Sequence record: NC_105587.1
From: Escherichia phage EC100
Direction: 5' to 3' (one strand)
Length of the DNA: 64,000 nt
Shown: positions 1 to 64,000 of the stretch, piece by piece
Position numbering within the stretch: position 1 is the stretch's first letter
How the letters are laid out: every line of letters starts with the position of its first letter
Program-made: the position numbers and the translations under genes
The notes under the pieces: generated by a model
What the model saw: the letters and a program-made list of their open reading frames with translations, nothing else
Databases searched by the model: none
Told to the model about the DNA's origin: nothing

Positions 1-19
1 ACTATTTCAACCTTAATTA

Positions 20-754
20 TTATGCGACTTTTAATTTCTCAATATATTGTTGCGGGCTGCAACTATATTCTGCGCGTTCTTCTTCGGTCATACTTTCCCA
101 ACATAATTGCAGGCGGTCGGCTAGGAACTGATAATCATTATCATCCTCAAGAGATTCATCAATAAAGGTTTCGCCTATCAATGTGACACCGATTGATAGA
201 ATATCGTTAATAGCTTGCGCGTCCAGCGTTTTAAACCCGTATGATGCCGCCGCCGATAGCACGCCTTTATGATCGTCGATCATCGTAAAATCAGCGTTTG
301 GATATAGCTGTTTAAATAGCTCAAAGTAATGGCTTTTATATATAGCGTCTTTACTGTGGTATATTTCGCTAACTTTATCAGCTTCAAAATATTTGTGTAG
401 TGTATCACGGGAAAATACGCGGATATTACTATTACCACGACCACGCAAGCCTTGTTTGCGCAGGAAGTAATAATCTGATTTGCTCATTAGTCGAGCGGTA
501 CAAATAATGTTTAAAGTATTTGCGTCATTCATGCACTGGCGCATATATTCAACCAATGGCAATAAAGTATCCTGCATTATTAAATGATGTTTACACGCTT
601 CATTTTTATACTTATTTAAATCTAAATTGCCCTCATTATCAAAGCAAGGCGCGACACGATGGAAAGAATTAACGATAGTGCCGTCTAAATCCCAAATCAT
701 AACGCGGGAAATATGCGGGAAGCTGCGGGAAATATTCATAATAGCTTTATTCAT
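20..754 (-). CDS. dmp: 5'-deoxyribonucleotidase Dmp (HAD-family phosphatase)
   Basis: 244 aa; HAD motif I 'IWDLDGTIV' near N-terminus; GGAG RBS; size/position as T5 pre-early dmp. Confidence 0.8.
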   Translation of the reverse strand: MNKAIMNISRSFPHISRVMIWDLDGTIVNSFHRVAPCFDNEGNLDLNKYKNEACKHHLIMQDTLLPLVEYMRQCMNDANTLNIICTARLMSKSDYYFLRKQGLRGRGNSNIRVFSRDTLHKYFEADKVSEIYHSKDAIYKSHYFELFKQLYPNADFTMIDDHKGVLSAAASYGFKTLDAQAINDILSIGVTLIGETFIDESLEDDNDYQFLADRLQLCWESMTEEERAEYSCSPQQYIEKLKVA

Positions 755-841
755 TTTGTTACGTTCTCCATTAAAGGGATTAGATTAATTCAATCTAGCC
801 CACTAATTATATTTTATTAGTGGGCTATGTTCAATTAACTA

Positions 842-1240
842 TTAGAACGCCAGACCAAAAGCAAGAGCATCAGCGATAAAACTAACATCCTCACCTGATA
901 CATGGGAACGAATACCCGCGCAGGTATATACTTTTGCGCTGATCAATTGATCATCGAGGCAAGCGAGGCAAGGCGCGACAACTGCAAAGGCTAGACCGGA
1001 TTTTACGGCGTCAATGATAATCGTTTCTTGTTTCACTGTGTCAACATAAACACCTGCGGCCTTAATGTAGCTACTTGCGCGGCCTTGCGTATAGGCAAAG
1101 GTAGTAACCTGCAAAGCGTCATTGAAATCTAACAGATCATCAATAACGTGCCCCGCCTCGACGTGGTAACGTTCACCATTAGAATAAACCAGAACAATGG
1201 AAGACTGAGCGCGATCGAATGGAATATTTTGCTTTTTCAT
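842..1240 (-). CDS. hypothetical protein
   Basis: 132-aa ORF, compact spacing with neighbours. Confidence 0.5.
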   Translation of the reverse strand: MKKQNIPFDRAQSSIVLVYSNGERYHVEAGHVIDDLLDFNDALQVTTFAYTQGRASSYIKAAGVYVDTVKQETIIIDAVKSGLAFAVVAPCLACLDDQLISAKVYTCAGIRSHVSGEDVSFIADALAFGLAF

Positions 1241-1278
1241 ATTTATAAAACCCCAATTAGTTTAATAATGGATTTAAT

Positions 1279-1536
1279 TTATTTGATAATAATCTGCATC
1301 TGGTACGGCGTTAATTCACCGTTTACGGGTAAATTATTATCACTTAGCCACTCATAAAAAGCGCCATCGTCATCAAAAGGAACAATATCATTATCACGGG
1401 AATCGACGGAAATAATACCATCAGTATTAGTTTTGGCGGCTAGGATAGGCCCGAAGCTGTAAACTTTATCGGATTCCATTTCATCCGGTGAAATGAATAC
1501 TTTTTCGTCCAATGTTTTGGGTAATGTAACTTTCAT
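1279..1536 (-). CDS. hypothetical protein
   Basis: 85-aa ORF directly downstream of A1. Confidence 0.45.
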   Translation of the reverse strand: MKVTLPKTLDEKVFISPDEMESDKVYSFGPILAAKTNTDGIISVDSRDNDIVPFDDDGAFYEWLSDNNLPVNGELTPYQMQIIIK

Positions 1537-1591
1537 TTTTTGTGACTCCTGTAATAGCGGCTATATTTCAAGCCGCTAGGGAATAATTTAA

Positions 1592-3256
1592 TTACGCAAA
1601 GAATTTACCGTTCTTAAAGTCAATCAAAGTGCGTTGACCGTTTGCATAGGTAATTAAATGCGTTTGCGTCCAGCTTGACGCGCCAACGTTGTAACCCATA
1701 TCCAGACTACCCGCTACGCCAGCGGTATATACACCGCCGTAAATGCTGGCGGTGTGAGTGTGCCCCGTGTTTAACTTGCCCAATTTCTTAAACTGTTTAG
1801 GATTGCCACGGCTGCCGTTAATGCCATTGTGACCGTGTACGCCACATTCAATGCCTGCAATCTTGAAAGATTGATCAGTGGTCAGGAAAATGGCGTTAAA
1901 TTCACAACCTGCAACCTTGCGCAACGCATAATCTAGCACGTTGAACGTTTCGTCGTGTTCACCGATTGCCGCATAGATTGCAGCATTCAGGCGGTGATAC
2001 AGTTCCGCGTTCGCGGGATCGTCTTTGATGTTAGCATTACGATCATCAAGCCAACGGGATAGCGCCAAATCGTGATTAGATTCAACAATGATTGTTTGAG
2101 AAAAATCACGTTCCATTGATTCCAGCACGCGCCCAGTATCGATTAGATCATCCAAAACTTTATCACGTCCGGCGGCGTATTGTTTCGCTAGGAATACACC
2201 CGATGCGCGATTGTGATGGTTGCGCGATGTAAAATCATGCACGTCATGGATAAACTGATATTTTGGTTTAAGAATATCAAGCAAACTATTATCGCCAGCC
2301 CATGACGCAACGGCACAATCATCATCTAATTTTTCCGCATGAATATCGCCATACTGCAAGCCTAAAACATGCCCCGATGTCTCATAACATCCGGCGGGAG
2401 TAGCGCACACATTCAGATCATAAAACACCCCGCTTTCGTCCATTGTTTCAAGCTGGCGAACAAAAAATTCCCCATCCTCGTCGAACTCAACAATCAGCGC
2501 ACCGAAGTTATGCAGCGCCTCGGCCTTTTGTCCGGCTTTCTGCTGAATGTAGTTTTTGAGCGTTGCCGTTCCGGTTGAATACATACGGCGCACTACTTCA
2601 CCTTTTAAAGCTGGCACGCTTTCGGCGGTAATTTTAGCGTGACCAATCGCAAGCCCCTCAATATTGAGCGCGGTTGCAGTTTCTGCGAATCCTGAAAGCG
2701 GATAATCTGCGGTGGGCAAAACATTAATTTCAGCCATGAAAGCAAAACGGCGGTTATTTAAAAACACGTTTTTGCTGCAAATATATTTATCAAAAGCGGA
2801 ATCGTATTTAATACCGTCCGCACCTTCTCCATTCTGGAAGCCGTTTTTATTATAAATATACTTAGAAACAAGCAAATCAGCACCGATATATTCAGCGAAT
2901 TTTTCCAGACTTGCTAAAAAGTTTTTATGCGGGAAAGTATTATTCTGAATCGACGTAATAATAAAGCGTTTACCCTGTTTTACTTCCCATTGCTCAACCG
3001 TACTAGAAACAATTCCCGCCGCTTCTGGGCGCTCATCGTTTTTAATGGCTTTTGCTACTTTTGCCGCTTTCGGTTTAGCTGGTTTATTTGCTTCCAGCCA
3101 GTCGCAGATAGCGGTTGAATGCTTCGTTGTATCGTAGACCGCTTTTGATATATCGTCGCAGACTTCCAGTTTAGTAGCGCGCAGACGTTTACCATAGAAA
3201 TTAAAGTCAGCGGCCATTTTCAGGATAACAGTTTGCTTTTCTGCGGAAATAATCAT
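1592..3256 (-). CDS. A1: pre-early protein A1 (metallophosphatase-fold nuclease)
   Basis: 554 aa; calcineurin-like motifs 'GDIHAEKLD', 'GVHGHNG', 'GHTHTASIYGG'; size/position as T5 A1. Confidence 0.8.
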   Translation of the reverse strand: MIISAEKQTVILKMAADFNFYGKRLRATKLEVCDDISKAVYDTTKHSTAICDWLEANKPAKPKAAKVAKAIKNDERPEAAGIVSSTVEQWEVKQGKRFIITSIQNNTFPHKNFLASLEKFAEYIGADLLVSKYIYNKNGFQNGEGADGIKYDSAFDKYICSKNVFLNNRRFAFMAEINVLPTADYPLSGFAETATALNIEGLAIGHAKITAESVPALKGEVVRRMYSTGTATLKNYIQQKAGQKAEALHNFGALIVEFDEDGEFFVRQLETMDESGVFYDLNVCATPAGCYETSGHVLGLQYGDIHAEKLDDDCAVASWAGDNSLLDILKPKYQFIHDVHDFTSRNHHNRASGVFLAKQYAAGRDKVLDDLIDTGRVLESMERDFSQTIIVESNHDLALSRWLDDRNANIKDDPANAELYHRLNAAIYAAIGEHDETFNVLDYALRKVAGCEFNAIFLTTDQSFKIAGIECGVHGHNGINGSRGNPKQFKKLGKLNTGHTHTASIYGGVYTAGVAGSLDMGYNVGASSWTQTHLITYANGQRTLIDFKNGKFFA

Positions 3257-3346
3257 AGTAATAAAACTCCATTAAAGGGATTAGATTAATAATGGCAATA
3301 TTGCCAAATATAACGCCTCGAATAATAGGCGTTATAATTTGCAACA

Positions 3347-3544
3347 TTAATTTAAAGGCATCAGGCTAGAACTAACACCACAAGCAACGGCGGCAATAAA
3401 ACAAATCAGACCTAAACGCTTCGCTAACTTAGATTTACGTTTAAAATAATACGAATCTAAATCATTTTGAAAATAAGCGAATAATAGGGAGGCCGCCATA
3501 ATAAATAAGCCTAGAATTAAAGATTCAGTAGGGAAGAAAACCAT
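3347..3544 (-). CDS. small membrane protein
   Basis: 65 aa, two hydrophobic helices. Confidence 0.4.
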   Translation of the reverse strand: MVFFPTESLILGLFIMAASLLFAYFQNDLDSYYFKRKSKLAKRLGLICFIAAVACGVSSSLMPLN

Positions 3545-3598
3545 TTTTAAAACTCCTGATTTAAGGGAAGAAAATAACTATCGCTAAACAGTTATATT

Positions 3599-3623
3599 AT
3601 TGCCCCCTCACTAGAAGGGGGCA
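3599..3623 (-). terminator. hairpin terminator downstream of A2
   Basis: 9-bp stem TTGCCCCCT/AGGGGGCAA. Confidence 0.45.
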
Positions 3624-3634
3624 AGGTATAACTA

Positions 3635-4042
3635 TTATTCACCTGCGGCTTGTTTTACTTCATCTGCAACGCCTAACAGTTGCGCCACCGCGTCCAGCGT
3701 TTCCAGTTTAGCACTTTCAAGGCTTGCCAGATCATCGGCGTCTTTGATAATGCCGGAATCAATAGCATGTTTAGCGATAACGCGTACATAATGCGCTTTA
3801 CGGATTGAACTACCGCCGCCAACTTTGCGCGGCTTATCGCTTTTTTGATATGCTTTCGCGCTGGTCAATTTTGACCGAACGGATACAGGAGAAGCCGCGC
3901 CTACTGCTTTTGCAATCTCTTTCAGGCCGTCGCTATTTGCAAAATCTAAACCGTTTTCATTAATTAACTGCTGATACATGGAAACAGCTTTCTGAGTGTT
4001 TTCTTCATTCCATGCGAATTTTGCGGTTTTAGCGTTAGTCAT
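3635..4042 (-). CDS. A2: pre-early protein A2 (putative DNA-binding)
   Basis: 135 aa, immediately upstream of A1 in same orientation; shares leader motif with dmp and A1. Confidence 0.6.
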   Translation of the reverse strand: MTNAKTAKFAWNEENTQKAVSMYQQLINENGLDFANSDGLKEIAKAVGAASPVSVRSKLTSAKAYQKSDKPRKVGGGSSIRKAHYVRVIAKHAIDSGIIKDADDLASLESAKLETLDAVAQLLGVADEVKQAAGE

Positions 4043-4139
4043 GATAAAACTCCTATTAGTTTAATTTAAGGGATTAGATTAACTTAATGTTAATCGTTAT
4101 ATCCCCCTGAAATAAGAGGGATATAAAGTTAGCACTAAA

Positions 4140-4391
4140 TTATAAAACAGCTTCCCATTTTTCGTTGCGTTGAACAACCTTTACAACATCGCCGGATTTA
4201 ACGCGAACGCTAAAAACGGGTTTGCTGTTGTTACTGCGTTCCGTTTCAGCGTATACCGCGTCGATTGTATCAAACGGCATAAGCGCCGCGCCTTTAATAC
4301 GTTCGGCTTTTCCGGTTAATTCATCCGTTTTAGTAACGAAAGGAATAAAAACGGATTGACCAATTTTAGGCGCGGTAATAACGTTTTGCAT
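4140..4391 (-). CDS. hypothetical protein
   Basis: 83-aa ORF with AGGAG RBS. Confidence 0.5.
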   Translation of the reverse strand: MQNVITAPKIGQSVFIPFVTKTDELTGKAERIKGAALMPFDTIDAVYAETERSNNSKPVFSVRVKSGDVVKVVQRNEKWEAVL

Positions 4392-4617
4392 AATATAAAC
4401 TCCTAGTTATTTGGGGATTGTTCCGCATTACCTGCTAGAAAGTAGCAGGTAATAAGTAACAATCCGCTCGCCAATATAATCAATTTAAAGAACTCCACGT
4501 AGGCCGCTATATCCCGTTAGGGGGCGGGATGCTTTATGGTAAGCACCGACCGTCAAATTTTATCAAGTTATCGCTCTTTTCGAACTGGGTACATCTTAAA
4601 ACCTATCGGCTAGGCTG

Positions 4618-4821
4618 TCAAACAATTTTTTGAGATTTTTTATGATTTTCCCTCAGGTCAATCATAATGTTTCTCCAGATCATTTCTAAACCTTGCTGGC
4701 GACCTTGCAAATATTGCTTGAATCGCCATTTTACAGAATTTTGCGCTACTGTCAACAAGTTTTTTGTTTTGCTATCTAGTGCCTTGCTAGGCTTGCCAGT
4801 GATCAAAAGCGTTTGTTTCAT
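4618..4821 (-). CDS. hypothetical protein
   Basis: 67-aa ORF, weak RBS. Confidence 0.3.
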   Translation of the reverse strand: MKQTLLITGKPSKALDSKTKNLLTVAQNSVKWRFKQYLQGRQQGLEMIWRNIMIDLRENHKKSQKIV

Positions 4822-5332
4822 ATCGTCGATTCCTTATAATGAATAAGTTTACCGCCGATAGGCTTTAAGATATACCCAATTTTTAAAGAGCGTGGCGGTA
4901 AACTTCCCGCCGTGTAGTTCGTCATTGCCGCCCTACGAGATAAATAATAACAAACAACGAAAAAGGCGCAACCTTATTTTTGTAAAGAAATGTAAAGACA
5001 AACGCCACCGGACACCATGCGGCGATCTGGGCGCAGCGCATTAAAATTAAAAGAAACGGGCGCGCGATTACCACAAAATAAAGCAGATATGCAAGTAATT
5101 TTTTCATTTATATTTGCTTTGCCCTACTTGACAAAATCCAAAAAGCTCATGGCGGCGATAAACGGCTTATCCCCTTATGATGGGATGGCTAAAAACTTTA
5201 TTGCGTTCTGGAGCGTTTTAGGCCGCTTATTTTCGACTTAACAAATCATTAACATAAGCAAAATTGAAAAATAGTTTGAAAAGATCTTGACTTTTAAAAA
5301 TCAAGATCAAATGACTTATTTTATAAAATAAA

Positions 5333-5851
5333 TTAATTGACAATTCCATATTCAGCTTTTTTAATTTCAAGCCATAATAATAACTCTTGTAAATCATAAC
5401 CAGACTTACTAACACGCTTGTTAGTAATAGGATTCTTAATTTGAGCAGTCAAATAGTCACGCCCGTAATTATCACGGGGGCGAACTTTATTAACGTAAAT
5501 GTTTTTAGGGATACCATTAGCACGCTTACAGTTTTCATACTCACTAGGAGTGCGATTATAATTATTCTGCGAACTATCAACCGCGCGAAGATTCCAGATG
5601 TTATTATTACGAGTGTTACGATCAATATGGTCAATCATTAGCTCGCTATCTATACCGCCATTCATTATACAAAAGATAATTCTATGTACTTTGAATTGTC
5701 CCATGTCTAATAGTTCAACTTGCCAATAATTACCATTTAAACCACCTGCGATGGCGTGATCTTCTCGCCAACGTAAAAATGATAACGCTGTTTCATCATA
5801 ATAAAAGTAACTATTAAAAAGGTCATAGTCTATATCTTTATATTTAGGCAT
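5333..5851 (-). CDS. HNH homing endonuclease
   Basis: 172 aa; HNH motif 'IDHIDRNTRNNNIWNLRAV'. Confidence 0.7.
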   Translation of the reverse strand: MPKYKDIDYDLFNSYFYYDETALSFLRWREDHAIAGGLNGNYWQVELLDMGQFKVHRIIFCIMNGGIDSELMIDHIDRNTRNNNIWNLRAVDSSQNNYNRTPSEYENCKRANGIPKNIYVNKVRPRDNYGRDYLTAQIKNPITNKRVSKSGYDLQELLLWLEIKKAEYGIVN

Positions 5852-6040
5852 CTAATTGTTTCCTTATGTTATTACTTTAATCTCTATTATATTATATCAA
5901 AATGATTAGCAGACTAGCTAATGAGTTTTTCAGGATTAGTTAGCAGACTCATAATCACGGTAAAATCCTATTAGCCAACTAACTATATTTTACGATATAA
6001 TAACTTTATAAATTAGTTAGTGAGAAAAACTATCATTTAA

Positions 6041-6122
6041 GTTATCCACAGACTTAATCACAGCACAAAATAATTTGACACGATAGGCGGCGATATAAAG
6101 ACTTTTACACAGACTTATCCAC
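6041..6122 (+). promoter_or_regulatory. two DnaA-box-like sites (TTATCCACA)
   Basis: exact 9-mer at 6041-6049 and 6114-6122, both within ...CAGACTTATCCACAG... context. Confidence 0.5.
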
Positions 6123-6417
6123 AGCTTATTCTACTGTATAAATATACAAGGTAAAAAGGTAGTGTTAACAACTGCAATCAATTTTAAGCGGCCTAAAACG
6201 CTTTCTAACGAGCTAAATGCGGTGGGGTAATATTAAAGTAAAGCCTTCACCCGTCGCCCTGGTGGCTTCGCCGTGTTTTGCTCTTTATTGCACCGCTGCG
6301 CGGTTAGCATAAAATTAGGCGCTAGGCAAGGAGTAAAAAACATTTTCTTTTTTCTTGCCCCCAGCGAACAAATATCTATATCATTCACTCACCGATTAAC
6401 GAGGGAGGCCGAACAAA

Positions 6418-7427
6418 TGAGGCTGTATAAACCTGATAATGCCACCGTATTAAAGGGTGCATTGCGCAACCTGCTGGACGGTAGCAAGTCAACCAGCATT
6501 AAACATTTTATTAACAAGATTGAAACTACTCATCAAAACTTTTTTGATGACTATGATGCCTATGATATGGATAGTTTTTTGCCGTTGTATAAACAAGGGG
6601 CAACGCTTGTTTTATATAACCGTGATTGCCATATCTTTACAGGCAGGGGAGCAGGGCCGGATACCGATTTTATTGTTGCGCAGGGTAATAATATTGTTGC
6701 GTATCATAGCAATTCAGGCCGTCAATCATTTAATATAAATGTTTTTGAGCTTATTGGGCTTGATCTGATAAACGGACTTTCTAGCATTGAGGGATTTTTA
6801 GATGTTATCTGGAAGCATTTACCAGCTGGATGGTATAAGCCGGATAACGACGGATCTCAATATACTGGTATAATGGCTTTTGATGGCGATGGTAATTTTT
6901 TGTTACCACGGGAGTTATACCCGTATATTTATGATGGGGATATAGAAAGCGCTGGTTTTTCTTTCTGGAAAGATGAAGATCAGATTATTGACAGCGTAGA
7001 AAACCATGCTGTAAATTCTAACACTCAAAACGTTAATACTCAAACTACTGAAAACAAAGGAAAAAATACCATGACCAAGATTGCTAACATCGTTGCCGCC
7101 AATAAATCCGCTGTTGTAAACGCTGCAAAACTGGAAGCGGGTAAAATTGCATTAACTCAAATCACGAAAGTAGCGGCTAAAAAAGCACCGTTTATGATTA
7201 AAGGTTATATTGATACGCCTATCGGTCGAGTAGTAATTGCTAACCTGCTGAGTGTGGCGGTTGACCAGTACGCACCGACTAACCAAAAGGCGAAAGCGGT
7301 AGCAGGCGCGGCTATGGAAGCGGCAATGCTGGAAATGGTGCAAAGTTTTAACATCGCTGAAATGATTGATGAAATGGTGAAAGGTATTGATATTTCTACT
7401 TTTACCACTAGCACCGAAAGCGAGTAA
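6418..7427 (+). CDS. hypothetical protein
   Basis: ORF trimmed to ATG 6418 preceded by GAGGGAGG RBS; ~336 aa. Confidence 0.55.
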
Positions 7428-7436
7428 TAATATTTG

Positions 7437-7460
7437 GCGGGGATTGTTTCCCCGCTTTAC
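7437..7460 (+). terminator. rho-independent terminator
   Basis: GCGGGGA-loop-TCCCCGC then T-rich. Confidence 0.5.
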
Positions 7461-7492
7461 TATTCCCTTGTTAATTAATAGGAGGCTAATAA

Positions 7493-7987
7493 ATGGCTGA
7501 GGAAAAATACGGGTTTTCGCTAGGGGAGGAGAGCAAGGCAAAACATGATATGATCATTTTGGTCGATTGTCATACTGGCTATTGCGGTGAAGGGAATACT
7601 GAGGAATATTTTGTTCCTGCTGGTACGGATCTCGACGCTTTCGCCCATGAAATGGCTGTTGATAATGCTTCTCGTTTTGGTAGCGATGGTTACGAAGACG
7701 AAGAAACGGGCGATTGGTATGAGAATGATAATGTATATGCAAGCCTTTATCATTATCAATTAAGTAAATCCGGCACATATGTAAACGGCGGTGATCCTAT
7801 TAATTCCGTCATGAAATTAATTATTAAATATGGCGGCGTCGAGATAGTCGATAACAAAGCGGTAATATATGCAAACCGATTAAAACAGCTTGTTTATATC
7901 CCTGATAGTACCCGATGGGAGGAATATGCTGTTTTGCATGATGAATTAAAACGATGTTTCAATATTGAAACCTTACAAGTAGTTTAA
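7493..7987 (+). CDS. hypothetical protein
   Basis: 164 aa; AGGAGG RBS; followed by terminator. Confidence 0.55.
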   Translation: MAEEKYGFSLGEESKAKHDMIILVDCHTGYCGEGNTEEYFVPAGTDLDAFAHEMAVDNASRFGSDGYEDEETGDWYENDNVYASLYHYQLSKSGTYVNGGDPINSVMKLIIKYGGVEIVDNKAVIYANRLKQLVYIPDSTRWEEYAVLHDELKRCFNIETLQVV

Positions 7988-8000
7988 TGTAAAGTTTTGT

Positions 8001-8028
8001 AAAGGCCGCCTCTTATGGCGGCCTTTTT
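8001..8028 (+). terminator. rho-independent terminator
   Basis: AGGCCGCC-TCTTA-GGCGGCCT then TTTTTTGTT. Confidence 0.65.
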
Positions 8029-8094
8029 TGTTATAATGCCCTTACACCGTTTGAGGACGGTTGAAAATTTTCCCAAAAATTTTGGAGGCTTATA

Positions 8095-8325
8095 ATGGTT
8101 GCTTATTCTTCTTCTGACGCTCTTTTCACTGGAAAAGGTTGGGTATCAAATCGCTGGATCATTCAAGAAATGGTGCAAGAATACGGCATTGCTAAAACTT
8201 ACACTACCATTCAGGCGCTTTATGATAATGATCAAATCGATCAGCAAACGGCGGGCTTTTTACTGGATACCCTGAAGGCGGAACACTGTACTAAAAAACA
8301 AGCCGCAAAAATTATTTTAATGTAA
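8095..8325 (+). CDS. hypothetical protein
   Basis: 76 aa, GGAGG RBS. Confidence 0.5.
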   Translation: MVAYSSSDALFTGKGWVSNRWIIQEMVQEYGIAKTYTTIQALYDNDQIDQQTAGFLLDTLKAEHCTKKQAAKIILM

Positions 8326-8371
8326 CTAATAACGGGGCGTTACTTTCGCCCCACTAACTAGGGGAATAAAA

Positions 8372-8518
8372 ATGGTTATTTTTCGAGCTATTCTAGCAGG
8401 TATCTTGGGCGCTATTTTATCCTTTTTTGCTATAGCTTTCGACGTTCACGCGGTTATTATTGGTGCGGGTATCGCTGTTTTTTCTTATTTGCTGGGCTGC
8501 ATGAATAAAGGAGAATAA
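8372..8518 (+). CDS. tiny membrane protein
   Basis: 48-aa hydrophobic ORF (below ORF-track cutoff), GGGGAA RBS. Confidence 0.35.
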   Translation: MVIFRAILAGILGAILSFFAIAFDVHAVIIGAGIAVFSYLLGCMNKGE

Positions 8519-8520
8519 AA

Positions 8521-8733
8521 ATGATTCGTAACGTTTCCCTTGCTCGTTCAAAGGGTTTTAAGCTGGTGGACGTTAACACGTTCGAGCGGGAAGATTGTAA
8601 AATCGAATATGTAGCACGGAATAAAAACGCCTTTCGTGTTACAGAAAAGAGATTCGATAAGCGCGGCAACGTGATAGCTGAAACGGTTAAATATTTTGCC
8701 ACCTTTTACGCGGCCTTTCGTGGGGTGCTATGA
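8521..8733 (+). CDS. hypothetical protein
   Basis: 70 aa, start abuts previous stop. Confidence 0.45.
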   Translation: MIRNVSLARSKGFKLVDVNTFEREDCKIEYVARNKNAFRVTEKRFDKRGNVIAETVKYFATFYAAFRGVL

Positions 8734-8855
8734 AAAGCGTTGTTATTATTATCCTTGCAATGGTTGGCGGTTTTACCGCCACCTTATTTAAGAATGATCC
8801 CCTTTTACTGGGGATTTTTATGCTTTTATCTGGTTACCTGATTGGGAGGTTATAA
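8730..8855 (+). CDS. tiny membrane protein
   Basis: 41-aa hydrophobic ORF, ATG overlaps upstream stop (ATGA). Confidence 0.35.
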   Translation: MKSVVIIILAMVGGFTATLFKNDPLLLGIFMLLSGYLIGRL

Positions 8856-8856
8856 A

Positions 8857-9201
8857 ATGGTAATTTATGAGGGCAATCGCTTTGTTGCTAATTGCCGCCC
8901 GGCATTATTAGCAAACTACTTAAATCAGCTTTCACCTGAATATAAAGGCGTCATAAATATTTACGAGGGAAAGGCGCATTATAAGATCAACGCGGTCGTT
9001 GCCCGTGAACTAGCATTTCAATTTTTGACCTTCGCATCTTGTGATATTCAGGTCATGGGTGAGGCGTTAATTGCAGAAAATGAAGACGATTTTATTAATA
9101 TTTTTCGCAAGGTGTGCACCGAGCGCCTGATCATGAAAGGCGCGTATATTCAGTCAACTGCGGAAAGTATTGAAACAGCATTTAGGAAGGTGGCGCAATG
9201 A
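8857..9201 (+). CDS. hypothetical protein
   Basis: ORF trimmed to ATG 8857 (GGGAGG RBS). Confidence 0.5.
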   Translation: MVIYEGNRFVANCRPALLANYLNQLSPEYKGVINIYEGKAHYKINAVVARELAFQFLTFASCDIQVMGEALIAENEDDFINIFRKVCTERLIMKGAYIQSTAESIETAFRKVAQ

Positions 9202-9356
9202 AAAAAATTTTGATAGCTGGTATGTTTCCTTTGTTGCCTTATGTAATTTGCTGGGCTTTATATGCTCATGGTGCTAGTGTTCCCGGTGTGGCTTCATTTG
9301 GTGTATCGGCTGGTTTTCTAACCGGACTATTGGCAAGCGTATATTTACGCAAATAA
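9198..9356 (+). CDS. tiny membrane protein
   Basis: 52-aa hydrophobic ORF, ATG overlaps upstream stop. Confidence 0.35.
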   Translation: MKKILIAGMFPLLPYVICWALYAHGASVPGVASFGVSAGFLTGLLASVYLRK

Positions 9357-9374
9357 TTAATAACGGGAGTTATT

Positions 9375-9569
9375 ATGAGCAATAAAATTATTGTGACCAA
9401 AACTAGTACAATGGTTGATGTTTTTTACGTGCCCGATACGCCGGAAAACCGACAAGCGGTCGAGCGTGGCGAGTATGATAAAGTGATTTATGATCACGAT
9501 GGTTATTACCAGTATTTGGTCGATTCCTACGGGGAGGAGGAGAAGATCACGCATCAATTACCGGACTGA
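9375..9569 (+). CDS. hypothetical protein
   Basis: 64 aa, GGGAG RBS, followed by terminator. Confidence 0.5.
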   Translation: MSNKIIVTKTSTMVDVFYVPDTPENRQAVERGEYDKVIYDHDGYYQYLVDSYGEEEKITHQLPD

Positions 9570-9575
9570 CAACAA

Positions 9576-9598
9576 GCGGGGAGCAGATCCCCGTTTTT
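9576..9598 (+). terminator. rho-independent terminator ending + strand operon
   Basis: CGGGGA-GCAGA-TCCCCG then TTTTTC. Confidence 0.6.
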
Positions 9599-9750
9599 CA
9601 GGCCTGCAATCAGATACCCCTTTGTTTTAGTATCCCCGCCAAAATTAAACGCGTTAGAATGCGATTCAGGACGTTTTAAGCCTATATTAGAATTATTCAC
9701 TGCATAGGAATACTGTATATTTATACAGTAGAATAACCTGGGGATAAGTC

Positions 9751-9820
9751 TGTGGATAACGCTTCAAAATGGCTAGGATTCTGTCAAGTCAAATCGTGCT
9801 GTTGATAAGTCTGTGGATAA
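9751..9820 (-). promoter_or_regulatory. two DnaA-box-like sites (TTATCCACA on reverse strand)
   Basis: TGTGGATAA at 9751-9759 and 9812-9820, each within an 18-nt repeat GATAAGTCTGTGGATAAC. Confidence 0.5.
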
Positions 9821-9840
9821 CTTAAATAGCAGTGTTTCTC

Positions 9841-10020
9841 ACTTCCATTTTTAAATGAGAATCATTATCATTTGCATTTCACTATCTAACCGATAATCAT
9901 TCCACTTTTTAAATGAGAATCATTTCACTTCTTGAATAATTCTCATCCCCTTTCTTAAATGCAAATCATTATCATTCGCATTTCACTTTTTAAATGAGAT
10001 TGATTCTCATTATCATTCGT
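9841..10020. repeat. degenerate tandem repeats
   Basis: three copies of TTTTTAAATGAGAATCATT and two of ATCATTATCATT(T/C)GCATTTCAC. Confidence 0.6.
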
Positions 10021-10030
10021 ATTTAGGCGA

Positions 10031-10048
10031 GCAGGGCAATTGCCCTGC
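10031..10048. repeat. perfect 18-bp palindrome
   Basis: GCAGGGCAATTGCCCTGC. Confidence 0.7.
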
Positions 10049-10053
10049 GCTTT

Positions 10054-10655
10054 TGTGCAAATCCGACAATTGCTCCAAGGGTTACGTGCTAGCGTGTATG
10101 TGCGAATCCGACAATTTTTGGTAGTGTGCAAATCCGACCCTAAAAACTTTTGTGATGTGCAAATCCGACAATGAATTTTCCTAAAAACTCCAGCAATCAC
10201 GAACTGCGTTCGAATCCTGTGGAATTAGCTAGAGTATGTGCAAATCCGACATGTGTTGAGATGTGCGAATCCGACAAGATTTTTGTGACTTCGATTGGAG
10301 GGTGTGTGATTGTATAGGTTTGAGGAGAAGATGAGAGAGCGAGAAAAATTTGAGGGGCTAGAAGGATGTGGGCGCAGGATTGGTGCGGAGCACCTGATTT
10401 GCGGGGATTTTGGGGAAGATGTAAGATAATTTGGGAAGATTTGAGATAGGTGCAGAAAAAGTGAAATTTTATTAGCAAAATGGAGCAAAATAGCTTGACA
10501 AGTGAAAATTCTTGTGGCTCTAAAAACTCAGGCAATCATGGGCCTTCGGCCCGAAATAATGCTGCCATTTTCAGAAGATTATGTGTCCATGAAAACTTAG
10601 GCGATTGTGCAAATCCGACCATAAATTTCTAGAAACACAATGTGCAAATCCGACA
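10054..10655 (+). repeat. array of eight direct 15-nt iterons (consensus ATGTGCAAATCCGACA)
   Basis: copies at ~10054, 10098, 10126, 10155, 10236, 10261, 10605, 10640, all same orientation. Confidence 0.75.
10300..10500 (+). repeat. purine-rich (GA) tract
   Basis: ~200 nt of almost exclusively G/A/T with GAGA/GGGG runs on + strand. Confidence 0.5.
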
Positions 10656-10679
10656 GTAATTTCTGGAAATGTGTTTTCA

Positions 10680-10830
10680 AAAAAATGTCTCCTAGAAATA
10701 ACCGCCCTCCCAATAACCGCCCTGTATTAAACCGCCTAGTATATGTTCCTAGAAACTTAGGAGAACCGCCCACTAGGAGTGTGGTATCTCGTGAGAACTC
10801 TGGAGTTTCTAGGAAAGTGTTGTGCCATCC
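10680..10830. repeat. short repeats (AACCGCCC x4, (T)CTAGAAA x5)
   Basis: clustered short direct repeats adjacent to the iteron array. Confidence 0.45.
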
Positions 10831-11192
10831 TAGCAGAAGAGCGGCAATAGGTGTATCATCTTGAATGTAAATTATGTGGTCAAAAGTTTTACTTTTATTT
10901 TAAATATAAGATCCCCCAGGGTTCTCATATAGAGCTTTGCCCCCGCCAGAAGGTCTCGTGATGTTTCTAGCAATTTATATTAAATTACTTATTAACTTGT
11001 CCTGTCGCTCCGTATCCTCCGCTACAAGTTAGTAATTTTAAATTACTGAACCACCACACCTTCTGTGTGGCAACTCTAAATGGTTAATTCTATTAACTCA
11101 TAGAGTTATGATAACATACATTTAGCTATCTGTCAACGAGAGTTTGTATTTGAGTCTCGGTACAGGTATTGTGCACCGAGACTTGCAGGATC

Positions 11193-12077
11193 TTACAGTA
11201 ACTCTTGGTATGCTTTTTGATACGCCTCAGTGTCAGTAGGTGTATCTTTTGCTAGCGCAATTAGTTCATCTGTTATCTGAATATTCGTATTATAACGTGT
11301 GTGGAACTCGTTAGGAATTTCTAGGTATCTATTGATGAATGCTGCAGCAAGCGGTGTGACTAAACCAATCTCTAGAGATAGCTTAACTTGTTTTTCGTAG
11401 ATTAAATATTGAGAATCAGATGGGATTGGTGGGGTTACATCAATTTTCTCTGGTTCTTTTTCTGGAAGCAATGGATTATTATATAATGCTTCATCTGGAA
11501 GCACAGATTTACGCTCTTTAAATATATAAGTTTCTAGATCCGATGCTTTAGATCCTGAGTATACAGCGAAGATGCTAGCTTTACCTTGTGATGCCCTAAC
11601 TGGTAGATAACTAGTAGGATAACTTCTTAATGCATCATGGAATGGACTTCCTGAGTACTTGTATGTATCTCCATAGAGATCATCAATATTCATTCGTTCA
11701 TTTTCAAAAATGTGAAATGACTTAAATGGTGGAATGGTGAAGTATTCCATCTGTAACCCATAAACTAAGAAACGATGTGCATATGCACTGATTTTTAAGA
11801 CTGTGAATGCTTTTTCACCTTCTTTATGGGCGTTGCCTTTTGAAGTAACTTGGTAACGTTTACAAAACATCTCTACTAGACGTTTCTCATTAATACTAAG
11901 GGTGGAGTACAGTCGTCCACTTAATCCTATAAGTGCATCGAACATAAATGCTAGTTTATCTTTTTCTTCCGGGGTTAGTTCAGGAAATGGAAGTACTTTA
12001 GCATTAGGAACACTATTATTCTCCTTAGGTTTTGTTTTACCAGCGTTTTGTCTTAGTTTATCTTTAAAGTTATACAT
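11193..12077 (-). CDS. hypothetical protein
   Basis: 294-aa ORF, first gene right of the repeat region. Confidence 0.55.
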   Translation of the reverse strand: MYNFKDKLRQNAGKTKPKENNSVPNAKVLPFPELTPEEKDKLAFMFDALIGLSGRLYSTLSINEKRLVEMFCKRYQVTSKGNAHKEGEKAFTVLKISAYAHRFLVYGLQMEYFTIPPFKSFHIFENERMNIDDLYGDTYKYSGSPFHDALRSYPTSYLPVRASQGKASIFAVYSGSKASDLETYIFKERKSVLPDEALYNNPLLPEKEPEKIDVTPPIPSDSQYLIYEKQVKLSLEIGLVTPLAAAFINRYLEIPNEFHTRYNTNIQITDELIALAKDTPTDTEAYQKAYQELL

Positions 12078-12154
12078 TATTATCTCCCATTTTTAAGGTC
12101 TGGATGACCTTCTTTTTATTTTAGAGCCTCCGTAGAGGCTCATGTATTAGAGGA

Positions 12155-12763
12155 TTAGCTACCTCTCTTATCTTCATTAATAGCAGCTCCCAACGCCTCC
12201 ATAATAGCATCCTCTAAACTTCCATGTTTACCAGGATTATTAAAATGAATAGTACAAACAGAACTCCTAGAAACTCCAGCATCCGCAGGTGCTACGCTTC
12301 GCATATCAGATTCAAAAGCTTCTTGAGTATGTTTCAACTGCACAGAAGGGCCGTAATCTTCCCCAACTCGATAGGATTGGTTAGATGACAGCGTACCACC
12401 ACAGGGGACATTGTGCAGTTCCGACGTTATTTTAGGATTATTTAACAGTGCAATACCACCTTTTGACCACGGATCACTAACAGTGGTACTGGGACGATTC
12501 ACCTCAGTCTTCACAAGTTTGTACCCTGCATCGATTAATGAGTTAATAAGATTATCCGCTGGGATGCGAGCCTTACCAAAAATCTTACGAGCATCTTCAA
12601 GCTTACCTTCAAAATCTTTACACGCTCTAAGGTCGGTATGTGCAAATGTTAGTTTCATAGATTTGAATTGTACAGTAGCAGTTAAATCTTTAAAGCTATA
12701 ATCCCATGTATTCAATTCACGATCTGGTACTACTTGAATAGATTGTTGTGCATATAAAGTCAT
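12155..12763 (-). CDS. hypothetical protein
   Basis: 202-aa ORF. Confidence 0.55.
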   Translation of the reverse strand: MTLYAQQSIQVVPDRELNTWDYSFKDLTATVQFKSMKLTFAHTDLRACKDFEGKLEDARKIFGKARIPADNLINSLIDAGYKLVKTEVNRPSTTVSDPWSKGGIALLNNPKITSELHNVPCGGTLSSNQSYRVGEDYGPSVQLKHTQEAFESDMRSVAPADAGVSRSSVCTIHFNNPGKHGSLEDAIMEALGAAINEDKRGS

Positions 12764-12948
12764 TATTTATTCTCCAGTTTGTCTAACAGTTTATGGGCTG
12801 CTAGATTATATTGTTTAAGCTCACGATTAAGGATTTGGTTCTCACACTTTAGCTCTAGATTCTTATTATTAAGAATGTTGCAGATTAGTAGAAGTGCTAG
12901 TATTAGTAACAGAGAACCTACGAGCACTAAAAGAAAAAGAGTTTCCAT
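12763..12948 (-). CDS. small membrane/coiled-coil protein
   Basis: 61 aa, N-terminal TM helix. Confidence 0.4.
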   Translation of the reverse strand: METLFLLVLVGSLLLILALLLICNILNNKNLELKCENQILNRELKQYNLAAHKLLDKLENK

Positions 12949-13181
12949 TATTTGATTCCCATGTAACGTTTAAGATATACTATGAAGTCTTCCGCTGTAT
13001 GCTCTACGCTACCTTGAGCTACGAATAGCTTGAGAGCTTCACGTTGTAGTTTGAGACCCGCTACCTCACCACGCAATTTTATTAGATCTTCTGCTAGTTC
13101 TCTAGCTCTACGCATAATAGCAAAGGATATAAGTACTACGATGAATAACATAACTACTAAAATAATTGCTATGATTTCCAT
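12948..13181 (-). CDS. small membrane/coiled-coil protein
   Basis: 77 aa, N-terminal TM helix then charged helix. Confidence 0.45.
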   Translation of the reverse strand: MEIIAIILVVMLFIVVLISFAIMRRARELAEDLIKLRGEVAGLKLQREALKLFVAQGSVEHTAEDFIVYLKRYMGIK

Positions 13182-13459
13182 ATTAACATCCAGCTTTTAT
13201 CACACATTTGGGCATGATCTATCAGTTCATTCATTGATGTATTGTTATCATAAATGCACTCTAGTATATACCTTCTGTCAAATTCGTCAACCAAATATTC
13301 TACGTTATTTATTACTACTTTATACAGATCTGGGACTAGAGAGCATGTATTTGGTATGGGGCGGCTGCTTAATTCTATTTCATTATAGCCCCATGTTGTT
13401 TTAAATAGTTTGTTACTAAGTGCTGCTAATGGATTTGACCATATAATATAGCTACTCAC
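13169..13459 (-). CDS. hypothetical protein
   Basis: 96-aa ORF. Confidence 0.45.
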   Translation of the reverse strand: MSSYIIWSNPLAALSNKLFKTTWGYNEIELSSRPIPNTCSLVPDLYKVVINNVEYLVDEFDRRYILECIYDNNTSMNELIDHAQMCDKSWMLIWKS

Positions 13460-13898
13460 TATTTATCTCCATTCTTAACTTTGAAAACTTATTATACCAA
13501 ACTATATAATTATCGTCAATTACAAATTTATGATAACATGCTGGTACGGTATAGGTTCCATAATCCGTGACACGCTGCACAACCTTGTGTGCACACAGTC
13601 GACAACCGTGCCCTTCTAAATGAGATCTAGCAGTTTGCCAGTAATATCCTTCATGATCTGGACAATAGATTTCTACTTGCTGTTGCATTGTTTTGTAATT
13701 TACACGCTCATACCCAAAGAAAGCTCCATGAGCTGCAATAGCTTTCTTGATAAATATAAGGTTTAGCGCTTCTTGCTGGAAGTCTGGATGTAGCTGCTTA
13801 ATCTTAGTTCTATTAATAGATCCATCCGATTTGATAAACCTATTTATTGGGAAGTTGTTAGCTTCCTCGATTAATAATTCATTTACCTTTTCTCTCAT
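13452..13898 (-). CDS. hypothetical Cys/His-rich protein
   Basis: ORF trimmed to internal Met to avoid overlap; 'GHGCRLCAH' motif. Confidence 0.45.
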   Translation of the reverse strand: MREKVNELLIEEANNFPINRFIKSDGSINRTKIKQLHPDFQQEALNLIFIKKAIAAHGAFFGYERVNYKTMQQQVEIYCPDHEGYYWQTARSHLEGHGCRLCAHKVVQRVTDYGTYTVPACYHKFVIDDNYIVWYNKFSKLRMEINSE

Positions 13899-13899
13899 A

Positions 13900-14124
13900 T
13901 TAGATACTCTCACAACTAAGATGGAAACATTCGTAAGCGTCTCCAGTAAACTCTTTATCTTGTAGTATACACTTAGCCTGGTCTTCTGGTACTCCAGCAT
14001 CTAATAACTGTTGTTTACTTGGCTTTTCAGCGAATACTTTTACAAAATACTCACCATCCTGATTATACTCATTTATATCTCTAGTAAGGACATATACTTG
14101 CATTTGAAGTTCCTTGAAACACAA
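13900..14124 (-). CDS. hypothetical protein
   Basis: 74-aa ORF. Confidence 0.4.
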   Translation of the reverse strand: MCFKELQMQVYVLTRDINEYNQDGEYFVKVFAEKPSKQQLLDAGVPEDQAKCILQDKEFTGDAYECFHLSCESI

Positions 14125-14157
14125 AAGGCCAGAACAATTAAGTCCTGGCCCCTAGAA

Positions 14158-14529
14158 TTAATGAAGTTGTTTACCACTTCTTAAAATAGTGGCCGTTTCC
14201 ATAAGATTTAACGTTGTATCACGCTTTTTGATTTGTTTGTCAAGTTCATCGGTACGTTTGCCAATGTAAGCGTTAATAGCCATATTCATAGCTGAGGCGA
14301 GATCTTCTTTGGTTATCTCTTCATTATCTAAAGCTAATTTAGCTAAAGAATCGAAAGTACTAGAAAGTCCTATAAGATCTGAGGTTTCACTGGCCAAGAT
14401 AGGGTTAACATTATCTATTGTTATTTCTAGCATAGAGTTAACAATATCTTCTCCGTCTACTAGACCAGATTCAATATTACTCTCCCATTCCTTCATCTGC
14501 TCCAGCAATGGATTTTTCTTTTCTGTCAT
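14158..14529 (-). CDS. hypothetical acidic protein
   Basis: ORF trimmed to Met with AGGAAA RBS. Confidence 0.45.
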   Translation of the reverse strand: MTEKKNPLLEQMKEWESNIESGLVDGEDIVNSMLEITIDNVNPILASETSDLIGLSSTFDSLAKLALDNEEITKEDLASAMNMAINAYIGKRTDELDKQIKKRDTTLNLMETATILRSGKQLH

Positions 14530-14938
14530 GGTAGAGGTTTCCTGTGTCAGTTGGTAAGAATGATGATTGCATTTTAGGTGGATGTTGTTTAGCAATCCAG
14601 TTAAGAATCAGTACACGACTAGGAACAATATCAGTGTTGTACCAGAAATCGTGAACCCATTGACGAGCATCCTCAAACTTACCAAATTTATACGCTTTCT
14701 TAAACAATTCAAACCCAAAACAATCTGGTGTGAAGTCTACTTCACGATACTGAATTACTTTAGAACCCGTTAGGTCTTGGATCGCTGCATTAATTTCTGT
14801 ATGAGAGAATTTTGTTTCGTGAAACTTATTAAAGAATCGGTAGTTGAAGCGTCCGTTCGTTTCGACAAACAACTGGATGAAGAGATCGTTAAATTGGTTA
14901 TCAAACCAGTAATTCTGTAGTTGTTGTAGTGCTGTCAT
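14477..14938 (-). CDS. hypothetical protein
   Basis: 153-aa ORF. Confidence 0.5.
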   Translation of the reverse strand: MTALQQLQNYWFDNQFNDLFIQLFVETNGRFNYRFFNKFHETKFSHTEINAAIQDLTGSKVIQYREVDFTPDCFGFELFKKAYKFGKFEDARQWVHDFWYNTDIVPSRVLILNWIAKQHPPKMQSSFLPTDTGNLYHDRKEKSIAGADEGMGE

Positions 14939-15135
14939 TTACGAACTCCGTTAATTGCCACGATGATGCCTTCGTACATAAAAGGAAGTAGTTCAGAAGT
15001 GTAGAAGATATTTTCCGTTATTCCTAGATGTCGAAAAAGTATATTAAATAATGCTGTTAGAAATACAATCTGAGGCAGTAATACAAAATACTCAGTTACA
15101 ATCTTTGGTGCCTGATAAACAAGACGTTTTATCAT
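14935..15135 (-). CDS. small membrane protein
   Basis: 66 aa hydrophobic. Confidence 0.4.
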   Translation of the reverse strand: MIKRLVYQAPKIVTEYFVLLPQIVFLTALFNILFRHLGITENIFYTSELLPFMYEGIIVAINGVRK

Positions 15136-15234
15136 TGTTTTTAAGTCTCCTTATTACTTTGGCCTGCTCCACAATAATAAAAACTGCAAGCACTAATAGT
15201 GCTATTAGCCCCGCAGTAATTGGTACTAAATCAA

Positions 15235-15561
15235 TCATGGGAGACGCCATACGTAATTAGCTGTCTGTAGAATCTTAGCGGTATCATCATGGTACATTAC
15301 TACAGACTTTGGTGAATAGCTATCAGCTAGTTCTTTACGAATCATTTCACACTCTTCACCAGTATCAATATTTTTAACTATCACTTTCATATTAAGTGGT
15401 GTTAATACAGAAAGTGGTTTCCAGGAGTCCTCAATCTCAATTCCTACCTTTTTCTCGATTAACATGAGAACTTCTAGTGTATCATCTGGAATACTAATAT
15501 TGTTATTCACAAACTGTAATATCTCATGTAAGGTATTTAATTCATTAAAATTAAGCTTCAT
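15235..15561 (-). CDS. hypothetical protein
   Basis: 108-aa ORF. Confidence 0.5.
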   Translation of the reverse strand: MKLNFNELNTLHEILQFVNNNISIPDDTLEVLMLIEKKVGIEIEDSWKPLSVLTPLNMKVIVKNIDTGEECEMIRKELADSYSPKSVVMYHDDTAKILQTANYVWRLP

Positions 15562-15796
15562 CTTTAAGAATATCCTCTACCATATCACAAGACTGTTGCA
15601 ATTCATCAGCAATACGTTTAACATCGGTTTTTGTTACTTTACCAATTAGCATTACCAGTAACATAGAGAAGATAATAAAAGGTACTGGAATAACAAATAA
15701 AGCTACCTTAGCTACATTCTTTGGTGTCCATGTGTGGTATTTAGTAACTAGTACACCAACCACAACTAAATAAAATGCGAGAATAAACATCATCAT
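15551..15796 (-). CDS. small membrane protein
   Basis: 81 aa, two TM helices. Confidence 0.45.
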   Translation of the reverse strand: MMMFILAFYLVVVGVLVTKYHTWTPKNVAKVALFVIPVPFIIFSMLLVMLIGKVTKTDVKRIADELQQSCDMVEDILKDEA

Positions 15797-16074
15797 TTTT
15801 TAATCTCCGTAATTATCTGCGCACGCATTACTTTAGCAGGCAATTTGTTATTTCCAACTATTACTTCAATATTATTTAACTTCTCTTTAAGAATATCTGA
15901 GCGTCTTTGGGCCAGTTCAATATCCTGTTCTTGCTCTAGTAAACGGTGGTGCAATCCGCTGTTAGTAATGAGCATACCTTCCATATTTTTTCGTATGCTT
16001 ACAATACCAATAATTCCACCAATCGCTGCTAGTGTCATAAGCACTAGCAGTCCAATAAGAATTTCTATAATCAT
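15793..16074 (-). CDS. small membrane protein
   Basis: 93 aa, N-terminal TM helix. Confidence 0.45.
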   Translation of the reverse strand: MIIEILIGLLVLMTLAAIGGIIGIVSIRKNMEGMLITNSGLHHRLLEQEQDIELAQRRSDILKEKLNNIEVIVGNNKLPAKVMRAQIITEIKK

Positions 16075-16496
16075 TTGTCCGTTACTCCATTACTACATTT
16101 AATGTAGGGGCTTACAGTTTCGTAGAATTTAATCTTGACTAAAGATCCGTTAACTGCTCTACAAAATCTCTTACCCTCTTCAATTTGAAGTTTGGCCTCA
16201 ATTGAATCTTCCATTTTGTAGGCATCTACTACTTCAACCCCAGAATCTTTAGATAATGCTTCATCTAGTTTTATTTGCTTGAGCACAAGATCTGCTTCTG
16301 CAAGCATTATTTTATGTTCTGATAGTAATTTATTGCGTTCTGCCATAGCTTTAATTTCTGGACTGATATGTTCCCCCACTACAACTTCCTTCGCTTCGTC
16401 ACGTTGATTAAGTATATAGTCGGTAACACCAATCGATATTGCTAAAGAAAGCAGCGAGTTAACTGCTATAGTATAGAAAAATTGGCCATTAGTCAT
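16071..16496 (-). CDS. hypothetical membrane-anchored protein
   Basis: 141 aa, N-terminal hydrophobic segment. Confidence 0.5.
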   Translation of the reverse strand: MTNGQFFYTIAVNSLLSLAISIGVTDYILNQRDEAKEVVVGEHISPEIKAMAERNKLLSEHKIMLAEADLVLKQIKLDEALSKDSGVEVVDAYKMEDSIEAKLQIEEGKRFCRAVNGSLVKIKFYETVSPYIKCSNGVTDK

Positions 16497-16765
16497 TATT
16501 TCTTACCTTTCAGTTGCTTAACTTCACGCTCAAAAGATGCTGCACGACGTTCGGCAGTTGCCTGATGCTCTTTCGCAAAACGTGCTTCCTGTTTTGCGAG
16601 GTTGAACGCCATAGCATTCTTATTCAGAGAATCATACATCTTTTTCATTGCCGGAATAGACATCTTCATGAGCTGACCCTCAAAACCCTGCATGTCGAGG
16701 AGAATTGCCAGAACGTTAGCCATTTCATTTTTAGTCATGTTTTCCATTAGAATTTCCTCTCTCAT
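16496..16765 (-). CDS. hypothetical protein
   Basis: 89 aa; strong promoter upstream. Confidence 0.5.
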   Translation of the reverse strand: MREEILMENMTKNEMANVLAILLDMQGFEGQLMKMSIPAMKKMYDSLNKNAMAFNLAKQEARFAKEHQATAERRAASFEREVKQLKGKK

Positions 16766-16779
16766 TAATTTATGAACTT

Positions 16780-16808
16780 ATTATACAGAATTTTAAGGCT
16801 TAAAGCAA
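16780..16808 (-). promoter_or_regulatory. strong sigma70 early promoter
   Basis: reverse strand TTGCTT/17 bp/TATAAT plus upstream A-tract. Confidence 0.6.
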
Positions 16809-16825
16809 CTGAATTTTTTAATTAC

Positions 16826-17257
16826 TTACCAATCGTTAACAACGCCGGAGAACCCAGAAGCAAAAACCTTTTCAAATTTCTCTGCAATTTCAGGATGATC
16901 TTTGCAGATCAGCTCAATACATGCTTCTGGAGTCATTCCTTCATCTTCAGGATCACCATAGTATTTATCCCAAAGATCATCAGGGATGATATGCTCCGCC
17001 AAATCTTGGAAAGAGATTAACTGATAACGTTCTGCTTCCTCAGCGATAAGAATTTCGCACAGATCTTTATCTATATCGCTACGATAATCCGCAATTAATA
17101 GGGCATTGCAAGCATGGCATTCCCAGACCATCAAACGTTCAGAGATAGGATTAGACTTATCCTGAACGTAAGACTGGAACAAGGTTCGGAAAGTTGCCTT
17201 AACTTGTTCAAACTTATCTGCTGCTGCGAAAACTAGAGCTTTATCAACTTTGTTCAT
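16826..17257 (-). CDS. hypothetical protein
   Basis: 143 aa; strong promoter upstream. Confidence 0.5.
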   Translation of the reverse strand: MNKVDKALVFAAADKFEQVKATFRTLFQSYVQDKSNPISERLMVWECHACNALLIADYRSDIDKDLCEILIAEEAERYQLISFQDLAEHIIPDDLWDKYYGDPEDEGMTPEACIELICKDHPEIAEKFEKVFASGFSGVVNDW

Positions 17258-17297
17258 TTTGATTCCTTCTCATCAATTTATAAAGTAATTATACAGA

Positions 17298-17326
17298 AAC
17301 TTAAGCATTTTAGCAAATAAAACTTT
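17298..17326 (-). promoter_or_regulatory. strong sigma70 early promoter
   Basis: TTGCTA/17 bp/TATAAT, A-tract. Confidence 0.6.
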
Positions 17327-17424
17327 TAATTAAAATGCCTAATCCTGTACCAATAGCAATACAAATGATTATAAGTATTGCTATCGCTTGTATGATTCGT
17401 TTAATAATAGCCTCAGCTATATAC

Positions 17425-18015
17425 TCAGACATTTATATCACCACGTAATACAGCAGCTACGTCTTCCCCTATTTGTAATACCTCGCCGGTAGTACAATTA
17501 ACTACTCTATCATAGCTAGTAAACTTACCAGACACAATATCCTCTAGCGGAATTGGAGTTTTACTCATTTCAAATGAAACGTTGATATAACGTGGATCAC
17601 GTAGAGAAGTAGTATGTACGTGTCCATGAATATTTAGTTTGCCACGAAGTTCATTGGGGTGCAAAGGGCAGTGAGATAGCCAAAACTTTTTGCCACCTCC
17701 AGTCTGTTTACCTAGAGCCTGAATATCATCATAAACTTCTGCTAAGTCCCTAATGCTCAGTCCTTGACGTTCCGCATCATGATTACCCATAATGAGTTGG
17801 TTAGGAACATTGTGGATAACCGACTTTAATTTGGCCAGACCTTCACGACCTACTGCAATATCCCCTAGCAAAATAAGTTTTGTTCGTTTACCAATATGCT
17901 TGGACAAAGTGTCTAGAATATACTCATCGTGCTCCTTCATGTTCTTAAACCACGGACGGAAACGTAACGCTCCAGGGTGGTCTAGGTGCAAGTCTGACCA
18001 GAATTTAACTTTCAT
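17425..18015 (-). CDS. metallophosphoesterase (calcineurin-like)
   Basis: 196 aa; 'DLHLDHP', 'GDIAVG', 'GNHD', 'GHVH' motifs. Confidence 0.7.
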   Translation of the reverse strand: MKVKFWSDLHLDHPGALRFRPWFKNMKEHDEYILDTLSKHIGKRTKLILLGDIAVGREGLAKLKSVIHNVPNQLIMGNHDAERQGLSIRDLAEVYDDIQALGKQTGGGKKFWLSHCPLHPNELRGKLNIHGHVHTTSLRDPRYINVSFEMSKTPIPLEDIVSGKFTSYDRVVNCTTGEVLQIGEDVAAVLRGDINV

Positions 18016-18304
18016 TACTCTTTTCCTTATTCTGTATTAAGCTATCAACCCAAGAGGTTAACACTTTGGTTTTAAACTCCTCGGGAGTCTCTCCTTCCTT
18101 AAGGTCTACCTCATTAAGATAGGTAGTAAGCCTTGTTTCTATCTCTATTTCAGTAGGAGAATTAAAACAAAAATTGACTGCTATTCCAGAATATATTACT
18201 CCAGTATCTCCTTTGACGAAAGCATTAACTAATGCCCTCCAACGAAGGGCATCAATACGCATTGCTCGTAATTCTTCTCGTACTTCTTTCATTCTATCAT
18301 TCAT
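18005..18304 (-). CDS. hypothetical protein
   Basis: 99-aa ORF. Confidence 0.45.
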   Translation of the reverse strand: MNDRMKEVREELRAMRIDALRWRALVNAFVKGDTGVIYSGIAVNFCFNSPTEIEIETRLTTYLNEVDLKEGETPEEFKTKVLTSWVDSLIQNKEKSNES

Positions 18305-19179
18305 TAAAGAATCCTCTGTACACCACAGCTATTATTTTTGTCTGTGGTAAATGTGGTGATTTTGCCAGTTTCATCATTAACCTGCGCAACCGTCAACTGC
18401 CCGTTGAAAACACCGCCAGTATCCAGATAAACACGGTTTTTATGAAGAAGTGGGTAAGGTACTCCAGTATGTCCATGAAACACGAAATCTACCCCTTTAA
18501 CTTCTGGCACTTCTACCATGTATTTTTCTTTAAATCCTGCATAACGCTGGAAATACGGATGTTCCTCACCATTTTTGGATAAGTAGAAGCCTATTTCTTG
18601 GATTACATCTCGATCCCATAAATATGGTTCAATATGGTATCCAGGATGGTCATGTGGGTCTTCCTTAGCTGCTTCTACTTGTGCAATAAGATTATCCCAT
18701 ACTGGGGTTTCTACTTCATTACCACATTTTTTGTATGTAAAAGGTACACCACCGTGAACAACACCATACTTCTTACCACGATGTCTAACAGTTAGGAATA
18801 CTGGCATTTTTTCAGCCATATCTTCGGCGATATTTTTAATGGTGTCTGCATCCAGCTCATTCATAGCCCATATACCACCGTTATACATCCAATTAGCCCA
18901 ATCTCCTGCAATCATAAATTGGTCGTGATTACCACGGACACTGATAAAATGTGGATTATATAGGAATTTGGCTAAAACTTGTAGGTTTTGTGTGCCTCGG
19001 TCAATTAAGTCACCAACACATACTAAGCAATCTTTTTTGCTATTATACCCAGCTAATTTCAACGCATCTTCTAGTAAATCGTTGCATCCATGAATATCAC
19101 CAACGAAAAACAAGTTGGCATCATCCGGCACTACTAGAGTTTTATGTACATTAAATTCTTTTTTCATAATTATTCCCAA
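18304..19179 (-). CDS. Ser/Thr protein phosphatase (PPP family)
   Basis: 291 aa; 'GDIHGC', 'GDLIDRG', 'RGNHD' signature motifs. Confidence 0.8.
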   Translation of the reverse strand: MGIIMKKEFNVHKTLVVPDDANLFFVGDIHGCNDLLEDALKLAGYNSKKDCLVCVGDLIDRGTQNLQVLAKFLYNPHFISVRGNHDQFMIAGDWANWMYNGGIWAMNELDADTIKNIAEDMAEKMPVFLTVRHRGKKYGVVHGGVPFTYKKCGNEVETPVWDNLIAQVEAAKEDPHDHPGYHIEPYLWDRDVIQEIGFYLSKNGEEHPYFQRYAGFKEKYMVEVPEVKGVDFVFHGHTGVPYPLLHKNRVYLDTGGVFNGQLTVAQVNDETGKITTFTTDKNNSCGVQRIL

Positions 19180-19415
19180 ATAACAGTTAAAATAGTTGTG
19201 CCATAATCATTAGATAGTTGGAAGGTATAACCCTCTTTATAGAGGGCTTTTATAGCTTCATAACTAATTTCATCGCGATTAAACTGTACAAAAGAACCTC
19301 CAATCTCCACAGAAGAAACTATTCTCTTTTTAACATACTTATATGGTTTCTTTCTGCTCTTAAGAAGCGTAGCTCTATTTATCCTGGCTAAACGTTTTGC
19401 TTGTTCCGCTAACAT
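19170..19415 (-). CDS. hypothetical protein
   Basis: 81-aa ORF. Confidence 0.45.
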   Translation of the reverse strand: MLAEQAKRLARINRATLLKSRKKPYKYVKKRIVSSVEIGGSFVQFNRDEISYEAIKALYKEGYTFQLSNDYGTTILTVIWE

Positions 19416-19442
19416 TTAATCCTCCGGTCAATTTATATAAAT

Positions 19443-19471
19443 ATTATACCAAAATTTTTAGCAAAAAGCAA
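19443..19471 (-). promoter_or_regulatory. strong sigma70 early promoter
   Basis: TTGCTT/17 bp/TATAAT, A-tract. Confidence 0.6.
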
Positions 19472-19478
19472 GTAAAAT

Positions 19479-19505
19479 AAAAGCCTGATCCGCTAAGATC
19501 AGGCT
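19479..19505 (-). terminator. hairpin terminator
   Basis: AGCCTGATC-loop-GATCAGGCT with flanking T-runs. Confidence 0.5.
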
Positions 19506-19512
19506 TTGTTTA

Positions 19513-19803
19513 TTAGTCCTCTGGATTATCGTCCAGGAAATTTTTAATAGCTTCGTGCATAGTTTCTTTACGAAGCTGACGTCCAATCAAAATATGATTG
19601 GCTTCTACTCGACCATTAGGTAAGCGATCTGCCAGAACTACTACAGGAACTTGGCGCACACCAAATTTCTGCATTAATTCTGTATTATCAGTCTCTTTAT
19701 GGATTTCCAAATTATAGTCATTGACTACTTTATCAAATACTGGCTCAAACATTTTGCAAGGATTGCAAGTGGAACCTTTCAATAGATATACTAATTTACT
19801 CAT
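19513..19803 (-). CDS. thioredoxin/glutaredoxin-like protein
   Basis: 96 aa; CxxC active site 'CNPC' near N-terminus. Confidence 0.6.
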   Translation of the reverse strand: MSKLVYLLKGSTCNPCKMFEPVFDKVVNDYNLEIHKETDNTELMQKFGVRQVPVVVLADRLPNGRVEANHILIGRQLRKETMHEAIKNFLDDNPED

Positions 19804-20227
19804 AGTTATTAATGGCCTCTAAGAAGTTTTTCATAGTTTTTACGGTTGCGGTGCTTAGATCAAGATTTACACCCAAACACTCGGTTAATGCTTCCTGATA
19901 AGGAGCCTTTAATCTGCCTTCCGGGACTTCTACCTTTTTATACTCTTTATTTTTGACCTTTTTAATCATAGTCTCTAGTACAAGAAGCGGTAATTTAGCA
20001 CCTTCAATATCAGTACCCAAAAGTTCAGTTAAAATTTTATTAAGATCAAGACGAGTTAACTTTTTGCCCTTAGACATAGATGCACCTACCTTTGTATCAA
20101 TAGATTTTTCCGCTTTCTTTTCGAGCTTTTTGTACTCAGGAGAGTCATGATCACGGAGTGCAATGTTTAGCTCGTAATGTGGTATACGAAAATGTTCCGC
20201 CATTTGAGTATAGAAACGATCAGACAT
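19796..20227 (-). CDS. hypothetical protein
   Basis: 143-aa ORF; promoter upstream. Confidence 0.5.
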   Translation of the reverse strand: MSDRFYTQMAEHFRIPHYELNIALRDHDSPEYKKLEKKAEKSIDTKVGASMSKGKKLTRLDLNKILTELLGTDIEGAKLPLLVLETMIKKVKNKEYKKVEVPEGRLKAPYQEALTECLGVNLDLSTATVKTMKNFLEAINNYE

Positions 20228-20260
20228 AATATATACCTCTCTTAACTAATTTATGTATAT

Positions 20261-20289
20261 ATTATATAATAACTAGGGCTAAAAGTCAA
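20261..20289 (-). promoter_or_regulatory. sigma70 early promoter
   Basis: TTGACT/17 bp/TATAAT. Confidence 0.55.
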
Positions 20290-20302
20290 CTACTTTTTTA
20301 TC

Positions 20303-20719
20303 TTAATCTACTGCATGTATAAATTTTTTCCTAACTAGATACATAGTTATTGGGTAAATTGAGTACATAAGTATCGGGGAGAAAAGGGTGAAATACGCTG
20401 TAACTCCCCCAGCTAACATCAAAGGTATTAATGCTAGAGTAAGGGCCATAAGAATCATACCGAATGAAACAGCCAAAGCTATGGATATAGGATTCTCTAG
20501 TTCCATCCATAACCAACAATATTTCGTATCTCTATGGCAATTGCATTTACAAACGCCGAATGAACCCATAATTATATACTCTAGTCCGTGAATAACCTTT
20601 ATTAATAAGCTATTTCGGGTAGTTAATGCAATGATAGTAAAGACTATCATTAAAACGAATACTACTAGACTTATTTTCCAGATACCTAGCAGCATCATAG
20701 TGAATAGTTCTGCAAACAT
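20303..20719 (-). CDS. integral membrane protein
   Basis: 138 aa, about four hydrophobic helices. Confidence 0.5.
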   Translation of the reverse strand: MFAELFTMMLLGIWKISLVVFVLMIVFTIIALTTRNSLLIKVIHGLEYIIMGSFGVCKCNCHRDTKYCWLWMELENPISIALAVSFGMILMALTLALIPLMLAGGVTAYFTLFSPILMYSIYPITMYLVRKKFIHAVD

Positions 20720-20797
20720 GGCTTTCTCCTATCTTCAAAAAATTATTAAAGCCCCCTTTGCCTAAAAAGGCGGGAATATTCCCGCCTCAGTTATTAA

Positions 20798-21211
20798 TTA
20801 AACTAGTTCGACATGACCGCCATCATAGGTACCACGTTTTATTTCGTCGTGATAATCTCCCGAAGCATTCCAATCAGCACCAAAACGAAGTTTAATGCCC
20901 AGTTCTTTACCCGCTTGTTCAAAAGCCTTTTTAACTGCCCAAAATGCTTCTAAATCATTCCAATCAATTTTGCCATTAATGTATGGAGCAAAATCAAGTG
21001 CATCCCCAGTAATATGCTTGCTTTTACTAGGATCTTTTAAAAATGAAGTACCATTAGCAATATTCTGGGCACTTTGTGCTACTGTACGAATACCCTGTAC
21101 GATCGTGAAATCATATGGAGATAATTCTAAAGCTCTACGAGCTACTTTTTGTAGCTCTGGCTTAACGGTAGCTAATTGTTTTTCGCTATTTTTACCAAAT
21201 TTAAAACTCAT
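20798..21211 (-). CDS. endolysin (L-alanyl-D-glutamate peptidase, M15-like)
   Basis: 137 aa; 'SKHITGDALD' and 'DGGHVEL' zinc-peptidase motifs; immediately downstream of holin. Confidence 0.75.
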   Translation of the reverse strand: MSFKFGKNSEKQLATVKPELQKVARRALELSPYDFTIVQGIRTVAQSAQNIANGTSFLKDPSKSKHITGDALDFAPYINGKIDWNDLEAFWAVKKAFEQAGKELGIKLRFGADWNASGDYHDEIKRGTYDGGHVELV

Positions 21212-21864
21212 ATTGATCTACCTAAAGATCTCTGTTGTGGGGAACAGAGCTTTGTTAAATACTCGTTAAATTTCTCAGAATCGGCTGTATCTACAGGATT
21301 ATCTTTCCAAGCAATACCAATATATCCAGCATAGATATTGTTTAGATTGAAATACGGACAAGTGTATATGTAATTAAAAGTAACGTTCTTAAACGCAGGT
21401 ATATTTAACCCCATGTATTTATTTACTTTTACACTTAAATCCGATGCGTAGTTAAAGCCTTCCAAGTGACGTCTATATAGCTCAGACGTTTTATTTACCG
21501 CTTTATCGGCCAAGTCAGCCCTATCTAATTGCGCATTGCTTTCCCATGCAATAATGTTAGAATAATCATTAATGGCATCGGGTTTATACTTGACGACAAA
21601 AACAGCATCCGCACCCGTTTGAGAAAAGAGTACCATGCTCTTTTCTCTAGCTACATTAGGAAAGTTATCTATCCTTTGAGTTTGAACATCCTGTAGAACC
21701 GCAGACGTGGAGAAAGTCTTTAAGAATGACATCACCTCGCTAGTATTACTAACAAATAAGAAAATAATGACAGCAACTAAGATAGTTAGCAGACGTTTAA
21801 GAAGCGATGCTGGATCTTTCGCTTCTTGGAGCAGTACTGTTAATAATTGTAAGAACTTTTCCAA
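21208..21864 (-). CDS. holin
   Basis: 218 aa with N-terminal TM helix, start/stop-coupled to endolysin. Confidence 0.65.
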   Translation of the reverse strand: MEKFLQLLTVLLQEAKDPASLLKRLLTILVAVIIFLFVSNTSEVMSFLKTFSTSAVLQDVQTQRIDNFPNVAREKSMVLFSQTGADAVFVVKYKPDAINDYSNIIAWESNAQLDRADLADKAVNKTSELYRRHLEGFNYASDLSVKVNKYMGLNIPAFKNVTFNYIYTCPYFNLNNIYAGYIGIAWKDNPVDTADSEKFNEYLTKLCSPQQRSLGRSI

Positions 21865-21980
21865 TTGTAACCTCCTCTAACCATTACCATTATACTAATT
21901 TTGGAGGAAAATTACAATGTGTTTTTAAAGATCACTTCTGGAGCATAAAATTTTGTCGTTGTCAAGAAGAATTTTAGATA

Positions 21981-22010
21981 AAAGAAAAGCCAGGGTCGTT
22001 AAACCCTGGC
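21981..22010 (-). terminator. rho-independent terminator downstream of ClpP-like gene
   Basis: GCCAGGGT-loop-ACCCTGGC then TTTTCTTT on reverse strand. Confidence 0.6.
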
Positions 22011-22020
22011 TTAAAATTAC

Positions 22021-22620
22021 TTACTCTTCATTGTGCTCCTCGGACTGAGGTAACTGGGCTTTATTATATTGCTCAGATCGATATTTTGCCAAGATTTCAA
22101 TACGCTTATGGATTTCCTTGCTATCTAGATAGATATTTTTGTTGTCTTTTACCATCTCGTCGATTTCATCTATTGAGAAGAACGGATAGTAGACATCTAA
22201 CATCATATCTTCTACGAACTTGTTGTAAGATTCATAGGCTTTCTTGATTTCTTGACCTTTCTCACAGAACCCACCAGAGAACGTATGTCCCATTAGCGTA
22301 GCATGTGGATGTACTACCCATCCATGACAGGATAGGAAAATTGTGCAGTAAGCAGAAGCACTAGGACCAACCAGATGTCCTATAACTGTTCCACGGCAAT
22401 TAGCAATTAAGTTAGATAACTGTGCCGCAGTATCAACATAACCACCCGGGCCATTAATCATCAGATTAATTTCGTCGTCCTCATTTGCCTGCATAAGTAC
22501 CATTGATAAATCACGGTATTCATCCGGCGGGCCTAATTCTTCATCAAAGAAAAAGGTATACTCATTAGATTGGCGAATGGAGTGAAACAGGTTAGTCTTT
22601 TCTTCTTTTTTATTAGTCAT
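22021..22620 (-). CDS. ClpP-like serine peptidase
   Basis: 199 aa; 'NGPGGYVDT', 'GPSASAYCT', 'HPHATLMGH' resemble ClpP Ser/His regions. Confidence 0.55.
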   Translation of the reverse strand: MTNKKEEKTNLFHSIRQSNEYTFFFDEELGPPDEYRDLSMVLMQANEDDEINLMINGPGGYVDTAAQLSNLIANCRGTVIGHLVGPSASAYCTIFLSCHGWVVHPHATLMGHTFSGGFCEKGQEIKKAYESYNKFVEDMMLDVYYPFFSIDEIDEMVKDNKNIYLDSKEIHKRIEILAKYRSEQYNKAQLPQSEEHNEE

Positions 22621-22632
22621 AGCGATCCTTGA

Positions 22633-23385
22633 TTATCCAACTAGTGGTTCTAGCTCTAAGTCACAGAAGTTATAAACTTCTAGTTTAAGGTTATTGATAC
22701 CATCGAATTTATTAACTAATTCGTGAGTAATATATTTTGCAGGAATACCACTTTCAGATGGATGATCTGATTTAATAGTGAACTTCTGCTCAGCGGGTAC
22801 TACATTTACTATCAAAGAATCCATATCTAAATGGTTTGTTTCTCTGAGTAACTCTCCTTCATTGGGGAATCTAACATCTGTTATTACGGCGACATCTGGG
22901 TCGTCTTTAGCGATGGATTGCTCCAGAATTATGAGCCAAATGCGTTCATGCACCAGCTGCCTTCCTAGCTCTGTCCCTACGAGCTGTAACATTTTTCTCG
23001 GAGAAATAAATAAACTATAAAGTCCGTCTTCTTTATTCTCTGAGATAAGTTGTTGAGGATTAAGATATTTTTCCTCAAAAATAGGCCAAACGTACGAGAA
23101 GTCTTCAAACTTATCGATACCGTACTTAAACCACACATCCCTGGCTCGTTCCAACTGAGATTGTGTGACCGTAAACCATTGGTCAATCTCTTTCCCCCTG
23201 CGCTCTCCTAGAAACTCTGGAGTTACACCGAGGATTACGGATGCAAGTTCATAAACGGGCTTAGCAAAACTATAACGACGAGATAAACACGTTGGATACG
23301 TGTCATTACACCAATCGATAATTAATTTTGCAACGGTATCTTTTCCCGAACCAGCTTCACCATGTAAACCGACTAATACTGACAT
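22633..23385 (-). CDS. dnk: deoxynucleoside monophosphate kinase
   Basis: 250 aa; P-loop 'GEAGSGKDT' at N-terminus. Confidence 0.75.
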   Translation of the reverse strand: MSVLVGLHGEAGSGKDTVAKLIIDWCNDTYPTCLSRRYSFAKPVYELASVILGVTPEFLGERRGKEIDQWFTVTQSQLERARDVWFKYGIDKFEDFSYVWPIFEEKYLNPQQLISENKEDGLYSLFISPRKMLQLVGTELGRQLVHERIWLIILEQSIAKDDPDVAVITDVRFPNEGELLRETNHLDMDSLIVNVVPAEQKFTIKSDHPSESGIPAKYITHELVNKFDGINNLKLEVYNFCDLELEPLVG

Positions 23386-23738
23386 TAATCTTTCCTATTG
23401 TTAATTGGTGGATAATATACTAAACAACGTTTTTCTTGTAAATCTTGACGATAGAAGCAAACCATACTTGTCAGTCGTGAAATATATGAGTATTCTGCCT
23501 CACGGCATTTTGCCAACATATTCCAATCTTTATATGGTACAACAACTACTACGCCATCTTCTCCATTTGTAGCTAATTTCTTTTCAAACTTAAAGTCAAA
23601 GCTACAAGGTTGAAGTCCTTTAGGCCAGTCTACATGAGCTTGCTTTAACTCATGAGATGGCTCTGGTTTTATTTCTTCTGCACAGCCTGTGATTGTGATT
23701 GCGGCTGCGAGCAGTATTCCAAGTTTCCAGTTAAACAC
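23385..23738 (-). CDS. putative lipoprotein (o-spanin-like)
   Basis: 117 aa; signal peptide with lipobox 'ITGC'; overlaps 3' end of upstream TM/coiled-coil gene in another frame. Confidence 0.45.
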   Translation of the reverse strand: MFNWKLGILLAAAITITGCAEEIKPEPSHELKQAHVDWPKGLQPCSFDFKFEKKLATNGEDGVVVVVPYKDWNMLAKCREAEYSYISRLTSMVCFYRQDLQEKRCLVYYPPINNRKD

Positions 23739-24112
23739 GCTAATCTTTCCTCGAACTCTTTACTCTGCTTTTTAGCAATTAATGTTACCAATCCAGGCTT
23801 TGCAGCTATAATATCTTGTCGACTAAGAGCTTTATCTAACTGCTTAATCTTTTTGTCTAGATCTGCTTGCGAAATATTATTCATTGTGAAATACTGATTC
23901 ATTCTAGTCTCACGAAGTTCGCTTTCAGCTTTCACCTTATTAAGGGAGGTTTCTAGAGAAGAAATCTTTTTAGTAGCTACTGCAAGATCACCTGCTAGAG
24001 TTTCAACCTTATTAACTAAGTGATAGGCACCGAACCCGATGCCTATCGCTAGACCTGCTCCCAAGATATACCACTTACCTTGCCATAGAGAACTAATAAA
24101 GTTTTTTATCAT
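23669..24112 (-). CDS. membrane-anchored coiled-coil protein (i-spanin-like)
   Basis: 147 aa; N-terminal TM helix then long helical region. Confidence 0.45.
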   Translation of the reverse strand: MIKNFISSLWQGKWYILGAGLAIGIGFGAYHLVNKVETLAGDLAVATKKISSLETSLNKVKAESELRETRMNQYFTMNNISQADLDKKIKQLDKALSRQDIIAAKPGLVTLIAKKQSKEFEERLACLTGNLEYCSQPQSQSQAVQKK

Positions 24113-24801
24113 CTTTTCATATTCCTAAATGATGTAACCGTATCAAATCCATGTGCTGCTAGGCGGTCTTTATCAGAAGTGGTAATAATATCTGGTTCTC
24201 CAGTTCCAAGCACCCCCCAGATATATTGCTCAACCCTCTGGTGTAATCGGTATAAGTTGCTTTCAACTTCCTGCCACGGAATACCTGATAGATGTAGGCG
24301 TGGGTTAGTTATAGCCTTGAAATACTTATTACTATCTTTATTACTATCTTTATTATTTGGAACTACTGAGTCTAGAACCGCTAAGGGTACTCTTAACTCA
24401 GCTAAGGCTTCTTCAGCTTTAGAGGTAACTTCCTCTTGCCAGGATAGGATAGATTCTTTTGGCTTCCCCCTATTTATATCTAGCAGAGAAAACCCCGTTG
24501 ACCATCCATTCTCTTTCAGAACTTCTAATGCTTTGTCTAGGTTGAAAGTTTTTACTTGAGTATCCAATACATCAATATGGTACATCCAGTAAATCTCTCC
24601 TGCTAGGAAAAACGGTAGAATTTTAAAGTAGCCGTTCTTTTCACCAACACGAGCAATTATACGTTCTTGCATAATCATGTAGTTGCCATCATCTGGAGCC
24701 TTTATTGTTAGCTCTTCAGTTTTACGCTCCCAAACACGATCTGGGTCGAACAAACTGTTCTGCAAATCATACACATCGGCGAACTTAGAAATAATCCTCA
24801 T
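24109..24801 (-). CDS. hypothetical protein
   Basis: 230 aa; internal 'NKDSNKDSNK' repeat. Confidence 0.5.
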   Translation of the reverse strand: MRIISKFADVYDLQNSLFDPDRVWERKTEELTIKAPDDGNYMIMQERIIARVGEKNGYFKILPFFLAGEIYWMYHIDVLDTQVKTFNLDKALEVLKENGWSTGFSLLDINRGKPKESILSWQEEVTSKAEEALAELRVPLAVLDSVVPNNKDSNKDSNKYFKAITNPRLHLSGIPWQEVESNLYRLHQRVEQYIWGVLGTGEPDIITTSDKDRLAAHGFDTVTSFRNMKR

Positions 24802-24832
24802 ATTTAATCCTCTTGCCTCAATCTATAAACAT

Positions 24833-24861
24833 ATTATACAAAAGTTTGGGCATCTAAGCAA
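24833..24861 (-). promoter_or_regulatory. strong sigma70 early promoter
   Basis: TTGCTT/17 bp/TATAAT. Confidence 0.6.
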
Positions 24862-24883
24862 CTAAAATTTTATTATAAAAATA

Positions 24884-24910
24884 GCCCAGTCGCAAAAGTG
24901 CAGGCTGGGC
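24884..24910 (-). terminator. hairpin terminator
   Basis: GCCCAG/CTGGGC stem, T-rich both sides. Confidence 0.45.
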
Positions 24911-24955
24911 TTTGTCATTATTTGCTTTTGCTAGTAAGTTGATTTAGTATCAATC

Positions 24956-25336
24956 TTATGTAATATTAGTTTCTCTAGCTTTGCGTAGTACCCCTGCATT
25001 TCTCCACAATTTGATGTCAGCAACTGTTTCTTTATATGGAGCAATGGTAGAACCAATTGGGCCAGCAACTAATAGTCCAAAGAACCCTACAATACGCATG
25101 TAGAACAAGCATTCTTTGGCTGTCATATTATTTACTGCTTTTTTCTGCTTTTCATCTTTAAACTTCTGTTCTTGATCATCAATACGTAGATACTTAACAA
25201 ACCATTCAGCAGAATGTTCATCCAAATGTCTAATAATAGCTATCGCATATACAGCACCGATTAAAAACCAAGTTGTAACAAGAATTAGTAATATAATCAT
25301 ATTATCTCCAGTTATGGCTAGCAGCCACCTCACCAC
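24956..25336 (-). CDS. membrane protein
   Basis: 126 aa, hydrophobic helices. Confidence 0.45.
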   Translation of the reverse strand: MVRWLLAITGDNMIILLILVTTWFLIGAVYAIAIIRHLDEHSAEWFVKYLRIDDQEQKFKDEKQKKAVNNMTAKECLFYMRIVGFFGLLVAGPIGSTIAPYKETVADIKLWRNAGVLRKARETNIT

Positions 25337-25410
25337 TTACCGCACTAAGGGGCACGACTCCCTTATCCGTAACAGTTGCAGGTGACGCAACTCGGTCCTA
25401 CGCGAGTTCT

Positions 25411-25695
25411 TTAGGTATTCTGCATTTCAGCTTTAAATTTTTTCATATTACGAGTCTTTCTATAAAAGAAAAACACAGATGTTGGGCCTAGAAGAATATC
25501 CACAATAAATATCATAGATCTAGCACATCTGAGTAATGTTTTATCATCAAGAGGAGGCAGATCTAACGGTCGAGTTTTATGTATAACGTATAATATTACA
25601 TCTTTATTCTTAGAAATATACAGATCATCAACCAAGCTGTAAATAGCTACTATAGATCCAATGACGAACCAAAGAGCAAATGGAGAGATAATCAT
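25411..25695 (-). CDS. membrane protein
   Basis: 94 aa, hydrophobic helices. Confidence 0.45.
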   Translation of the reverse strand: MIISPFALWFVIGSIVAIYSLVDDLYISKNKDVILYVIHKTRPLDLPPLDDKTLLRCARSMIFIVDILLGPTSVFFFYRKTRNMKKFKAEMQNT

Positions 25696-25988
25696 TTCAG
25701 ATCCTTTTCATTAATTAGAATATTAGTAAACAGTGGAGTAACTCCTAGACTCATAGTAGGTCCAAACGTATTCATGGCTACCCACAATTGCATAGTGATC
25801 ATCCCATCTTTAATCTCTGGATCTTTATATTCTTCGATACGTTTTTTGGCAAAGGCAACTACATCTGGAATACTACCGTTCTTTACAACATGATCATGCC
25901 AAAACTGAGCGTTTTCACTTCGTAGGAATGTTAAAACATCCTTAGTTGCCGGAATCTGCACTGTGCTATTGATGTTTAGTCTTTTCAC
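25692..25988 (-). CDS. hypothetical protein
   Basis: 98-aa ORF. Confidence 0.45.
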   Translation of the reverse strand: MKRLNINSTVQIPATKDVLTFLRSENAQFWHDHVVKNGSIPDVVAFAKKRIEEYKDPEIKDGMITMQLWVAMNTFGPTMSLGVTPLFTNILINEKDLK

Positions 25989-26385
25989 GTTCTTCTCTCC
26001 GACGTTTAGATTCTTTCATCATATGAGCTGCTACAACTTCGTGGTAGTAGTCATTAATGTTATCTTCTGGCAAGAAATGCTTAATAGTCTCTAGCTGACA
26101 AATAACTCGATGAAGATGGTTATTTGGTAGACACAATTTTATACCTGCAACAAATCCAGAGAAGCCTGGAACACTGAACATGGGTTGGGCTTCTACTCTG
26201 CCTTCAGAGTTGATATTAAGCTCAATTGAGATACCCATTTTCATGCTATAAAGCTGGCAATATTCTCCATTACCAGACCTTGACCAAACAGTGAAGTCCT
26301 CATCAATTTGATCTTGGATTTCTGTAATTGCAAATTTAATTCTAGGGTCTAAATTATTCATCTTCACCTTCAAAGTCGCAATCAT
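25966..26385 (-). CDS. hypothetical protein
   Basis: 139-aa ORF. Confidence 0.5.
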   Translation of the reverse strand: MIATLKVKMNNLDPRIKFAITEIQDQIDEDFTVWSRSGNGEYCQLYSMKMGISIELNINSEGRVEAQPMFSVPGFSGFVAGIKLCLPNNHLHRVICQLETIKHFLPEDNINDYYHEVVAAHMMKESKRRREEREKTKHQ

Positions 26386-26653
26386 AACGACAAGTAAAAG
26401 AACTGGAGCTATTAGTACGTTGAGTGGTTATTTCACCGCGTTTGCTAATAGTAACGGCTGGAGTAGAGAAGTTTTTATTAGTATAGATTTCTACTTTACC
26501 ATTACGTTCCTTAACATCACGAACTTTACCATACTCGGTAATAATGCCGTTCTGTTGGACTTTAACATTACCATTTTTCATAGAAACTTTGGTAGACGCC
26601 AGAGAACCGAAACTAACTGCGGAGATCATCAGTGCAATAATAAACTTATTCAT
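26354..26653 (-). CDS. secreted protein
   Basis: ORF trimmed to Met after GGAGG; predicted signal peptide. Confidence 0.45.
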   Translation of the reverse strand: MNKFIIALMISAVSFGSLASTKVSMKNGNVKVQQNGIITEYGKVRDVKERNGKVEIYTNKNFSTPAVTISKRGEITTQRTNSSSSFTCRYDCDFEGEDE

Positions 26654-26927
26654 CTTCATCCTCCCCACTACAATCACGACATACATCATAATCATTGAAA
26701 GAACGTTCGTGAGCTTCACACCACCAAGAACAAGAATCGCAGAGGAACATTTCGGTTTTCTCCAGTGCTTGACCTAAAAGATCATCAGCTTCCTCAGCAG
26801 TAATCTTCAATCCGCACACATCTGCCACACGTTCTTTAATTAAACGACCTGCTTCATGGTAGGACATACAGGTTCCCGCAACATCGTGTTCAAGAACATG
26901 AATGGCACAGTCTAGGCGATTTTTCAT
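26646..26927 (-). CDS. Cys-rich acidic protein
   Basis: 93 aa; 'CDSCSWWCEAHE' and 'CRDC' motifs. Confidence 0.45.
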   Translation of the reverse strand: MKNRLDCAIHVLEHDVAGTCMSYHEAGRLIKERVADVCGLKITAEEADDLLGQALEKTEMFLCDSCSWWCEAHERSFNDYDVCRDCSGEDEDE

Positions 26928-26957
26928 TTCAAACCTCTCTCATCAATTTATAAATAT

Positions 26958-26986
26958 ATTATAGCAAGAAAAGAGAGGTTTAGCAA
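26958..26986 (-). promoter_or_regulatory. strong sigma70 early promoter
   Basis: TTGCTA/17 bp/TATAAT. Confidence 0.6.
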
Positions 26987-27003
26987 ATGAATTATTTCAG
27001 AAT

Positions 27004-27351
27004 TTAGTCATAGCACCACCATAACCCACGCTTACGCATGTCATGATCGCGATTATAATCGTAATTTTCTGGATCTTTCATCACGCGGTGGAGTTCTTGA
27101 CGATTCCCTTGACGAACCATTTTATTAGAGTGCCACTTAACATTCTTACTAATGGAATTCCAGTTATAACCATCCTTTTTCTCATTACGAATGGTTGCTT
27201 CCTTCATTTCTTTTTTGATGTCGTCCCAGGATTTGGCATAAATAACACGAATCCAGTAGCCATTTTCTTTGAAGAAAGAATATTCTTGAGAGAAGTGTTC
27301 TTTAGACTTCCACCACTGATCACCAGATTGTTTACGATAAGTACGGCTCAT
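27004..27351 (-). CDS. hypothetical protein
   Basis: 115-aa ORF. Confidence 0.5.
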   Translation of the reverse strand: MSRTYRKQSGDQWWKSKEHFSQEYSFFKENGYWIRVIYAKSWDDIKKEMKEATIRNEKKDGYNWNSISKNVKWHSNKMVRQGNRQELHRVMKDPENYDYNRDHDMRKRGLWWCYD

Positions 27352-27424
27352 ATTACCTCCATTAAGTCTTTTAAATTAACCTAATGTGGATGAATTTTGT
27401 TATACATATATTATGTACCTTTAT

Positions 27425-27461
27425 ACAGAAAAACCCCAGACTACTTATTCAATAGCTGGGG
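27425..27461 (-). terminator. rho-independent terminator
   Basis: CCCCAG...CTGGGG then TTTTTCTGT on reverse strand. Confidence 0.6.
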
Positions 27462-27472
27462 TTTGTTATTAA

Positions 27473-27778
27473 TTACAGATCGGGGCGTTCATCTTCGAAC
27501 GACACAAAGCCATCAAATTCATCATTTGAAATACCACCAGTATAGGTGATGTCCGCAATCATCGCTTCCATTTTTCTAATCTCCGAAATTTTCATGCCTG
27601 CTTTACTATTCTTATAGTATTTGCGAGGGTTCCCGCACATCCAACAAGAACAGATGCAAGGAGTAGTAGTGATAATACCTAACCGCTTAGGGCTTTCTTC
27701 ATGTGGAAAGACTGTCCAGTACTTCTTGCGGTTGTTCTTCACACGTTGCCGGTGATGACGTCTTAATGCTCGATCCAC
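27473..27778 (-). CDS. Cys-rich hypothetical protein
   Basis: 101 aa; 'CICSCWMCGNPRKY'. Confidence 0.45.
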   Translation of the reverse strand: MDRALRRHHRQRVKNNRKKYWTVFPHEESPKRLGIITTTPCICSCWMCGNPRKYYKNSKAGMKISEIRKMEAMIADITYTGGISNDEFDGFVSFEDERPDL

Positions 27779-27859
27779 ACATTTCTCCTAAAACTTGGGA
27801 GATAAATGGAGTTTGCTCGACTACCTTGCGTAGCTGGGAAAAATCGTATCCAAACCCCA

Positions 27860-28228
27860 TTACATCGCCTGAGTAAATGTACGACTAATAACGTCGTTCT
27901 GTTGTTCACGCGTCAATGCGTTAAAACGTACAGCGTACCCTGAAACACGGATAGTTAATTGAGGGTATTTTTCAGGATGTTTCTGCGCATCCAAAAGCTG
28001 ATCACGGCTTAATACATTGACATTTAGGTGCTGACCACCTTCGATTTGAGGGGCGACTTCCACTTTGACTTCACGGAAGGCTTCGGGATCGAATTGTGGT
28101 GTGATACCTTCTAGATCTTCAACTAGAACTTTCTGTTTAAGTTCACCATTGTCGGAGTATAGCTGAATAATCTGATTTTCATGAACAAGGTTAATTACGC
28201 CAGATTTAAGATTTTGATATGCTTTCAT
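27860..28228 (-). CDS. autonomous glycyl-radical cofactor (GrcA/YfiD-like)
   Basis: 122 aa; C-terminus '[11 protein letters not shown]...[35 protein letters not shown]' nearly superimposes on E. coli GrcA. Confidence 0.8.
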
Positions 28229-28251
28229 TAGATCTCCCCGATGTTAGAATT

Positions 28252-28327
28252 TGGTAGTTAGTAGTGGATTTGAACCACTGTAGTCGCTCCGTATGAAGGA
28301 GGTGCATAACCACTCTGCCAACTAACT
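28252..28327 (-). tRNA. tRNA-Met/Ile2 (anticodon CAT)
   Basis: 7-bp acceptor stem, T-arm, anticodon loop with CAT, encoded CCA; hand-folded. Confidence 0.65.
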
Positions 28328-28423
28328 GTTATGTTTTACTAGACTAAGTAAGTATTCTTTATACTCTTTAGACCAATTAGCTTTTTTAAACTTTCCTGGA
28401 CGCATAGTCTTAATTCCTAAATT

Positions 28424-28500
28424 TGGTACTCCGGGAGGGATTTAAACCCCCGATCTCTCGGTTATCAGCCGAGTGCTTTAGATCGCTAAGCTACCGAAGC
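28424..28500 (-). tRNA. tRNA-Ile (GAT)
   Basis: acceptor stem with G-U pairs, anticodon stem CTCGG/CCGAG, loop with GAT. Confidence 0.6.
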
Positions 28501-28501
28501 A

Positions 28502-28729
28502 TTAACATTTCACAGCAGAACGTTTGCCATTTCTAGGTGCACCTGGAAGTCGTGCACGTTCTGTCATTCTTCGCTTAATCTTTGAGATATTTTCTAGTGT
28601 TTGTTTTTCAGGCTTAATACCTGAAACACTACACCACTGATTACCGTCCCATGCGGTAATGATCATAACACCATTACTCATGATCTTTTCTGTAAAAGTA
28701 ATCCTCATTATAGCAACTCGTCTAAGCAA
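28502..28729 (-). CDS. hypothetical protein
   Basis: 75-aa ORF between tRNA genes. Confidence 0.4.
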   Translation of the reverse strand: MLRRVAIMRITFTEKIMSNGVMIITAWDGNQWCSVSGIKPEKQTLENISKIKRRMTERARLPGAPRNGKRSAVKC

Positions 28730-29001
28730 GAGGTATATTTAAGTTTACCATCTTTATCTACTTTGATTTCGACTTCCGCCCGTGGTACTTGACGAACTAC
28801 ACCATGAATCATCTTATAGCGAATGCCTTTAGCTAGTTCATGATCTTTTGGAAAGACTTGCTTAACCGTTACTACCTTGTACCCATCACGCGGTGTTAGT
28901 ACAACTACTTGATCACCTTCTTTGATTTTCCAAGAGCCAGGAAATTCGTAAGTATAGCGTTGACCACCAGTTTGGAACACAACAGAAAGATAACGTTTCA
29001 T
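28708..29001 (-). CDS. hypothetical protein
   Basis: 97 aa; promoter upstream. Confidence 0.5.
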   Translation of the reverse strand: MKRYLSVVFQTGGQRYTYEFPGSWKIKEGDQVVVLTPRDGYKVVTVKQVFPKDHELAKGIRYKMIHGVVRQVPRAEVEIKVDKDGKLKYTSCLDELL

Positions 29002-29031
29002 TTGGCTTCCCTCTCATTATTTTATATAAAT

Positions 29032-29060
29032 ATTATAACAATAAATAAGAGAGAAAGCAA
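29032..29060 (-). promoter_or_regulatory. strong sigma70 early promoter
   Basis: TTGCTT/17 bp/TATAAT. Confidence 0.6.
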
Positions 29061-29075
29061 ATGAATTTTTAAATT

Positions 29076-29150
29076 TGGTGCTCCCACCAGGAATCGAACC
29101 CGGTTCAGATGCTTACAAGGCAACTGCATCGCCAACAATGCTTTAGGAGC
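29076..29150 (-). tRNA. tRNA-Thr (TGT)
   Basis: acceptor stem, T-arm CCGGG-TTCGATT-CCTGG, anticodon loop with TGT. Confidence 0.6.
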
Positions 29151-29161
29151 GATAGCCCGTT

Positions 29162-29326
29162 ATTTCAACGGGATTTCTTTTTCAATAACAGGAGACTTAT
29201 CAGTCATAACTGTCATTGCCATTTGTTGTAGAAATTCAAAGGTGAAGGCTACACGTTCTTCACCAATCTCTACTTCGACACGTTTCTTTTGTTTATCGAT
29301 CTTGACTTTTAGGTTATCAGCCATCT
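29162..29326 (-). CDS. small hypothetical protein
   Basis: ~54-aa ORF found manually, start overlaps upstream gene end. Confidence 0.35.
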
Positions 29327-29538
29327 TCGGGTTCTCGTTGCTGCGCTACTTCTAGCCAGTCTGGTAGAAGAAACTTTGTACGAAATTCTTCGTAAGTTTC
29401 TTTGGGATAAAAGCTAAAACCTCCTTTTTCGTCATTCAGGATAACAGAGCCGTCAGTTTGTTCATATGCTCGGTATGTTTCTCCAATAACAATAACTCGT
29501 TTATCGGTACTTTTATTACGAAATTCAAAAACGTGCAT
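29317..29538 (-). CDS. hypothetical protein
   Basis: 73-aa ORF. Confidence 0.45.
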   Translation of the reverse strand: MHVFEFRNKSTDKRVIVIGETYRAYEQTDGSVILNDEKGGFSFYPKETYEEFRTKFLLPDWLEVAQQREPEDG

Positions 29539-29554
29539 AACATTTCCTTAAAGT

Positions 29555-29630
29555 TGGAGCGGCTAGAGGGAATCGAACCCTACTCAGCGAGGCTTGGAAG
29601 GCCTGCGACACAACCCGTGTGCTTAACCGC
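29555..29630 (-). tRNA. tRNA-Gly (TCC)
   Basis: acceptor stem, anticodon loop CTTCCAA. Confidence 0.6.
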
Positions 29631-29638
29631 TTATTATT

Positions 29639-29714
29639 TGGCTGGAGAAGGAGGAATCGAACCTACCATTAACGGAGTCAAAGGCCGCTGTGCTAACCGT
29701 TACACTACTCTCCA
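29639..29714 (-). tRNA. tRNA-Gln (TTG)
   Basis: U1-A72 acceptor start typical of tRNA-Gln, anticodon loop with TTG. Confidence 0.6.
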
Positions 29715-29720
29715 ATTATT

Positions 29721-29796
29721 TGGCTGGGATGCCACGGATCGAACGTGGAACCTTCGGAGTCAGAGGCCGACGATCTGCCAATTGATCTACATCCCA
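29721..29796 (-). tRNA. tRNA-Gln (CTG)
   Basis: acceptor TGGGATG/CATCCCA, anticodon loop CTCTGAC. Confidence 0.6.
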
Positions 29797-29808
29797 ATAA
29801 TTTTTATT

Positions 29809-30003
29809 CTACGGAAAAATTGTTGTTGGCTCAGATTCTTCCAAACGTTTGCCTTCATGATCTACTCGAATAACTCCGCATCCCTCGCAAATCACAACAG
29901 CACCGTAGCCTTCTTTAACTTCAGCTTCTGTAATCAAACCAGAAAGATCACCAGTATCTCTGCCCCACATATCAATGGAGCATTGTTTGCAGAAATCAGC
30001 CAT
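29809..30003 (-). CDS. small Cys-rich (zinc-ribbon-like) protein
   Basis: 64 aa; 'CKQCS...CEGCG'. Confidence 0.45.
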   Translation of the reverse strand: MADFCKQCSIDMWGRDTGDLSGLITEAEVKEGYGAVVICEGCGVIRVDHEGKRLEESEPTTIFP

Positions 30004-30028
30004 ATTTTATTTCCTATTTAAGTTAATT

Positions 30029-30105
30029 TGGGGTGGCTAGTGGAATTCGAATCCACATAGGCCTGATTCACAATCAGGATCATTAACCAATTATGATATA
30101 GCCAC
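30029..30105 (-). tRNA. tRNA-His (GTG)
   Basis: acceptor GTGGCTA/TAGCCAC, anticodon arm CCTGA-TTGTGAA-TCAGG. Confidence 0.7.
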
Positions 30106-30470
30106 AATTGAAAACTCGCAGGGTTAGCGAAACCTTCCTCAATTAGCATGTTCTAGAATACTAATCAAGTTATCTCCTATTGCACGCAGCTCAAGACGAG
30201 TACGAATTTTCAATTGTGGCGGCTCTCAGAAACTCTTCTACTCTAGCCTTAGCAGCTTACTCCCGAACGCATGTCGGGGAAGTCTTACTAAGCGCATCAA
30301 ATAGCACCGTTACACTTTGAGCCATTGGTGTATCAAGAAGCAGAAGGACTTGAACCTTCACGAGATAGACCATTTATCTCAGCCGCTTTATGAGGTATGT
30401 TGCAGGGAGTGGATGTTCCCTATAAACCTTTTAGGCAGCCCCGTCTACCGATTCCGGCATACTTCAAGAT

Positions 30471-30565
30471 TTGGAGGTAGGTAAGGGGATCGAACCCTTA
30501 CACCGTATCACTACGATCAACCGATTTCAAGTCGGAGTCCAGCGCCAGCCATTGGATTGACCTAC
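30471..30565 (-). tRNA. tRNA-Ser (TGA), class II
   Basis: acceptor GGTAGGT/ACCTACC, long variable arm, anticodon loop CTTGAAA. Confidence 0.6.
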
Positions 30566-30577
30566 CATATAAGTTAT

Positions 30578-30668
30578 TTGGCGGAAGAGGAGGGATTTGA
30601 ACTCTCAAGCCGTTTTACCAGTCAGCCACTTTCCAAGCGGTTTTCGTCGCCAATTCGATTTGCTCTTC
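30578..30668 (-). tRNA. tRNA-Ser (GGA), class II
   Basis: acceptor GGAAGAG/CTCTTCC, long variable arm, anticodon loop TTGGAAA. Confidence 0.5.
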
Positions 30669-30689
30669 CAATAATAAGATGATGCCTCT

Positions 30690-30765
30690 ATCACACCAGG
30701 CAGTTACGCCTCGCTGGGATTCGAACCCATTAAAACAGCTCAACCGAGATAGTAGGTTTAATTTA
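30690..30765 (-). tRNA. tRNA-like element, identity unresolved
   Basis: canonical T-arm but no pairing acceptor partner found by hand. Confidence 0.3.
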
Positions 30766-30771
30766 CTCTGA

Positions 30772-30848
30772 CCATCAAATTTGGTGCGTGACAAGGGATT
30801 CGAACCCTCAAAACCCGACTTCTAAGGACGGTATGTATGCCAATTCCA
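30772..30848 (-). tRNA. tRNA, anticodon probably TAG (Leu?)
   Basis: acceptor GCGTGAT/GTCACGC and T-arm clear; D-arm atypical. Confidence 0.45.
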
Positions 30849-30853
30849 TCAAT

Positions 30854-30928
30854 CACGCGTATTTGGTGGACAAAGAGGGACTCGAACCCTCCCTACCAGA
30901 TTGCAAGTCTGGTGTGCTCCCGCTGACA
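30854..30928 (-). tRNA. tRNA-Ala (TGC)
   Basis: acceptor with G3-U70, anticodon arm CCAGA-CTTGCAA-TCTGG. Confidence 0.7.
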
Positions 30929-31176
30929 CTATTCGCCCAAATTCTTTAGTTTACTAAGGCTATTAGCTCGGCGTAACTACAGCACCTTCGCTTCGAGCGG
31001 AAGGAACTGCGTCATCTCGCAAACCCAATACACTATTCAGTTGCCACTGAATCTAGTGGACTAATCTAGAACTTCTCCCAAATCGTAGGGATCGTGCTTT
31101 TTGGCAGCCAGTCCTAGGTCGAGCTAATACCTTAGTGAACTATGATGAGGATTTCTCCTCATCAATTTATATAAAT

Positions 31177-31205
31177 ATTATAACAAGAAATTAAGCATCA
31201 AGCAA
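31177..31205 (-). promoter_or_regulatory. strong sigma70 early promoter
   Basis: TTGCTT/17 bp/TATAAT; reads into a tRNA/small-ORF block. Confidence 0.6.
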
Positions 31206-31223
31206 CTGCGTTTTTCTTGAAAT

Positions 31224-31302
31224 TGGTAGATCGCCTGGGACTCGAACCCAGAACCTTCCGATTAAAAGTCGGATGCTACTAAACCTATTGAGCTAGCGAT
31301 CT
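31224..31302 (-). tRNA. tRNA-Lys (TTT)
   Basis: acceptor AGATCGC/GCGATCT, anticodon arm TCCGA-CTTTTAA-TCGGA. Confidence 0.65.
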
Positions 31303-31303
31303 A

Positions 31304-31471
31304 TTAGTAACCATTGTATACTTCTTTAATAGAGTGAACTTTCAAGTAAGGGTGATTAGTATTAAACTCTGACATTACTTCATCCCAATTTTTACCATAA
31401 TGGGCAAGTAAAGATTTTGATGTATTCTTACCTAAACGTTTGTCACTTACTACTAATCGAAATACTTTCAT
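31304..31471 (-). CDS. small hypothetical protein
   Basis: ~55-aa ORF found manually between tRNA-Lys and tRNA-Met. Confidence 0.35.
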   Translation of the reverse strand: MKVFRLVVSDKRLGKNTSKSLLAHYGKNWDEVMSEFNTNHPYLKVHSIKEVYNGY

Positions 31472-31491
31472 TTCGAAATCCTCTATTAAAA

Positions 31492-31569
31492 TGGAAGCGG
31501 GTGCAGGAATCGAACCTACCTCTTTCTAGCTTATGAGACTAGCGATCTCTACCAGAGATCTAACCCGCA
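31492..31569 (-). tRNA. tRNA-Met/fMet/Ile2 (CAT)
   Basis: T-arm and anticodon arm CTAGT-CTCATAA-GCTAG; 5' acceptor register uncertain by 1 nt. Confidence 0.55.
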
Positions 31570-31575
31570 GTTGTT

Positions 31576-31653
31576 TGGTCTCCGTGGGAGGATTTGAACC
31601 CCCGACCCTATCGCCCCAAACGAAACGCTCTGGCCAAACTGAGCTACACGGAG
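31576..31653 (-). tRNA. tRNA-Pro (TGG)
   Basis: acceptor CTCCGTG/CACGGAG, anticodon loop TTTGGGG. Confidence 0.6.
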
Positions 31654-31814
31654 AATATTATTTCTTCAACCACAACAAAGATAAGCCCAGCATACTAAAG
31701 CTGCTAACTAATCCAATACATTTTTCTTCTATAGTAAAAGTATCTAGATTAAATGCTGTTATAGCTATTGGTATACACCATAATGCCATAAAAACTTGAG
31801 CTATCTTGTGTTTC
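31653..31814 (-). CDS. small membrane protein
   Basis: ~53-aa hydrophobic ORF found manually; promoter upstream. Confidence 0.4.
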
Positions 31815-31848
31815 ATTTTGCTTTCCTTCTCTTCACTTTATAAAATAT

Positions 31849-31877
31849 ATTATACAGAGAATTAAGCATAATAGCAA
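31849..31877 (-). promoter_or_regulatory. strong sigma70 early promoter
   Basis: TTGCTA/17 bp/TATAAT. Confidence 0.6.
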
Positions 31878-32269
31878 ATAAATTTTTAATAAATTTACTT
31901 ATTGTGTAGGCCACCTGGAGGCTATGAACCCCACGGCTGACAAAGAAGTTTGCGAGACCTCTCTTAAATGCCAGAATAGACCCGCCGATCTATCGGAACC
32001 TACATAATAAGTAAACTTTATAGTGTCATTCTAGACAGGACTCGAACCTGTTATCACTTGTGCGGACTTACGAGAACCATTCTTTCACTCGAATCGAACG
32101 AGCTTCTGCCCTCGCCAAGCTGGTTTCCCCATCAACCACGCTAGAATGTTTGATTGTTTTCAGTGCAAGAGTCCGAGTCTTGGACACGACCGCTTCGCAA
32201 GTACATAGGCAGCTTATCATGAGTCAGCACTTCCGAATTGCTAGCTCCGTGTTCTGCACTGAAATTTTG

Positions 32270-32617
32270 TTAATTTAATAGTAATGTATGATCTACTTCA
32301 CCATTAATTGTTCGGCATTCCTCTGGAATTGCTGGTGTAGTCTTATATTCCCACCATTCAGAACCATCATATTCACCACGTTCTAACCAAGTTCCATCAG
32401 TAAACCATACGTTACCATAAAGCAATTGTCCACCGAAACCAGAATCATATTTAAAGTCTAGATTATTTAGAAAATCTTCAATATCTTTTTCTGTATAACC
32501 TACGGGTAATACCCAAACTTCTTTGTCCCCATAATAACCGAATTCTATTTTAATACACTTAATTTCAGAATTAATATTCTTTAGGGCAAGTAATAATTCT
32601 TCTTTAGCATTAATCAT
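32270..32617 (-). CDS. hypothetical protein
   Basis: 115-aa ORF. Confidence 0.5.
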   Translation of the reverse strand: MINAKEELLLALKNINSEIKCIKIEFGYYGDKEVWVLPVGYTEKDIEDFLNNLDFKYDSGFGGQLLYGNVWFTDGTWLERGEYDGSEWWEYKTTPAIPEECRTINGEVDHTLLLN

Positions 32618-32643
32618 AGCATATTTCTCGTGCTAGTTTAGTT

Positions 32644-32719
32644 TGGTACACCCACTAGGACTTGAACCTAGAACCCTCCGCTTAAGAGGCGGTAGCTCTA
32701 ACCATTGAGCTATGGATGT
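32644..32719 (-). tRNA. tRNA, anticodon CTT (Lys?)
   Basis: acceptor ACATCCA/TGGGTGT, D-arm GCTC/GAGC, anticodon loop CTCTTAA. Confidence 0.5.
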
Positions 32720-32720
32720 A

Positions 32721-32879
32721 TTAAATTACTTTTTCCAGTTCATCAGCTATGGCTTTGATTTTTTCAAAGTTTACATCACTAATAATGATACCTTCCAGTG
32801 ATAGAGATATTCTAGCATTTTTCGTAGCAGATTCTTTTATCTGCTCTATATCTTCTGGAGTAAACTCTCTACGTTCCAT
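32721..32879 (-). CDS. small acidic protein
   Basis: ~52-aa ORF found manually next to a tRNA. Confidence 0.35.
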   Translation of the reverse strand: MERREFTPEDIEQIKESATKNARISLSLEGIIISDVNFEKIKAIADELEKVI

Positions 32880-32896
32880 AGCTAACCTACCTTATT

Positions 32897-32973
32897 TGGC
32901 GCGACCGATGGGATTTGAACCCACATTCCCTCCCGTGACAGGGGAGTACCATTACCAAGCCAGCCCCGGTCGC
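32897..32973 (-). tRNA. tRNA-Asp (GTC)
   Basis: acceptor GCGACCG/CGGTCGC, anticodon arm CTCCC-CTGTCAC-GGGAG. Confidence 0.65.
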
Positions 32974-32982
32974 ATAATTCAT

Positions 32983-33168
32983 TTACTCAGCTTTGAGTTT
33001 TTCAATAGCTGCATTAAGTTCTTTAAGAAACTCTTTTCGTACATTAAGACGGTTGAGACTTACTAGTATATCATGTTTAAGTTCTTCGATGTATTTCTTC
33101 TCAACTTCAATATTGTTGATAGTGCTATCACGATGAACTTCTAGCTGCGCAATTACATTCTTGGACAT
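32983..33168 (-). CDS. small coiled-coil protein
   Basis: 61-aa ORF. Confidence 0.4.
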   Translation of the reverse strand: MSKNVIAQLEVHRDSTINNIEVEKKYIEELKHDILVSLNRLNVRKEFLKELNAAIEKLKAE

Positions 33169-33270
33169 GCTTGTTTCCTCAGTTATTAATGAAAATGGTA
33201 TCTGTGGCTGGATTCGATGTCAGCAATGATAGCTGGTTGGCTACCGGTTTACTTAACTCTACACAGAATT

Positions 33271-33353
33271 TGGCGGGCCGTGTAGGATTCGAACCTACGT
33301 TGTCTTTCGACATGGATTAACAGTCCACCGCCAAACCGCTTGGCTAACGACCC
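33271..33353 (-). tRNA. tRNA, anticodon GTT (Asn?) with unusually long variable arm
   Basis: acceptor, D-arm, anticodon loop CTGTTAA, 13-nt variable region. Confidence 0.5.
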
Positions 33354-33505
33354 TGAATTTGTATTGCTGACTAGGATTTTCACCTAGACGGAGTTAGCAC
33401 CGTAGCGTGTAGCGGCATACCTCTCCAAACCGTGCCTCATCTTTCAATTACGGAGACAGTGTTCCTACGCGTGCCTGAATTGATTTAACAATTCTTTCAG
33501 CAAAT

Positions 33506-33581
33506 TGGACGACCGCATGAGATTTGAACTCACATAAAAAGGATTTGCAATCCTTCGCCTAAGCCATTCAGCCAACGGTCG
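33506..33581 (-). tRNA. tRNA-Cys (GCA)
   Basis: acceptor, anticodon arm AGGA-TTGCAAA-TCCT. Confidence 0.6.
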
Positions 33582-33629
33582 GTTTATCTTGTTCTGTCAT
33601 GTTGCTTCTCCAGTTCAATTTATGTAATT

Positions 33630-33658
33630 ATTATACAGAACTTTTGGAAACTAAGCAA
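33630..33658 (-). promoter_or_regulatory. strong sigma70 early promoter
   Basis: TTGCTT/17 bp/TATAAT. Confidence 0.6.
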
Positions 33659-33938
33659 CTACATTTTTTAAGAATTTGATGCCTTTCTTTTTCTTCTTAT
33701 ATTTCCACGTTAATGGATTCTGTCGATTATGAACGCTTGAGATCTTTGTCTCGTCAAAGTTCTTCAATACCATGTAATCACAAGATAATTGTTTTAATGG
33801 AATGTGATCACCGTCAAAAGCGTATACATAAGGCTGTTGACTAGCACGATAATGATAGACTTTGTTAATTCTACGTTTCAGCAACTTATCCGCGCAGTAA
33901 ATAAAGAAGTTTTCAGGATGCATCAGCAGCTCCCTCAA
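33651..33938 (-). CDS. hypothetical protein
   Basis: 95 aa; promoter upstream. Confidence 0.5.
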   Translation of the reverse strand: MRELLMHPENFFIYCADKLLKRRINKVYHYRASQQPYVYAFDGDHIPLKQLSCDYMVLKNFDETKISSVHNRQNPLTWKYKKKKKGIKFLKNVVA

Positions 33939-33940
33939 TT

Positions 33941-34015
33941 TGGTGCACCCTGTTCGTATCGAACGAACCTCTCAAGCTCTTCAGGCAAGCGCTAATCCAT
34001 CTCAGCTAAAGGTGC
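33941..34015 (-). tRNA. tRNA-Phe (GAA), tentative
   Basis: acceptor and D-arm fit; anticodon loop CTGAAGA but stem has two U-U mismatches. Confidence 0.45.
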
Positions 34016-34101
34016 AAATTTTGGCAGGGGTAAAGGTATTCGAAACCTTTTCATGGGTTTTGGAGGCCCATTTGCAACCTATGCGTACCCCAATTATTAA
34101 T

Positions 34102-34176
34102 TGGCACACCCAACGAGGATCGAACTCGTGTTCCCACTGTGAAAGAGTGGTGTCCTAACCGCTAGACGATAGGTGC
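34102..34176 (-). tRNA. tRNA-Glu (TTC)
   Basis: acceptor, anticodon arm CCACT-CTTTCAC-AGTGG. Confidence 0.6.
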
Positions 34177-34183
34177 ATTAAAT

Positions 34184-34271
34184 TGGTGGGCGTTAATGGA
34201 GTCGAACCACTCGAGTCGCAATGACCAGGGATTTACAATCCCCTCCGCTACCACTTACGGAATAAACGCCC
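34184..34271 (-). tRNA. tRNA-Tyr (GTA), class II
   Basis: acceptor GGGCGTT/AACGCCC, long variable arm, anticodon loop TTGTAAA. Confidence 0.6.
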
Positions 34272-34399
34272 ATATTTAGAAGTATTCAAATACTAGTTTA
34301 AACACTTTTAAATATGTTTCCAAATTAGATAACTATTATATCAAGTTTTAAGGCACTGAGCAAGTAAGATTTTGAAGAACTTGCTCAGTGCTGTATTAG

Positions 34400-34675
34400 T
34401 TAGTCGAACTTAGGAGTGACAGATAAGGAGAACGGAAGTTCAAAAACTTCTTCACCCTCATTACTAACGGTAACTACACGACCTTTAAGTTCAGACATTG
34501 AAATATCAATATCAGCTTTTGCATCTGGAGACATGCCAGCTTCAACACATTTAGCTTTAACTTCCGGAAGGAGTTCTACATCGTAGAAATAAAGCCATTC
34601 AATCTCACCTTCCCAGCCTTCCCAGGATTTACAGATTGCACTTTCAATACCAGTTGCTATAACACGATTTTGCAT
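34400..34675 (-). CDS. hypothetical protein
   Basis: 91 aa; promoter upstream. Confidence 0.5.
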   Translation of the reverse strand: MQNRVIATGIESAICKSWEGWEGEIEWLYFYDVELLPEVKAKCVEAGMSPDAKADIDISMSELKGRVVTVSNEGEEVFELPFSLSVTPKFD

Positions 34676-34705
34676 TCGTTAACTCCTTCATCAATTTATA
34701 TAACT

Positions 34706-34735
34706 ATTATACCAGAAATTTAAAGCAAAAGGCAA
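34706..34735 (-). promoter_or_regulatory. sigma70 early promoter
   Basis: TTGCCT/18 bp/TATAAT. Confidence 0.5.
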
Positions 34736-34765
34736 GTACATTTTTAAAAATTCTGTTCGGAGGAG

Positions 34766-34972
34766 CTAAACTCCAGATTCTTCTGCCAAGTCTAGACTAA
34801 TAAGAGTTATAGCCATAATTGCTGCACCGTGTTCTTTTTCTCCGGTGTTTTTAGCAGAGTCTATAATAGTCTTAATCTGTTCGTAATAGCCTTTTACTTC
34901 TTGTTCAATACCTGCCTCGGCTATCATGCCTTTAGTCATGATTCGTTGCATAGTAATTTCACGGTTAGCCAT
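34766..34972 (-). CDS. hypothetical protein
   Basis: 68-aa ORF. Confidence 0.45.
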   Translation of the reverse strand: MANREITMQRIMTKGMIAEAGIEQEVKGYYEQIKTIIDSAKNTGEKEHGAAIMAITLISLDLAEESGV

Positions 34973-35132
34973 GTTGTTTCTCCAGCTTCATTTTTAATAG
35001 TTTACAAATGAAATCAACGTCTTCATCTGTACCTAGATCTCTATCTTCAAGGGTTGCCTTGAAATTTTTCGTTAGTTCCATAAGAATAACTTCCCTAGAA
35101 CGACGTGTTGGCGGAGGTGGATGTCTATACAT
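34965..35132 (-). CDS. small proline-rich protein
   Basis: ~55-aa ORF found manually; AAGGA RBS; stop overlaps downstream start. Confidence 0.4.
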   Translation of the reverse strand: MYRHPPPPTRRSREVILMELTKNFKATLEDRDLGTDEDVDFICKLLKMKLEKQHG

Positions 35133-35161
35133 CTTAATTCCTTAACTTGGTAGGGGTTATA

Positions 35162-35845
35162 TCATCTATTTTTCTTAATACTTTTAGGATCTTTCCCTGT
35201 TAGGGACTTATACCTTTTCCTTAATCCAGTATCAGACAATCCTAGTTCTTTGGAGGCACGAATCCAGGAATATTTAGATACCCAGTACTCTATTTGCTCC
35301 ACAGTAATATCTGGATTTATAGTTATCTCTTTAGGAGTACATGATTTACAGTGTGTTGCTCTTGAGCTAATTTCGCAGTGACAAATAGCACACGTATTTA
35401 CAGTCCTTTCTGTATACCTGCCAATATTTTTGCCTGCATGAGTAGGTGTTAGTGCATGGCAATTTGGGCATAGGAAGGCTAAGTTATCCCATTCATTATT
35501 ATAGTGATTTCCATCCTTGTGTTCAAGTTCTAAAGGAATTGGTTTATCTAACCAACTTTCTAAGCCACAACTCTCACATTTATGTGGTTTTAGCCCCTCG
35601 TTAAGAATTTTATTCTTTAGTTTATAGGAAGAAATAGGGCTGCCGTTATATAAATACTCTGTTGCAGACTTATATTTATTATCATACTGCCTATTCGCAG
35701 GAATAACTACTATTCCTAGTTTTCCTAAATATGCTTCCAAAGTGTTCGAGGAGCAGGATAGCATTCTTGCTATCTCTGCTTTAGATTTTCCCTGAGCTAT
35801 CCACTGAGCTATTTCTTCCTTTCTATCTAGTATATCAGTTCTCAT
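35162..35845 (-). CDS. HNH homing endonuclease with N-terminal HTH
   Basis: 227 aa; 'ELEHKDGNHYNNEWDNLAFLCPNCH' plus extra Cys pairs; embedded in tRNA cluster. Confidence 0.7.
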   Translation of the reverse strand: MRTDILDRKEEIAQWIAQGKSKAEIARMLSCSSNTLEAYLGKLGIVVIPANRQYDNKYKSATEYLYNGSPISSYKLKNKILNEGLKPHKCESCGLESWLDKPIPLELEHKDGNHYNNEWDNLAFLCPNCHALTPTHAGKNIGRYTERTVNTCAICHCEISSRATHCKSCTPKEITINPDITVEQIEYWVSKYSWIRASKELGLSDTGLRKRYKSLTGKDPKSIKKNR

Positions 35846-35868
35846 AGTTTATGACTTTATAATTAAGT

Positions 35869-35946
35869 TGGTGGCTCCCCGAGGATTCGAACCTACGTAC
35901 CTTCCGGTTATGAGCCGGGTGCTCATACCATATGAGCTTGAGAACC
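35869..35946 (-). tRNA. tRNA-Met/Ile2 (CAT)
   Basis: acceptor GGTTCTC/GGGAGCC with G-U pairs, anticodon arm CCGG-CTCATAA-CCGG; weak T-stem. Confidence 0.5.
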
Positions 35947-35951
35947 AAAAT

Positions 35952-36041
35952 CTGGCGGAAGAAGTGGGAATCGAACCCACAAGGCTATATTTCAAACCGA
36001 CAGATTAGCAATCTGCTGCAATACCGTTATGCTATTCTTCC
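35952..36041 (-). tRNA. tRNA-Ser (GCT), class II
   Basis: acceptor GGAAGAA/TTCTTCC, long variable arm, anticodon loop TTGCTAA. Confidence 0.6.
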
Positions 36042-36056
36042 GAATTTATAAGATAT

Positions 36057-36085
36057 ATTATATTAGAAATTTAGCTTCATAGCAA
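36057..36085 (-). promoter_or_regulatory. strong sigma70 early promoter
   Basis: TTGCTA/17 bp/TATAAT; reads into tRNA-Ser/tRNA-Met. Confidence 0.6.
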
Positions 36086-44153: not shown

Positions 44154-44454
44154 ATAAGAGGGGCTTTCGCCCCCTGATTTAAATCATTTGCCCAGCAGTT
44201 TAAGGATATTTTCCATAATAGTTTGGGCAGATTTTTCACTCTTGCTGGTTTCAGCCAACTTTAAAGCTAGTTCTTCCTGCTGTTTCTGAATATCCGCAGC
44301 AATTTTTTGATCAGCCTCAATACGAGCTTGAAGCTCATCAGTGATAGTGGTAAAGGAAGCAACGATTTCAGCAACGGAACGTGGTTTCTTAGAGAACATA
44401 AAAATATCCTTGATTAGTTAGAGAATTAGTCGATTGTAAGGGGCTTTCGCCCCT
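44154..44454. repeat. two copies of GC hairpin AGGGGCTTTCGCCCCT
   Basis: identical 16-nt palindromic hairpins at ~44158-44173 and ~44439-44454 flanking gene 44184..44399. Confidence 0.6.
44184..44399 (-). CDS. hypothetical protein
   Basis: 71-aa ORF flanked by hairpins. Confidence 0.45.
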   Translation of the reverse strand: MFSKKPRSVAEIVASFTTITDELQARIEADQKIAADIQKQQEELALKLAETSKSEKSAQTIMENILKLLGK

Positions 44455-44463
44455 ATTTATCTG

Positions 44464-44979
44464 TTACTTCGCTTTACGCTTGCGCGCTGGTTTAGCAGAT
44501 TTACGAGCAGAATCACCCGTGAACTTAATGCCTACACCGTAGCACAGAGCACGAACATTATCTTTACTATACTCTACGCCAAAGATATTTGGCTTAACAG
44601 ACCCAAACTGTCCATGAGTATCACGCAATACATCTGCTGTTGGTTTACGCTTCTGGTTAACTGCCTTCTCATAGTCTTTCATAGACATACCATTACGAGA
44701 GAACAACTCAGCCCCAGCGTTGAAGCTCAGGGAAACTGGGACAGATTTGTGGCCGTAATTTTCTACATACATAACCATTTTGTAAGATTTACGGGTGGCA
44801 TTTTTAGCTTTAGGCTTCTGACGAATCGGAGCCGGATTATTCAGTGCTTGCGCAGCCTGAGCATCGGTAGGGTGCTTACGCAGGTGGCGTTCCAGACGAG
44901 CTTTGCGATTAGCCTCGGTCTGTGGGAAAGTTTTAACTGTAGTAGCTGCTTGAGTTTTTGCGTTTTTCTGCTTAGCCAT
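44464..44979 (-). CDS. basic protein (possible nucleic-acid binding)
   Basis: 171 aa; Lys/Arg-rich termini. Confidence 0.5.
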   Translation of the reverse strand: MAKQKNAKTQAATTVKTFPQTEANRKARLERHLRKHPTDAQAAQALNNPAPIRQKPKAKNATRKSYKMVMYVENYGHKSVPVSLSFNAGAELFSRNGMSMKDYEKAVNQKRKPTADVLRDTHGQFGSVKPNIFGVEYSKDNVRALCYGVGIKFTGDSARKSAKPARKRKAK

Positions 44980-45017
44980 TATTTGTTTTCCTTTTTGTTT
45001 ATCAATTTATGAAGTAT

Positions 45018-45046
45018 ATTATACGAGAATTTGAAGCGTTTAGCAA
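45018..45046 (-). promoter_or_regulatory. strong sigma70 early promoter
   Basis: TTGCTA/17 bp/TATAAT. Confidence 0.6.
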
Positions 45047-45054
45047 ATGAATTT

Positions 45055-45504
45055 TTAATTTATTAACTGTAAGCTTCTTTTAATTTCAGACCTTACCTGC
45101 ATCAAAAGAACTCCCAAAGTATTATCCCCGATGCCTCGGCAAACACCCCAATATGTATCTCCCCAGGTATTTCCTTCAATCAAAGTTGCATTTTCTGTTG
45201 CTAACAGTTTATCTCTCAAATCAGGGAGTGCAAACTTTAACCGTAAAAGCTCTAGCATTACATCATCTTTTACCTTATCCCAGTCAGAGCGTAGAGTTAA
45301 TTTACGTCCTCTACGTTTAGCAACTCCTGCATTTAGGGAGCGTAGTACATGAGCTACATCATCTTTTTGGTCGGATTTCATAGCCTGAAAAGCATGTTCT
45401 ACAGTATCAGCATGCCATATTTCATTTAGATATTCGAAAGTAATTGGTGATAAATAAAAGTTAGATAAGAAACTATAAGCACCTTTAAATTCAGTAATCT
45501 TCAT
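45055..45504 (-). CDS. NADAR (YbiA-like) domain protein
   Basis: 149 aa; 'FLSNFYLSPI', 'EHAFQAMK', 'AKRRGRK', 'DWDKVKDDVM', 'TWGDTYWG', 'NTLGVLLMQVR' align with E. coli YbiA/NADAR blocks. Confidence 0.8.
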   Translation of the reverse strand: MKITEFKGAYSFLSNFYLSPITFEYLNEIWHADTVEHAFQAMKSDQKDDVAHVLRSLNAGVAKRRGRKLTLRSDWDKVKDDVMLELLRLKFALPDLRDKLLATENATLIEGNTWGDTYWGVCRGIGDNTLGVLLMQVRSEIKRSLQLIN

Positions 45505-45785
45505 TTTTTACGCCCCGCATCTTTGGCCTCTTCGGCTGTATAGATATACTGGTAAGCCCCTTTGGAGTAGGCTGGAGCAGTACACAGTTTCTTACGCTCA
45601 ATCTCTTCTTGAGCTTTTCTTTCGCGTTCAGCTAATTCTTCATCCAGATAAACTAAACGTTGTTCTGGAGGAGGTGGAAGACGTGTTTCTGGCTCACCAA
45701 TATTAGCCTTTCTTATTTGACGAGGTGATTGTGCACGTTTTCTCAATGATTTAAACCCTAGTGAATTTGAGTTATAAATTCGCAT
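45501..45785 (-). CDS. hypothetical protein
   Basis: 94-aa ORF, start/stop-coupled. Confidence 0.45.
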   Translation of the reverse strand: MRIYNSNSLGFKSLRKRAQSPRQIRKANIGEPETRLPPPPEQRLVYLDEELAERERKAQEEIERKKLCTAPAYSKGAYQYIYTAEEAKDAGRKK

Positions 45786-45861
45786 AAAGCCCTCCTCACT
45801 TTCAATACGAATATTATACTAAATTAGAGAGCTTTAAGCAAGAAGATTTTTAATTTATTTA

Positions 45862-46338
45862 TCACATCTCAGCCATTTCAGCTTCAGTAATAACTGTGTT
45901 ACACAAAGCATCTACAGCTTCATTACCACTAATACCAGAATGTCCTTTAACCTTAATAAAGGTAGGATTAGTATTATGAAAGTTGATATACTGCTGTGTT
46001 AATTTAAATGCTTCCTGCCAAAGTTCTAGATTAAGAGGAACTTCACCATCTGCTTTCTTCCAGCCTTTTCTTTGCCAAGAAAACATCCAACTTTCCATAC
46101 CATTTTTGCAATAAGCAGAGTCAGTATAGATAATAATTGGTCTATTATCTTTTTTAACGGACCAACGTAGAGCTTCTACAATAGCCGTGAGTTCCATCTC
46201 ATTATTTGTAGTTTTAGGACTATACCCAGATTTAGAACCTAAACGATCGTCGTTATCATCATAGACAATAAAACCCCAAGCACCTAAACCCGGATTGCCT
46301 TTACATGCACCATCTGTGTAAATGTGGAAAACCGACAT
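45862..46338 (-). CDS. rnh: ribonuclease H
   Basis: 158 aa; 'IYTDGAC', 'NEMEL', 'IYTDS', 'GH..N...D' RNase HI signature. Confidence 0.8.
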   Translation of the reverse strand: MSVFHIYTDGACKGNPGLGAWGFIVYDDNDDRLGSKSGYSPKTTNNEMELTAIVEALRWSVKKDNRPIIIYTDSAYCKNGMESWMFSWQRKGWKKADGEVPLNLELWQEAFKLTQQYINFHNTNPTFIKVKGHSGISGNEAVDALCNTVITEAEMAEM

Positions 46339-46538
46339 TATTTTTCACCTTCTGTTATCTCTTTAGTTTTTGACTGGGTAGGAGACTTGGGTTTTATAGC
46401 CTCTAACTCTCTATCCAGAAATTCCTCTATTGCTCTATCTACAAAATAATCATATGGTAAATGATAATATTCTGATAGAGTAAGAAGTTTGAGTTCTTGC
46501 TTTTCTGTTAAATAAACTTTCTTTCTAAAGAGTCCCAT
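46338..46538 (-). CDS. hypothetical protein
   Basis: 66-aa ORF. Confidence 0.45.
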   Translation of the reverse strand: MGLFRKKVYLTEKQELKLLTLSEYYHLPYDYFVDRAIEEFLDRELEAIKPKSPTQSKTKEITEGEK

Positions 46539-46564
46539 ATGTGTATCTCCAATTTATAAAATAT

Positions 46565-46593
46565 ATTATATTTAAATTTCACTAAATAAGCAA
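46565..46593 (-). promoter_or_regulatory. strong sigma70 early promoter
   Basis: TTGCTT/17 bp/TATAAT. Confidence 0.6.
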
Positions 46594-46605
46594 ATGAAAT
46601 TTAAA

Positions 46606-46626
46606 TATAATAGCCCCGAAGGGCTA
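46606..46626 (-). terminator. hairpin terminator downstream of thy
   Basis: TAGCCC-CGAA-GGGCTA then T-rich. Confidence 0.5.
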
Positions 46627-46632
46627 TTTAAG

Positions 46633-47472
46633 TTAAGAGGACATTTTAGCTTTAAGAGCTGGATGAGGATCGTACCCCTCTAAATGGAATGACCAAGCTG
46701 CCGTATTATTTTCTAGTAAGTCGTAAAGATCTACAAACTCTGGCATTACTAGAGTTGGTAAAGAACGAGGTTTACGTTTTACCTGTTCTTCTACCTGTTC
46801 CATATGGTCATTATAGATATGAGTATCACCACCACTAAAGATAAGATAACGAGGTTTTAATCCTGTCAGTTTTGCTAATATATGTGTTAATAAAGCATAA
46901 CTAGCAATATTGAAAGGTAAACCGAGGAAACAATCTACAGAACGTTGTGTCCATTTAAGGTCTAGGTATCCATCGTTACTTACATAGCATTGGAAGCCGT
47001 AGTGACAGGGTGGTAATGCCATCTTATCCAGTTCAGCAACGTTCCATGCAGAAACTAGATGTCTGCGGCCATGAGGATTATTCTTGAGTCCCTCAATAAG
47101 TTCTAGAATCTGATCTCGCCCACCAAAGTTACGCCACTGTTTGCCATATACTGGTCCTAGATTACCCTTATCATACCCCATACTTATAGCTTGGTCTTCA
47201 TAATTTGGAGTCCAGATGGTCCACTGCCCTTCGTCACGACCAAATGTGAATACACGTAGATCATGAAGATTTGTGGAACCAGACAAGAACCATAAAAGTT
47301 CTCCTACTACTGATTTCCAGGCCAGGCGTTTGGTAGTTACAGCTGGGAACCCTTCACGTAGGTCGAACTTAGCATAGGAATCAAAAATTGAAACTGTGCC
47401 TGTTCCTGTACGGTCATTACGGGGTTCACCTAGTAAAATTACATCTGTCAAAATTTTTAAATATTGTTGCAT
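46633..47472 (-). CDS. thy: thymidylate synthase
   Basis: 279 aa; 'LPPCHYGFQCYV' active-site region. Confidence 0.85.
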   Translation of the reverse strand: MQQYLKILTDVILLGEPRNDRTGTGTVSIFDSYAKFDLREGFPAVTTKRLAWKSVVGELLWFLSGSTNLHDLRVFTFGRDEGQWTIWTPNYEDQAISMGYDKGNLGPVYGKQWRNFGGRDQILELIEGLKNNPHGRRHLVSAWNVAELDKMALPPCHYGFQCYVSNDGYLDLKWTQRSVDCFLGLPFNIASYALLTHILAKLTGLKPRYLIFSGGDTHIYNDHMEQVEEQVKRKPRSLPTLVMPEFVDLYDLLENNTAAWSFHLEGYDPHPALKAKMSS

Positions 47473-48005
47473 TAATAAGTAACCAATTCCTGTACAAATC
47501 GCAGGCTGTTATCACTGTTTGCGCCAACTGCATAGACTAATCGGGTGGATTCATAATTATAATCCAGTATCATACTATCTAGGTGTATATCTGCCTCTAG
47601 CTTCTGTTCGCTAAAGATTGTAGATACAAAAGCACTTTCTATATGCCCATGTTGGTACATTTCTAGAAGAAGATTAGCTCCGCCTAGAACTACTGTTTGC
47701 TGATCTTTTAGAAAAGTAGGTAATGTATCACCTATCATTGATATGGGAGTGTAAATATCATGTGTAATATCGTCTGGCAGTGGACGATCAGCACGAATAA
47801 ATAGGTCAGAAGCTCCAATCATACGTTCCCTAACGGCGTATGGAAGAGCTAAATAAGTACCTGCCCCAATAATAATATTATCAGGATTTAGTACATCTAA
47901 TTGTGAATAAAAAGCATCTAGTTCTTCTTTAAAAGAACCCCAGGGAAGCTTACCTCGGAGGCCGAACTCCCCATTCGGCCCAACTGCATATATTGCTGTA
48001 ATCAT
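47472..48005 (-). CDS. frd: dihydrofolate reductase
   Basis: 177 aa; N-terminal 'MITAIYAVGPNGEFGLRGKLPW'; coupled to thy. Confidence 0.75.
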   Translation of the reverse strand: MITAIYAVGPNGEFGLRGKLPWGSFKEELDAFYSQLDVLNPDNIIIGAGTYLALPYAVRERMIGASDLFIRADRPLPDDITHDIYTPISMIGDTLPTFLKDQQTVVLGGANLLLEMYQHGHIESAFVSTIFSEQKLEADIHLDSMILDYNYESTRLVYAVGANSDNSLRFVQELVTY

Positions 48006-49147
48006 AGGAAATCTCCAAATTCATTGCCCAGATCTTTCAGAGTATCAGTAGAGGTCTCAGTTACCTGACCTACACGGTAAGCTGCACCAATCTGGATTTC
48101 TTGTGGAGCAGGCTGTAGAGAAGTAGTATCCAACCAGTTCATGATCCACGGAATAGGGTTTTTGGTGATTACTGGTAAGTGACTAGGCCATTCTACACCA
48201 ATGTGCATAAATGCGTTACGTCCCACAAAGTACAAGTATTCTTCTAGAAGTTCTGCATTCAAACCAATCAGACTACGACCTTTGAAGATGAAATGACCCC
48301 ATTCAATTTCAGTTTTCAGAGTTTTCAGGAGCTGTGCTGGTGCTTTAGCCACTGCTTCATCTACCAGATCTTTGTCAAACTGCTGGAACATAATCTGGAT
48401 GATTGTTTTAGACATCTGAGTATGTAGGGCTTCATCTTTAGCAATCAACTGCAGATTTTTAGCAATACCTTGCAGAATATCGTTCTCTGCTAACGCAAAG
48501 GTACATGCAAAGGATGCGTAGAACTGCATTGCTTCTAGACCGTAGATTGCAAAATAAGCGTCTAATAACTTAGCCTGAGTTTCACGTTTAACTTCAGGAA
48601 ACTCTGTTTCTGGGTAAGTATTATCACCACGATGATCGCGTACTGCGATGAAATACTGACCTAACTGGTACAATTCATCGAACAGTTCAACAGAATCAGC
48701 GATACGTGCGAATGCTTCTTGGTTTTTAGTTACAGAATCAATAAATTCTGCCGGATCAGTCAGCACATTACGGATAATATTGCTATACGCACGACTATGC
48801 AGGTCTTCAAAATAGCTCCACTGCTTGAGCATACCTTCCAATTCTGGACGGCTTACAAGCGGCATAATAGCTGCTTCAGGAGCACGACTGATAAAGGAAT
48901 CTGTTTGAGTCTGCCATGCTAAGTTCAGGAGTGTGATTTCCTGGATTTCACGTGGGAGATTGGGCCATTGTTTCTTATCTGCTTCCAGACTGATTTCAGT
49001 TTCAGTCCAAAATTGAGAGCGTTGCAGAAGTGCCAGACGTTCTAGTTCTGGATGTGCTACACGTACATAATCTGCGATACCTAGAGAATCGCCCAGGAAA
49101 AGATCAGCGTTAGTATGATCCCAATTCAGGTTTAGTAAAGTAGTCAT
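48002..49147 (-). CDS. nrdB: ribonucleotide reductase small subunit
   Basis: 381 aa; class Ia R2-like; downstream of nrdA. Confidence 0.8.
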   Translation of the reverse strand: MTTLLNLNWDHTNADLFLGDSLGIADYVRVAHPELERLALLQRSQFWTETEISLEADKKQWPNLPREIQEITLLNLAWQTQTDSFISRAPEAAIMPLVSRPELEGMLKQWSYFEDLHSRAYSNIIRNVLTDPAEFIDSVTKNQEAFARIADSVELFDELYQLGQYFIAVRDHRGDNTYPETEFPEVKRETQAKLLDAYFAIYGLEAMQFYASFACTFALAENDILQGIAKNLQLIAKDEALHTQMSKTIIQIMFQQFDKDLVDEAVAKAPAQLLKTLKTEIEWGHFIFKGRSLIGLNAELLEEYLYFVGRNAFMHIGVEWPSHLPVITKNPIPWIMNWLDTTSLQPAPQEIQIGAAYRVGQVTETSTDTLKDLGNEFGDFL

Positions 49148-49178
49148 TGATTTTCCTCTTTCTCACTATTTCAGGAAT

Positions 49179-49207
49179 ATTATAGCAAATCAGGTAGCGA
49201 TTAGCAA
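49179..49207 (-). promoter_or_regulatory. strong sigma70 early promoter
   Basis: TTGCTA/17 bp/TATAAT upstream of nrdB. Confidence 0.6.
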
Positions 49208-49254
49208 GTAAAATTTCAAAGAAAAAGGAGACCCGAAGATCTCCTTGTTTTTTA

Positions 49255-51585
49255 TTATAACTGGCAACCACCAGAAGCACAACCCGCTGCTTCTTCACCA
49301 GCTCCTCCACCATTCGCAGTGTTAAAGTTAGCATAATACCAAGTTTTTATACCGTACTTAACAGCAGTCATGAAATCACGAACTACTACTGGGCCAGGGA
49401 TGATTTCATTCTCGAATTTAGAGTAATCATAATACATCTGGAAACTTGATGACTGATTCAAGAATTTTTGGTAAACGGCGTTCCACTTGATCCACTCAGT
49501 GCGATCAATATCATAGGCCAGTTTATAGCTCATTAATGTTTCCCAATCAGTCGCACCTGGGGCAATTGCAATTACTTTATTCACTGCACTACCCTTGATA
49601 GATACAATCTTACGAGGTGGCTCAATTGAGTTGGTAACACCTAACAGAACAGAGGAACTTTCTCCCGGCATCTGAGCAGTCAGAACAGAGTTACGCATAC
49701 CGTATTTCAGAATATCTGCACGGAGAGATTCCCAATCCATTTCTAGACCTACGGATACCAGCTCATCAACAGTTTTCTTATACGTGTCGATTACCAGAAT
49801 TCCTTTGGATGGTTTAGTACGATTAAACCATTCACATGCACCTTGTTCTTTAGCCAGACGTACAGAGGCTTTATGTAGGAAGTAAGACAGTTTTTCAGCC
49901 TCACGGTGAATCCAGTTACGTGCTTCAACGCCTTCATAAGCCAGACCTTCTGCTGCCATTGCACCTGCTGCGTTCATAAGGCCAATACCAACGTTACGAC
50001 GTTTCTTAGCTGTATATTCCATAGTTGGGAACGGATAGTCCTGAATTTCAATAATTGTATCAACGAATTTCAGGAGGATGTAGCAAGTTTTTTCCCACTC
50101 AGCCAGAGATTCCATGCGTCCTAGTACAACACCACCTAAGTTACACAGAGATACTTCCCCAATATCCTCCGGCTTCATTTGATCAAGTTGTTCTTTTGTT
50201 TTATACAGTTCCGTGATATGATGGAGCGGGCGTGTAGGCTGAGTAATTTCAACACAAAGGTTTGTCATACGGATTGGATCAAGGAAGTTACCGTGACGAT
50301 TAGATTCCCCAATGTGGTGCGCATACATGCGTCCTGTTTCCATTCGGATACGTAGCCAGGTATCTAGGATTTCTTTTGCAGAGACTTTAGGAGCTGCTGG
50401 AACTGTTTTTCCTTCGTGGTCGATCTTTGTAAGAGATGCCACACGTTTCTCCGCTGCCACATAGATTTCTTCAAATTTAGCCTCGTCATCACTATAAAAC
50501 GCTTCATGAACTTCTGGAGCATAGAAGTATGACATTAGCGTAATATCTTCATTTTTCAGATAACGTTTTAACAAAAGATTGTTGAAACTCAGAGAATAAT
50601 CCATCTTATCGATTTTATTCTCATCTGTAGCACGTTGTTGCTTAACCTGCATCAACTGGATGATTTCAGGGTCAAAGTAAGGATAGGATACAGTAGCAGA
50701 ACCACCACGAGTTTGCTGAGTATTAGCCTTTACTGATCGGTCAATGTGTCGATAATATGGCAGTTTTCCGGAATGCGGGAATGCCCCATTTCGCACCGGA
50801 TCAGCAATTGATCGGCTTTCAAGATGATACCCGATTCCCGCTCTGGCTGCGACCATTTTAAAAACGATGTGCTCGGCTGTGTCGATTGAATCCAATGTGT
50901 CAGTGGAATCCACGAGGCAGCAACTAGCAAATCCACGGTCACTAGAGCGCAAGCCAACCAATGGCGGCGTAGGAACGTTGATTTTGTGGAGCGACATTGC
51001 ATTGTAGAGGTCGATTGCATCTAGAATTGTCCAGTTAGGTTGAGATAACATCGCCATTGCCATGCCCATATAGGCAAATTGCGGGGTTTCGTAAATTTCG
51101 CCAGTTGCGATATTACGACGGGAATACTTATCAAAGAATTGTTTCAGTCCTCCGCTAGTGAAAAGACGGTCACGATCATGATCAATAACCTGATTCAAAG
51201 CCTCAAACTGCTCATCGGTAATCCATGCACTCATGTCTTCCCATGCACCTACACTAACCATATGATCGTGGAAAAAGCGTAGAGAAGGTGGTTCGAAGGA
51301 ATCATAAAGGCGTTTACGCATCTGCGCAAGACGTAATTCCTTTGCAGGCACGTCGTATGCTGGATTATCTTTGATAAGACTTTCAGCAGCTTTAATTAAC
51401 GCATCCATCAGAGTATCGGAATCTACAACCCCTTTAGGCAGAGTTTTTTGAGCAGCCATAGTAATGGCTGACCAACTTACATCAACTGTTTTGCAACCAT
51501 ACTCTGCCCAACCATTGAGTTTTTCAGGAGCAAAGTCTTCTACAGTACCGTCACGTTTAATTACTTTTTCAATGCGATGGCTCAT
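49255..51585 (-). CDS. nrdA: ribonucleotide reductase large subunit
   Basis: ORF trimmed to 'MSHRIEKVIKRDG' (ATP-cone) with AAGGAAA RBS; ~776 aa. Confidence 0.85.
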   Translation of the reverse strand: MSHRIEKVIKRDGTVEDFAPEKLNGWAEYGCKTVDVSWSAITMAAQKTLPKGVVDSDTLMDALIKAAESLIKDNPAYDVPAKELRLAQMRKRLYDSFEPPSLRFFHDHMVSVGAWEDMSAWITDEQFEALNQVIDHDRDRLFTSGGLKQFFDKYSRRNIATGEIYETPQFAYMGMAMAMLSQPNWTILDAIDLYNAMSLHKINVPTPPLVGLRSSDRGFASCCLVDSTDTLDSIDTAEHIVFKMVAARAGIGYHLESRSIADPVRNGAFPHSGKLPYYRHIDRSVKANTQQTRGGSATVSYPYFDPEIIQLMQVKQQRATDENKIDKMDYSLSFNNLLLKRYLKNEDITLMSYFYAPEVHEAFYSDDEAKFEEIYVAAEKRVASLTKIDHEGKTVPAAPKVSAKEILDTWLRIRMETGRMYAHHIGESNRHGNFLDPIRMTNLCVEITQPTRPLHHITELYKTKEQLDQMKPEDIGEVSLCNLGGVVLGRMESLAEWEKTCYILLKFVDTIIEIQDYPFPTMEYTAKKRRNVGIGLMNAAGAMAAEGLAYEGVEARNWIHREAEKLSYFLHKASVRLAKEQGACEWFNRTKPSKGILVIDTYKKTVDELVSVGLEMDWESLRADILKYGMRNSVLTAQMPGESSSVLLGVTNSIEPPRKIVSIKGSAVNKVIAIAPGATDWETLMSYKLAYDIDRTEWIKWNAVYQKFLNQSSSFQMYYDYSKFENEIIPGPVVVRDFMTAVKYGIKTWYYANFNTANGGGAGEEAAGCASGGCQL

Positions 51586-51729
51586 TTGGTTTTCCTTTTT
51601 ATAGTTATCAGGATTTAGGAAATAGTTTACTTTATTCTCAGTCATTTGGCAAATAAAATTTTCTGATAGAAAAGGCCCGAGTATTTTCATACCCAGGCCT
51701 TCTGTGTTGTCAGTCTAGTTTTTGGCCAC

Positions 51730-51927
51730 TTAAGTTCTCAGCAGAATATCTATTGAGGTACTTAGTTCATTATAATTGAAGGGCCGATTTGGATTTGAGG
51801 TTACAATTTTCCACGCTAGGGTAGTCTTAGGACTATCTTCCCCTTCCTTACGTGTAATCATATTAGCAGCACTCAGTGAAGTACGATGTATTTTTGTTTT
51901 ACGGTGTAGATGTACGACGTTTCCCAT
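51730..51927 (-). CDS. hypothetical protein
   Basis: 65-aa ORF. Confidence 0.4.
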   Translation of the reverse strand: MGNVVHLHRKTKIHRTSLSAANMITRKEGEDSPKTTLAWKIVTSNPNRPFNYNELSTSIDILLRT

Positions 51928-51928
51928 A

Positions 51929-52690
51929 TTACACCTTCCCCATGTCTTTAAAAATATCGTAGAATGCTTTAGACTCAGCAGAACGAACGTTATCGATCAA
52001 TTCGATCATTGAGAATGGAGCATTTTCATATTTCTCATAAACTTCCATAAGAAGTGCTAGACCTGAGTCACCTTTAATGTCTTTCTGAGCTATATCTCCG
52101 CAGATAATTAAACGGCAGTCTTGTCCTACACGAGTTAGGAGACAAACCATTGCCTCAACGGAAATATTCTGAGCTTCATCGACAATTACATAGGAGTTGT
52201 TGAAAGTTCTGCCACGAGCATGTTCTATAGCCAAAAATTTAATTTTCTGGCGTTCGACATATCCCTTATAGGCATGATCACCGATGGCCCATTTCATACC
52301 ATCAGCTATTGGCTCCAACCAAGGCTCTAGCTTTTCTGCTAGATCACCAGGAAGCATACCAAGAGACTTACCTAGAGGTTCATTAGGACGTACGAGAATC
52401 ACTTGCTCAATATCTGAGTGAATGTCTACGAGTTCCTGAGCTGCAAGAACGGACGGGATAAAGGTTTTACCTGTACCTGGTTCACCGATACCTACAGTCA
52501 CTGTGTTGTTCTTGATCATATTGATATATGATTTTTGCTCTCGGTTTTTACCTACTAGGGATTTAGCAACTGGGTTAGCGTAATCATTAGAAAAATCAGC
52601 CTGAATTACGTTATTCTCATATTTGTTGCCACGCTTTCTTGAACCATTGCGGTTCTCTCTTTTTTGACGTGCTTTTCCCATAAATAACAC
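51929..52690 (-). CDS. phoH: PhoH-like ATPase
   Basis: 253 aa; Walker A 'GEPGTGKTF', Walker B 'VIVDEAQN'. Confidence 0.8.
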   Translation of the reverse strand: MLFMGKARQKRENRNGSRKRGNKYENNVIQADFSNDYANPVAKSLVGKNREQKSYINMIKNNTVTVGIGEPGTGKTFIPSVLAAQELVDIHSDIEQVILVRPNEPLGKSLGMLPGDLAEKLEPWLEPIADGMKWAIGDHAYKGYVERQKIKFLAIEHARGRTFNNSYVIVDEAQNISVEAMVCLLTRVGQDCRLIICGDIAQKDIKGDSGLALLMEVYEKYENAPFSMIELIDNVRSAESKAFYDIFKDMGKV

Positions 52691-52754
52691 TCCTATAGTG
52701 TACTTCGCTAACAGAGGATCAACAAAAAGATCTTGTTTATCAACTTACAAATAT

Positions 52755-52783
52755 ATTATACCAGTATATGCAGTAAAAAGCAA
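52755..52783 (-). promoter_or_regulatory. strong sigma70 early promoter
   Basis: TTGCTT/17 bp/TATAAT upstream of phoH. Confidence 0.6.
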
Positions 52784-52993
52784 CTACAATTTTAAATAAG
52801 CCTATGATATTGCATTTAAATAAAAAATTTGCTTGCTTTTAACGGGAAATGTATGGTATTAGATAATCATTTTATACCGCGTACATAGGTGCGTGATTAT
52901 ACTATTTTAAGTACAAAATAGCAAATAAATTTTTTAACAATTTGCTAACCTTTTAGCACAGATCAAAATACAATATCTAAGAGAAAAATTATA

Positions 52994-53022
52994 TTGACAT
53001 TTGCCCTTGAATAAGCTATAAT
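52994..53022 (+). promoter_or_regulatory. consensus sigma70 promoter
   Basis: TTGACA/17 bp/TATAAT, 30 nt upstream of nrdD start. Confidence 0.65.
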
Positions 53023-53051
53023 AGTAGTCTTAGCTAGAGAAGGAGAGTATA

Positions 53052-54926
53052 ATGAATCGCAATGATGAACTAAAGTACAAGGAAATGCAGTCCTTGATTA
53101 GAAACTGCAAAGAAATTATTGAGGGTTCTGCTGATGAAGAGCTTCTCTTTAATAATGCGAATAAACCCTCTGAGCGTTTCCCTACACAAAGGGATATGCT
53201 TGCAGGGGAATTGAGTAAATATCTGATTCTAGAAGAAATGCCAATTCAGATTCGAAATGCTCATATGATTGGTGATATTCACTTTCATGATGCTGATTAC
53301 GCTGCTTTAGGCATGACTAACTGTTGCCTAGTAGCCCTGGAAGATATGTTGAAAAATGGTATGAAAGTTGGTAATGCTGAAATTAGCACTCCAAACTCTA
53401 TCACTACTGCGGCTGCTATTACAGCTCAGATTATCACACAGGTTAGTTCCCATCAGTATGGAGGTACTTCTGTAGACCGATTAGATGAGGTATTGGCTCC
53501 TTATGTTCGTAAGTCTTATGATAAGAATCATGCGTTTGCAAAACGTTGGACTAAGGATGAAGCCAAAGCATCAGTAATGGCTACGGAGATGACTGAAAAA
53601 GAAGTCTATGATGCTTGTCAAGGTCTAGAGTATGAAATCAATACGATGTTCAACTCTAATGGTCAGAGTCCATTTATTACCTTTGGTTTTGGTCTAGGAA
53701 CTTCTTGGGAAGCACGTCTAGTACAGAAAGCAATACTGAAAGTACGTATGGATGGCTTAGGCATCAATAAACGTACAGCTATCTTTCCGAAACTGGTGTT
53801 TGTTCTGCGTGATGGCGTAAATATGAAGCCAGGAGATGTTAATTATGACATCAAGAAGTTAGCTATGAAATGTACTGCTGAACGTATGTATCCGGACTAT
53901 ATAAGCTATGATAAGGTTGTGGAAGTTACGGGCGACTATAAAGTTTCTATGGGCTGCCGTTCATTCCTAGCTGCTACAGAAGATGGTGAAACTGCCGGTC
54001 GTAATAACTTAGGTGTTGTTTCTATAAACTTGCCTAGAATTGCTATCGAAGCTGAGGGGAATATTGATCTATTCTTTGATTTGCTTGAGTTACGTGTGGA
54101 TACAGCGTTAAAAGCATTGGAGTGGAGGGTTGATCGCTTAAAATACATTCAAGCTAAAGCCGCACCCATCCTCTATATGTCAGGAGCCTTTGGATTACGC
54201 TTAGGGCCTGATGAGTATGTATTCGATCATTTCTATAACCGTGCTTCTGTATCTCTGGGGTATATTGGTTGCCATGAAATGTTACAGTTCATGTTTGGCA
54301 AAGATGTGGATACAATGTCAGACACCTGTATTAAGTTTGTACAACGTGTTCTACAGTATATGCGGGATAGAGTGGATCAGAAGAAGGAAGAGACTCAGTT
54401 AGGCTATAGTCTGTATGCTACACCATCAGAGTCCCTATGTGATCGCTTTTGTCGTCTAGACCATGAATATTTCCCGGAGCATGAAGATATTCTGTCCAAA
54501 GGTTACTACACTAACTCACACCACCTCGATGTGGAGCGTAAGGTTGCTCCAAACGTGAAGTTTGACTATGAATCTAATTTTACTCCAATTGCATCTGGTG
54601 GGTGTATTTCCTACGTGGAATTACCAGACATGAAACGATTCCCAGATGCACTGGAATGGGTTATTAACTATGCTGCTAGTAAGGTTCATTACTTTGGTAT
54701 TAATACTCCAGTGGATTCTTGTGGTAAATGTGGATTCTTAGGTGAAACAGTAGCATCCGAAGATGGATTCAAGTGCCCTATCTGTGGTAATCATGACCCT
54801 GAAACTCTTGAAGTAACTCGTCGAGTTTGTGGGTATCTTGGAAATCCAGGTGCTCGTCCGTTTAACCCAGGCAAACAACATGAGGTTATGGGCAGGGTGA
54901 AACATCAGGATATTCTAGCTAAATAA
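53052..54926 (+). CDS. nrdD: anaerobic ribonucleoside-triphosphate reductase
   Basis: 624 aa; C-terminal Zn ribbon 'CGKCGF...CPICG' and glycyl-radical motif 'RVCGYLG'. Confidence 0.85.
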   Translation: MNRNDELKYKEMQSLIRNCKEIIEGSADEELLFNNANKPSERFPTQRDMLAGELSKYLILEEMPIQIRNAHMIGDIHFHDADYAALGMTNCCLVALEDMLKNGMKVGNAEISTPNSITTAAAITAQIITQVSSHQYGGTSVDRLDEVLAPYVRKSYDKNHAFAKRWTKDEAKASVMATEMTEKEVYDACQGLEYEINTMFNSNGQSPFITFGFGLGTSWEARLVQKAILKVRMDGLGINKRTAIFPKLVFVLRDGVNMKPGDVNYDIKKLAMKCTAERMYPDYISYDKVVEVTGDYKVSMGCRSFLAATEDGETAGRNNLGVVSINLPRIAIEAEGNIDLFFDLLELRVDTALKALEWRVDRLKYIQAKAAPILYMSGAFGLRLGPDEYVFDHFYNRASVSLGYIGCHEMLQFMFGKDVDTMSDTCIKFVQRVLQYMRDRVDQKKEETQLGYSLYATPSESLCDRFCRLDHEYFPEHEDILSKGYYTNSHHLDVERKVAPNVKFDYESNFTPIASGGCISYVELPDMKRFPDALEWVINYAASKVHYFGINTPVDSCGKCGFLGETVASEDGFKCPICGNHDPETLEVTRRVCGYLGNPGARPFNPGKQHEVMGRVKHQDILAK

Positions 54927-54928
54927 GC

Positions 54929-54960
54929 TAATCAGCCAGGTTGCTAGTCGACCTGGCTTT
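54929..54960 (+). terminator. rho-independent terminator downstream of nrdD
   Basis: AGCCAGGT-loop-ACCTGGCT then TTTTATTTT. Confidence 0.65.
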
Positions 54961-54968
54961 TATTTTAT

Positions 54969-54997
54969 TTGCTTTCAGCTAAAAATTTATGTATAAT
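54969..54997 (+). promoter_or_regulatory. strong sigma70 early promoter (PN25 type)
   Basis: TTGCTT/17 bp/TATAAT followed by 'AGATTTATAAATTTGAGAGGAG' leader. Confidence 0.65.
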
Positions 54998-55025
54998 AGA
55001 TTTATAAATTTGAGAGGAGAAAGAT

Positions 55026-55238
55026 ATGAGGATTCATAAGGTAGATAAAGATCGTATCTATTTTGTTATGGACTCAGGAGCATATGGTTCCATTCTCTGT
55101 GAGGATATAACTAAATTATGTTTAGTAAATACTTGGATGGACGAAGAGAAGATTGATCCTAGGGCGGGATTGTGCTTATCTGAGCCCGCCCTTTCTATTG
55201 CTAATGCAGAAATTGAAATGTTTGAGGAACAAGAATGA
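55026..55238 (+). CDS. hypothetical protein
   Basis: 70 aa; GGAGA RBS; promoter upstream. Confidence 0.5.
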   Translation: MRIHKVDKDRIYFVMDSGAYGSILCEDITKLCLVNTWMDEEKIDPRAGLCLSEPALSIANAEIEMFEEQE

Positions 55239-55438
55239 AAAACGTAAAACATCTTAAATATCGCTTAATTTACAACGGACGTATGGAAACAGAAGATCTG
55301 GCCCAACTAGCTATTAATTCTAATGAGGTTACAGTGCGTGCACTGGCAATTGAAAAGTTGCGTGCTTCTTATGAAAATCGTGTTATGGAACTAGAGGAGA
55401 AACTTTATGGACTTCTTGAATCAGAATCTAAAAAGTAA
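55235..55438 (+). CDS. hypothetical protein
   Basis: 67 aa, start overlaps upstream stop. Confidence 0.45.
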   Translation: MKNVKHLKYRLIYNGRMETEDLAQLAINSNEVTVRALAIEKLRASYENRVMELEEKLYGLLESESKK

Positions 55439-55601
55439 TCCAGAAAACATGCTTATTGAGCAGTGGAACTTTGGTTATAATGCTGGTGTAGCTACTTGTA
55501 TTGCTAGATTGGATATGCTTATTAAACAAGAAAAGGTACGCCCGGAGGAAGCAATTTTACTCCGAAATATTATCGAAGGATTTAAGCAAGGAATCGTATA
55601 G
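55407..55601 (+). CDS. hypothetical protein
   Basis: 64-aa ORF. Confidence 0.4.
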   Translation: MDFLNQNLKSNPENMLIEQWNFGYNAGVATCIARLDMLIKQEKVRPEEAILLRNIIEGFKQGIV

Positions 55602-56437
55602 TGCGTAGATTAATTATTATTAGCGGTGCGGGTTTGAGTGTTGAAAGTGGTGTACGAGCTTTTCGTACTGATACTGCTAGTGGTAAAGCATTGTGGGATG
55701 ATTATGACTTAGAAGAGGTATGTAATATTCATGCCTTTCGTGGTAATTTTTATCATAAAACTCATATGTTTTACAACAAGCGTCGTGAAGAGCTAAAAAC
55801 TGTTGAACCCAATCTTGCACACTTGCGTATTGGTGAATGGTATAAGAAATATCCGGGTCAAGTAGTAAACTTGACTACCAACGTTGATGACCTTATTGAG
55901 CGTGCTGGCGTTCCACATAGTGACATTCTGCACATTCATGGGTATTTAAAAGAGGTTGTTGTAGCTGATAGCTACAATAGTAGCAATAAACGAATTATTG
56001 ATATTGGGTATAGCTCTATTGACCCAGATGATTATAAATGGGTTAAACCTAATGTAATCTTCTTCGGGGAACATGCTCCAGCATATGCAGAAATGTACAA
56101 TGTTTTTGATGGTATTACCAGTCAAGATATGATCATTGTGGTTGGTTGCTCTAATCAAGTAATTAACTTCTACTGGGAATTATTCCCTGTTCTTAATCTG
56201 ACTTCTGCAAAACTTATGGTAGTTAACTACTATGATAGTGCTCTAGCGGTGGAACCAGGCTATCAAGGTATGACTCGTAGTGAGATGTACCAATTGGAAG
56301 AACGCGGTATCCCTTACTGGAGTAAAGGTGCGGTAGATGCTTTCAGTGACCCTGGTTTTATTGCTCGTGTAGAAGCCCATTTAGAGGGTAGACCTTATGT
56401 GCCGGAGAGAATGGGGAACAAATATGTCCATAGTTAA
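55601..56437 (+). CDS. Sir2-family (sirtuin-like) NAD-dependent enzyme
   Basis: 278 aa; 'GAGLSVESGVRAFR', 'NVDDL...AG', catalytic-His 'HIHG', 'NVIFFGE'; no Zn-ribbon cysteines. Confidence 0.65.
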   Translation: MRRLIIISGAGLSVESGVRAFRTDTASGKALWDDYDLEEVCNIHAFRGNFYHKTHMFYNKRREELKTVEPNLAHLRIGEWYKKYPGQVVNLTTNVDDLIERAGVPHSDILHIHGYLKEVVVADSYNSSNKRIIDIGYSSIDPDDYKWVKPNVIFFGEHAPAYAEMYNVFDGITSQDMIIVVGCSNQVINFYWELFPVLNLTSAKLMVVNYYDSALAVEPGYQGMTRSEMYQLEERGIPYWSKGAVDAFSDPGFIARVEAHLEGRPYVPERMGNKYVHS

Positions 56438-56606
56438 ATCTGTGTATACACATCCCGATGATATATTTGTATGGGCGGATGGTAGTTGGTGTTATCGATG
56501 TGAGCTATGGGAAATGGACTATAAATCCGATGACTATGGTGTCATATATGTTGATACGGCTGAGTATGATACGTTCTTAGAAAGGAACAAAAATGGAAAT
56601 AAGTAA
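56424..56606 (+). CDS. hypothetical protein
   Basis: ORF trimmed to internal Met. Confidence 0.35.
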   Translation: MSIVKSVYTHPDDIFVWADGSWCYRCELWEMDYKSDDYGVIYVDTAEYDTFLERNKNGNK

Positions 56607-57099
56607 TACTCCAATTATTTTTCTAGACATTGATGGGGTGCTTAATTCGAGCATCTCCCACCATCATGCACCTGATGATGAAAAGATTTTCTTTGGAAGT
56701 GACTGGGTTTTTAAACCACTTCTCAAGGCTTTTCAGGACTTTATTCGTCCTTCTCCAATAATGATTGTTGGGGTATCTTCATGGTTCTCTGTCAAGAATG
56801 AGATGGAGAACGTTCAGATTATGGCCGGATTAGATCTTATCGATCGTTTTCTTGGTACAACGGATTTTACTGGTGGTGGGCTATCTAGAGGTAATTCTGT
56901 TCTTCGCTTCGTTGAAAAGCATAAGCTCAAACATTGGTGTGTGCTGGATGACGCTGGTGCTATGATGTATCAGTATCCAACGGTTATAGTCAACGGTAGA
57001 ACTGGAATAAATCTTCAAGATTTAAGAGCTGTTAGCTATATGTTAGAATTTAGTCCAGATCTTGAAATGTGTAAAGCCCTACAACAATTTAAGGTGTAA
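56593..57099 (+). CDS. HAD-like phosphatase (tentative)
   Basis: 168 aa; 'IIFLDIDGVLNS' DxDGV motif I. Confidence 0.5.
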   Translation: MEISNTPIIFLDIDGVLNSSISHHHAPDDEKIFFGSDWVFKPLLKAFQDFIRPSPIMIVGVSSWFSVKNEMENVQIMAGLDLIDRFLGTTDFTGGGLSRGNSVLRFVEKHKLKHWCVLDDAGAMMYQYPTVIVNGRTGINLQDLRAVSYMLEFSPDLEMCKALQQFKV

Positions 57100-57101
57100 A
57101 T

Positions 57102-57530
57102 ATGTTCAATAATGTATTCTCTAAAGAAGCTAACCCAATATTGGTTAATTTTTGGCGTACTCTTCCAGACAACCTGTACAATGAGGCTATTAATGCTCTG
57201 AAAATATGGTGTGAGAATAATGAAATCTCCTTTGCTTTTAAAGGTGAGATTGAAGAAGCTCCCTGTATTGGTTTAATTGTGCAGGTAGAGGATGGCTTTG
57301 AAGAGATTGTCGGCTGGAAAGAGTTAGATGAAATGGGCTTGGTTTTTGCGTTAAACTATAAGCTGTTTATGCCTAATAAGCACCGTATTGTTGTTAACTA
57401 TAAAACCAGTGAATCTCCGGGCTTTCAAGTTAATGAACATTACGGTTGGTCTTACTCACCGGAAGAAGTAAATGATGGTATACAAAAACTTCGTCGTTTT
57501 GGTTATCAAATTCCGGGTTTAACCGCCTAA
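57102..57530 (+). CDS. hypothetical protein (paralog of next gene)
   Basis: 142 aa; shares 'W.ELDEMGL..ALN..LF' and C-terminal 'G..IPGL' with 57541..57933. Confidence 0.5.
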   Translation: MFNNVFSKEANPILVNFWRTLPDNLYNEAINALKIWCENNEISFAFKGEIEEAPCIGLIVQVEDGFEEIVGWKELDEMGLVFALNYKLFMPNKHRIVVNYKTSESPGFQVNEHYGWSYSPEEVNDGIQKLRRFGYQIPGLTA

Positions 57531-57540
57531 AGGGGGCACA

Positions 57541-57933
57541 ATGGAACAAGTATATTGGCGTCAGATTGATCCTAGTTTGGTGAAGCGTGCGGAGAAGCTG
57601 CTACAACGTTGGTTGGGGGTAAGACAAGCCTCCTTCACTTTTCCGGAGCAGCAAATAGACGATCCCTGTGTTGGTGTTTTCCTATCAGGCTACGCTAGGG
57701 AATGGGAATTGGATTGGAATGAATTGTCTGCTATGGGTTTAATTGTTGCACTAAATTTCTCTTTGTTCCATCCACGTGGTTTGGCCATATGTCGTGTGCC
57801 TGATGACGGTTGTTCGCCCCATCTTTTACAGGTGGAAGATGATATTTGGGAGTACACTCCAGATATTCTCAAAGAAGCCAAAGAACAATTAAACCGTGTT
57901 GGGATCTATGTTCCGGGGCTAAATGATAAATGA
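57541..57933 (+). CDS. hypothetical protein (paralog of previous gene)
   Basis: 130 aa; GGGGG RBS; terminator follows. Confidence 0.5.
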   Translation: MEQVYWRQIDPSLVKRAEKLLQRWLGVRQASFTFPEQQIDDPCVGVFLSGYAREWELDWNELSAMGLIVALNFSLFHPRGLAICRVPDDGCSPHLLQVEDDIWEYTPDILKEAKEQLNRVGIYVPGLNDK

Positions 57934-57957
57934 TTTTTATTAGTTGACCTCTGATTA

Positions 57958-57985
57958 CCGAGTCATTTTGGCTCGGTTTTCTCTA
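57958..57985 (+). terminator. rho-independent terminator
   Basis: CCGAGTCA-TTTTG-GCTCGG then TTTTCT. Confidence 0.55.
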
Positions 57986-58024
57986 TGCTCAAAGACACTG
58001 ATAGCACCATCCGGAAAATTTTAC

Positions 58025-58053
58025 TTGCAGGATGCCCAAAATCTTGATATAAT
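58025..58053 (+). promoter_or_regulatory. putative extended -10 sigma70 promoter
   Basis: TTGCAG/17 bp/TGaTATAAT; ~490 nt upstream of GTG 58551. Confidence 0.4.
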
Positions 58054-58550
58054 ATTTATATTGAATTGAGAGACATTAGTAAAAATTGATTTTGCTAATT
58101 TTTCTTGTTTACAATCCGCGATACGGAACAGTTAGGCTGCCCCATTAAGGGTTGTTTTAACTATTACTAGTGTTTATATTGCATTAGTTAATCTTCAATT
58201 AAGTGATCTGTGTACCCTGAATTCGGAAAGGTAAATCCAAACCGTGCATATTTAGCTCGTTATATAGGCAGAGTTTTATATGGGGGTGCGAACGAAAAGA
58301 GCAGCGAATGGCGGCACGTACAGTAGTCACCTACCAATAGGATAGTGAGGACAAATAGAATCGGCTTAGCGGCCAATGACCTAGGTTCTATTCTGTATAT
58401 GAGCGAAGAGAGCACAGCACTGAGATATGATAACTTATTCATATTGTTTGATGATAATTGATGTTTACGTAAATAGTAGTAATAGTTGTTCTATTCTTTC
58501 TGAATAGTCCTAAAGAAAAGATTTCGATTAACCAACACAGGAGTATTGTT

Positions 58551-60389
58551 GTGTTTTCTATCCTTCAAGGTCACGCCGGATTTTCTCGTGATTTAGCAAC
58601 AGGTATTTGGCGAGAAATCAAAGCGGAAGATTATACCTTTGCCAAGCGATTCTCGAAAGAGCATCCAGAAGGTAAACCAGCTTCTATGCCCTTCAAATTT
58701 GATGTAATAGAAGAGCACGACCCACAAAGCCTTGCCGAAATGTTACCCCTTATGAGACGTTTAACGTCTGACCCTCATATCGTTGCGGTACGAGGTCGAT
58801 GTCTTGCACCTAAAAATAATGTGCGACGTAAGAAAGGTAACTTTAATGTATCTAATCCTAGTAATATTATTGCTATGGACGTGGATGGTATCCTAGATAC
58901 CGGTGGGTACGACAAATTTAATCTTGTTGGTATGGCCCGCCACATTATTAAGATGTTGAATAGTATTAGTGAGGATATGTTTCCTCTTGATGCAGGCTTT
59001 ATAGCTCATGCATCATCTTCGGCTGGGCTAAAACCAGGTATCCGAATGCACTTAATGCTAGAATCTAACGTCAAGGTAACTCAGGGTCAGCTAAAGTTCT
59101 TATTTACATCTATCAACGATAGTAGTAAGCAAAAATTTGGTTTTGATATTGCCGACCTAGCTTATTATTCATCTGTCCAGCTCCACTATTTTGCCGACCC
59201 CTTATTTAGCGATGGTATTGTTGATCCGTTTAAAGCGGAGAGTAAGCCACGTCTGGTGTATGTTAAAGGTTCGAAAGTAAATTTGCCCAATAATCTAGTT
59301 GACTATGAAACAACTAGAGGGGAGTTTAAGGAAGAGTTTTATTCTTTACTTGATCAAATTAAAGGCAAAAAGATTGCTTCTGATAAAGTAGAAGAAACCA
59401 TCAGCGAGTTAGAAGAGGCTGATGATGGAGTGTATTTGCGTATTATCCCCAAACTATACCATAGAGCATTAGAGGATGGTGTTGATTTTGCATGGCTAGA
59501 ACGTGAGATTAAACCAGCTTTATCTGAATATATTGCAACTAAAGATAACAGTCGTAATATTCAAGATTACTTTAATAACGGTCGTAAGCAGGCTCTCAAA
59601 GCGTTTGTTAATAATTCTAAACGTGAGATTCCATTAAATCTGAAAGGTGTTCCACTTAAGAAATTAGAAGTGGATTCTCCACCAGAAGTTCCATACCTGA
59701 AGATTAATATTGTGCCCCCAAAAGGCCATATAACATTTGTTAAGGCAAGTCTTGGTACGGGTAAAACTACGGCAGTAACTAAATGGCTGGACGCAGGTGT
59801 TCTTCCGGGCAACTTTTTAGCAGTTACAAATACTAGAGCACTGGTATCTTCAAATGCCAAGAAATTTAGTGCAGGACAATACGATAAGTCTGTAGATATG
59901 CTCAACTTTAAGCGTGGAGCTATTGATCGTATGTCCACAACTATTCACTCTTTGCATAAGTTCAAAAGTTTTATTGGGCAAATAGACACCATTTTTATTG
60001 ATGAATGTGACGCTGTAATGAATGACCTATTATTCGCCCCTGTTGTTAAACAACGTCGTGAGTGTATTCAAGTTCTACGTGACATCCTCATGACAGCTAA
60101 GACTGTAATCTTATCCGATGGTGATATTAGTGCTGAGACGATTGAAGCATATGGTTCTCTAATTGATTTTGATAAACCGGTTGCATTTTATAATCATCAC
60201 CGTAAAATGCTGTCAAAAGCTCATGCTTATGAGTTCCCTGATGAGTCCAGTATTTGGGTTGCACTTCAGACTTCTCTAGAGATGGGTGAGAAATCTATTC
60301 TAGTATCTGATTGTGGCCCGGATGAGCTAAATGAGAAAGGTATGGCACTGCGTCGTAATACGGGTGCGTTAGTTAAGGAAATCCATTGA
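58551..60389 (+). CDS. replication protein, N-terminal part (primase-polymerase-like plus P-loop NTPase)
   Basis: GTG start after ACAGGAG RBS; 'IAMDVDG' and 'HASSSAG..IRMHLM' (AEP-like), Walker A 'SLGTGKTT', Walker B 'IFIDECD'; ends at TGA 60387-60389. Confidence 0.6.
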   Translation: MFSILQGHAGFSRDLATGIWREIKAEDYTFAKRFSKEHPEGKPASMPFKFDVIEEHDPQSLAEMLPLMRRLTSDPHIVAVRGRCLAPKNNVRRKKGNFNVSNPSNIIAMDVDGILDTGGYDKFNLVGMARHIIKMLNSISEDMFPLDAGFIAHASSSAGLKPGIRMHLMLESNVKVTQGQLKFLFTSINDSSKQKFGFDIADLAYYSSVQLHYFADPLFSDGIVDPFKAESKPRLVYVKGSKVNLPNNLVDYETTRGEFKEEFYSLLDQIKGKKIASDKVEETISELEEADDGVYLRIIPKLYHRALEDGVDFAWLEREIKPALSEYIATKDNSRNIQDYFNNGRKQALKAFVNNSKREIPLNLKGVPLKKLEVDSPPEVPYLKINIVPPKGHITFVKASLGTGKTTAVTKWLDAGVLPGNFLAVTNTRALVSSNAKKFSAGQYDKSVDMLNFKRGAIDRMSTTIHSLHKFKSFIGQIDTIFIDECDAVMNDLLFAPVVKQRRECIQVLRDILMTAKTVILSDGDISAETIEAYGSLIDFDKPVAFYNHHRKMLSKAHAYEFPDESSIWVALQTSLEMGEKSILVSDCGPDELNEKGMALRRNTGALVKEIH

Positions 60390-60404
60390 AACTCTACCTC
60401 AGAT

Positions 60405-61340
60405 GTGGATATTCGACGTATTCTGGATTACACAACTAATGAACTAATTGATCAACAAATTGATTGCTTATTATGTAGTCCATCCGTAACGAGTGGTGTT
60501 GACTTTAACTATTTTGATAACGTATTTGTGATTACTAGAACTAGTAATCAAGCGCCAAACATGCGTTTCCAAGCAATCAGGCGCGACCGTGGTGCTCAGA
60601 ATATCTATTATTTTATTGATAAATCCACTAGTGGATTCTCCGCAGGTTCTGAACAATATAATATTGATGAGGGTTGGCTGGAGTTAGCACAGCAATTATA
60701 TGCACGTCGCAGGGAGCTGGAATCTAGGAACTATACTAGTACTTTACGTTATTACTTGCTTGATCAGGGTGCAACTATTGATATTTTCAGTGAAAGCTGG
60801 GGAACTATTGAAGGTGCTGGTAAAGAGTACACAGAAGAGCGAATCAAAGCTATTCTGCACTCAACTCCTGATTATTGTGCTCCACGTCATGCGGATGCGT
60901 ATGAAGCTAAGCTACTTCTTGTTCGCTATTATCATCTCGAGTCTATTAAAGATGTAACAGTTGAGCATGTTGAACAATATATAAAAGATAAACCGAATGA
61001 TCGAGCTGCATTCTTCCATAAGATGCACGAGATGTTCTGGGAAGATATTAAGAAGTGTTCAAATGTGACCATTAAACCATTCATAGAGGCTCTGAAAGGT
61101 AAGAAGAAAGATTTCTTCCTTAAAACCGGTCAGAGTGCTAACCCAAAATATGCTAGAATGTATCTTGGCATGATGGGTATTGGTAAGGATATGAACACGG
61201 AGAATATCGTAGACTGGTACAGAACCTACTGTAAAATCGAGTGTATGCCAATTCCTTATAAATTCATGACTGACGAGGAAAAACATATGCACGATGAAGC
61301 AATGTCAGAGCTAGGTGCTAGAAATGACAGTGAAGAATAA
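60405..61340 (+). CDS. replication protein, C-terminal part (same frame as 58551..60389)
   Basis: 311 aa; in frame with upstream ORF, separated by a single TGA plus 5 codons. Confidence 0.5.
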   Translation: MDIRRILDYTTNELIDQQIDCLLCSPSVTSGVDFNYFDNVFVITRTSNQAPNMRFQAIRRDRGAQNIYYFIDKSTSGFSAGSEQYNIDEGWLELAQQLYARRRELESRNYTSTLRYYLLDQGATIDIFSESWGTIEGAGKEYTEERIKAILHSTPDYCAPRHADAYEAKLLLVRYYHLESIKDVTVEHVEQYIKDKPNDRAAFFHKMHEMFWEDIKKCSNVTIKPFIEALKGKKKDFFLKTGQSANPKYARMYLGMMGIGKDMNTENIVDWYRTYCKIECMPIPYKFMTDEEKHMHDEAMSELGARNDSEE

Positions 61341-61557
61341 AAAATGGGAAACAAGGAAGTTTCCAGTAAAAGAACGTAAAGTTCCTGTTTATGATACTTC
61401 GGAAAAGCTATGTAGGGTGGTACCACATAGATTAGCTGGTATCCCTAACATATCCGAGTGGTTACTTAAACAACGGAGGACTAACGTATCTCTTCGCATA
61501 GGGTTTGAGTTAGATAAAGTATATGCTGAACTTTCTTCTTTGCTCAAGGAATCGTAA
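61324..61557 (+). CDS. hypothetical protein
   Basis: ORF trimmed to internal Met; overlaps end of previous gene. Confidence 0.35.
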   Translation: MTVKNKKWETRKFPVKERKVPVYDTSEKLCRVVPHRLAGIPNISEWLLKQRRTNVSLRIGFELDKVYAELSSLLKES

Positions 61558-61565
61558 AAATTTAT

Positions 61566-61594
61566 TTGCTTTCAGGAAAATTTTTCTGTATAAT
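61566..61594 (+). promoter_or_regulatory. T5 PN25-type early promoter
   Basis: 'TTTATTTGCTTTCAGGAAAATTTTTCTGTATAATAGATTCATAAATTTGAGAGAGGAG' matches remembered PN25 sequence. Confidence 0.75.
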
Positions 61595-61625
61595 AGATTC
61601 ATAAATTTGAGAGAGGAGTTTAAAT

Positions 61626-62330
61626 ATGGCTGGTTCTCGCAGAAAGAAACATATCCATGAAATCCCGGATGAAGTCTTTAAAAAAGTTATAGAGCATCTG
61701 GAGAATGGTGGTACTAAGAAAGCAGCATGTGAAATGCTCGGCGTATCATCCAATCCAACTATGGAAAGGATGATTGAAGAATGGCAAGACCGCCAGATTC
61801 AAGTTGCCGAAATGAAGAAAAAGAAACGTGGCACACTTATTGAAGGCATAGAGTTAGCCAACGTTATTGAGCAGTATTTATCTGGTGATTCTTTTGAAGA
61901 AATTGCCGATCGTAATTATCGCTCTGTAGCAATGGTTAAATCTGTTCTGGAACGATATGGTGCTCTACTTCGTTTTAACGATATTGTAGATCCATTGAAT
62001 CCTCCAATTATTCCTGATGATGCTGTAGCAGAAGAATTTGCAGTTGGTGAGCTTGTTTGGGTTCCTGGATACCAGTGTATCGGTGAAATCAAAAAAGCAA
62101 TGGATAATCCTGTTGGTTGTTACCGTGTTTGGCTTCTATCAGAAGGCAAACAACAGAACGTTCATTATATGAATTACGAGCTGGCTTCTGTTAAACATCT
62201 GGAAAAGTTAGGAGTAGACGTAAAATCTTTAGGATATAAGTGGACTCGTGAAGAAATTATTACGTTGATTAACGAAGCTGTTAAGGCCGCCTTGAAACTT
62301 GATAAAGAAAAAGGAAAACGCCGTGAGTAA
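61626..62330 (+). CDS. hypothetical protein with N-terminal HTH-like region
   Basis: 234 aa; GAGGAG RBS; PN25-type promoter upstream. Confidence 0.6.
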   Translation: MAGSRRKKHIHEIPDEVFKKVIEHLENGGTKKAACEMLGVSSNPTMERMIEEWQDRQIQVAEMKKKKRGTLIEGIELANVIEQYLSGDSFEEIADRNYRSVAMVKSVLERYGALLRFNDIVDPLNPPIIPDDAVAEEFAVGELVWVPGYQCIGEIKKAMDNPVGCYRVWLLSEGKQQNVHYMNYELASVKHLEKLGVDVKSLGYKWTREEIITLINEAVKAALKLDKEKGKRRE

Positions 62331-62586
62331 ACTAACAGATTTGCTTAAAGATGGAGATGTAAAATATCTCCAGCGGGATAGCTGGGGTAACTGGGATGCT
62401 CGTACTTATTACTCTACTATTATAAAAGTAGATGTTGATAATAATGATATTGTCGAGTTTACCTGGTGGCCCAATGAAGATGGGTATACCAAGTTCGGTA
62501 TAAAAGACGCAACATGGAAAACCACCTCCCTAACCCTAGAAGAAGCTCTGGCGGATGATTGGGAGATCGTTGAGCTAGATGTGTAG
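62323..62586 (+). CDS. hypothetical protein
   Basis: ORF trimmed to GTG 62323 preceded by AAGGAAAA. Confidence 0.4.
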   Translation: MSKLTDLLKDGDVKYLQRDSWGNWDARTYYSTIIKVDVDNNDIVEFTWWPNEDGYTKFGIKDATWKTTSLTLEEALADDWEIVELDV

Positions 62587-62606
62587 CAATTACTGAAAAA
62601 TTTCAG

Positions 62607-62635
62607 TTGCTTAATCCTATAATTCTTGATATAAT
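62607..62635 (+). promoter_or_regulatory. strong sigma70 early promoter
   Basis: TTGCTT/17 bp/TATAAT. Confidence 0.6.
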
Positions 62636-62692
62636 ATTCTCATAGTTTGAAAGAACTATTCTGTTTAATTCTTAATTAAGGAAATATAAAAT

Positions 62693-63103
62693 ATGACTAC
62701 TCCAACTCAGTGGACTGATGAACTGTTTGAAAAAATGTCTTCCGAATATGTTGCTCGTATGGAGCAATTCCCAGAGGATGAACGTCCGGGCGTTAGCATG
62801 GAAATTGTTAGTGAAATTGCCCAGGAAAATGGTGTAACTCCGAACGGTTTTCGTATGAAGCTGACTAAAGCAGGTTTGTATATCAAGAAAGCTGCTGGTT
62901 CTACTTCTAAATCTAGCGCATCTACTGGAGAAAAAGCTTCCGGTGGTTCTCGTACCTCCAAAGCTCAAGCCCATGCCGACCTTCGTTCAGCGTTCTCTGA
63001 TGCTGGCTTAGCACCAGATTTTCTGGATGATGCAATTATCGACAAATTGACCGGTAAAGCGGCTGCTCATCTGGCAGAAGCAATCCGAGCTATCACTAAG
63101 TAA
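62693..63103 (+). CDS. hypothetical protein
   Basis: 136 aa; promoter upstream; Ser/Thr/Ala-rich linker. Confidence 0.55.
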   Translation: MTTPTQWTDELFEKMSSEYVARMEQFPEDERPGVSMEIVSEIAQENGVTPNGFRMKLTKAGLYIKKAAGSTSKSSASTGEKASGGSRTSKAQAHADLRSAFSDAGLAPDFLDDAIIDKLTGKAAAHLAEAIRAITK

Positions 63104-63138
63104 TTTTAGATAAATCCACCACAAAAGGAACTATAGCT

Positions 63139-63435
63139 ATGACTAAAGCTGAAATTATTGCACAGTGCGAAAAATTTGGTGAGTTTTATCTTCATTACGA
63201 GAAACTTCGTCAGAAAGGAACCACGTACCTTCAGGGTACAATGGAATTTGATCCAGCCCAAGATAAATATCTGGCTGAGCGTATTAAACGTGAACGTATT
63301 CGTAAAGCGAAAGATGATGAAATCCTTGTCTTCTCTCGTACTAATGATAGCTTCCGTTTTATTCCTGTCGAGAAAGTTCGTCGTGTGACTAGCCTCCAAT
63401 CAGAGTTAGATCGTGCTTCTCCAGTAGGCCGATAA
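63139..63435 (+). CDS. hypothetical protein
   Basis: 98 aa; terminator follows. Confidence 0.5.
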   Translation: MTKAEIIAQCEKFGEFYLHYEKLRQKGTTYLQGTMEFDPAQDKYLAERIKRERIRKAKDDEILVFSRTNDSFRFIPVEKVRRVTSLQSELDRASPVGR

Positions 63436-63445
63436 GAAAACAATT

Positions 63446-63470
63446 AGCCCCTATATGGGGCTTTTTGTGT
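63446..63470 (+). terminator. rho-independent terminator
   Basis: AGCCCCTATATGGGGCT then TTTTGT. Confidence 0.6.
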
Positions 63471-63485
63471 ATTTGGGATATGTAA

Positions 63486-63794
63486 ATGAGCGAACAGGTA
63501 AATCAAAACTATGAAGGACACGTTGATGACCAGTCCATCATACTTTGGGAGAAGGAGGGAGAACAAGTAAGATTAACAGTATCTGAATTTCGTGGGAATC
63601 TATACATGGGTATTCGTTACTGGCTTCTTGATATTAATGATGAATGGTTTCCAACGAAATCTGGCTTCTCTTTTCCTTACACCCTAGAAACAACATCACA
63701 GCTTTTCTATGCGTTTACACAGATTCTCAGCGAATCTGAGGTTTTACATGAAGTACAGAAACGAGCTGAAGAACTCAAAGCCAAGAATGCCTAG
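63486..63794 (+). CDS. hypothetical protein
   Basis: 102 aa; terminator follows. Confidence 0.5.
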   Translation: MSEQVNQNYEGHVDDQSIILWEKEGEQVRLTVSEFRGNLYMGIRYWLLDINDEWFPTKSGFSFPYTLETTSQLFYAFTQILSESEVLHEVQKRAEELKAKNA

Positions 63795-63805
63795 TTCTTG
63801 GCTTT
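63776..63805 (+). terminator. rho-independent terminator
   Basis: GCCAAGAA-loop-TTCTTGGC then TTTTTCTTT. Confidence 0.6.
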
Positions 63806-63821
63806 TTCTTTATAAATGTAT

Positions 63822-63850
63822 TTGCTTTCAACTCAGTTTTGATATATAAT
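63822..63850 (+). promoter_or_regulatory. strong sigma70 early promoter
   Basis: TTGCTT/17 bp/TATAAT upstream of ligase-like gene. Confidence 0.6.
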
Positions 63851-63881
63851 ATTTATATAAATTAATGAGAGATATAAATAA

Positions 63882-64000
63882 ATGACCAATGTAAAAGAAT
63901 TTATTAAACGCTGTCAAGAAGCATATTATCAAGGCATGTCTTTAATCTCTGATGAAGAATATGATCGCCTGGTAAAACGCTTCCCGTTAGAGGAAGAGAT
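63882..64000 (+). CDS. NAD-dependent DNA ligase, N-terminal fragment (runs off window)
   Basis: 'MTNVKEFIKRCQEAYYQGMSLISDEEYDRLVKRF' resembles LigA N-terminal domain; promoter upstream. Confidence 0.55.
   Translation, partial: MTNVKEFIKRCQEAYYQGMSLISDEEYDRLVKRFPLEEE

What the first reader, a model, noticed from the sequence alone, without database searches (positions are those of the whole stretch)
22021..22620. Phage-encoded ClpP-like peptidase without an obvious partner ATPase
The 199-aa protein has ClpP-like Ser and His regions (GPSASAY, HPHATLMGH). No Clp ATPase is encoded nearby, so it may hijack host ClpX/ClpA or act as a decoy that perturbs host proteolysis.
Basis: inference. Interest (0 to 1): 0.4.

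Follow-up and report, generated by a model that had tools for sequence, protein, structure and literature searches.

The report
T5 phage orphan ClpP-like protease
This is the already-annotated ClpP-like protease gene of T5-type phages (T5.042): a real, strongly conserved early gene of unknown function that lacks the surfaces needed to dock onto the host's ClpX/ClpA motors and has an altered catalytic triad.

Summary
The ORF is real. It lies at 22021-22620 on the minus strand and encodes 199 aa. The window is a Tequintavirus, 100% identical to Escherichia phage EC105, and the protein is 99% identical to T5.042, "putative ATP-dependent Clp protease".

- **Fold and family:** It has a ClpP fold and belongs to a large phage-only family (PHROG 1827). 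At least 437 clusters at 50% identity match at E<=1e-30.
- **Catalytic residues:** Ser89 and His112 are invariant in 161 representatives. The third triad residue is Asp or Glu in 152 of 161, but Asn162 in the T5 clade, always together with Gly120->Glu.
- **Selection:** Purifying selection is strong (median dN/dS 0.05).
- **Hijack/decoy idea not supported:** The residues that form E. coli ClpP's ClpX/ClpA docking patch (Y60, Y62, F82) are Asn52, Met54 and Asn74 here. The N-terminal gating region (ClpP residues 1-27) has no counterpart.
- **Context:** The gene sits among early and nucleotide-metabolism genes, not in the head module, and T5 has a separate prohead protease.

My best reading is a free-standing peptidase that does not use a Clp ATPase; its substrates are unknown. 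The gene is already annotated, and published work states its function is unknown. Side lead: in other phage lineages it lies directly downstream of phoH.

The parts
22021..22620 (-). CDS of 199 aa: ClpP-fold serine peptidase homologue, orthologue of T5.042 (PHROG 1827)
   Evidence: It is 100% identical to EC105 URN70807.1. Median dN/dS is 0.05.
22354..22356 (-). Codon TCT for Ser89, the predicted nucleophile within GPSASAY
   Evidence: Aligns with the ClpP catalytic Ser. It is invariant in 161 of 161 family representatives. The codon was read.
22285..22287 (-). Codon CAT for His112, the predicted general base at the end of HPHATLMGH
   Evidence: Aligns with the ClpP catalytic His. It is invariant in 161 of 161 representatives. 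The codon was read.
22135..22137 (-). Codon AAT for Asn162, which occupies the position of the ClpP catalytic Asp
   Evidence: Alignments to Coxiella ClpP 3q7h. Across the family this position is D in 136, E in 16, N in 7, Q in 1 and T in 1. Asn occurs only in the T5 clade.
22261..22263 (-). Codon GAG for Glu120 in the GGFCEKG handle strand; a lineage-specific Gly->Glu change that always accompanies Asn162
   Evidence: Residue pairs (120,162) are G/D in 133 representatives and E/N in 7, and E/N is seen nowhere else. Among the 25 distinct proteins from the T5-like loci (>=50% identity to the window protein), 22 carry E and N and 3 carry G and D.
22626..22630 (-). Shine-Dalgarno-like AAGGA, 5 nt upstream of the ATG and 12 nt downstream of the dNMP-kinase stop codon
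   Evidence: Read directly from the sequence.
21987..22012 (-). Intrinsic terminator (11-bp stem with 6 GC pairs, followed by a T-run) immediately after the stop codon; it ends the early operon that contains the spanin-like genes, dnk and this gene
   Evidence: The same element is annotated as a terminator in T5.
22633..23385 (-). dNMP kinase (dnk), the upstream gene, apparently co-transcribed with the protease gene (context)
   Evidence: The order dnk then protease is conserved in Pectobacterium and Vibrio T5-like phages.

Best explanation
The ORF is the T5.042 orthologue. It is a ClpP-fold (MEROPS clan SK, S14-like) serine peptidase from a large phage-specific family. Large virulent phages carry this family among their early and nucleotide-metabolism genes, and in T5-like phages it coexists with a separate, dedicated prohead protease.

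**Most likely mechanism (inferred).** It assembles into ClpP-like rings and hydrolyses peptide bonds with Ser89 as nucleophile and His112 as base. The conserved Gly59-Gly60 turn probably supplies the oxyanion hole. It has neither the N-terminal gate nor the hydrophobic docking clefts of ClpP. It therefore most likely works without ClpX/ClpA, as an ungated processing or peptide-degrading protease acting on phage or host proteins early in infection.

**The T5 clade.** Here the triad acid is replaced by Asn162, together with Gly120->Glu. The site is probably a Ser-His dyad oriented by an amide, with lower or more conditional activity than in relatives that keep Asp.

**Shown:** fold, family membership, residue conservation, loss of docking features, genomic context and purifying selection.

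**Inferred, not shown:** oligomeric state, actual catalysis, independence from an ATPase, and substrates.
For: **Identity and conservation**
- The window is 100% identical to EC105, and the protein is 99% identical to T5.042.
- It is listed among only 8 core genes with >80% identity across 185 Tequintavirus genomes (PMC12639943).
- Median dN/dS is 0.05.

**Fold**
- The AlphaFold2 model has mean pLDDT 82.6.
- Foldseek gives probability 1.0 to many ClpP structures.

**Family**
- Profile search finds 437 clusters at E<=1e-30, mostly 175-320 aa.
- G59, G60, S89, H112 and E152 are invariant in all 161 representatives, and R173 in 159 of 161.

**Not a canonical ClpP**
- It fails the ClpP equivalog cut-offs.
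- It scores higher against phage head-protease profiles.
- The docking-patch residues are polar, and there is no counterpart of ClpP residues 1-27.

**Not the head protease**
- The gene lies in the early region between dnk and the holin/endolysin cassette, with its own terminator.
- In other lineages it sits beside phoH, dCMP deaminase, DHFR or a recombination protein.
- BF23 has a separate prohead protease (PMC10644984).
Against: - No biochemical data exist. The BF23 study states that the function is unknown.
- Asp->Asn at the triad acid inactivates canonical ClpPs. Listeria ClpP1, with Ser98/His123/Asn172, is an inactive heptamer on its own (PMC9257651). The T5-clade protein could therefore be weak, conditional or inactive.
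- Oligomeric state and pore geometry could not be modelled with the tools available.
- The docking-patch mapping rests on a 16-23% identity alignment, although it is anchored by the INxPGG and catalytic Ser/His motifs.
- Recurrent linkage to phoH in other lineages leaves open a non-Clp ATPase partner.
Confidence: 0.55

Rival explanations
1. One reading: the phage ClpP-like ring docks directly onto host ClpX or ClpA, either redirecting host unfoldases to phage-chosen substrates or titrating them as a decoy.
For: The protein has a ClpP fold with Ser and His. No Clp ATPase was found in the phage genome. The host E. coli has ClpX and ClpA (established knowledge).
Against: The EcClpP patch residues Y60/Y62/F82 map to N52/M54/N74, and the other pocket residues are largely polar in T5 and across the family. 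The N-terminal loop and helix A region is absent. Both elements are required for chaperone binding (PMC4416901). Sequence identity to E. coli ClpP is only about 16%. The family occurs in phages of many unrelated hosts.
Confidence: 0.06
2. Pseudo-protease: in the T5 clade the Asp->Asn change has abolished catalysis, and the protein now serves a non-catalytic role such as a scaffold, binding protein or inhibitor.
For: Asn162 replaces the acid that is Asp or Glu in 152 of 161 family representatives. The natural Ser-His-Asn ClpP1 of Listeria is inactive alone.
Against: Ser89, His112 and the Gly59-Gly60 turn stay invariant in all 25 distinct proteins of the T5-like loci, 22 of which carry Asn162, and in the Asn162-bearing relatives down to 56% identity. 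dN/dS is 0.05. The paired G120E change looks like an adaptation of the site rather than decay. Purifying selection alone does not prove catalysis, however.
Confidence: 0.13
3. Listeria-ClpP1-like mode: a T5.042 heptamer with its Ser-His-Asn site stacks on a host ClpP heptamer. The host ring aligns the phage active sites and provides the ClpX/ClpA docking face, giving indirect hijacking.
Against: Identity to E. coli ClpP is about 16%. The handle strand is among the least confidently modelled parts (pLDDT about 60). Most family members keep Asp and infect diverse hosts, so any such dependence would be specific to the T5 clade. There is no experimental hint.
Confidence: 0.04
4. Auxiliary morphogenetic protease: it trims a virion component that the prohead protease does not process, for example the tape-measure protein pb2, which is cleaved after R1127 by an unidentified protease.
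For: The Clp protease (ORF45) was detected in purified BF23 virions, with 3 peptides at low intensity (PMC10644984). pb2 is cleaved during tail assembly and the protease is not named (PMC10038345). The nearest profile families are head-maturation proteases.
Against: The gene is in the early region next to nucleotide-metabolism and lysis genes, not among the late structural genes. The family is also present in myoviruses, T4-like phages and N4-like phages with different tails. A low virion signal can be carry-over. A 1973 study title cited points to host involvement in the tail-protein cleavage.
Confidence: 0.1
5. The protease works with the phage PhoH-like P-loop ATPase, not a Clp ATPase, as a two-component system.
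For: phoH lies upstream on the same strand within 4 kb in 18 of 29 family loci. It is directly adjacent or overlapping in 9 and one gene away in 6. Alteromonas phage V22 has the same pair as CDS146/147. In Tequintavirus, both genes are among the 8 most conserved core genes.
Against: Most adjacent cases share a wider syntenic block (phoH, protease, f3, dCMP deaminase, f4), so they are largely one lineage. In this window phoH is 30 kb away (51929-52681). There is no phoH near the gene in KVP40-like, pf16 or N4-like loci. PhoH is helicase-like (Pfam AAA_19, AAA_30 and DEAD hits), not a known unfoldase.
Confidence: 0.06

Closest known systems
T5.042 'putative ATP-dependent Clp protease' of phage T5 / PHROG 1827 ('ATP-dependent protease')
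   Same: It is the same gene. The protein is 99% identical to T5.042 and 100% identical to the EC105 protein, in the same position between dnk and the holin gene with the same terminator. The PHROG 1827 match is full length at E 2e-90.
   Different: Nothing differs at the sequence level. The database name 'ATP-dependent' is inherited from ClpP and is not supported by the features examined here.
Bacterial ClpP (E. coli ClpP, PDB 1TYF; MEROPS S14)
   Same: It shares the alpha/beta ClpP fold, the INxPGG oxyanion turn, a catalytic Ser and His at equivalent positions, and a Gly-rich handle strand followed by a long handle helix.
   Different: Asp171 is replaced by Asn162. There is no counterpart of residues 1-27 (axial loop and helix A). 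The docking patch Y60/Y62/F82 becomes N52/M54/N74. A longer C-terminal helix and an acidic tail are present. Identity is only about 16%, and the protein fails the ClpP equivalog cut-offs.
Listeria monocytogenes ClpP1
   Same: It has a natural Ser-His-Asn triad and no AAA+ chaperone-binding sites (PMC9257651). It is among the closest solved structures, with 23% identity.
   Different: LmClpP1 is a cellular paralogue that is activated by stacking on ClpP2. No partner ring is known or encoded for T5.042. The T5 clade additionally carries Gly120->Glu.
Phage ClpP-related head-maturation proteases (NCBIfam NF045542; PHROG 1684, 94)
   Same: These are the closest non-self profile families (phrog_1684 E 6.5e-21; NF045542 E 2e-10). 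They are phage-borne and not known to need an ATPase.
   Different: The score is below the family cut-off (40.9 versus 120 bits). The gene is not located between the portal and capsid genes. T5-like phages have a separate prohead protease.
NfeD/STOPP stomatin-specific protease (P. horikoshii 1510-N) and SppA (MEROPS S49)
   Different: Those enzymes use Ser-Lys dyads and are membrane-anchored (my own knowledge). T5.042 has an invariant His, and I saw no hydrophobic segment on reading the sequence. It is below the Pfam cut-off (19.1 versus 40). The SPFH gene is 16 kb away, and its distribution among phages does not mirror that of the protease.

Membership tests
[quoted passage not shown] | ClpP alpha/beta fold and a Pfam PF00574 match above the gathering score | tested here: met
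[quoted passage not shown] | Score above the curated ClpP equivalog or subfamily cut-offs (TIGR00493, PRK00277) | tested here: not met
   TIGR00493 scores 15.9 bits against 308.6, and NF001368 scores 22.8 against 249.
[quoted passage not shown] | Complete Ser-His-Asp catalytic triad | tested here: not met
   Ser89 and His112 are present, but the Asp position is Asn162.
[quoted passage not shown] | N-terminal axial loop and helix A, which gate the pore and contact the ATPase | tested here: not met
   All alignments to solved ClpPs begin at the first core strand. Residues 1-16 have pLDDT below 50, and the first structural element is strand 20-25. The N-terminus is variable across the family.
[quoted passage not shown] | Hydrophobic IGF/LGF-loop docking patch (EcClpP Y60, Y62, F82 and neighbours) | tested here: not met
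   These residues map to N52, M54 and N74. I90/M92/L114 map to H82/V84/H104. Across the family the hydrophobic fraction at these positions is 0.09-0.49. The reference sequence was verified against 1tyf. The defining residues come from PMC4416901.
[quoted passage not shown] | Tetradecameric double-ring assembly | not testable with these tools
   Only single-chain prediction was available. The handle helix 123-144 is present, but the strand at 113-122 has low confidence.
[quoted passage not shown] | A cognate AAA+ Clp ATPase encoded with it or functionally coupled to it | tested here: not met
   None appears in the EC105 annotation of positions 1-100,000 of the 108.7-kb genome or in a Pfam scan of nine large ORFs. 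The last ~8.7 kb of the genome was not read. Coupling to host ATPases cannot be tested here.
Phage ClpP-related head-maturation protease (NF045542 / PHROG 1684) | Profile score above the family cut-off | tested here: not met
   NF045542 scores 40.9 bits against 120. phrog_1684 is a partial match at E 6.5e-21, compared with 2e-90 for PHROG 1827.
Phage ClpP-related head-maturation protease (NF045542 / PHROG 1684) | Location in the head module (portal, protease, scaffold/capsid) and being the only prohead protease | tested here: not met
   The gene lies between dnk and the holin gene in the early region. The capsid genes are about 77 kb away. BF23 has a separate prohead protease, ORF164.
PHROG 1827 / T5.042-like phage ClpP-fold protease family | Full-length profile match and the family-invariant residues G59, G60, S89, H112 and E152 (all 161 representatives) and R173 (159 of 161) | tested here: met
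PHROG 1827 / T5.042-like phage ClpP-fold protease family | Acidic residue (Asp or Glu) at the triad position, present in 152 of 161 representatives | tested here: not met
   The T5 clade has Asn162, always paired with Glu120.
NfeD/STOPP stomatin-operon protease | Pfam NfeD1b_N above the cut-off, a membrane anchor with an OB-fold C-terminal domain, and an adjacent SPFH gene | tested here: not met
   PF25145 scores 19.1 bits against 40. The C-terminus is a helix followed by an acidic tail. I did not run a transmembrane predictor; I saw no hydrophobic segment on reading the sequence. The SPFH gene at 38600-39547 is 16 kb away.

The most novel reading that the evidence does not exclude
The phage PhoH-like ATPase is the cognate partner of this ClpP-fold protease family, making a new ATPase-protease pair that would give the long-enigmatic phage phoH gene a function.

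In several lineages the two genes are adjacent or overlapping, with phoH upstream on the same strand. In Tequintavirus both are among the eight most conserved core genes, although here they lie 30 kb apart.
Probability: 0.05. Interest if true: 0.8.

Novelty: already known. Interest (0 to 1): 0.27.

Why it matters
T5 is a classical model phage, and this gene is one of its few near-invariant core genes, yet its function is explicitly unknown. The practical value of this analysis is that it narrows the experiments. The sequence argues against the intuitive model of borrowing host ClpX/ClpA. It points instead to a protease that works without a Clp ATPase, has a remodelled Ser-His-Asn (+Glu120) site, and has relatives in many large virulent phages.

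[quoted passage not shown] Finding the substrates could reveal an unrecognised step in early infection or in virion maturation.

Tried and rejected
- **Holin fusion in Vibrio T5-like phages.** The 320-aa homologue sits directly upstream of the endolysin gene, so I asked whether it is a protease-holin fusion linking the protease to lysis. Rejected: the extra 130 residues form an acidic, coiled-coil-like tail with no hydrophobic segment.
- **SPFH/stomatin protein as an NfeD-style substrate.** The window encodes such a protein at 38600-39547. Weakened: that SPFH protein is found in T5-likes and in Slopekvirus and Aeromonas T4-likes, which does not mirror the protease distribution, and the genes are 16 kb apart.
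- **Independence of the phoH adjacency.** Gene-family clustering of neighbours shows that most adjacent cases share a longer syntenic block and so belong to one lineage. Only two further lineages have phoH within 2-4 kb. pf16 and the N4-like PJN101 have none. The 118-aa 'PhoH-like' gene annotated in Pakpunavirus PsCh was not detected by tblastn.
- **Search that failed.** The search for related loci with the 61-sequence alignment found no conserved stretch to search with, so I used a 12-sequence subset instead.
- **Alignments that failed.** hmmalign and mafft --add did not align the C-terminal third of E. coli ClpP reliably. The Asp171/Asn162 equivalence therefore rests on the HMMER alignments to Coxiella ClpP.
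- **Literature.** Searches for any functional study of T5.042 or related phage ClpP-like proteins found none. They returned only annotation mentions, a virion proteomics detection and a core-gene table. Two phage gene-essentiality preprints do not mention it.
- **Model coordinates not accessible.** I could not measure Ser-His-Asn/Glu120 distances or model the oligomer.

Full report
**1. What is in the sequence**

The finding's coordinates hold an ORF on the minus strand (22620 down to 22021, 199 aa).
- An AAGGA ribosome-binding site lies 5 nt upstream of the ATG. The start is 12 nt downstream of the stop of the preceding dNMP-kinase gene.
- A strong intrinsic terminator follows the stop codon at 22012-21987 (11-bp stem, T-run).
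- Both quoted motifs exist. GPSASAY is residues 85-91 and HPHATLMGH is residues 104-112.

**2. Identity**

- The window is a Tequintavirus. Bases 20000-26000 are 100% identical to Escherichia phage EC105 at the same coordinates, and 455 phage records match.
- The protein is 99% identical to T5.042, annotated 'putative ATP-dependent Clp protease'. It is 100% identical to the EC105 protein annotated as a ClpP subunit.
- So this is an already-annotated gene of a classical model phage.
- A 2023 study of the T5 relative BF23 detected the protein at low level in purified virions and says its function 'is currently unknown' (PMC10644984).
- A 2025 comparison lists it among only eight core genes with >80% identity across 185 Tequintavirus genomes (PMC12639943).
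- My Nei-Gojobori estimate over 228 orthologue pairs gives a median dN/dS of 0.05.

**3. Fold and family**

- Pfam CLP_protease is matched above the gathering score (33.7 bits against 20.2).
- The curated ClpP equivalogs are missed by a wide margin (TIGR00493 15.9 against 308.6 bits).
- The best profile is PHROG 1827 (E 2e-90, full length). It is followed by PHROG 5410 and then by phage head-maturation protease families (phrog_1684, E 6.5e-21).
- An AlphaFold2 model (mean pLDDT 82.6, pTM 0.77) matches ClpP structures. Foldseek gives probability 1.0 and TM about 0.65-0.7.
- A profile search of 1.84 billion representatives finds 437 clusters at E<=1e-30, nearly all 175-320 aa and matched over their full length.
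- Phage hits span T5-like phages, KVP40-like phages, 80-95 kb myoviruses, Vequintavirinae, N4-like phages and jumbo phages.

**4. Catalytic residues**

- In 161 aligned representatives, Ser89, His112, Gly59, Gly60 and Glu152 are invariant, and Arg173 is present in 159 of 161.
- HMMER alignments to solved ClpPs place Ser89 and His112 on the catalytic Ser and His. They place the family's conserved Asp on the catalytic Asp.
- At that third position the family has Asp in 136, Glu in 16, Asn in 7, Gln in 1 and Thr in 1.
- All seven Asn cases are the T5 clade (this protein and relatives down to 56% identity). All seven also carry Glu120 where 149 of 161 have Gly.
- Among the 25 distinct proteins from the T5-like loci I fetched (>=50% identity to the window protein), 22 have E120/N162 and 3 have G120/D162. 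The latter are the Pectobacterium- and Klebsiella-type relatives.
- Both changes probably arose once on the same branch, so the coupling is a single evolutionary event. I could not measure distances in the model.
- The closest precedent is Listeria ClpP1, whose Ser98/His123/Asn172 site is inactive in the isolated heptamer and which cannot bind AAA+ chaperones (PMC9257651).

**5. Can it dock to ClpX or ClpA?**

[quoted passage not shown] In E. coli ClpP the patch residues are Y74/Y76/F96 in precursor numbering, which is Y60/Y62/F82 in the mature protein (PMC4416901).
- I aligned E. coli ClpP to the family HMM.
- Y60, Y62 and F82 map to Asn52, Met54 and Asn74. I90, M92, F112 and L114 map to His82, Val84, Val102 and His104.
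- Across the family the hydrophobic fraction at these positions is 0.27, 0.49, 0.09, 0.42, 0.30, 0.68 and 0.30.
- No alignment to any solved ClpP extends upstream of the first core strand.
- The 19 preceding residues are variable in the family. Residues 1-16 are modelled with pLDDT below 50.

Both docking elements are therefore absent. This argues against direct hijacking of ClpX/ClpA and equally against a decoy for those ATPases.

**6. Is there a phage ATPase partner?**

- No AAA+ Clp ATPase appears in the EC105 annotation of positions 1-100,000 of the 108.7-kb genome. I did not read the last ~8.7 kb.
- None appears in a Pfam scan of nine large ORFs, most of them unannotated.
Given section 5 and the closer kinship to phage head proteases, the absence is expected.

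**7. Context**

- On the minus strand the order is spanin-like genes (T5.045/044 homologues), dnk, the protease gene and the terminator. A promoter-like site then precedes the holin and endolysin genes.
- From established knowledge of the T5 map, this position (17% of the genome) is in the early region.
- The capsid and tail genes are 57-77 kb away, and T5-like phages have their own prohead protease.
- The order dnk then protease, followed by the lysis genes, is conserved in Pectobacterium and Vibrio T5-like phages.
- In KVP40-like phages the gene lies between the DHFR gene and a recombination gene.
- In PBES02 it lies near ribonucleotide reductase, glutaredoxin and phoH.
- In Barba, KIL1 and many metagenomic 80-95 kb phages it lies directly downstream of phoH and upstream of dCMP deaminase.
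- It is therefore consistently a gene of the early or nucleotide-metabolism region, not a head-module gene.

**8. Interpretation**

The best-supported reading is a ClpP-fold serine peptidase of a phage-specific clade that works without a Clp ATPase.
- It probably forms a ring that lacks ClpP's N-terminal gate.
- It uses Ser89 and His112. In the T5 clade an amide (Asn162) stands where relatives have the triad acid, together with Glu120.
- Substrates are unknown.

I rank the rivals as follows:
- a catalytically silent pseudo-protease;
- an auxiliary morphogenetic protease (virion detection; unassigned pb2 cleavage);
- coupling to PhoH;
- ClpP1-like stacking on host ClpP.

None can be excluded without biochemistry.

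**9. Verdict**

The ClpP-like identity and the lack of a phage Clp ATPase hold; the hijack or decoy idea does not.
- The feature is already known and annotated.
- What is new here is modest: the Asp->Asn plus Gly->Glu remodelling specific to the T5 clade, the loss of both ATPase-docking elements across the family, and a recurrent phoH linkage in other lineages.
- Interest is low to moderate.

Noticed in passing
window 51929-52681 (-), and loci L003, L004, L116, L119, L121, L124, L126, L128, L129 (adjacent); L123, L125, L130-L133 (one gene apart); L006, L025, L027 (2-4 kb): A phoH homologue lies upstream on the same strand within 4 kb of the ClpP-like gene in 18 of 29 family loci, and is often overlapping. 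Alteromonas phage V22 has the same pair. Most adjacent cases share a longer syntenic block, so they represent one lineage. In this window phoH is 30 kb away.
   Followed up: partly
window 38600-39547 (-): A 315-aa SPFH/Band 7 (stomatin-like) protein (Pfam PF01145, E 2e-17), annotated 'lipoprotein' in many T5-like phages. ClpP-fold NfeD proteases cleave stomatins, and the protease has a weak NfeD1b_N hit. However, the distribution of this SPFH gene among phages does not mirror that of the protease.
   Followed up: partly
window 58551-61340 (+), in-frame TGA at 60387-60389: EC105 annotates one 929-aa CDS here, but the sequence has an in-frame TGA. That splits it into ORFs 58551-60389 (with a Herpes_ori_bp/helicase-like hit) and 60405-61340 in the same frame. 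It could be a split gene, readthrough or a mis-annotation.
   Followed up: no
window 22063-22092 (-): A near-consensus sigma-70 promoter-like site (TTGGCA, 18-nt spacer, TATAAT; 11 of 12 matches) lies inside the 3' end of the protease ORF, upstream of its terminator. The overall number of promoter-like sites in the region is no higher than in shuffled sequence, so it may be chance.
   Followed up: no
L002 4899-5861 (Vibrio phage 70E37-4), and representatives P0022, P0087, P0115: Some family members are about 300-320 aa. The Vibrio phage 70E37-4 homologue (L002) has a long acidic, coiled-coil-like C-terminal tail and lies directly upstream of the endolysin gene. In the long representatives I scanned, Pfam finds no additional domain.
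   Followed up: partly
window 23385-24112 (-), 21208-21864 (-), 20798-21211 (-): The lysis genes are split by two unrelated genes. Homologues of T5.045/044, which the T5 record calls similar to T4 PseT.2, are separated from the holin-endolysin cassette by dnk and the protease gene. The holin cassette has its own promoter-like site at 21889-21917.
   Followed up: no

What the first reader, a model, noticed from the sequence alone, without database searches (positions are those of the whole stretch)
27860..28228. GrcA-like autonomous glycyl-radical cofactor encoded next to the tRNA cluster
The C-terminal ~60 residues almost superimpose on E. coli GrcA (YfiD), including the radical glycine loop RVSGYAVRF. 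The phage also encodes a glycyl-radical enzyme, NrdD, at 53052-54926. GrcA is known as a spare part that restores oxygen-damaged pyruvate formate-lyase. A phage copy suggests the virus keeps host anaerobic metabolism running during infection, or that it has been repurposed.
Basis: partly seen in the sequence, partly recalled or inferred. Interest (0 to 1): 0.6.

Follow-up and report, generated by a model that had tools for sequence, protein, structure and literature searches.

The report
Phage copy of PFL spare part
This T5-like phage carries a small, well-conserved gene for a stand-alone "spare" glycyl-radical module that most likely repairs the host's oxygen-damaged pyruvate formate-lyase; this kind of phage gene was shown to do that for T4 in 2001, so the find is correct but largely ordinary.

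Summary
Window 27860-28228 (-) encodes a 122-aa protein. Its last 62 residues are 77% identical to E. coli GrcA and 80% to the C-terminus of PflB, including the loop RVSGYAV.

The window is Escherichia phage EC122, a T5-like phage. The gene is T5.056 in phage T5, occurs in about 430 T5-like genomes, and is under strong purifying selection (omega 0.055).

It is a full-length homologue of T4 vs.6/Y06I. The literature reports that Y06I is activated by the host PFL activase and restores oxygen-cleaved PFL. So this is an uncharacterised, divergent member of a known kind, not a new system.

The N-terminal half is the most diverged among GrcA-type proteins. It links to bacterial GrcA only through T4-like intermediates.

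The phage has NrdD but no radical-SAM activase, so it must rely on host PflA and NrdG.

One new point: in at least three other phage lineages the GrcA-like gene sits inside the nrdD-nrdG operon yet keeps the PFL-type loop. This suggests its value is to keep PFL making formate, the reductant of class III ribonucleotide reductase. That link is inferred, not shown.

The parts
27860..28228 (-). GrcA-like CDS, 122 aa plus TAA stop; equals T5.056 and is a homologue of T4 vs.6/Y06I
   Evidence: ORF. Pfam Gly_radical 3.7e-18. PHROG 1209 full length, 8e-48. 6owr 1.4e-30. omega 0.055 across 29 alleles.
27863..28048 (-). C-terminal glycyl-radical module, residues 61-122, which mimics PflB 698-759
   Evidence: 77% identity to GrcA and 80% to PflB. 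45 of 48 positions shared by GrcA and PflB are kept. omega 0.009. The AF2 model matches 6owr and 2pfl.
27929..27949 (-). Gly loop RVSGYAV (residues 94-100); predicted radical site Gly97 at 27938-27940
   Evidence: Read directly from the sequence. Invariant in 64 homologues. This heptamer is the PFL-AE peptide substrate, whereas RVCGYLG of RNR is not (PMC13450708).
28049..28228 (-). N-terminal half, residues 1-60: a divergent version of the GrcA N-terminal region
   Evidence: hhalign versus T4-like and jumbo-phage N-halves: prob 81%, E 1.3e-5. Those versus bacterial GrcA N-halves: prob 96%, E 1.4e-9. Direct comparison with bacterial N-halves matches only the last 12 residues. omega 0.10.
28234..28239 (-). 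Shine-Dalgarno GGGGAG, 5 nt upstream of the ATG
   Evidence: Leader sequence printed.
28252..28327 (-). tRNA-Met (CAT), immediately upstream in the same transcription unit; 23-nt spacer to the ATG
   Evidence: ARAGORN; GenBank annotation.
28424..28500 (-). tRNA-Ile (GAT), in the same unit
29007..29080 (-). Counterpart of the annotated T5 promoter P11: -35 TTGCTT at 29055-29060, 17-nt spacer, TGnTATAAT with -10 at 29032-29037. Likely promoter of the unit ORF-ORF-tRNA-Ile-tRNA-Met-GrcA-like-ORF.
   Evidence: T5 RefSeq annotation mapped onto the window, score 128/150. Promoter activity was not tested here.
27473..27778 (-). Co-transcribed downstream ORF (T5.055 homologue), 101 aa, Cys-rich (PCICSCWMCGNPRK); function unknown
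   Evidence: phrog_4499 at 1e-39, no Pfam or PADLOC hit.
27429..27461 (-). Rho-independent terminator closing the unit (CCCCAGCTATTGAATAAGTAGTCTGGGGTTTTT)
   Evidence: 100% identical to the terminator annotated in T5.
53052..54926 (+). NrdD, class III (anaerobic, formate-dependent type) ribonucleotide reductase with Gly loop RRVCGYLG. It is functional context, not part of the gene.
   Evidence: Pfam NRDD 1e-171. T4 NrdD 1h78 4e-177. Loop sequence.

Best explanation
The gene encodes a phage-borne GrcA/Y06I-type spare part for pyruvate formate-lyase.

Proposed mechanism, step by step:
1. The gene is transcribed early, from a P11-type sigma-70 promoter, together with tRNA genes. This is inferred from the T5 annotation.
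2. The 122-aa protein is made without a radical.
3. In an oxygen-limited host, host PflA (PFL-activating enzyme, radical SAM) abstracts an H atom from Gly97 in the loop RVSGYAV. This is inferred: the phage encodes no activase.
4. When the host PflB radical at Gly734 meets O2, the chain is cut and loses its C-terminal radical domain.
5. The phage C-module is a close mimic of PflB 698-759. It docks in place of the lost domain and passes the radical to Cys419, restoring pyruvate to acetyl-CoA plus formate. The N-terminal half helps recognition and activation, as reported for YfiD.

Because T5 destroys host DNA and shuts off host synthesis (established T5 biology), the host cannot replace PflB or GrcA, so the phage brings its own.

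The likely pay-off is twofold: continued ATP and acetyl-CoA supply, and continued supply of formate, the reductant used by the phage's own anaerobic ribonucleotide reductase NrdD. This last step is inference, supported by gene neighbourhoods in other phages.
For: Sequence and fold:
- C-module 77-80% identical to GrcA and PflB, as close to PflB as E. coli GrcA itself is (48/62).
- 45 of 48 positions shared by GrcA and PflB are retained; the three changes are conservative.
- The loop RVSGYAV is exact. PFL-AE activates this heptamer but not the RNR loop RVCGYLG (PMC13450708).
- The AF2 model's C-half matches YfiD 6owr (1.6e-5) and PFL 2pfl (2.7 A over 51 residues).

Homology to the validated phage protein:
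- Full-length homology to T4 vs.6/Y06I (PHROG 1209; tblastn 52.7% over 100%; N-half hhalign).
- The literature reports that Y06I and YfiD are activated by PFL-AE and restore cleaved PFL (PMC8683613).

Selection and distribution:
- omega 0.055 overall, 0.009 for the C-module and 0.10 for the N-half, across 29 alleles including T5.
- Hosts of the 1583 phage records with a homologue are facultative anaerobes of the groups that own PflB and GrcA, such as Escherichia, Salmonella, Klebsiella, Shigella, Aeromonas, Yersinia and Vibrio.

Dependence on host activases:
- No ORF with a radical-SAM CxxxCxxC motif of activase size exists anywhere in the EC122 genome (annotations).

Formate link:
- Class III RNRs of the E. 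coli/T4 type use formate as reductant (PMC4493059), and the window's NrdD is of that type.
- GrcA-like genes lie inside or beside nrdD-nrdG operons in Aeromonas phages of the 65 and phiAS5 size classes, in RaK2-size jumbo phages and in BUCT695. All keep the PFL-type loop, while the adjacent NrdD has RRV[CS]GYLG.
Against: - Nothing was tested biochemically for the T5-like protein.
- Its N-half is the most diverged of all GrcA-type proteins. A direct profile comparison with bacterial GrcA N-halves fails, and the NCBIfam GrcA score of 121 is below the cut-off of 170. In YfiD the N-half matters for binding cleaved PFL and for activation.
- The validated T4 protein has a C-module that is 95% identical to E. 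coli GrcA, even at the DNA level. The T4 experiment therefore says little about a 77%-identical C-module.
- The host already has GrcA, so the benefit of a second copy is assumed.
- In this window the gene is 25 kb from nrdD on the opposite strand. KVP40 has no GrcA-like gene in its nrdD-nrdG block. The neighbourhood link is therefore lineage-specific.
- Genome-wide co-occurrence with NrdD was not measured, only parallel counts.
Confidence: 0.72

Rival explanations
1. It is a spare part or radical carrier for the phage's own class III ribonucleotide reductase NrdD. It would replace the oxygen-cleaved C-terminus of NrdD and would perhaps be activated by NrdG.
For: The phage encodes NrdD. In several other phage lineages the GrcA-like gene is embedded in the nrdD-nrdG operon. 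The literature notes that spare parts for glycyl-radical enzymes other than PFL have not been excluded.
Against: There is no similarity to the NrdD C-terminus beyond RVxGY (6/15 identities, score 28), and no zinc-ribbon cysteines. Even the operon-embedded copies keep the PFL loop R[VI]SGYAVRFN next to NrdDs with RRV[CS]GYLG. The C-module conserves exactly the positions shared by GrcA and PflB. The literature reports that T4 Y06I works with PFL and PFL-AE. T5-like phages have no NrdG.
Confidence: 0.04
2. It is a decoy or modulator rather than a repair part. By binding host PflA or PflB it would redirect or throttle host fermentation, for example by sequestering the activase or blocking PFL.
For: The N-half is strongly diverged from bacterial GrcA yet constrained (omega 0.10). 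That would fit a changed interaction mode. The host already has its own GrcA.
Against: The radical glycine and the whole C-module are under extreme constraint (omega 0.009) and are invariant with functional GrcA and PflB. A decoy would not need every catalytic-site contact. The T4 homologue restores activity.
Confidence: 0.07
3. It acts on intact but radical-less PFL, and possibly TdcE, rather than only on oxygen-cleaved enzyme. In that case it would serve as a general booster of formate-lyase activity during infection.
For: E. coli GrcA restores formate production to full-length PflB-G734A in vivo (strain DH801 versus DH903, PMC12338860). TdcE shares the same Gly loop and activase. The gene is in an early unit with no sign of O2-specific control.
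Against: This is a variant of the main explanation rather than an alternative. No data bear on the T5-like protein.
Confidence: 0.12
4. It is a non-functional remnant of a captured 3' end of host pflB or grcA.
For: At the DNA level the best E. coli match is the 3' end of pflB (74% over 186 nt).
Against: The ORF is intact in all 29 distinct alleles with omega 0.055 and has its own SD and start. Its GC content is phage-like (40.7% versus 39.0% for the window). A conserved N-half absent from pflB is present. The gene occurs in about 430 T5-like records.
Confidence: 0.01

Closest known systems
T4 vs.6 / Y06I (NP_049730.1), the phage autonomous glycyl radical cofactor
   Same: Same size (120 versus 122 aa) and same two-part architecture. 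Same MKAYQ N-terminus and same PHROG (1209). It aligns end to end at about 52-55% identity. The N-halves are related (hhalign prob 81%). Both are encoded by virulent coliphages that also carry NrdD.
   Different: The T4 C-module is 95% identical to E. coli GrcA, with 95.7% DNA identity and 59/62 matching third positions, so it is a recent host-derived mosaic. The T5-like C-module is 77% identical and fully ameliorated. The T5-like N-half carries a 7-residue insertion and scores lower against the GrcA model (121 versus 151 bits). The genomic setting also differs: tRNA cluster here, the vs/regB region in T4. T4 encodes NrdG; EC122 does not.
E. coli GrcA (YfiD), TIGR04365 / IPR011140
   Same: A stand-alone protein of about 125 aa. 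Its C-terminal module mimics PflB 698-759 with loop RVSGYAV (48/62 identical). AF2 predicts the same secondary-structure pattern for both proteins.
   Different: The N-terminal 50 residues are not detectably similar by direct comparison. The score is below the NCBIfam equivalog cut-off. It is phage-encoded and lies in a constitutive early unit with tRNA genes. By contrast, control of the bacterial gene by anaerobiosis and acid is from my own knowledge and was not tested.
C-terminal glycyl-radical domain of PflB (and TdcE)
   Same: 80% identity over 61 residues, including the C-terminal TFTQxM ending. The model superposes on 2pfl at 2.7 A.
   Different: It is not a formate-lyase. It has 122 aa rather than 760 and lacks the barrel and Cys418/Cys419. 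The GenBank labels 'pyruvate formate-lyase', '2-ketobutyrate formate-lyase', 'acetyltransferase-related' and 'ribonucleotide reductase subunit' are therefore misnomers.
Short GrcA2/GrcA3 variants (NF008341, NF038360; about 80 aa)
   Same: They share the C-module (117 and 91 bits).
   Different: Those families are essentially the C-module alone. The phage protein has a conserved 60-residue N-half and scores below their cut-offs of 158 and 145.

Membership tests
GrcA/YfiD-type autonomous glycyl radical cofactor | Small stand-alone protein, not the C-terminus of a full-length glycyl-radical enzyme | tested here: met
   122-aa ORF with its own SD and ATG. A tRNA gene lies 23 nt upstream, so no upstream reading frame could be fused to it.
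GrcA/YfiD-type autonomous glycyl radical cofactor | C-terminal module homologous to PflB residues ~698-759 | tested here: met
   phmmer versus 1h16/1cm5 at 5e-27, with 61-122 aligned to 698-759. 6owr at 1.4e-30. 80% and 77% identity. Fold match.
GrcA/YfiD-type autonomous glycyl radical cofactor | PFL-type glycine loop RVSGYAV, the PFL-AE substrate motif | tested here: met
   Residues 94-100 are exactly RVSGYAV and invariant in homologues. The motif's specificity is taken from PMC13450708.
GrcA/YfiD-type autonomous glycyl radical cofactor | GrcA-type N-terminal region of about 60 residues | tested here: inconclusive
   The direct profile comparison with bacterial N-halves aligns only 12 residues (prob 8%). 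The link holds transitively: T5-like to T4-like/jumbo at prob 81%, and T4-like to bacterial at prob 96%. AF2 predicts a similar strand pattern in both.
GrcA/YfiD-type autonomous glycyl radical cofactor | Score at or above the NCBIfam TIGR04365 equivalog cut-off (170 bits) | tested here: not met
   121 bits, matching only residues 50-122. The biochemically validated T4 Y06I also fails at 151 bits, while E. coli GrcA scores 234. The cut-off therefore defines the bacterial equivalog, not the function.
GrcA/YfiD-type autonomous glycyl radical cofactor | Radical installed by PFL-AE; restores activity of oxygen-cleaved PFL | not testable with these tools
   Needs anaerobic biochemistry (EPR, coupled PFL assay) or the DH903 complementation assay.
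Phage Y06I/vs.6 family (PHROG 1209) | Full-length match to the phage family profile | tested here: met
   phrog_1209 at E 8e-48, residues 1-122 on profile positions 1-121 of 121. tblastn to T4-like vs.6 genes covers 100%.
Full-length pyruvate / 2-ketobutyrate formate-lyase (as labelled in GenBank) | An enzyme of about 760 aa with the ten-stranded barrel and catalytic Cys418/Cys419 | tested here: not met
   Only positions 683-744 of the 744-position TIGR01255 model are matched, at 85.9 bits against a cut-off of 994.
Hypothetical NrdD spare part | Mimicry of the NrdD C-terminus (loop RVCGYLG, preceding Zn-ribbon cysteines) | tested here: not met
   The best local alignment to the phage's own NrdD is 6/15 identities. 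The loops differ in every phage examined.

The most novel reading that the evidence does not exclude
Phage GrcA-type genes may belong to an anaerobic dNTP-supply module. By keeping host PFL active after oxygen hits and host shut-off, they would secure formate, the obligatory reductant of the phage's class III ribonucleotide reductase.

This would explain two observations. The gene is wedged into nrdD-nrdG operons in at least three unrelated phage lineages while staying a strict PFL mimic. And T5-like phages carry both genes but no activase.

A more radical variant is that the protein directly services NrdD, or is activated by NrdG. That is not excluded, but I put it at about 0.04.
Probability: 0.35. 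Interest if true: 0.5.

Novelty: new member of a known kind. Interest (0 to 1): 0.3.

Why it matters
It shows that a virulent phage invests in keeping one fragile host enzyme alive instead of encoding the enzyme. Such phages live in the gut and similar oxygen-fluctuating habitats.

The T5-like branch is an untested natural variant. Its N-terminal half has been remodelled but is still constrained, which could help resolve what that reportedly 'enigmatic' region does in YfiD.

If the formate link to NrdD holds, it gives a concrete, testable reason why about 3% of sequenced phage genomes (1583 of 50,697 records) carry this gene.

On the practical side, the common database labels for this gene (pyruvate formate-lyase, 2-ketobutyrate formate-lyase, acetyltransferase-related, ribonucleotide reductase subunit) are wrong and should read 'autonomous glycyl radical cofactor'.

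Tried and rejected
- NrdD spare-part idea: rejected on sequence grounds.
- Pseudogene or captured fragment: rejected by dN/dS and by the conserved N-half.
- Phage-encoded activase: I searched every stop-to-stop frame of at least 60 aa in the whole EC122 genome for CxxxCxxC. Only two small ORFs carry it, a 66-aa frame at 4646-4843 and the 101-aa neighbour at 27473-27778. Neither is of activase size and neither has a Radical_SAM hit.
- Own promoter or terminator: the consensus scans found nothing above chance, and the RNA after the stop codon is not unusually structured (z -1.3). The unit boundaries came instead from mapping the T5 RefSeq annotation.
- 'Folded beta domain' as a special feature of the T5-like N-half: rejected. 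AF2 predicts the same for an E. coli-type GrcA N-half, which NMR reports as disordered. Foldseek found no match for the N-half.
- Defence-system libraries: no hit.
- Literature on the T5-like copy, or on a GrcA-NrdD link in phages: nothing found in the held library. PMC9112899 was not available.
- Possible counterexample GE_vB_N8 (60.6% identity, 51 kb): it turned out to be an UNVERIFIED, unannotated Tequintavirus record less than half the usual genome length, so I did not pursue it as a counterexample.
- KVP40: its nrdD-nrdG block holds no GrcA-like gene.
- A first Biopython bootstrap timed out and was replaced by a numpy NJ. Support for placing the T5-like clade with the phage-type proteins is only moderate (142/200).

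Full report
**What is there**

The window is identical to Escherichia phage EC122 (ON185583.1, Tequintavirus, T5-like), and window coordinates equal record coordinates.

At 27860-28228 on the minus strand there is a 122-aa ORF. A GGGGAG Shine-Dalgarno sits 5 nt before its ATG. The ORF begins 23 nt after the 3' end of tRNA-Met, at the left edge of a cluster of 20 tRNA genes.

The protein hits the following:
- Pfam Gly_radical, 3.7e-18.
- The NMR structure of E. coli YfiD/GrcA, 6owr, at 1.4e-30 over residues 46-121.
- E. coli PFL at 5e-27, with residues 61-122 on 698-759.

Residues 94-102 read RVSGYAVRF. NrdD at 53052-54926 is also real (Pfam NRDD 1e-171; T4 NrdD 1h78 4e-177).

**Anatomy: the C-module**

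The protein has two halves. The C-module (residues 61-122) has these identities:
- 48/62 to E. coli GrcA.
- 49/61 to the PflB C-terminus.
- 48/62 to T4 Y06I.

GrcA and PflB are themselves 48/62 identical. So the phage module is as close to PflB as the host's own validated spare part is.

Of the 48 positions where GrcA and PflB agree, 45 are kept. The three changes are conservative: E76D, S104A and S121A.

An AF2 model (mean pLDDT 74) gives helix, Gly hairpin, helix for this half. It matches 6owr (1.6e-5) and 2pfl (2.7 A over 51 residues).

**Anatomy: the N-half**

The N-half (residues 1-60) shows no direct similarity to bacterial GrcA beyond [10 protein letters not shown]. That is why the NCBIfam GrcA equivalog scores 121 bits against a cut-off of 170.

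Profile-profile comparison links it in two steps:
- The T5-like N-half aligns end to end with the N-halves of T4-like and jumbo-phage proteins (prob 81%, E 1.3e-5).
- Those align end to end with bacterial GrcA N-halves (prob 96%, E 1.4e-9).

T4 Y06I itself also falls below the curated cut-off (151 bits). The cut-off therefore delimits the bacterial equivalog, not the function.

AF2 predicts a beta-rich N-half at pLDDT about 80. It predicts the same for an E. coli-type GrcA N-half, which NMR finds disordered in solution (PMC8683613). This is not a distinguishing feature.

**Conservation and distribution**

IMG/VR yielded 30 T5-like loci, including T5 itself (the 121,750-bp contig). Together with the window gene these give 31 genes. 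Results across the 29 distinct alleles:
- All are intact.
- Median dN/dS is 0.055 overall.
- The C-module is at 0.009 and the N-half at 0.10.

In the T5 RefSeq the gene is T5.056, 'putative acetyltransferase-related protein', identified by InterPro IPR001150.

A tblastn search finds homologues in 1583 of 50,697 phage records:
- About 430 are at 90% identity or more (T5-like).
- About 1000 are T4-like, labelled vs.6, GrcA, or 'hypothetical'.
- The rest include jumbo phages and Vibrio, Aeromonas and Providencia phages.

No E. coli genome carries the full gene. All 5426 match only over the C-module, through pflB (74% DNA identity) and grcA (71%). The gene's GC content (40.7%) is that of the phage (39.0%).

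A neighbour-joining analysis makes the T5-like proteins monophyletic (200/200). It places them with phage-type rather than bacterial GrcA in 142/200 replicates, which is moderate support.

**Transcription context**

I mapped the T5 annotation onto the window. This gives one unit:
- P11-type promoter at 29007-29080, with TTGCTT, a 17-nt spacer and TGnTATAAT.
- ORF 28708-29001.
- ORF 28502-28708.
- tRNA-Ile.
- tRNA-Met.
- The GrcA-like gene.
- A Cys-rich ORF at 27473-27778.
- A terminator at 27429-27461, 100% identical to the one annotated in T5.

My own consensus scans had not picked these up.

**What it most likely does**

The literature reports that both E. coli YfiD and T4 Y06I receive a glycyl radical from PFL-activating enzyme and restore activity to oxygen-cleaved PFL. 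These are the only two validated spare parts (PMC8683613; Wagner et al. 2001, cited).

PFL-AE activates the heptapeptide RVSGYAV but not the RNR loop RVCGYLG (PMC13450708). The window protein has the former; the window NrdD has RRVCGYLG.

The EC122 genome has no ORF of activase type (annotations). Both radical proteins must therefore be activated by host enzymes.

I conclude, by homology and not by test, that this is a PflA-activated stand-in for the radical domain of host PflB. It would be supplied by the phage because a T5-infected cell can no longer make its own; that last point rests on established T5 biology, not on data here.

**A link to NrdD after all, but an indirect one**

I looked at GrcA-like genes in other phages with 10-kb flanks. 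The gene lies in or beside the nrdD-nrdG operon, on the same strand, in these cases:
- A 235,229-bp Aeromonas-phage-65-size contig, with order nrdD, nrdG, grcA-like and gaps of 2 nt or less.
- A 225,268-bp phiAS5-size contig, with the same order and overlapping genes.
- Three jumbo-phage contigs of 346-357 kb, with order nrdD, grcA-like, one ORF, nrdG (in one of the three a further ORF lies before nrdG).
- Aeromonas phage BUCT695 (Grimontviridae), where grcA-like starts 10 nt after nrdD.

The NrdG identity was confirmed by Pfam Fer4_12/Radical_SAM hits.

Every one of these copies keeps R[VI]SGYAVRFN, while the neighbouring NrdD has RRV[CS]GYLG. They remain PFL mimics, not NrdD mimics.

Class III reductases of the E. 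coli/T4 type take both reducing equivalents from formate (PMC4493059), and PFL is the cell's formate source. The simplest reading is that phages co-express a PFL repair part with their anaerobic reductase to secure its reductant.

Caveats on this reading:
- In T5-like and T4-like phages the two genes are not adjacent; in this window they are 25 kb apart on opposite strands.
- KVP40's nrdD-nrdG block has no GrcA-like gene.
- I could only compare counts, 1583 records with GrcA-like versus 2907 with NrdD, in overlapping host genera. I could not measure true co-occurrence.
- I found no paper making this link in the held library.

**Rivals**

- Direct service to NrdD is disfavoured by the sequence (0.04).
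- A decoy or inhibitor role is disfavoured by the extreme constraint on the catalytic loop and by the T4 precedent (0.07).
- Action on intact, radical-less PFL or on TdcE is a variant of the main model and has in vivo precedent for GrcA (PMC12338860).
- A dead gene fragment is excluded.

**Verdict**

The kind of thing is known: T4 Y06I since 2001, T5.056 annotated with the domain, and some T5-like records already labelled 'autonomous glycyl radical cofactor'.

The T5-like protein is an uncharacterised member with the most diverged N-half. I therefore file it as a new member of a known kind, with interest 0.3.

The nrdDG-operon association and the formate hypothesis are the only parts that go beyond what is documented.

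Noticed in passing
L003:6558-6920 (T4 vs.6/Y06I, NC_000866 63557-63919) versus L004:400-783 (E. coli grcA): T4 Y06I is a mosaic. The DNA of its C-module is 95.7% identical to E. coli grcA, with 59/62 matching third-codon positions, and groups with bacterial GrcA in 198/200 bootstraps. Its N-half groups with phage versions in 191/200. This looks like a recent recombination with the host gene. It means the classic Y06I experiment tested an essentially E. coli C-module.
   Followed up: yes
L102:7679-10351; L123:7244-10246; L072:8039-11082; L074:7695-11959; L042:34470-36947: GrcA-like genes are embedded in or abut nrdD-nrdG operons in Aeromonas T4-like phages, RaK2-size jumbo phages and Aeromonas phage BUCT695. 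All keep the PFL-type Gly loop.
   Followed up: yes
window 53052-54926 and the whole EC122 genome: The phage encodes NrdD but no NrdG or any other radical-SAM activase, unlike T4-like phages where nrdG sits next to nrdD. Its anaerobic reductase must depend on host NrdG.
   Followed up: partly
window 27473-27778 (-): A 101-aa basic, Cys-rich ORF (…TTPCICSCWMCGNPRKYY…), the homologue of T5.055, is co-transcribed directly downstream of the GrcA-like gene. It hits phrog_4499 (unknown function) and has no Pfam or PADLOC hit. Its cysteine motif fits CxxxCxxC, but the protein is too small for an activase.
   Followed up: partly
proteins P0100, P0107, P0108, P0109, P0074, P0115 (sequences): Metagenome-derived 127-aa proteins combine an E. 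coli-type GrcA N-half with a C-module wholly or partly PflB-like; P0109 and P0108 match E. coli PflB exactly there. P0107 stands for 900 member sequences. These are either assembly chimeras on short contigs or gene conversion between grcA and pflB.
   Followed up: no
L098-L100, L105, L107-L112 (IMG/VR 'viral' contigs); PHROG 21327: Ten IMG/VR contigs that matched only the C-module carry 94-100% E. coli-like full-length pflB. This is probably host DNA in contigs called viral. PHROGs also holds a 760-position full-length PFL family.
   Followed up: partly
window 30029-30105, 32897-32973, 33941-34015; 35872-35946, 40158-40229: The tRNA calls disagree. ARAGORN finds tRNA-His, tRNA-Asp and tRNA-Phe that the GenBank table lacks. 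GenBank lists a tRNA-Met (35872-35946) and a 'tRNA-OTHER' (40158-40229) that ARAGORN does not report.
   Followed up: no
window 55601-57933 (+): Downstream of NrdD lie a SIR2-family protein, a HAD domain of the 'Swiss Army Knife RNA repair' type (PF18143) and two tandem DUF7415 proteins. The grouping is unexplained.
   Followed up: no
models m17303a370c4c and m388cfd464060: AF2 predicts a confident beta-rich fold (pLDDT 80-87) for the N-half of both the T5-like protein and an E. coli-type GrcA. NMR reports that region of YfiD as disordered. It may be a partner-induced fold.
   Followed up: partly

What the first reader, a model, noticed from the sequence alone, without database searches (positions are those of the whole stretch)
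30104..30470. 370-nt tRNA-free gap inside the tRNA cluster with a canonical T-arm hairpin
No ORF of 60 aa or more and no complete tRNA fit here. The segment nevertheless contains a perfect T-arm-like hairpin (GAAGG-ACTTGAA-CCTTC at ~30342-30358) and a 6-bp hairpin (GAGATA...TATCTC at ~30361-30379). This may be a tRNA remnant or a stable non-coding RNA; as I recall, T5 has been reported to make low-molecular-weight RNAs of unknown function from this region.
Basis: inference. Interest (0 to 1): 0.45.

Follow-up and report, generated by a model that had tools for sequence, protein, structure and literature searches.

The report
Known T5 small stable RNAs

Summary
The window is Escherichia phage EC122, a T5-like Tequintavirus. 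All its tRNAs lie on the minus strand. The gap 30106-30475, between tRNA-His and tRNA-Ser(UGA), aligns end to end with three misc_RNA features annotated in the T5 and BF23 GenBank records:
- RNAIII at window 30107-30212
- RNAI at 30217-30323
- RNA1, "tRNA-like stable RNA with unknown functions", at 30324-30468

Both hairpins are real and belong to RNA1. The first is its T arm (30343-30359) and the second its class-II variable arm (30362-30380).

RNA1 is a full cloverleaf. It has a Leu-type D arm, and its anticodon loop is replaced by a 41-nt insertion that extends the arm. Across 38 distinct homologues from several Demerecviridae lineages, including Tequintavirus, Epseptimavirus and Sugarlandvirus, 15 of 35 pairs show compensatory changes. 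The loops are invariant. No CCA follows the acceptor stem, and no anticodon is conserved.

RNAI ends in GGCUC...GAGCC-GCCA. The RNAIII position holds interchangeable cassettes closed by a conserved stem.

Function is unresolved. A viable T5 deletion removes all three. My best inference is that RNA1 is a non-decoding tRNA mimic that binds a specific partner.

The parts
30029..30105 (-). tRNA-His(GUG), the downstream neighbour. Its 5' processing site defines the 3' end of RNAIII.
   Evidence: ARAGORN; Rfam RF00005, 59.9 bits; T5 annotation.
30107..30212 (-). RNAIII homologue, 106 nt. A multi-hairpin RNA closed by a long terminal stem (UGAAAAUUCG...CGAGUUUUCA).
   Evidence: 99% identical to T5 rnaIII; coordinates. 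MFE -29.9 kcal/mol, z = -2.9. The position holds alternative cassettes in relatives.
30217..30323 (-). RNAI homologue, 107 nt. A rod-like hairpin with a tRNA-like end: GGCUC...GAGCC followed by GCCA.
   Evidence: 92.5% identical to T5 rnaI. MFE -36 kcal/mol, z = -2.0. The ends are invariant in 29 distinct homologues and there are two interior types.
30324..30468 (-). RNA1 homologue, 145 nt by transfer of the T5 annotation. The tRNA-like core is 30335-30466.
   Evidence: 84.8% identical to T5 rna1. ARAGORN -i; Rfam tRNA, 25.2 bits; model R1, 161.5 bits, the only such match in the window. Covariation.
30460..30465 (-). RNA1 acceptor stem, 5' strand (GAAGUA). It pairs with 30337-30342 (UGCUUC). 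The 1:72 position is U.U.
   Evidence: 5 of the 6 pairs show compensatory changes across homologues.
30441..30457 (-). RNA1 D arm, CCG-GAAUCGGUAGA-CGG. It is Leu-type and nearly invariant.
   Evidence: Alignments A2 and A4. The best non-self hits of R1 are tRNA-Leu carrying GGAAUUGGUAGAC-type D loops.
30382..30439 (-). RNA1 extended anticodon arm: a 5-bp anticodon-stem equivalent plus two further helices formed by the 41-nt insertion (30390-30430).
   Evidence: Helices 3-5 have 9 pairs with compensatory changes. ARAGORN delimits the insertion.
30409..30416 (-). Invariant apical loop ACAUCCAC of the inserted arm.
   Evidence: The loop and the GA before it (GAACAUCC) are invariant in all 38 homologues, followed by A (G in T5 only) and C. 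Its complement is not enriched in the window.
30362..30380 (-). RNA1 class-II variable arm, GAGAUA-AAUGGUC-UAUCUC.
   Evidence: 100% paired. Pair 98-110 changes AU to UA or CG in 7 sequences. The loop is invariant apart from one U-to-C change.
30343..30359 (-). RNA1 T arm, GAAGG-UUCAAGU-CCUUC.
30476..30566 (-). tRNA-Ser(UGA), the upstream neighbour. The T5 ORF T5.063 that separates it from RNA1 in T5 is absent here.
   Evidence: Rfam, 37.6 bits to the tRNA-Sec model; ARAGORN -ps90; alignment to T5.

Best explanation
**What it is.** The segment encodes, on the minus strand, three small non-coding RNAs: RNA1, RNAI and RNAIII, in 5'-to-3' order. They are the EC122 copies of the T5 stable RNAs with the same names.

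**How they are made (inferred).** In the T5 record they lie between tRNA-Ser1 and tRNA-His, downstream of the annotated promoter P13b, with no promoter or terminator annotated between them. They are therefore probably co-transcribed with the flanking tRNAs. I infer that host tRNA-processing enzymes cut them out.
- RNase P would cut at the G+1 of RNAI. RNAI has an acceptor-like stem followed by GCCA.
- RNase P would also cut at tRNA-His, which sets the 3' end of RNAIII.
- An endonuclease such as RNase E or RNase III would cut 4 nt after the CCA of RNAI.

**What RNA1 is.** RNA1 descends from a class-II tRNA, most like tRNA-Leu(UAA). It keeps the acceptor stem, a Leu-type D arm, a long variable arm and the T arm, which together give an L-shaped body. 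A 41-nt insertion converts the anticodon loop into a longer irregular helix capped by an invariant loop, ACAUCCAC. It has no conserved anticodon and no CCA after the acceptor stem, so it cannot decode.

**Most likely function (inferred).** RNA1 acts in trans as a tRNA mimic. It would bind a tRNA-recognising partner through the elbow, the variable arm and the specialised arm without taking part in translation.

**RNAI and RNAIII.** They are more likely stable, structure-protected processing units. For RNAI the conserved parts are the ends, and for RNAIII the closing stem, not the interior.

**Probabilities.**
- Identity and homology of the three RNAs: about 0.97.
- Biogenesis by tRNA-type processing: about 0.7.
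- RNA1 as a trans-acting, non-decoding tRNA mimic with a specific partner: about 0.45.
For: **Identity**
- The window equals ON185583 (EC122) at 100% identity with the same coordinates.
- It is collinear with T5 RNAIII, RNAI and RNA1. These are annotated in AY543070, AY692264 and NC_042564.

**Co-transcription**
- All features are on the minus strand.
- No promoter-like site lies in the gap on the minus strand. The only terminator-like hits are the T arm itself and a hairpin inside RNAIII.
- The T5 record places no promoter or terminator between P13b and P11.

**RNA1 structure**
- RNAalifold independently returns a cloverleaf with an extended arm.
- My tRNA-like structure gives 97.4% of cells paired, against 41-52% when partners are slid.
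- 15 of 35 pairs have changes on both sides, against 2-3 when slid and 8.6 +/- 1.1 in shuffles (0 of 500 shuffles reach 15). The covariation score is 0.291 against 0.122.
- The loops are invariant.

**tRNA-likeness and Leu ancestry**
- ARAGORN -i and Rfam tRNA at 25.2 bits over the full model.
- True homologues score 132-161 bits with model R1.
- Apart from two anomalous intron-type ARAGORN calls (L096 'tRNA-Ser', L094 'tRNA-Arg'), the best non-self hits examined (38-49 bits) are tRNA-Leu, mostly UAA. The best hit in the T4 locus is T4 tRNA-Leu at 36.7 bits.
- T5-type and KKP_3711 copies keep CUUAAAA, the Leu(UAA) anticodon loop, next to the 3' strand of the anticodon stem.
- The annotated T5 tRNA cluster has no tRNA-Leu(UAA).

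**Selection independent of neighbours**
- RNA1 is the most widespread of the three.
- In Klebsiella Sugarlandvirus phages it lies after tRNA-Val, without RNAI, RNAIII or tRNA-His.

**Phage-specific**
- A pattern scan found 0 matches in one genome for each of 185,579 bacterial and archaeal species.

**Not coding**
- The antisense open frame is broken in T5-type, KKP_3711 and DU_PP_V copies.
Against: **No direct evidence here**
'Stable RNA' rests on the GenBank annotation of T5 and BF23. I could not open the primary papers from the 1980s.

**Dispensability**
- The viable T5 mutant T5-123 (deletion 29191-32442) removes all three RNAs, so they are dispensable on laboratory E. coli.
- Plasmid fragments of the deleted region other than the tRNA-Lys fragment did not rescue infection of PARIS+ cells (PMC11464382).

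**Limits of the comparative evidence**
- The sequences are closely related (mean column identity 85%), so shuffle controls overstate significance. The slid-partner control is the fairer one.
- The D arm and T arm never vary, so they are uninformative. RNAalifold prefers a different D-arm pairing.
- The invariant loops could reflect tertiary folding rather than a partner.

**RNAI**
- Covariation is weak: 1 compensatory pair within type A.
- The MFE of type B does not form the terminal stem.
Confidence: 0.8

Rival explanations
1. The three RNAs are processing by-products. RNA1 would be a tRNA-Leu pseudogene disabled by an insertion. RNAI and RNAIII would be structured spacers that persist only because their hairpins resist nucleases. 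None would act in trans.
For: - A viable T5 deletion removes them (PMC11464382).
- RNA1 lacks an anticodon loop and a CCA.
- The RNAIII position holds five unrelated cassettes, and RNAI has two unrelated interiors. This suggests their interior sequence matters little.
Against: - A pseudogene should decay. RNA1 keeps 97% pairing, with 15 compensated pairs, across several Demerecviridae lineages.
- The inserted arm is itself maintained by covariation, and its loop is invariant.
- RNA1 survives in Sugarlandvirus outside the original neighbourhood.
- This rival remains plausible for RNAIII, and partly for RNAI.
Confidence: 0.25
2. RNA1 acts in cis. It would be a tRNA-shaped module that recruits RNase P and other processing enzymes, ensuring correct folding and cleavage of the long polycistronic tRNA precursor. 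RNAI and RNAIII would do the same.
For: - All three sit between tRNAs on one strand.
- RNAI has an RNase-P-type end (stem plus GCCA), and its 5' end abuts RNA1.
- The RNAIII closing stem next to tRNA-His is conserved while the interior is swapped.
Against: - A processing scaffold does not explain the invariant 8-nt loop on the inserted arm or the invariant variable-arm loop.
- In Klebsiella phages the RNA1 leader and trailer pair into a 13-bp extension of the acceptor stem. No tRNA follows before a terminator-like hairpin.
Confidence: 0.15
3. RNA1 is a genuine intron-containing tRNA. Record OK272477 annotates the homologue as tRNA-Phe(AAA), or it could be tRNA-Leu(UAA). Splicing would yield a decoding tRNA.
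For: - ARAGORN -i calls tRNA-Phe(aaa) with a 41-nt intron.
- T5-type copies would give a perfect Leu(UAA) anticodon stem-loop if 40 nt were removed.
- No tRNA-Leu(UAA) is annotated in the T5 cluster.
Against: - No anticodon is conserved after notional removal: AAA in window-type, UAA in T5-type only if cut at a different site, AAC in DU_PP_V.
- A Phe tRNA with a long variable arm is anomalous.
- The 41-nt insert is far shorter than a self-splicing group I intron, and bacteria lack the bulge-helix-bulge splicing endonuclease (established knowledge).
- The insert is kept as a helix by covariation, which marks it as a functional part of the mature RNA.
- There is no CCA and 1:72 is U.U. The Rfam score is below the gathering score.
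Confidence: 0.04
4. The segment encodes small proteins on the + strand, as annotated in phage vB_EcoS_MM-1 (46, 55 and 29 aa).
For: The MM-1 record lists hypothetical proteins over the gap. The corresponding frames are open in the window.
Against: - All of them start at TTG.
- The frame antisense to RNA1 is broken, leaving at most 30 codons, in T5, BF23 and chee24. A 1-nt indel separates window-type from T5-type copies.
- The substitutions are compensatory in RNA helices.
- One of these ORFs overlaps tRNA-Ser.
Confidence: 0.02

Closest known systems
Bacteriophage T5 and BF23 stable RNAs RNAIII, RNAI and RNA1 (misc_RNA features in AY543070, AY692264 and NC_042564)
   Same: Same order, strand and neighbours (tRNA-Ser1 upstream, tRNA-His downstream). 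Identity is 99%, 92.5% and 84.8%. Lengths are 106 vs 106, 107 vs 107, and 145 vs 144 nt.
   Different: The T5 ORF T5.063 between tRNA-Ser1 and RNA1 is missing here. RNA1 differs from the T5 copy mainly by compensated stem changes and a 1-nt indel.
Canonical class-II tRNA-Leu, especially tRNA-Leu(UAA)
   Same: Acceptor stem, U8, a 3-bp D stem with a GAAUYGGUAGA loop, G26, a 5-bp anticodon stem, a long variable arm, and a T arm with a UUCAAGU loop. The best non-self hits of the RNA1 covariance model are almost all tRNA-Leu.
   Different: A 41-nt structured insertion replaces the 7-nt anticodon loop. There is no conserved anticodon, no CCA after position 73, the discriminator is mostly U rather than A, and 1:72 is U.U.
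Phage T4 species 1 and species 2 RNAs (rnaC and rnaD)
   Same: Small stable RNAs of 139 and 119 nt encoded next to a phage tRNA cluster on the same strand. The T4 record annotates them only as 'small, stable RNA', with no function given. rnaC carries a T arm, CCGGG-UUCGAAU-CCCGG.
   Different: No detectable sequence homology: R1 gives 11 bits on rnaC. The phage family and the overall fold also differ.
Phage-encoded tRNAs that counter tRNA-cleaving defences, for example T5 tRNA-Lys against PARIS
   Same: Encoded in the same T5 tRNA region, and the same logic of supplying a nuclease-insensitive tRNA-shaped molecule (PMC11464382).
   Different: Those are functional decoding tRNAs. RNA1 cannot decode. 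The fragments of the T5-123 deletion other than the tRNA-Lys fragment, one of which should carry RNA1, did not rescue infection of PARIS+ cells.

Membership tests
T5-type stable RNAs RNAIII, RNAI and RNA1 | Sequence homology to the annotated T5 and BF23 features | tested here: met
   99%, 92.5% and 84.8% identity over the full lengths; alignment.
T5-type stable RNAs RNAIII, RNAI and RNA1 | Synteny: minus strand, between tRNA-Ser1 and tRNA-His, in the order RNA1, RNAI, RNAIII | tested here: met
T5-type stable RNAs RNAIII, RNAI and RNA1 | Accumulate as discrete stable transcripts in infected cells | not testable with these tools
   This rests on the notes in the GenBank records. The primary papers are not held.
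Canonical tRNA (Rfam RF00005) | Score at or above the gathering threshold of 29 bits | tested here: not met
   25.2 bits, seen only in a 381-nt search. Nothing appeared in the 13-kb scan.
Canonical tRNA (Rfam RF00005) | Cloverleaf with acceptor, D, anticodon and T arms | tested here: met
   ARAGORN -i cloverleaf; full-length model match; covariation.
Canonical tRNA (Rfam RF00005) | 7-nt anticodon loop with a conserved anticodon | tested here: not met
   A 41-nt helix-forming insertion takes its place. No anticodon is conserved across the 38 homologues.
Canonical tRNA (Rfam RF00005) | Discriminator base followed by CCA, encoded or added | tested here: not met
   The acceptor stem is followed by U-GAUACACCAAU here and U-GAUAUAUCAAU in T5. 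There is no CCA at positions 74-76. Post-transcriptional addition cannot be tested here.
Intron-containing tRNA (bacterial group I type) | A self-splicing intron, typically over 200 nt, with a group I core | tested here: not met
   The insert is 41 nt. No intron family matched in Rfam at E up to 10.
tmRNA | tRNA-like domain plus a tag-peptide reading frame | tested here: not met
   ARAGORN found no tmRNA. Rfam found none.
Any other curated RNA family in Rfam 15 (for example SRP RNA, Y-RNA-like or 6S) | A covariance-model match | tested here: not met
   The only hit in 30100-30480 at E up to 10 is the sub-threshold tRNA match. The same holds for homologues in L135 and L155.
RNase P substrate (tRNA-like 5' processing) | An acceptor-type helix starting at G+1 with a 3' RCCA | tested here: met
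   RNAI has GGCUC...GAGCC-GCCA, invariant in 29 homologues. Actual cleavage was not tested.

The most novel reading that the evidence does not exclude
RNA1 is a dedicated, non-cleavable tRNA-Leu mimic. It would serve T5-like phages as a decoy or inhibitor for a host tRNA-recognising factor, such as an anticodon nuclease or another tRNA-targeting defence. The inserted arm would replace the vulnerable anticodon loop, and its invariant ACAUCCAC loop would provide the specific contact. Similar Leu-type tRNA-like RNAs with expanded middles in unrelated uncultivated phage contigs (L094, L095) hint at a wider class.
Probability: 0.12. Interest if true: 0.75.

Novelty: already known. Interest (0 to 1): 0.3.

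Why it matters
**Why the finding is ordinary.** The existence of these RNAs is old knowledge. The T5 and BF23 GenBank records annotate them.

**Why the RNAs are still of some interest.**
- Their function is one of the oldest open questions about phage tRNA clusters. The T4 species 1 and 2 RNAs pose the same question.
- They are absent from Rfam, and most modern T5-like genome records leave them unannotated or mis-annotate them. EC122 has no feature there. MM-1 calls + strand ORFs. JLBYU43 calls 'tRNA-Phe(aaa)'.

**What this analysis adds.**
- A covariation-supported secondary structure for RNA1.
- Evidence that RNA1 derives from tRNA-Leu.
- Evidence that it is under structural selection across several Demerecviridae lineages.
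- An invariant loop to target by mutation.

Several T5 tRNAs have recently been shown to neutralise tRNA-cleaving defences. A decoy role for RNA1 is therefore now cheap to test.

Tried and rejected
**Searches that found nothing**
- Rfam scans of the tRNA region, of the gap, and of homologous loci gave no family other than the sub-threshold tRNA match.
- blastn of the RNA1 core, with the insertion removed, against 5,426 E. coli genomes gave no match.
- Alignment of that core to the phage's own 22 tRNAs found no close paralogue; the best was Ser(GGA) at 59 of 91 identities.
- Model R1 found no second RNA1-like copy in the window, so T5 'RNA2' is not a paralogue.
- I looked for antisense targets of the two invariant loops in the window. 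Counts matched chance: 5 against 3.0 expected, and 2 against 2.6.
- A pattern scan of bacterial and archaeal genomes gave 0 hits. The metagenome scan gave 10 contigs with no new diversity; those with contig lengths of 107-115 kb are clearly T5-like or Sugarlandvirus-like.
- Six literature searches and two look-ups by id found no open-access paper on the function of T5 RNAI, RNAIII or RNA1.

**Hypotheses rejected**
- Coding on the + strand.
- A spliced tRNA-Phe or tRNA-Leu.
- An internal promoter or terminator in the gap.

**Inconclusive**
- The RNAI type B MFE fold does not reproduce the type A rod, so a common RNAI structure beyond the ends is unproven.
Full report
**1. Source and observation**

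The window is identical, with the same coordinates, to Escherichia phage EC122 (ON185583.1), a Tequintavirus of the Demerecviridae. All tRNA genes lie on the minus strand between about 28.2 and 40.2 kb.

Default ARAGORN calls nothing between tRNA-His (30029-30105) and tRNA-Leu (30782). Two tRNA-Ser genes do lie at 30476-30566 and about 30580-30670.

No ORF of 60 aa or more lies in the gap. The two hairpins are at 30343-30359 and 30362-30380, one base from the stated positions. On the minus strand the first reads GAAGG-UUCAAGU-CCUUC.

A perfect 5-bp stem with a TTCRANY loop occurs 14 times in the window, always on the minus strand inside the tRNA region. Shuffles give 0.21. This is not a chance hairpin.

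**2. What is there**

The T5 records AY543070 and AY692264 and the BF23 tRNA-region record NC_042564 annotate three misc_RNA features between tRNA-Ser1 and tRNA-His:
- RNA1 (144 nt): 'tRNA-like stable RNA with unknown functions'
- RNAI (107 nt): 'stable RNA with unknown functions'
- RNAIII (106 nt): 'stable RNA with unknown functions'

The window aligns collinearly with them. The mapping and identity to T5 are as follows:

| RNA | Window coordinates (minus strand) | Identity to T5 |
|---|---|---|
| RNAIII | 30212..30107 | 99% |
| RNAI | 30323..30217 | 92.5% |
| RNA1 | 30468..30324 | 84.8% |

The only structural difference from T5 is that the small ORF T5.063 between tRNA-Ser1 and RNA1 is missing.

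The EC122 record annotates nothing here. The MM-1 record annotates + strand 'hypothetical proteins'. JLBYU43 annotates the RNA1 homologue as 'tRNA-Phe(aaa)'.

**3. Anatomy of RNA1**

The MFE fold is a cloverleaf. ARAGORN with introns allowed draws the following at 30335-30466:
- a 7-position acceptor stem with U.U at 1:72
- a 3-bp D stem
- a 5-bp anticodon stem
- a 41-nt 'intron'
- a 6-bp variable arm
- the T arm

Rfam's tRNA model aligns over its full length, with a 45-nt insertion in the anticodon loop. It scores 25.2 bits, below the gathering score of 29.

I collected 38 distinct homologues. They come from Tequintavirus, Epseptimavirus, Sugarlandvirus (Klebsiella phages), Pectobacterium phage DU_PP_V and Enterobacter phage KKP_3711.

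RNAalifold independently predicts the cloverleaf with an extended anticodon arm, and 15 pairs show compensatory changes.

Counting my tRNA-style structure on the same alignment gives:
- 97.4% of cells paired, against 41-52% when the partners are slid by 1-3 columns
- 15 of 35 pairs changed on both sides, against 2-3 when slid
- 0 of 500 shuffles reaching the observed values for four of the five measures (113 of 500 reached it for further pair types)

The compensated pairs lie in four places:
- the acceptor stem (5 of 6 pairs)
- the anticodon-stem equivalent (3 of 5)
- the two helices made by the insertion (6 of 10)
- the variable arm (1 of 6)

The D and T stems never vary, so they are uninformative. 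RNAalifold prefers a different D-arm register, and covariation cannot decide between the two.

The loops are invariant or nearly so:
- the D loop GAAUYGGUAKA
- the insertion's apical loop ACAUCCAC, which with its 5' flank reads GAACAUCC(A/G)C
- the variable-arm loop AAAUGGUC
- the T loop

No CCA follows the acceptor stem, and the discriminator is mostly U. No anticodon is conserved.

**4. Origin of RNA1**

I built a covariance model, R1, from 30 homologues. It finds one copy in the window at 161.5 bits and no paralogue.

On about 0.87 Mb of unrelated viral contigs, true homologues score 132-161 bits and ordinary tRNAs score 49 bits or less. The nine highest-scoring non-self hits I checked with ARAGORN are all tRNA-Leu, five of them tRNA-Leu(UAA), apart from one anomalous call at L096. 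In the T4 locus the best hit is T4 tRNA-Leu at 36.7 bits.

T5-type and KKP_3711 copies retain CUUAAAA, exactly a Leu(UAA) anticodon loop, directly 5' of the 3' strand of the anticodon stem. The annotated T5 tRNA cluster has tRNA-Leu(UAG) but no Leu(UAA).

I infer that RNA1 descends from a tRNA-Leu(UAA) that acquired a roughly 40-nt hairpin insertion at the 5' side of its anticodon loop and was then retained for another purpose. From memory, not checked here, the D-arm sequence is nearly identical to that of E. coli tRNA-Leu. blastn found no E. coli match to the RNA1 core.

**5. RNAI and RNAIII**

RNAI has invariant ends, GGCUCAAAGWGUAACGGUGC...GAGUUUCKGAGAGCC-GCCA. This is an acceptor-like stem followed by RCCA, the motif recognised by bacterial RNase P (established knowledge).

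Its interior comes in two unrelated versions of 107 and 100 nt. Within the 107-nt type the rod-like fold is compatible with nearly all substitutions, but only one pair is compensated. The 100-nt type does not give the same MFE.

The RNAIII position holds at least five unrelated cassettes. The spacers between the CCA of RNAI and tRNA-His measure 33, 68, 111, 126 and 138 nt. Each is closed by a long stem that begins AAUUGA...UCAAUU and co-varies further in. Some Epseptimavirus phages have an extra cassette of about 115 nt between RNA1 and RNAI.

So for RNAI the ends are conserved, and for RNAIII the closing stem. I read these two RNAs as processing-defined, nuclease-resistant units.

The annotated T5 RNAIII ends leave a 2-nt 3' overhang on the closing stem. 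This is compatible with RNase III cutting on the 5' side and RNase P cutting at tRNA-His on the 3' side. That is an inference only.

**6. Transcription context**

No promoter-like site lies in the gap on the minus strand. The terminator-like hits there are the RNA1 T arm and an RNAIII hairpin.

The T5 record places this block in the unit downstream of promoter P13b. No promoter or terminator is annotated before P11.

**7. Function**

RNA1 is the most widely distributed of the three RNAs. In Klebsiella Sugarlandvirus phages it sits after tRNA-Val, with no RNAI, RNAIII or tRNA-His, and is followed by a terminator-like hairpin. Its leader and trailer there pair into an extended acceptor helix.

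These features argue for a specific trans interaction, and against a decaying pseudogene or a pure processing scaffold:
- structural selection on the whole body and on the inserted arm
- invariant loop sequences
- independence from the original neighbours
- absence from one genome for each of 185,579 bacterial and archaeal species

RNA1 cannot decode. It has no anticodon loop, no conserved anticodon and no CCA.

The segment is also not coding. The antisense frame is broken in T5-type and other copies, and a 1-nt indel separates the types.

Published genetics limit what the RNAs can be doing. T5-123 (deletion 29191-32442) is viable and removes all three. Only the fragment carrying tRNA-Lys rescued infection of PARIS+ cells (PMC11464382). 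The RNAs are therefore accessory and are not the PARIS suppressor.

I found no enrichment of sequences complementary to the invariant loops in the window.

My committed reading is that RNA1 is a non-decoding tRNA-Leu mimic that binds a tRNA-recognising partner (about 0.45). A decoy for a tRNA-targeting host defence is the most interesting special case (about 0.12). The by-product model (about 0.25) and the cis-scaffold model (about 0.15) remain open.

**8. Comparison with known systems and verdict**

These are the T5 stable RNAs, so the feature is already known. They are not in Rfam 15.

The closest analogues are the T4 species 1 and 2 RNAs. They are also encoded beside a tRNA cluster and are annotated only as small stable RNAs. 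rnaC also carries a T arm, but they are not homologous in sequence.

RNA1 fails membership as a canonical tRNA on four tests: the gathering score, the anticodon loop, the CCA and the discriminator. It fails as an intron-containing tRNA because the insert is 41 nt, no intron family matches, and the anticodon is inconsistent.

Its residual interest is the unresolved function, which the structure model and the invariant loop now make directly testable.

Noticed in passing
window 30476-30566 and about 30580-30670 (- strand): Default ARAGORN misses two class-II tRNA-Ser genes (UGA and GGA), and the EC122 record does not annotate them. Rfam finds the first only as a sub-threshold tRNA-Sec-like hit (37.6 bits). 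It does not report the second at E up to 1. The T5 and T5_ev212 records annotate both.
   Followed up: partly
window 30468-30476, compared with T5 AY543070 30651-30824: The 174-nt ORF T5.063, which lies between tRNA-Ser1 and RNA1 in T5 and BF23, is absent from this phage. RNA1 therefore almost abuts tRNA-Ser(UGA).
   Followed up: partly
window 30958-31129, 31903-32005, 32024-32148, 33196-33268 and 39657-40292 (- strand): The window holds homologues of all the other annotated T5 'stable RNAs': RNA2H, RNAIV, RNA2, RNA3 and RNAX. Identity is 92-99%. The EC122 record annotates none of them. RNA2 is not a paralogue of RNA1 according to the covariance model.
   Followed up: partly
window 32035-32051, 34033-34049 and 40166-40182 (- strand): Three perfect T-arm motifs lie outside ARAGORN-called tRNAs. 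One is in the RNA2 homologue. One is in the position where T5 has tRNA-Trp. One is inside the RNAX homologue, where Rfam also reports a 35.5-bit tRNA hit at 40158-40229.
   Followed up: no
Between the RNAI CCA and tRNA-His in L081, L101, L127, L134, L153 and others; window 30106-30216: The RNAIII position behaves as a cassette site. Five unrelated inserts (33, 68, 111, 126 and 138 nt) are each closed by a conserved AAUUGA...UCAAUU stem whose inner part co-varies.
   Followed up: partly
L128:838-957, L137:838-955 and L154:628-743: Some Epseptimavirus and Tequintavirus phages (SB9, mar003J3, JLBYU43) carry an extra structured non-coding cassette of about 115 nt between RNA1 and RNAI. JLBYU43 annotates a 'hypothetical protein' over its RNAI and RNAIII region.
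   Followed up: no
L094:3619-3736 (-), L095:6045-6164 (-) and L096:6468-6562 (+): Unrelated uncultivated viral contigs carry tRNA-like RNAs of 95-120 nt. They have a Leu-type D arm (GGCGGAAUUGGUAUACGC), a normal acceptor and T arm, and an expanded, non-canonical middle. This may be a wider class of Leu-derived tRNA mimics.
   Followed up: partly
L168:1409-1547 (-), T4 rnaC: The T4 species 1 RNA folds very stably (z = -4.6). It contains a canonical T arm, CCGGG-UUCGAAU-CCCGG, next to a long hairpin. It is therefore also partly tRNA-like, although not homologous to RNA1.
   Followed up: partly
window 30105-30107: In the DNA, the nucleotide 5' of G1 of tRNA-His is U, not the G-1 typical of bacterial tRNA-His. 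The discriminator is C. The T5 record starts the tRNA at this U.
   Followed up: no
L002 (PV577657) 1681-2272 and L154 (OK272477) 494-628: Two likely mis-annotations in public records. MM-1 calls four + strand 'hypothetical proteins' over RNAIII, RNAI, RNA1, tRNA-Ser(UGA) and the spacer downstream of tRNA-Leu. JLBYU43 calls RNA1 'tRNA-Phe(aaa)'.
   Followed up: yes

What the first reader, a model, noticed from the sequence alone, without database searches (positions are those of the whole stretch)
30690..30765. tRNA-like element with a canonical T-arm but no acceptor pairing
GGGTTCGAATCCC sits where a T-arm would be, positioned between two bona fide tRNAs, yet the 7 nt on each end cannot pair (CGCCTCG versus downstream sequence). 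It is either a tRNA pseudogene, a tRNA with unusual architecture, or a processing signal mimicking a tRNA.
Basis: seen in the sequence. Interest (0 to 1): 0.4.

Follow-up and report, generated by a model that had tools for sequence, protein, structure and literature searches.

The report
Permuted tRNA-like RNA in phage tRNA cluster
The orphan "T-arm" is the core of a conserved, roughly 100-base folded RNA that imitates the body of a tRNA but has a looped-shut acceptor end and no anticodon; it is an unannotated tRNA-like RNA of T5-like phages, not a tRNA gene or a decaying pseudogene.

Summary
The window is Escherichia phage EC122, a T5-like phage. Its tRNA genes lie on the minus strand. A perfect T-arm (GGGUUCGAAUCCC, 30716-30728) sits in the 112-nt spacer between tRNA-Leu(UAG) and tRNA-Ser2. 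ARAGORN and the Rfam tRNA model both fail to call a tRNA there, and no acceptor stem can form.

The spacer is not junk. It is 99-100% identical in about 190 T5-like phages. It recurs directly after tRNA-Leu(UAG) in Klebsiella, Pectobacterium and Erwinia relatives, and in two T4-like Erwinia phages.

Comparative analysis gives one fold. A closing stem (P1+P2) encloses a T-arm. The T-arm abuts a second hairpin built from the would-be acceptor 3' strand and the sequence downstream of it. In this fold 99.7% of cells pair and 14 of 23 pairs show compensatory changes, against 33-46% pairing in slid controls. G·U pairs place the structure on the tRNA-sense RNA.

The order stem, variable linker, T-arm, closed acceptor-like hairpin, 2-nt linker, stem is the circularly permuted tRNA layout known from bacterial YrlA Y RNAs. 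However, there is no D arm, no Ro60 gene and no Rfam YrlA match.

Function is inferred: either a stable tRNA mimic or a processing element. T5 itself carries an HNH endonuclease gene at this position.

The parts
30782..30858 (-). Upstream neighbour: tRNA-Leu(UAG), 77 nt, ending in an encoded CCA. The element always follows this tRNA in T5-like phages.
   Evidence: ARAGORN; Rfam; annotated in ON185583.1. The same linkage is seen in Sugarlandvirus, DU_PP_V and SEL21.
30778..30781 (-). AAUU trailer between the Leu CCA and the element. CCAAAU follows the neighbouring tRNAs read here, and AAAUUU is invariant in every aligned copy of the T5-like family.
   Evidence: Sequence; alignments A2 and A3.
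30773..30777 (-). P1 5' strand, UGAUG. It pairs with CAUCA at 30680-30684.
   Evidence: RNAalifold. In A4, 4 of 5 pairs are changed on both sides in IT22/Cronus (AGUGC/GCACU).
30757..30772 (-). Asymmetric internal loop GUCAGAGUAAAUUAAA. It is 16 nt here, 10 nt in the Klebsiella type and 7 nt in IT22. The first base varies freely (G/U/A); UCAG and the terminal AAA are conserved.
   Evidence: Alignments A2 and A3; IT22 alignment.
30748..30756 (-). P2 5' strand: CCU (P2a), bulged A (30753) and CUAUC (P2b). It pairs with GAUAG-AGG at 30685-30692.
   Evidence: 6 of 8 pairs show changes on both sides, e.g. CUAUC/GAUAG versus CGGCU/AGUCG, CCU/AGG versus CCC/GGG (phage KEY), and GUG/CAC (IT22).
30730..30747 (-). 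J1 linker UCGGUUGAGCUGUUUUAA, in the position of a tRNA variable region. It has an invariant GG and an invariant CUGUUUUAA just before the T-arm.
   Evidence: Alignment A3; IT22 alignment.
30715..30729 (-). T-arm: stem UGGG/CCCA and loop UUCGAAU, with the canonical U54 U55 C56 R57 A58 and the G53-C61 pair.
   Evidence: Two of four pairs covary (UGGG/CCCA, CAGG/CCUG, CGGG/CCCG, with CGGG/CCUG as a G-U intermediate).
30695..30714 (-). AS hairpin, a closed acceptor-like stem that abuts the T stem with no spacer. 5' strand GCGAGGC, loop GUAACU, 3' strand GCCUGGU: 7 layers with one G-G mismatch. This is the 'unpairable' 3' acceptor strand of the finding, paired with downstream sequence.
   Evidence: RNAalifold. 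Changes seen: A-U to G-C, C-G to G-C (IT22), and G-U to G-C in natural SNP variants.
30693..30694 (-). Two-nucleotide linker GU between AS and the P2 3' strand, in the position of tRNA nucleotides 8-9.
   Evidence: Alignment A3. YrlA has a UA dinucleotide at the same place (bioRxiv 10.1101/312249).
30680..30692 (-). Continuous 3' strand GAUAG-AGG-CAUCA of P2b, P2a and P1.
   Evidence: ORF insertions in other phages begin right after it, which marks the 3' boundary.
30670..30679 (-). A/U-rich tail UCUUAUUAUU, the 5' leader of tRNA-Ser2. It varies between lineages.
   Evidence: Alignment A2.
30579..30669 (-). Downstream neighbour: tRNA-Ser2(GGA), 91 nt.
   Evidence: Annotated in the phage 5 and BF23 expert records. 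Sequence. Missed by ARAGORN and Rfam.

Best explanation
The spacer encodes a structured RNA of about 98 nt (30680-30777, minus strand). It is transcribed as part of the polycistronic tRNA precursor: P13b promoter, RNA 2H, Ala, Leu, element, Ser2, Ser1.

Shown: its fold is a closed junction. A long terminal stem (P1+P2, 13 pairs, interrupted by a 16-nt asymmetric loop and a bulged A) carries an 18-nt linker and a canonical T-arm. Directly abutting the T-arm is a 7-layer hairpin whose 5' strand is the sequence that would be the acceptor 3' strand of a tRNA.

Inferred: the T stem (4 pairs) and this closed acceptor-like stem (7-8 layers) share a continuous strand. They can therefore stack into a helix of about 12 layers, the length of the acceptor/T arm of a tRNA. 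P2/P1 leaves the junction where the D and anticodon stems would. The RNA is thus a circularly permuted tRNA mimic, with its 5' and 3' ends at the anticodon side, the CCA end looped shut, and no D arm.

Inferred maturation: cleavage in the AAAUU trailer after the Leu CCA, RNase P cleavage at the 5' end of tRNA-Ser2, and 3' trimming back to P1 would release a stable RNA of about 100 nt with paired ends.

Inferred function: it presents a tRNA elbow and T-arm to a tRNA-binding factor (TruB/TrmA, RNase P, or a host tRNA-directed enzyme) as a decoy or scaffold. It is accessory, because T5 proper lacks it.
For: Conservation: the spacer is >=99% identical in 166 records and 95-99% in 26 more. Nucleotide diversity is 0.007 across 23 loci, against 0.15-0.36 for the Ala, Leu and Ser1 flanks. 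Across genera the element is 69-76% identical, against 55-61% for Leu and Ser2.

Synteny: it lies directly 3' of tRNA-Leu(UAG), whichever of at least six Leu alleles is present, in Tequintavirus, Epseptimavirus, Sugarlandvirus, DU_PP_V and KEY.

Structure: on alignment A3, 99.7% of cells pair and 7 of 23 pairs are compensatory; slid controls pair at 31-46% with 0-2 compensatory pairs. Adding the T4-like phages IT22 and Cronus gives 14 of 23 compensatory pairs, reached by 0 of 500 shuffles on every measure. Six of seven natural SNPs that fall in stems keep pairing. The same architecture is the minimum-free-energy fold in IME260, KEY and DU_PP_V.

Strand: G-U pairs, for example 13 of 16 sequences at the first AS pair, would be A-C mismatches on the other strand. 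The structure therefore belongs to the tRNA-sense RNA.

Family reach: covariance model R1 finds IT22 and Cronus full length (36 bits, E about 4e-6), with every changed P1 and P2a pair changed on both sides. It also finds the T+AS core in a marine phage contig (31 bits).

Boundaries: unrelated ORFs of 76, 49 and 45 aa are inserted exactly after P1 in other phages.

Transcription context: the BF23 record annotates no promoter or terminator between P13b and the downstream tRNAs, and the scan finds none on this strand.

Architecture parallel: YrlA has a T stem-loop at nt 33-49, a closed acceptor stem at 50-64 directly adjacent, and a UA dinucleotide. Its authors describe it as a circularly permuted tRNA (PMC4201824; bioRxiv 10.1101/312249).
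Against: There is no expression, end-mapping or probing data. Everything is comparative.

In EC122 the proposed fold (-20.7 kcal/mol) is not the minimum-free-energy fold (-24.4). Its helices have only 0.16-0.39 ensemble probability, apart from the T-arm at about 0.65. The spacer folds no better than shuffles (z = 0.06).

The covariation comes from few independent lineages, about six. A3 was aligned by hand in the 5' domain, and A4 is fitted to the model.

There is no D stem-loop, so the usual D-loop/T-loop elbow cannot form as in tRNA. The role of the invariant GG in J1 is a guess.

T5 itself, and many other T5-like phages, lack the element, so it is dispensable.

No binding partner is known. 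There is no Ro60 gene in the window, and E. coli K-12 has none (own knowledge).
Confidence: 0.6

Rival explanations
1. Cis-acting processing or folding element. The structured spacer has no function once released. It works in the precursor by insulating tRNA-Leu from tRNA-Ser2 so that each folds independently, and/or by offering a tRNA-like shape that guides RNase P, RNase E or exonucleases (tRNA punctuation). P1 also blocks 3' exonucleases.
For: The element always abuts the 3' end of tRNA-Leu(UAG) after an invariant CCAAAUUU. It sits in a polycistronic tRNA unit. It is followed by a tRNA or by small ORFs that would need separating from the tRNA. tRNA processing is proposed to cut neighbouring mRNAs in T4 and T5 tRNA clusters (PMC2330249).
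Against: Other tRNA pairs in the same cluster are separated by only 5-10 nt with no such element, so insulation is not generally needed. The IT22 and Cronus copies do not follow a tRNA: none is found in the 265 nt before the IT22 copy. Conservation of loop and linker sequences (UCAG, AAA, bulged A, GG, CUGUUUUAA) goes beyond what a spacer hairpin needs.
Confidence: 0.25
2. Decaying tRNA pseudogene. The 3' half of a former tRNA (T-arm plus acceptor 3' strand) was left behind after its 5' half was lost, and it drifts neutrally.
For: The T-arm plus 7 nt plus G resembles positions 49-73 of a tRNA. The element lies in a tRNA cluster. An origin from a tRNA or a tRNA dimer is plausible, as proposed for YrlA.
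Against: Diversity is 0.007, as low as in the functional Ser2 gene. Compensatory changes occur in all four helices, including the T stem. The element is retained across two phage families. ORF insertions respect its boundary.
Confidence: 0.05
3. DNA-level element. The spacer would be a homing-endonuclease target or recombination joint, or a promoter, conserved because of gene conversion rather than RNA function.
For: T5 has an HNH endonuclease ORF exactly here. The flanks are mosaic, with alternative alleles. Near-identity among about 190 phages could reflect sweeps. A TTGATG-N18-TACTAT promoter-like pair exists on the minus strand in EC122 (sequence).
Against: The stems contain G-U pairs that are strand-specific. 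Compensatory changes preserve pairing, not sequence. The promoter-like hexamers are absent from the Klebsiella type and were not picked up by the scan.
Confidence: 0.07
4. A real but highly aberrant decoding tRNA, or a permuted tRNA gene matured by circularisation.
For: It has a canonical T-loop and an acceptor-length AS. Mycobacterium smegmatis YrlA, which has a 7-bp AS, is cut by RNase P and receives CCA (PMC4201824).
Against: There is no anticodon arm and no D arm. ARAGORN and the Rfam tRNA model give nothing. Bacteria lack the splicing endonuclease pathway used for permuted tRNAs (own knowledge).
Confidence: 0.03

Closest known systems
YrlA bacterial Y RNAs (Rfam RF02553): the tRNA-like effector module
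   Same: The order of parts is the same: terminal stem carrying the 5' and 3' ends, variable linker or arm, T stem-loop with a canonical T-loop, a closed acceptor-like hairpin directly abutting the T stem, then a 2-nt linker. YrlA is described by its authors as a circularly permuted tRNA lacking a CCA end and an anticodon loop.
   Different: There is no D stem-loop after the acceptor-like hairpin. There is no GNCGAA(N)G Ro60-binding motif; the nearest sequence is GUCAGAG. No Ro60/TROVE gene lies nearby or anywhere in the window. The Rfam YrlA model gives no hit at E<=10. The element is embedded in a phage tRNA operon rather than beside rsr.
'tRNA-like RNAs with unknown functions' (RNA1, RNA2, RNA3) and stable RNAs (I, III, IV, 2H, X) annotated in the T5, BF23 and phage 5 tRNA regions; T4 species 1 and 2 RNAs (own knowledge)
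   Same: These are small non-coding RNAs interleaved with tRNA genes in one transcription unit of the same phages, of unknown function and presumably released by tRNA processing.
   Different: This spacer is left blank in those expert records. The element has no sequence paralogue among them. It is absent from T5 itself, the phage for which cites counterpart tRNA sequences; that the stable RNAs were first characterised in T5 is own knowledge, not checked here.
tmRNA tRNA-like domain
   Same: It has a T-arm and an acceptor-type helix but no full D arm, with one long helix taking the place of the anticodon/D stack. Rfam gave a weak local tmRNA match to the T-loop of the IT22 copy.
   Different: tmRNA has open 5' and 3' ends forming the acceptor stem, with CCA and G3-U70. 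Here the acceptor-like end is closed by a loop.
Circularly permuted tRNA genes (Cyanidioschyzon merolae and some archaea)
   Same: The 3' half (T-arm, acceptor 3' strand) precedes the acceptor 5' strand, and the two are joined by a short loop (PMC4033280 listed; own knowledge).
   Different: Those genes mature into normal tRNAs with D and anticodon arms. This element has neither.
tRNA-like processing signals (mascRNA of MALAT1, mitochondrial tRNA punctuation)
   Same: A tRNA-like fold inside a longer transcript that could direct RNase P or RNase Z-type cleavage.
   Different: Those have an open acceptor stem. Rfam mascRNA did not match the element.

Membership tests
tRNA (RF00005) | Acceptor stem formed by the 5' and 3' ends, 7 bp, with the 5' strand about 48 nt upstream of the T stem | tested here: not met
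   No partner beyond chance level at a proper distance. The 3' strand pairs with downstream sequence instead.
tRNA (RF00005) | T-arm with the U54 U55 C56 R57 A58 loop and the G53-C61 pair | tested here: met
   UGGG-UUCGAAU-CCCA at 30715-30729; the stem covaries.
tRNA (RF00005) | Anticodon arm and D arm; recognised by tRNA finders | tested here: not met
   ARAGORN finds nothing. The Rfam tRNA model finds nothing at E<=10 in either a 13-kb or a 131-nt search.
YrlA Y RNA (RF02553) | T stem-loop followed directly by a closed acceptor-like stem-loop, with the RNA ends in a terminal stem (permuted tRNA layout) | tested here: met
   Structure supported by covariation. Layout compared with the published description.
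YrlA Y RNA (RF02553) | Conserved D stem-loop 3' of the acceptor-like stem | tested here: not met
   Only GU separates AS from the P2 3' strand.
YrlA Y RNA (RF02553) | GNCGAA(N0-1)G Ro60-binding motif near the 5' end | tested here: not met
   The 5' region reads UGAUGGUCAGAGUAAA and the motif is absent. The motif definition is from PMC4201824.
YrlA Y RNA (RF02553) | Encoded within about 4 kb of a Ro60/TROVE gene on the same strand | tested here: not met
   No ORF of 190 aa or more within 4 kb; the longest is a 187-aa plus-strand ORF that was not scanned. No TROVE domain in any ORF of 350 aa or more in the window.
YrlA Y RNA (RF02553) | Match to the Rfam covariance model | tested here: not met
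   No YrlA hit at E<=10 on the element.
Neutral tRNA pseudogene | Unconstrained sequence drift and loss of pairing | tested here: not met
   Diversity 0.007; 99.7% pairing with 14 of 23 compensatory pairs.
Stable or tRNA-like RNAs of T5-type tRNA clusters | Non-coding, co-oriented and co-transcribed with the tRNA genes, conserved among T5-like phages | tested here: met
   Orientation and position; only short spurious ORFs overlap it; conservation.
Stable or tRNA-like RNAs of T5-type tRNA clusters | Accumulates as a discrete stable RNA in infected cells | not testable with these tools
   No expression data are available. A Northern blot or small-RNA-seq is needed.

The most novel reading that the evidence does not exclude
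The element founds an undescribed family of phage non-coding RNAs: circularly permuted tRNA mimics without a D arm, Y-RNA-like but independent of Ro60. The family is shared by Demerecviridae and some Straboviridae and marine phages. These RNAs would be cut out of tRNA operons and act in trans, presenting a tRNA acceptor/T-arm surface with no cleavable anticodon or chargeable end. A possible role is as a decoy or scaffold for a host tRNA-directed factor such as RNase P, a tRNA modification enzyme, the Rtc/Rsr RNA-repair system or a tRNA-targeting defence nuclease.
Probability: 0.25. Interest if true: 0.75.

Novelty: new variant of a known kind. Interest (0 to 1): 0.5.

Why it matters
T5-like phages carry the largest tRNA sets among classic coliphages, and their tRNAs are now linked to escape from tRNA-cleaving host defences. 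Their tRNA clusters also hold several tRNA-like RNAs that have had no known function for decades.

This work gives one such element a covariation-supported fold, precise boundaries and a family that spans two phage families. It also shows that the permuted tRNA layout known from Ro60-bound Y RNAs exists without Ro60.

That makes the element directly testable by Northern blot, RNase P and TruB assays, pull-down and deletion. It also supplies a covariance model for annotating a spacer that is unannotated or mis-annotated in every record examined here, out of about 250 that contain it: left blank, or overlain by 'hypothetical protein' calls. If it proves to be only a processing spacer, it is a well-characterised curiosity.

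Tried and rejected
1. A third hairpin, GGUGU/GCAUC, downstream of AS, suggested by the single-sequence minimum-free-energy fold. Rejected because natural variants GGCGU and GGUAU break it, whereas they fit the extended AS and the linker.

2. MAFFT alignment A2 misplaced the 5' domain by 6 nt. RNAalifold on it paired UC with GG. This was replaced by P2 (CCU-A-CUAUC with GAUAG-AGG), which is the minimum-free-energy fold in three lineages and covaries.

3. Promoter TTGATG-N18-TACTAT on the minus strand. It is not conserved in the Klebsiella type and was not found by the scan. No terminator was found either.

4. Coding potential. Only spurious ORFs of 20-59 aa overlap the spacer. The 'hypothetical protein' annotations in some records look like overcalls.

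5. A 5'UTR for a downstream gene. The ORFs that follow the element in other phages are unrelated to each other.

6. Paralogues. None in the window, in the tRNA region of T5 st0 examined here, or among the other small RNAs.

7. Rfam. No family matches. The best hits are noise at 12-16 bits.

8. Wider homologues by pattern scans. IMG/VR added only Cronus. The metagenome scan was mostly chance or coding hits, plus one real core match (L076) and an unrelated marine repeat. The bacterial genome collection gave no credible hit.

9. Literature. No description of this spacer was found. The paper on the T5 endonucleases F-TflI, II and IV is not held.

10. A Ro60 partner. There is no TROVE ORF.

Full report
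**Identity and context.** The window is Escherichia phage EC122 (ON185583.1, Tequintavirus, Demerecviridae), in the same coordinates as the record. All tRNA genes lie on the minus strand. The finding therefore has to be read as the reverse complement.

**Checking the observation.** On the minus strand, GGGUUCGAAUCCC occupies 30716-30728. With one mismatch allowed, this motif occurs 7 times in the window against 0.02 expected. The other six copies are T-arms of tRNA genes: five called by ARAGORN and one (29568-29580) found only by Rfam. The motif lies in the 112-nt spacer (30670-30781) between tRNA-Leu(UAG) (30782-30858) and tRNA-Ser2(GGA) (30579-30669).

- ARAGORN calls nothing in the spacer.
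- The Rfam tRNA model finds nothing there at E<=10, in a 13-kb search or in a 131-nt search. No other Rfam family matches.
- The 7 nt after the T-arm have no upstream partner beyond chance level at a tRNA-like distance.

**The spacer is under constraint.**

- It is >=99% identical in 166 phage records and 95-99% in 26 more. The surrounding 400 bp is mostly only 80-95% identical.
- In 23 T5-like loci, nucleotide diversity is 0.007 in the element and 0.005 in Ser2. It is 0.15-0.36 in Ala, Leu and Ser1, which exist as alternative alleles.
- Diverged copies lie in the same place, directly after the CCA of tRNA-Leu(UAG). They occur in Klebsiella Sugarlandvirus phages, Pectobacterium phage DU_PP_V, Erwinia phage KEY and an Epseptimavirus, behind at least six very different Leu alleles.
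- Between genera the element is 69-76% identical to EC122, against 55-61% for the flanking tRNAs.
- In several phages, unrelated small ORFs (76, 49 and 45 aa) are inserted between the element and Ser2. The insertion always begins right after ...GGCAUCA, which marks the 3' boundary.

**The structure.** Single-sequence folding of EC122 is uninformative (z = 0.06), so the model rests on comparison. RNAalifold on a first alignment recovered three features: the T-arm, an adjacent hairpin made from the 'acceptor 3' strand' and downstream sequence, and a terminal stem.

Folding each lineague separately showed that in IME260, KEY and DU_PP_V the minimum-free-energy structure also pairs CCU-A-CNNCU, which lies next to a conserved AAACCUAC motif, with the stretch just before GGCAUCA. 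The resulting model, in EC122 coordinates, is:

- P1: UGAUG (30773-30777) with CAUCA (30680-30684).
- A 16-nt asymmetric loop.
- P2: CCU, a bulged A, and CUAUC (30748-30756) with GAUAG-AGG (30685-30692).
- Linker J1: 30730-30747.
- T-arm: 30715-30729.
- AS hairpin: 30695-30714, abutting the T stem.
- GU linker: 30693-30694.

On a structure-guided alignment of 16 distinct sequences, 99.7% of cells form standard pairs and 7 of 23 pairs have changes on both sides. Sliding the partners by 1-3 columns gives 31-46% pairing and 0-2 such pairs. Six of seven natural single-base variants that fall in stems preserve pairing. The freely variable base (G/U/A) at 30772 falls in the loop.

Many pairs are G-U, which would be A-C on the opposite strand. 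The structure therefore belongs to the tRNA-sense transcript.

In EC122 itself the model costs -20.7 kcal/mol against -24.4 for the minimum-free-energy fold, and has only 0.16-0.39 ensemble probability outside the T-arm. This is a weakness, but EC122's alternative fold is not conserved in the other lineages.

**Reach of the family.**

- A covariance model of the alignment (R1) finds exactly one copy in the window, even with filters off. It finds none in the T5 tRNA region.
- It finds a full-length match in the T4-like Erwinia phages IT22 and Cronus (36 bits, E about 4e-6). There P1 is AGUGC/GCACU and P2a is GUG/CAC: every changed pair is changed on both sides, and the bulged A, the GG and UUUAA are kept.
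- With these two phages included, 14 of 23 pairs are compensatory and no shuffle reaches the observed values. That alignment is fitted to the model and so leans towards it.
- A marine phage contig carrying a tmRNA and tRNAs (L076) has the T-arm plus AS core (31 bits), closed by its own long stem.
- Pattern scans of IMG/VR, metagenomes and 185,579 bacterial and archaeal genomes gave no further credible members.

**What it resembles.** The T stem (4 pairs) and AS (7 layers including one G-G mismatch, plus a possible G-U or U-A) share a continuous strand with no intervening base. Together they are about 12 layers, the length of the acceptor/T-arm stack of a tRNA. This is an inference from the secondary structure.

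Reading round the junction gives: AS, a 2-nt linker (tRNA positions 8-9), one long helix where the D and anticodon stems would be and which carries the RNA's ends, a variable-region linker, and the T-arm. That is a circularly permuted tRNA body with a closed acceptor end and no anticodon loop.

The published description of bacterial YrlA Y RNAs is the same in order and in the direct T/AS abutment: anticodon-like stem, variable loop, T stem-loop at nt 33-49, closed acceptor stem at 50-64, and a UA dinucleotide. YrlA then has a D stem-loop, binds Ro60 and is encoded next to rsr (PMC4201824; bioRxiv 10.1101/312249).

Membership in YrlA fails on every other defining feature:

- no D stem-loop;
- no GNCGAA(N)G motif;
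- no TROVE gene;
- no Rfam YrlA hit.

The element works like, or at least looks like, a YrlA-type tRNA mimic, but it is not a YrlA.

**Relation to what is known in these phages.** The expert-annotated BF23 and phage 5 tRNA-region records list RNA1, RNA2 and RNA3 ('tRNA-like RNA with unknown functions') and the stable RNAs I, III, IV, 2H and X. They leave this 112-nt spacer blank. They place it inside the unit that starts at promoter P13b.

T5 itself has a 585-bp HNH endonuclease ORF (T5p062) between Leu1 and Ser2 instead of the element. This may explain why the element was not noticed, and it shows that the element is dispensable. I found no description of it in the searchable literature.

**Mechanism.**

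- Shown: a conserved, strand-specific, covariation-supported fold with defined boundaries inside a tRNA operon.
- Inferred: release as a stable RNA of about 100 nt with paired ends. This would follow cleavage in the CCA-AAAUU trailer of tRNA-Leu, RNase P cleavage at tRNA-Ser2 and 3' trimming to P1. The RNA would then act through its tRNA-like T-arm and acceptor-like surface as a decoy or scaffold for a tRNA-binding factor.
- Main rival: a purely cis-acting processing or insulating spacer. The evidence against it is that neighbouring tRNAs elsewhere in the cluster need no such spacer, that the IT22 copy does not follow a tRNA, and that loop and linker sequences are conserved.
- Poorly supported readings: pseudogene, DNA-level element and true tRNA.

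**Verdict.** The element is best described as a new, unannotated tRNA-like RNA of T5-type tRNA clusters with a permuted, closed-acceptor architecture. It is a new variant of a known kind, of moderate interest, with function untested.

Noticed in passing
window 30476-30566, 30579-30669, 29558-29631, 35872-35946 (all minus strand): ARAGORN misses four tRNA genes that expert records annotate: Ser1, Ser2, Gly1 and Ile2. Rfam recovers Ile2 as a tRNA. It reports Ser1 and Gly1 only as tRNA-Sec matches below that family's gathering score (37.6 and 30.9 bits against 47). Ser2(GGA) is missed by both tools, and its T stem has an A-C mismatch.
   Followed up: partly
window 30782-30858 (minus): tRNA-Leu(UAG) is only 77 nt long and has no long variable arm, which is unusual for a bacterial-type tRNA-Leu. 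T5's own Leu1 allele is 85 nt. At least six very different Leu(UAG) alleles precede the same element in different phages.
   Followed up: no
L007 (T5 st0, AY692264) 4026-4610, minus strand: T5 carries an HNH endonuclease ORF (T5p062) between Leu1 and Ser2, where EC122 has the element. Its 3' end overlaps tRNA-Ser2. Whether the element or a flanking tRNA gene is its cleavage target is unknown.
   Followed up: partly
L008 1026-1256; L009 1026-1256; L028; L059: The gap between the element and tRNA-Ser2 is a hotspot for insertion of unrelated small ORFs: 76 aa in mar004NP2 and TrudiRoth, 45 aa in DU_PP_V, and 49 aa in KEY.
   Followed up: partly
L057 (Erwinia phage IT22) 60-265; the same region in L058 (Cronus): About 200 nt of unannotated, strongly self-complementary sequence lie just upstream of the IT22 and Cronus copy of the element. 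One example is AAUUGAUAGCAGUG pairing with CACUGUUAUCAAUU. No Rfam match. This may be a larger structured RNA.
   Followed up: no
L064-L110 (about 30 marine metagenome contigs, e.g. L064, L073, L068): A repeated marine sequence family carries a T-arm, then GCG, then a GGAG-UAACUA-CUCC hairpin. One copy lies next to TTAGGG-type repeats, so the family is possibly eukaryotic. Model R1 does not match it.
   Followed up: no
L076 1874-2219 and 791-835 (minus): An uncultured marine phage contig encodes a tmRNA (92.7 bits), six tRNAs and a copy of the T-arm plus closed-acceptor core, closed by a long irregular stem.
   Followed up: partly
window 40158-40229 (minus): A tRNA-model hit (35.5 bits) lies inside the region that the BF23 record calls RNA X, a 784-nt stable RNA of unknown function next to tRNA-Arg.
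   Followed up: no
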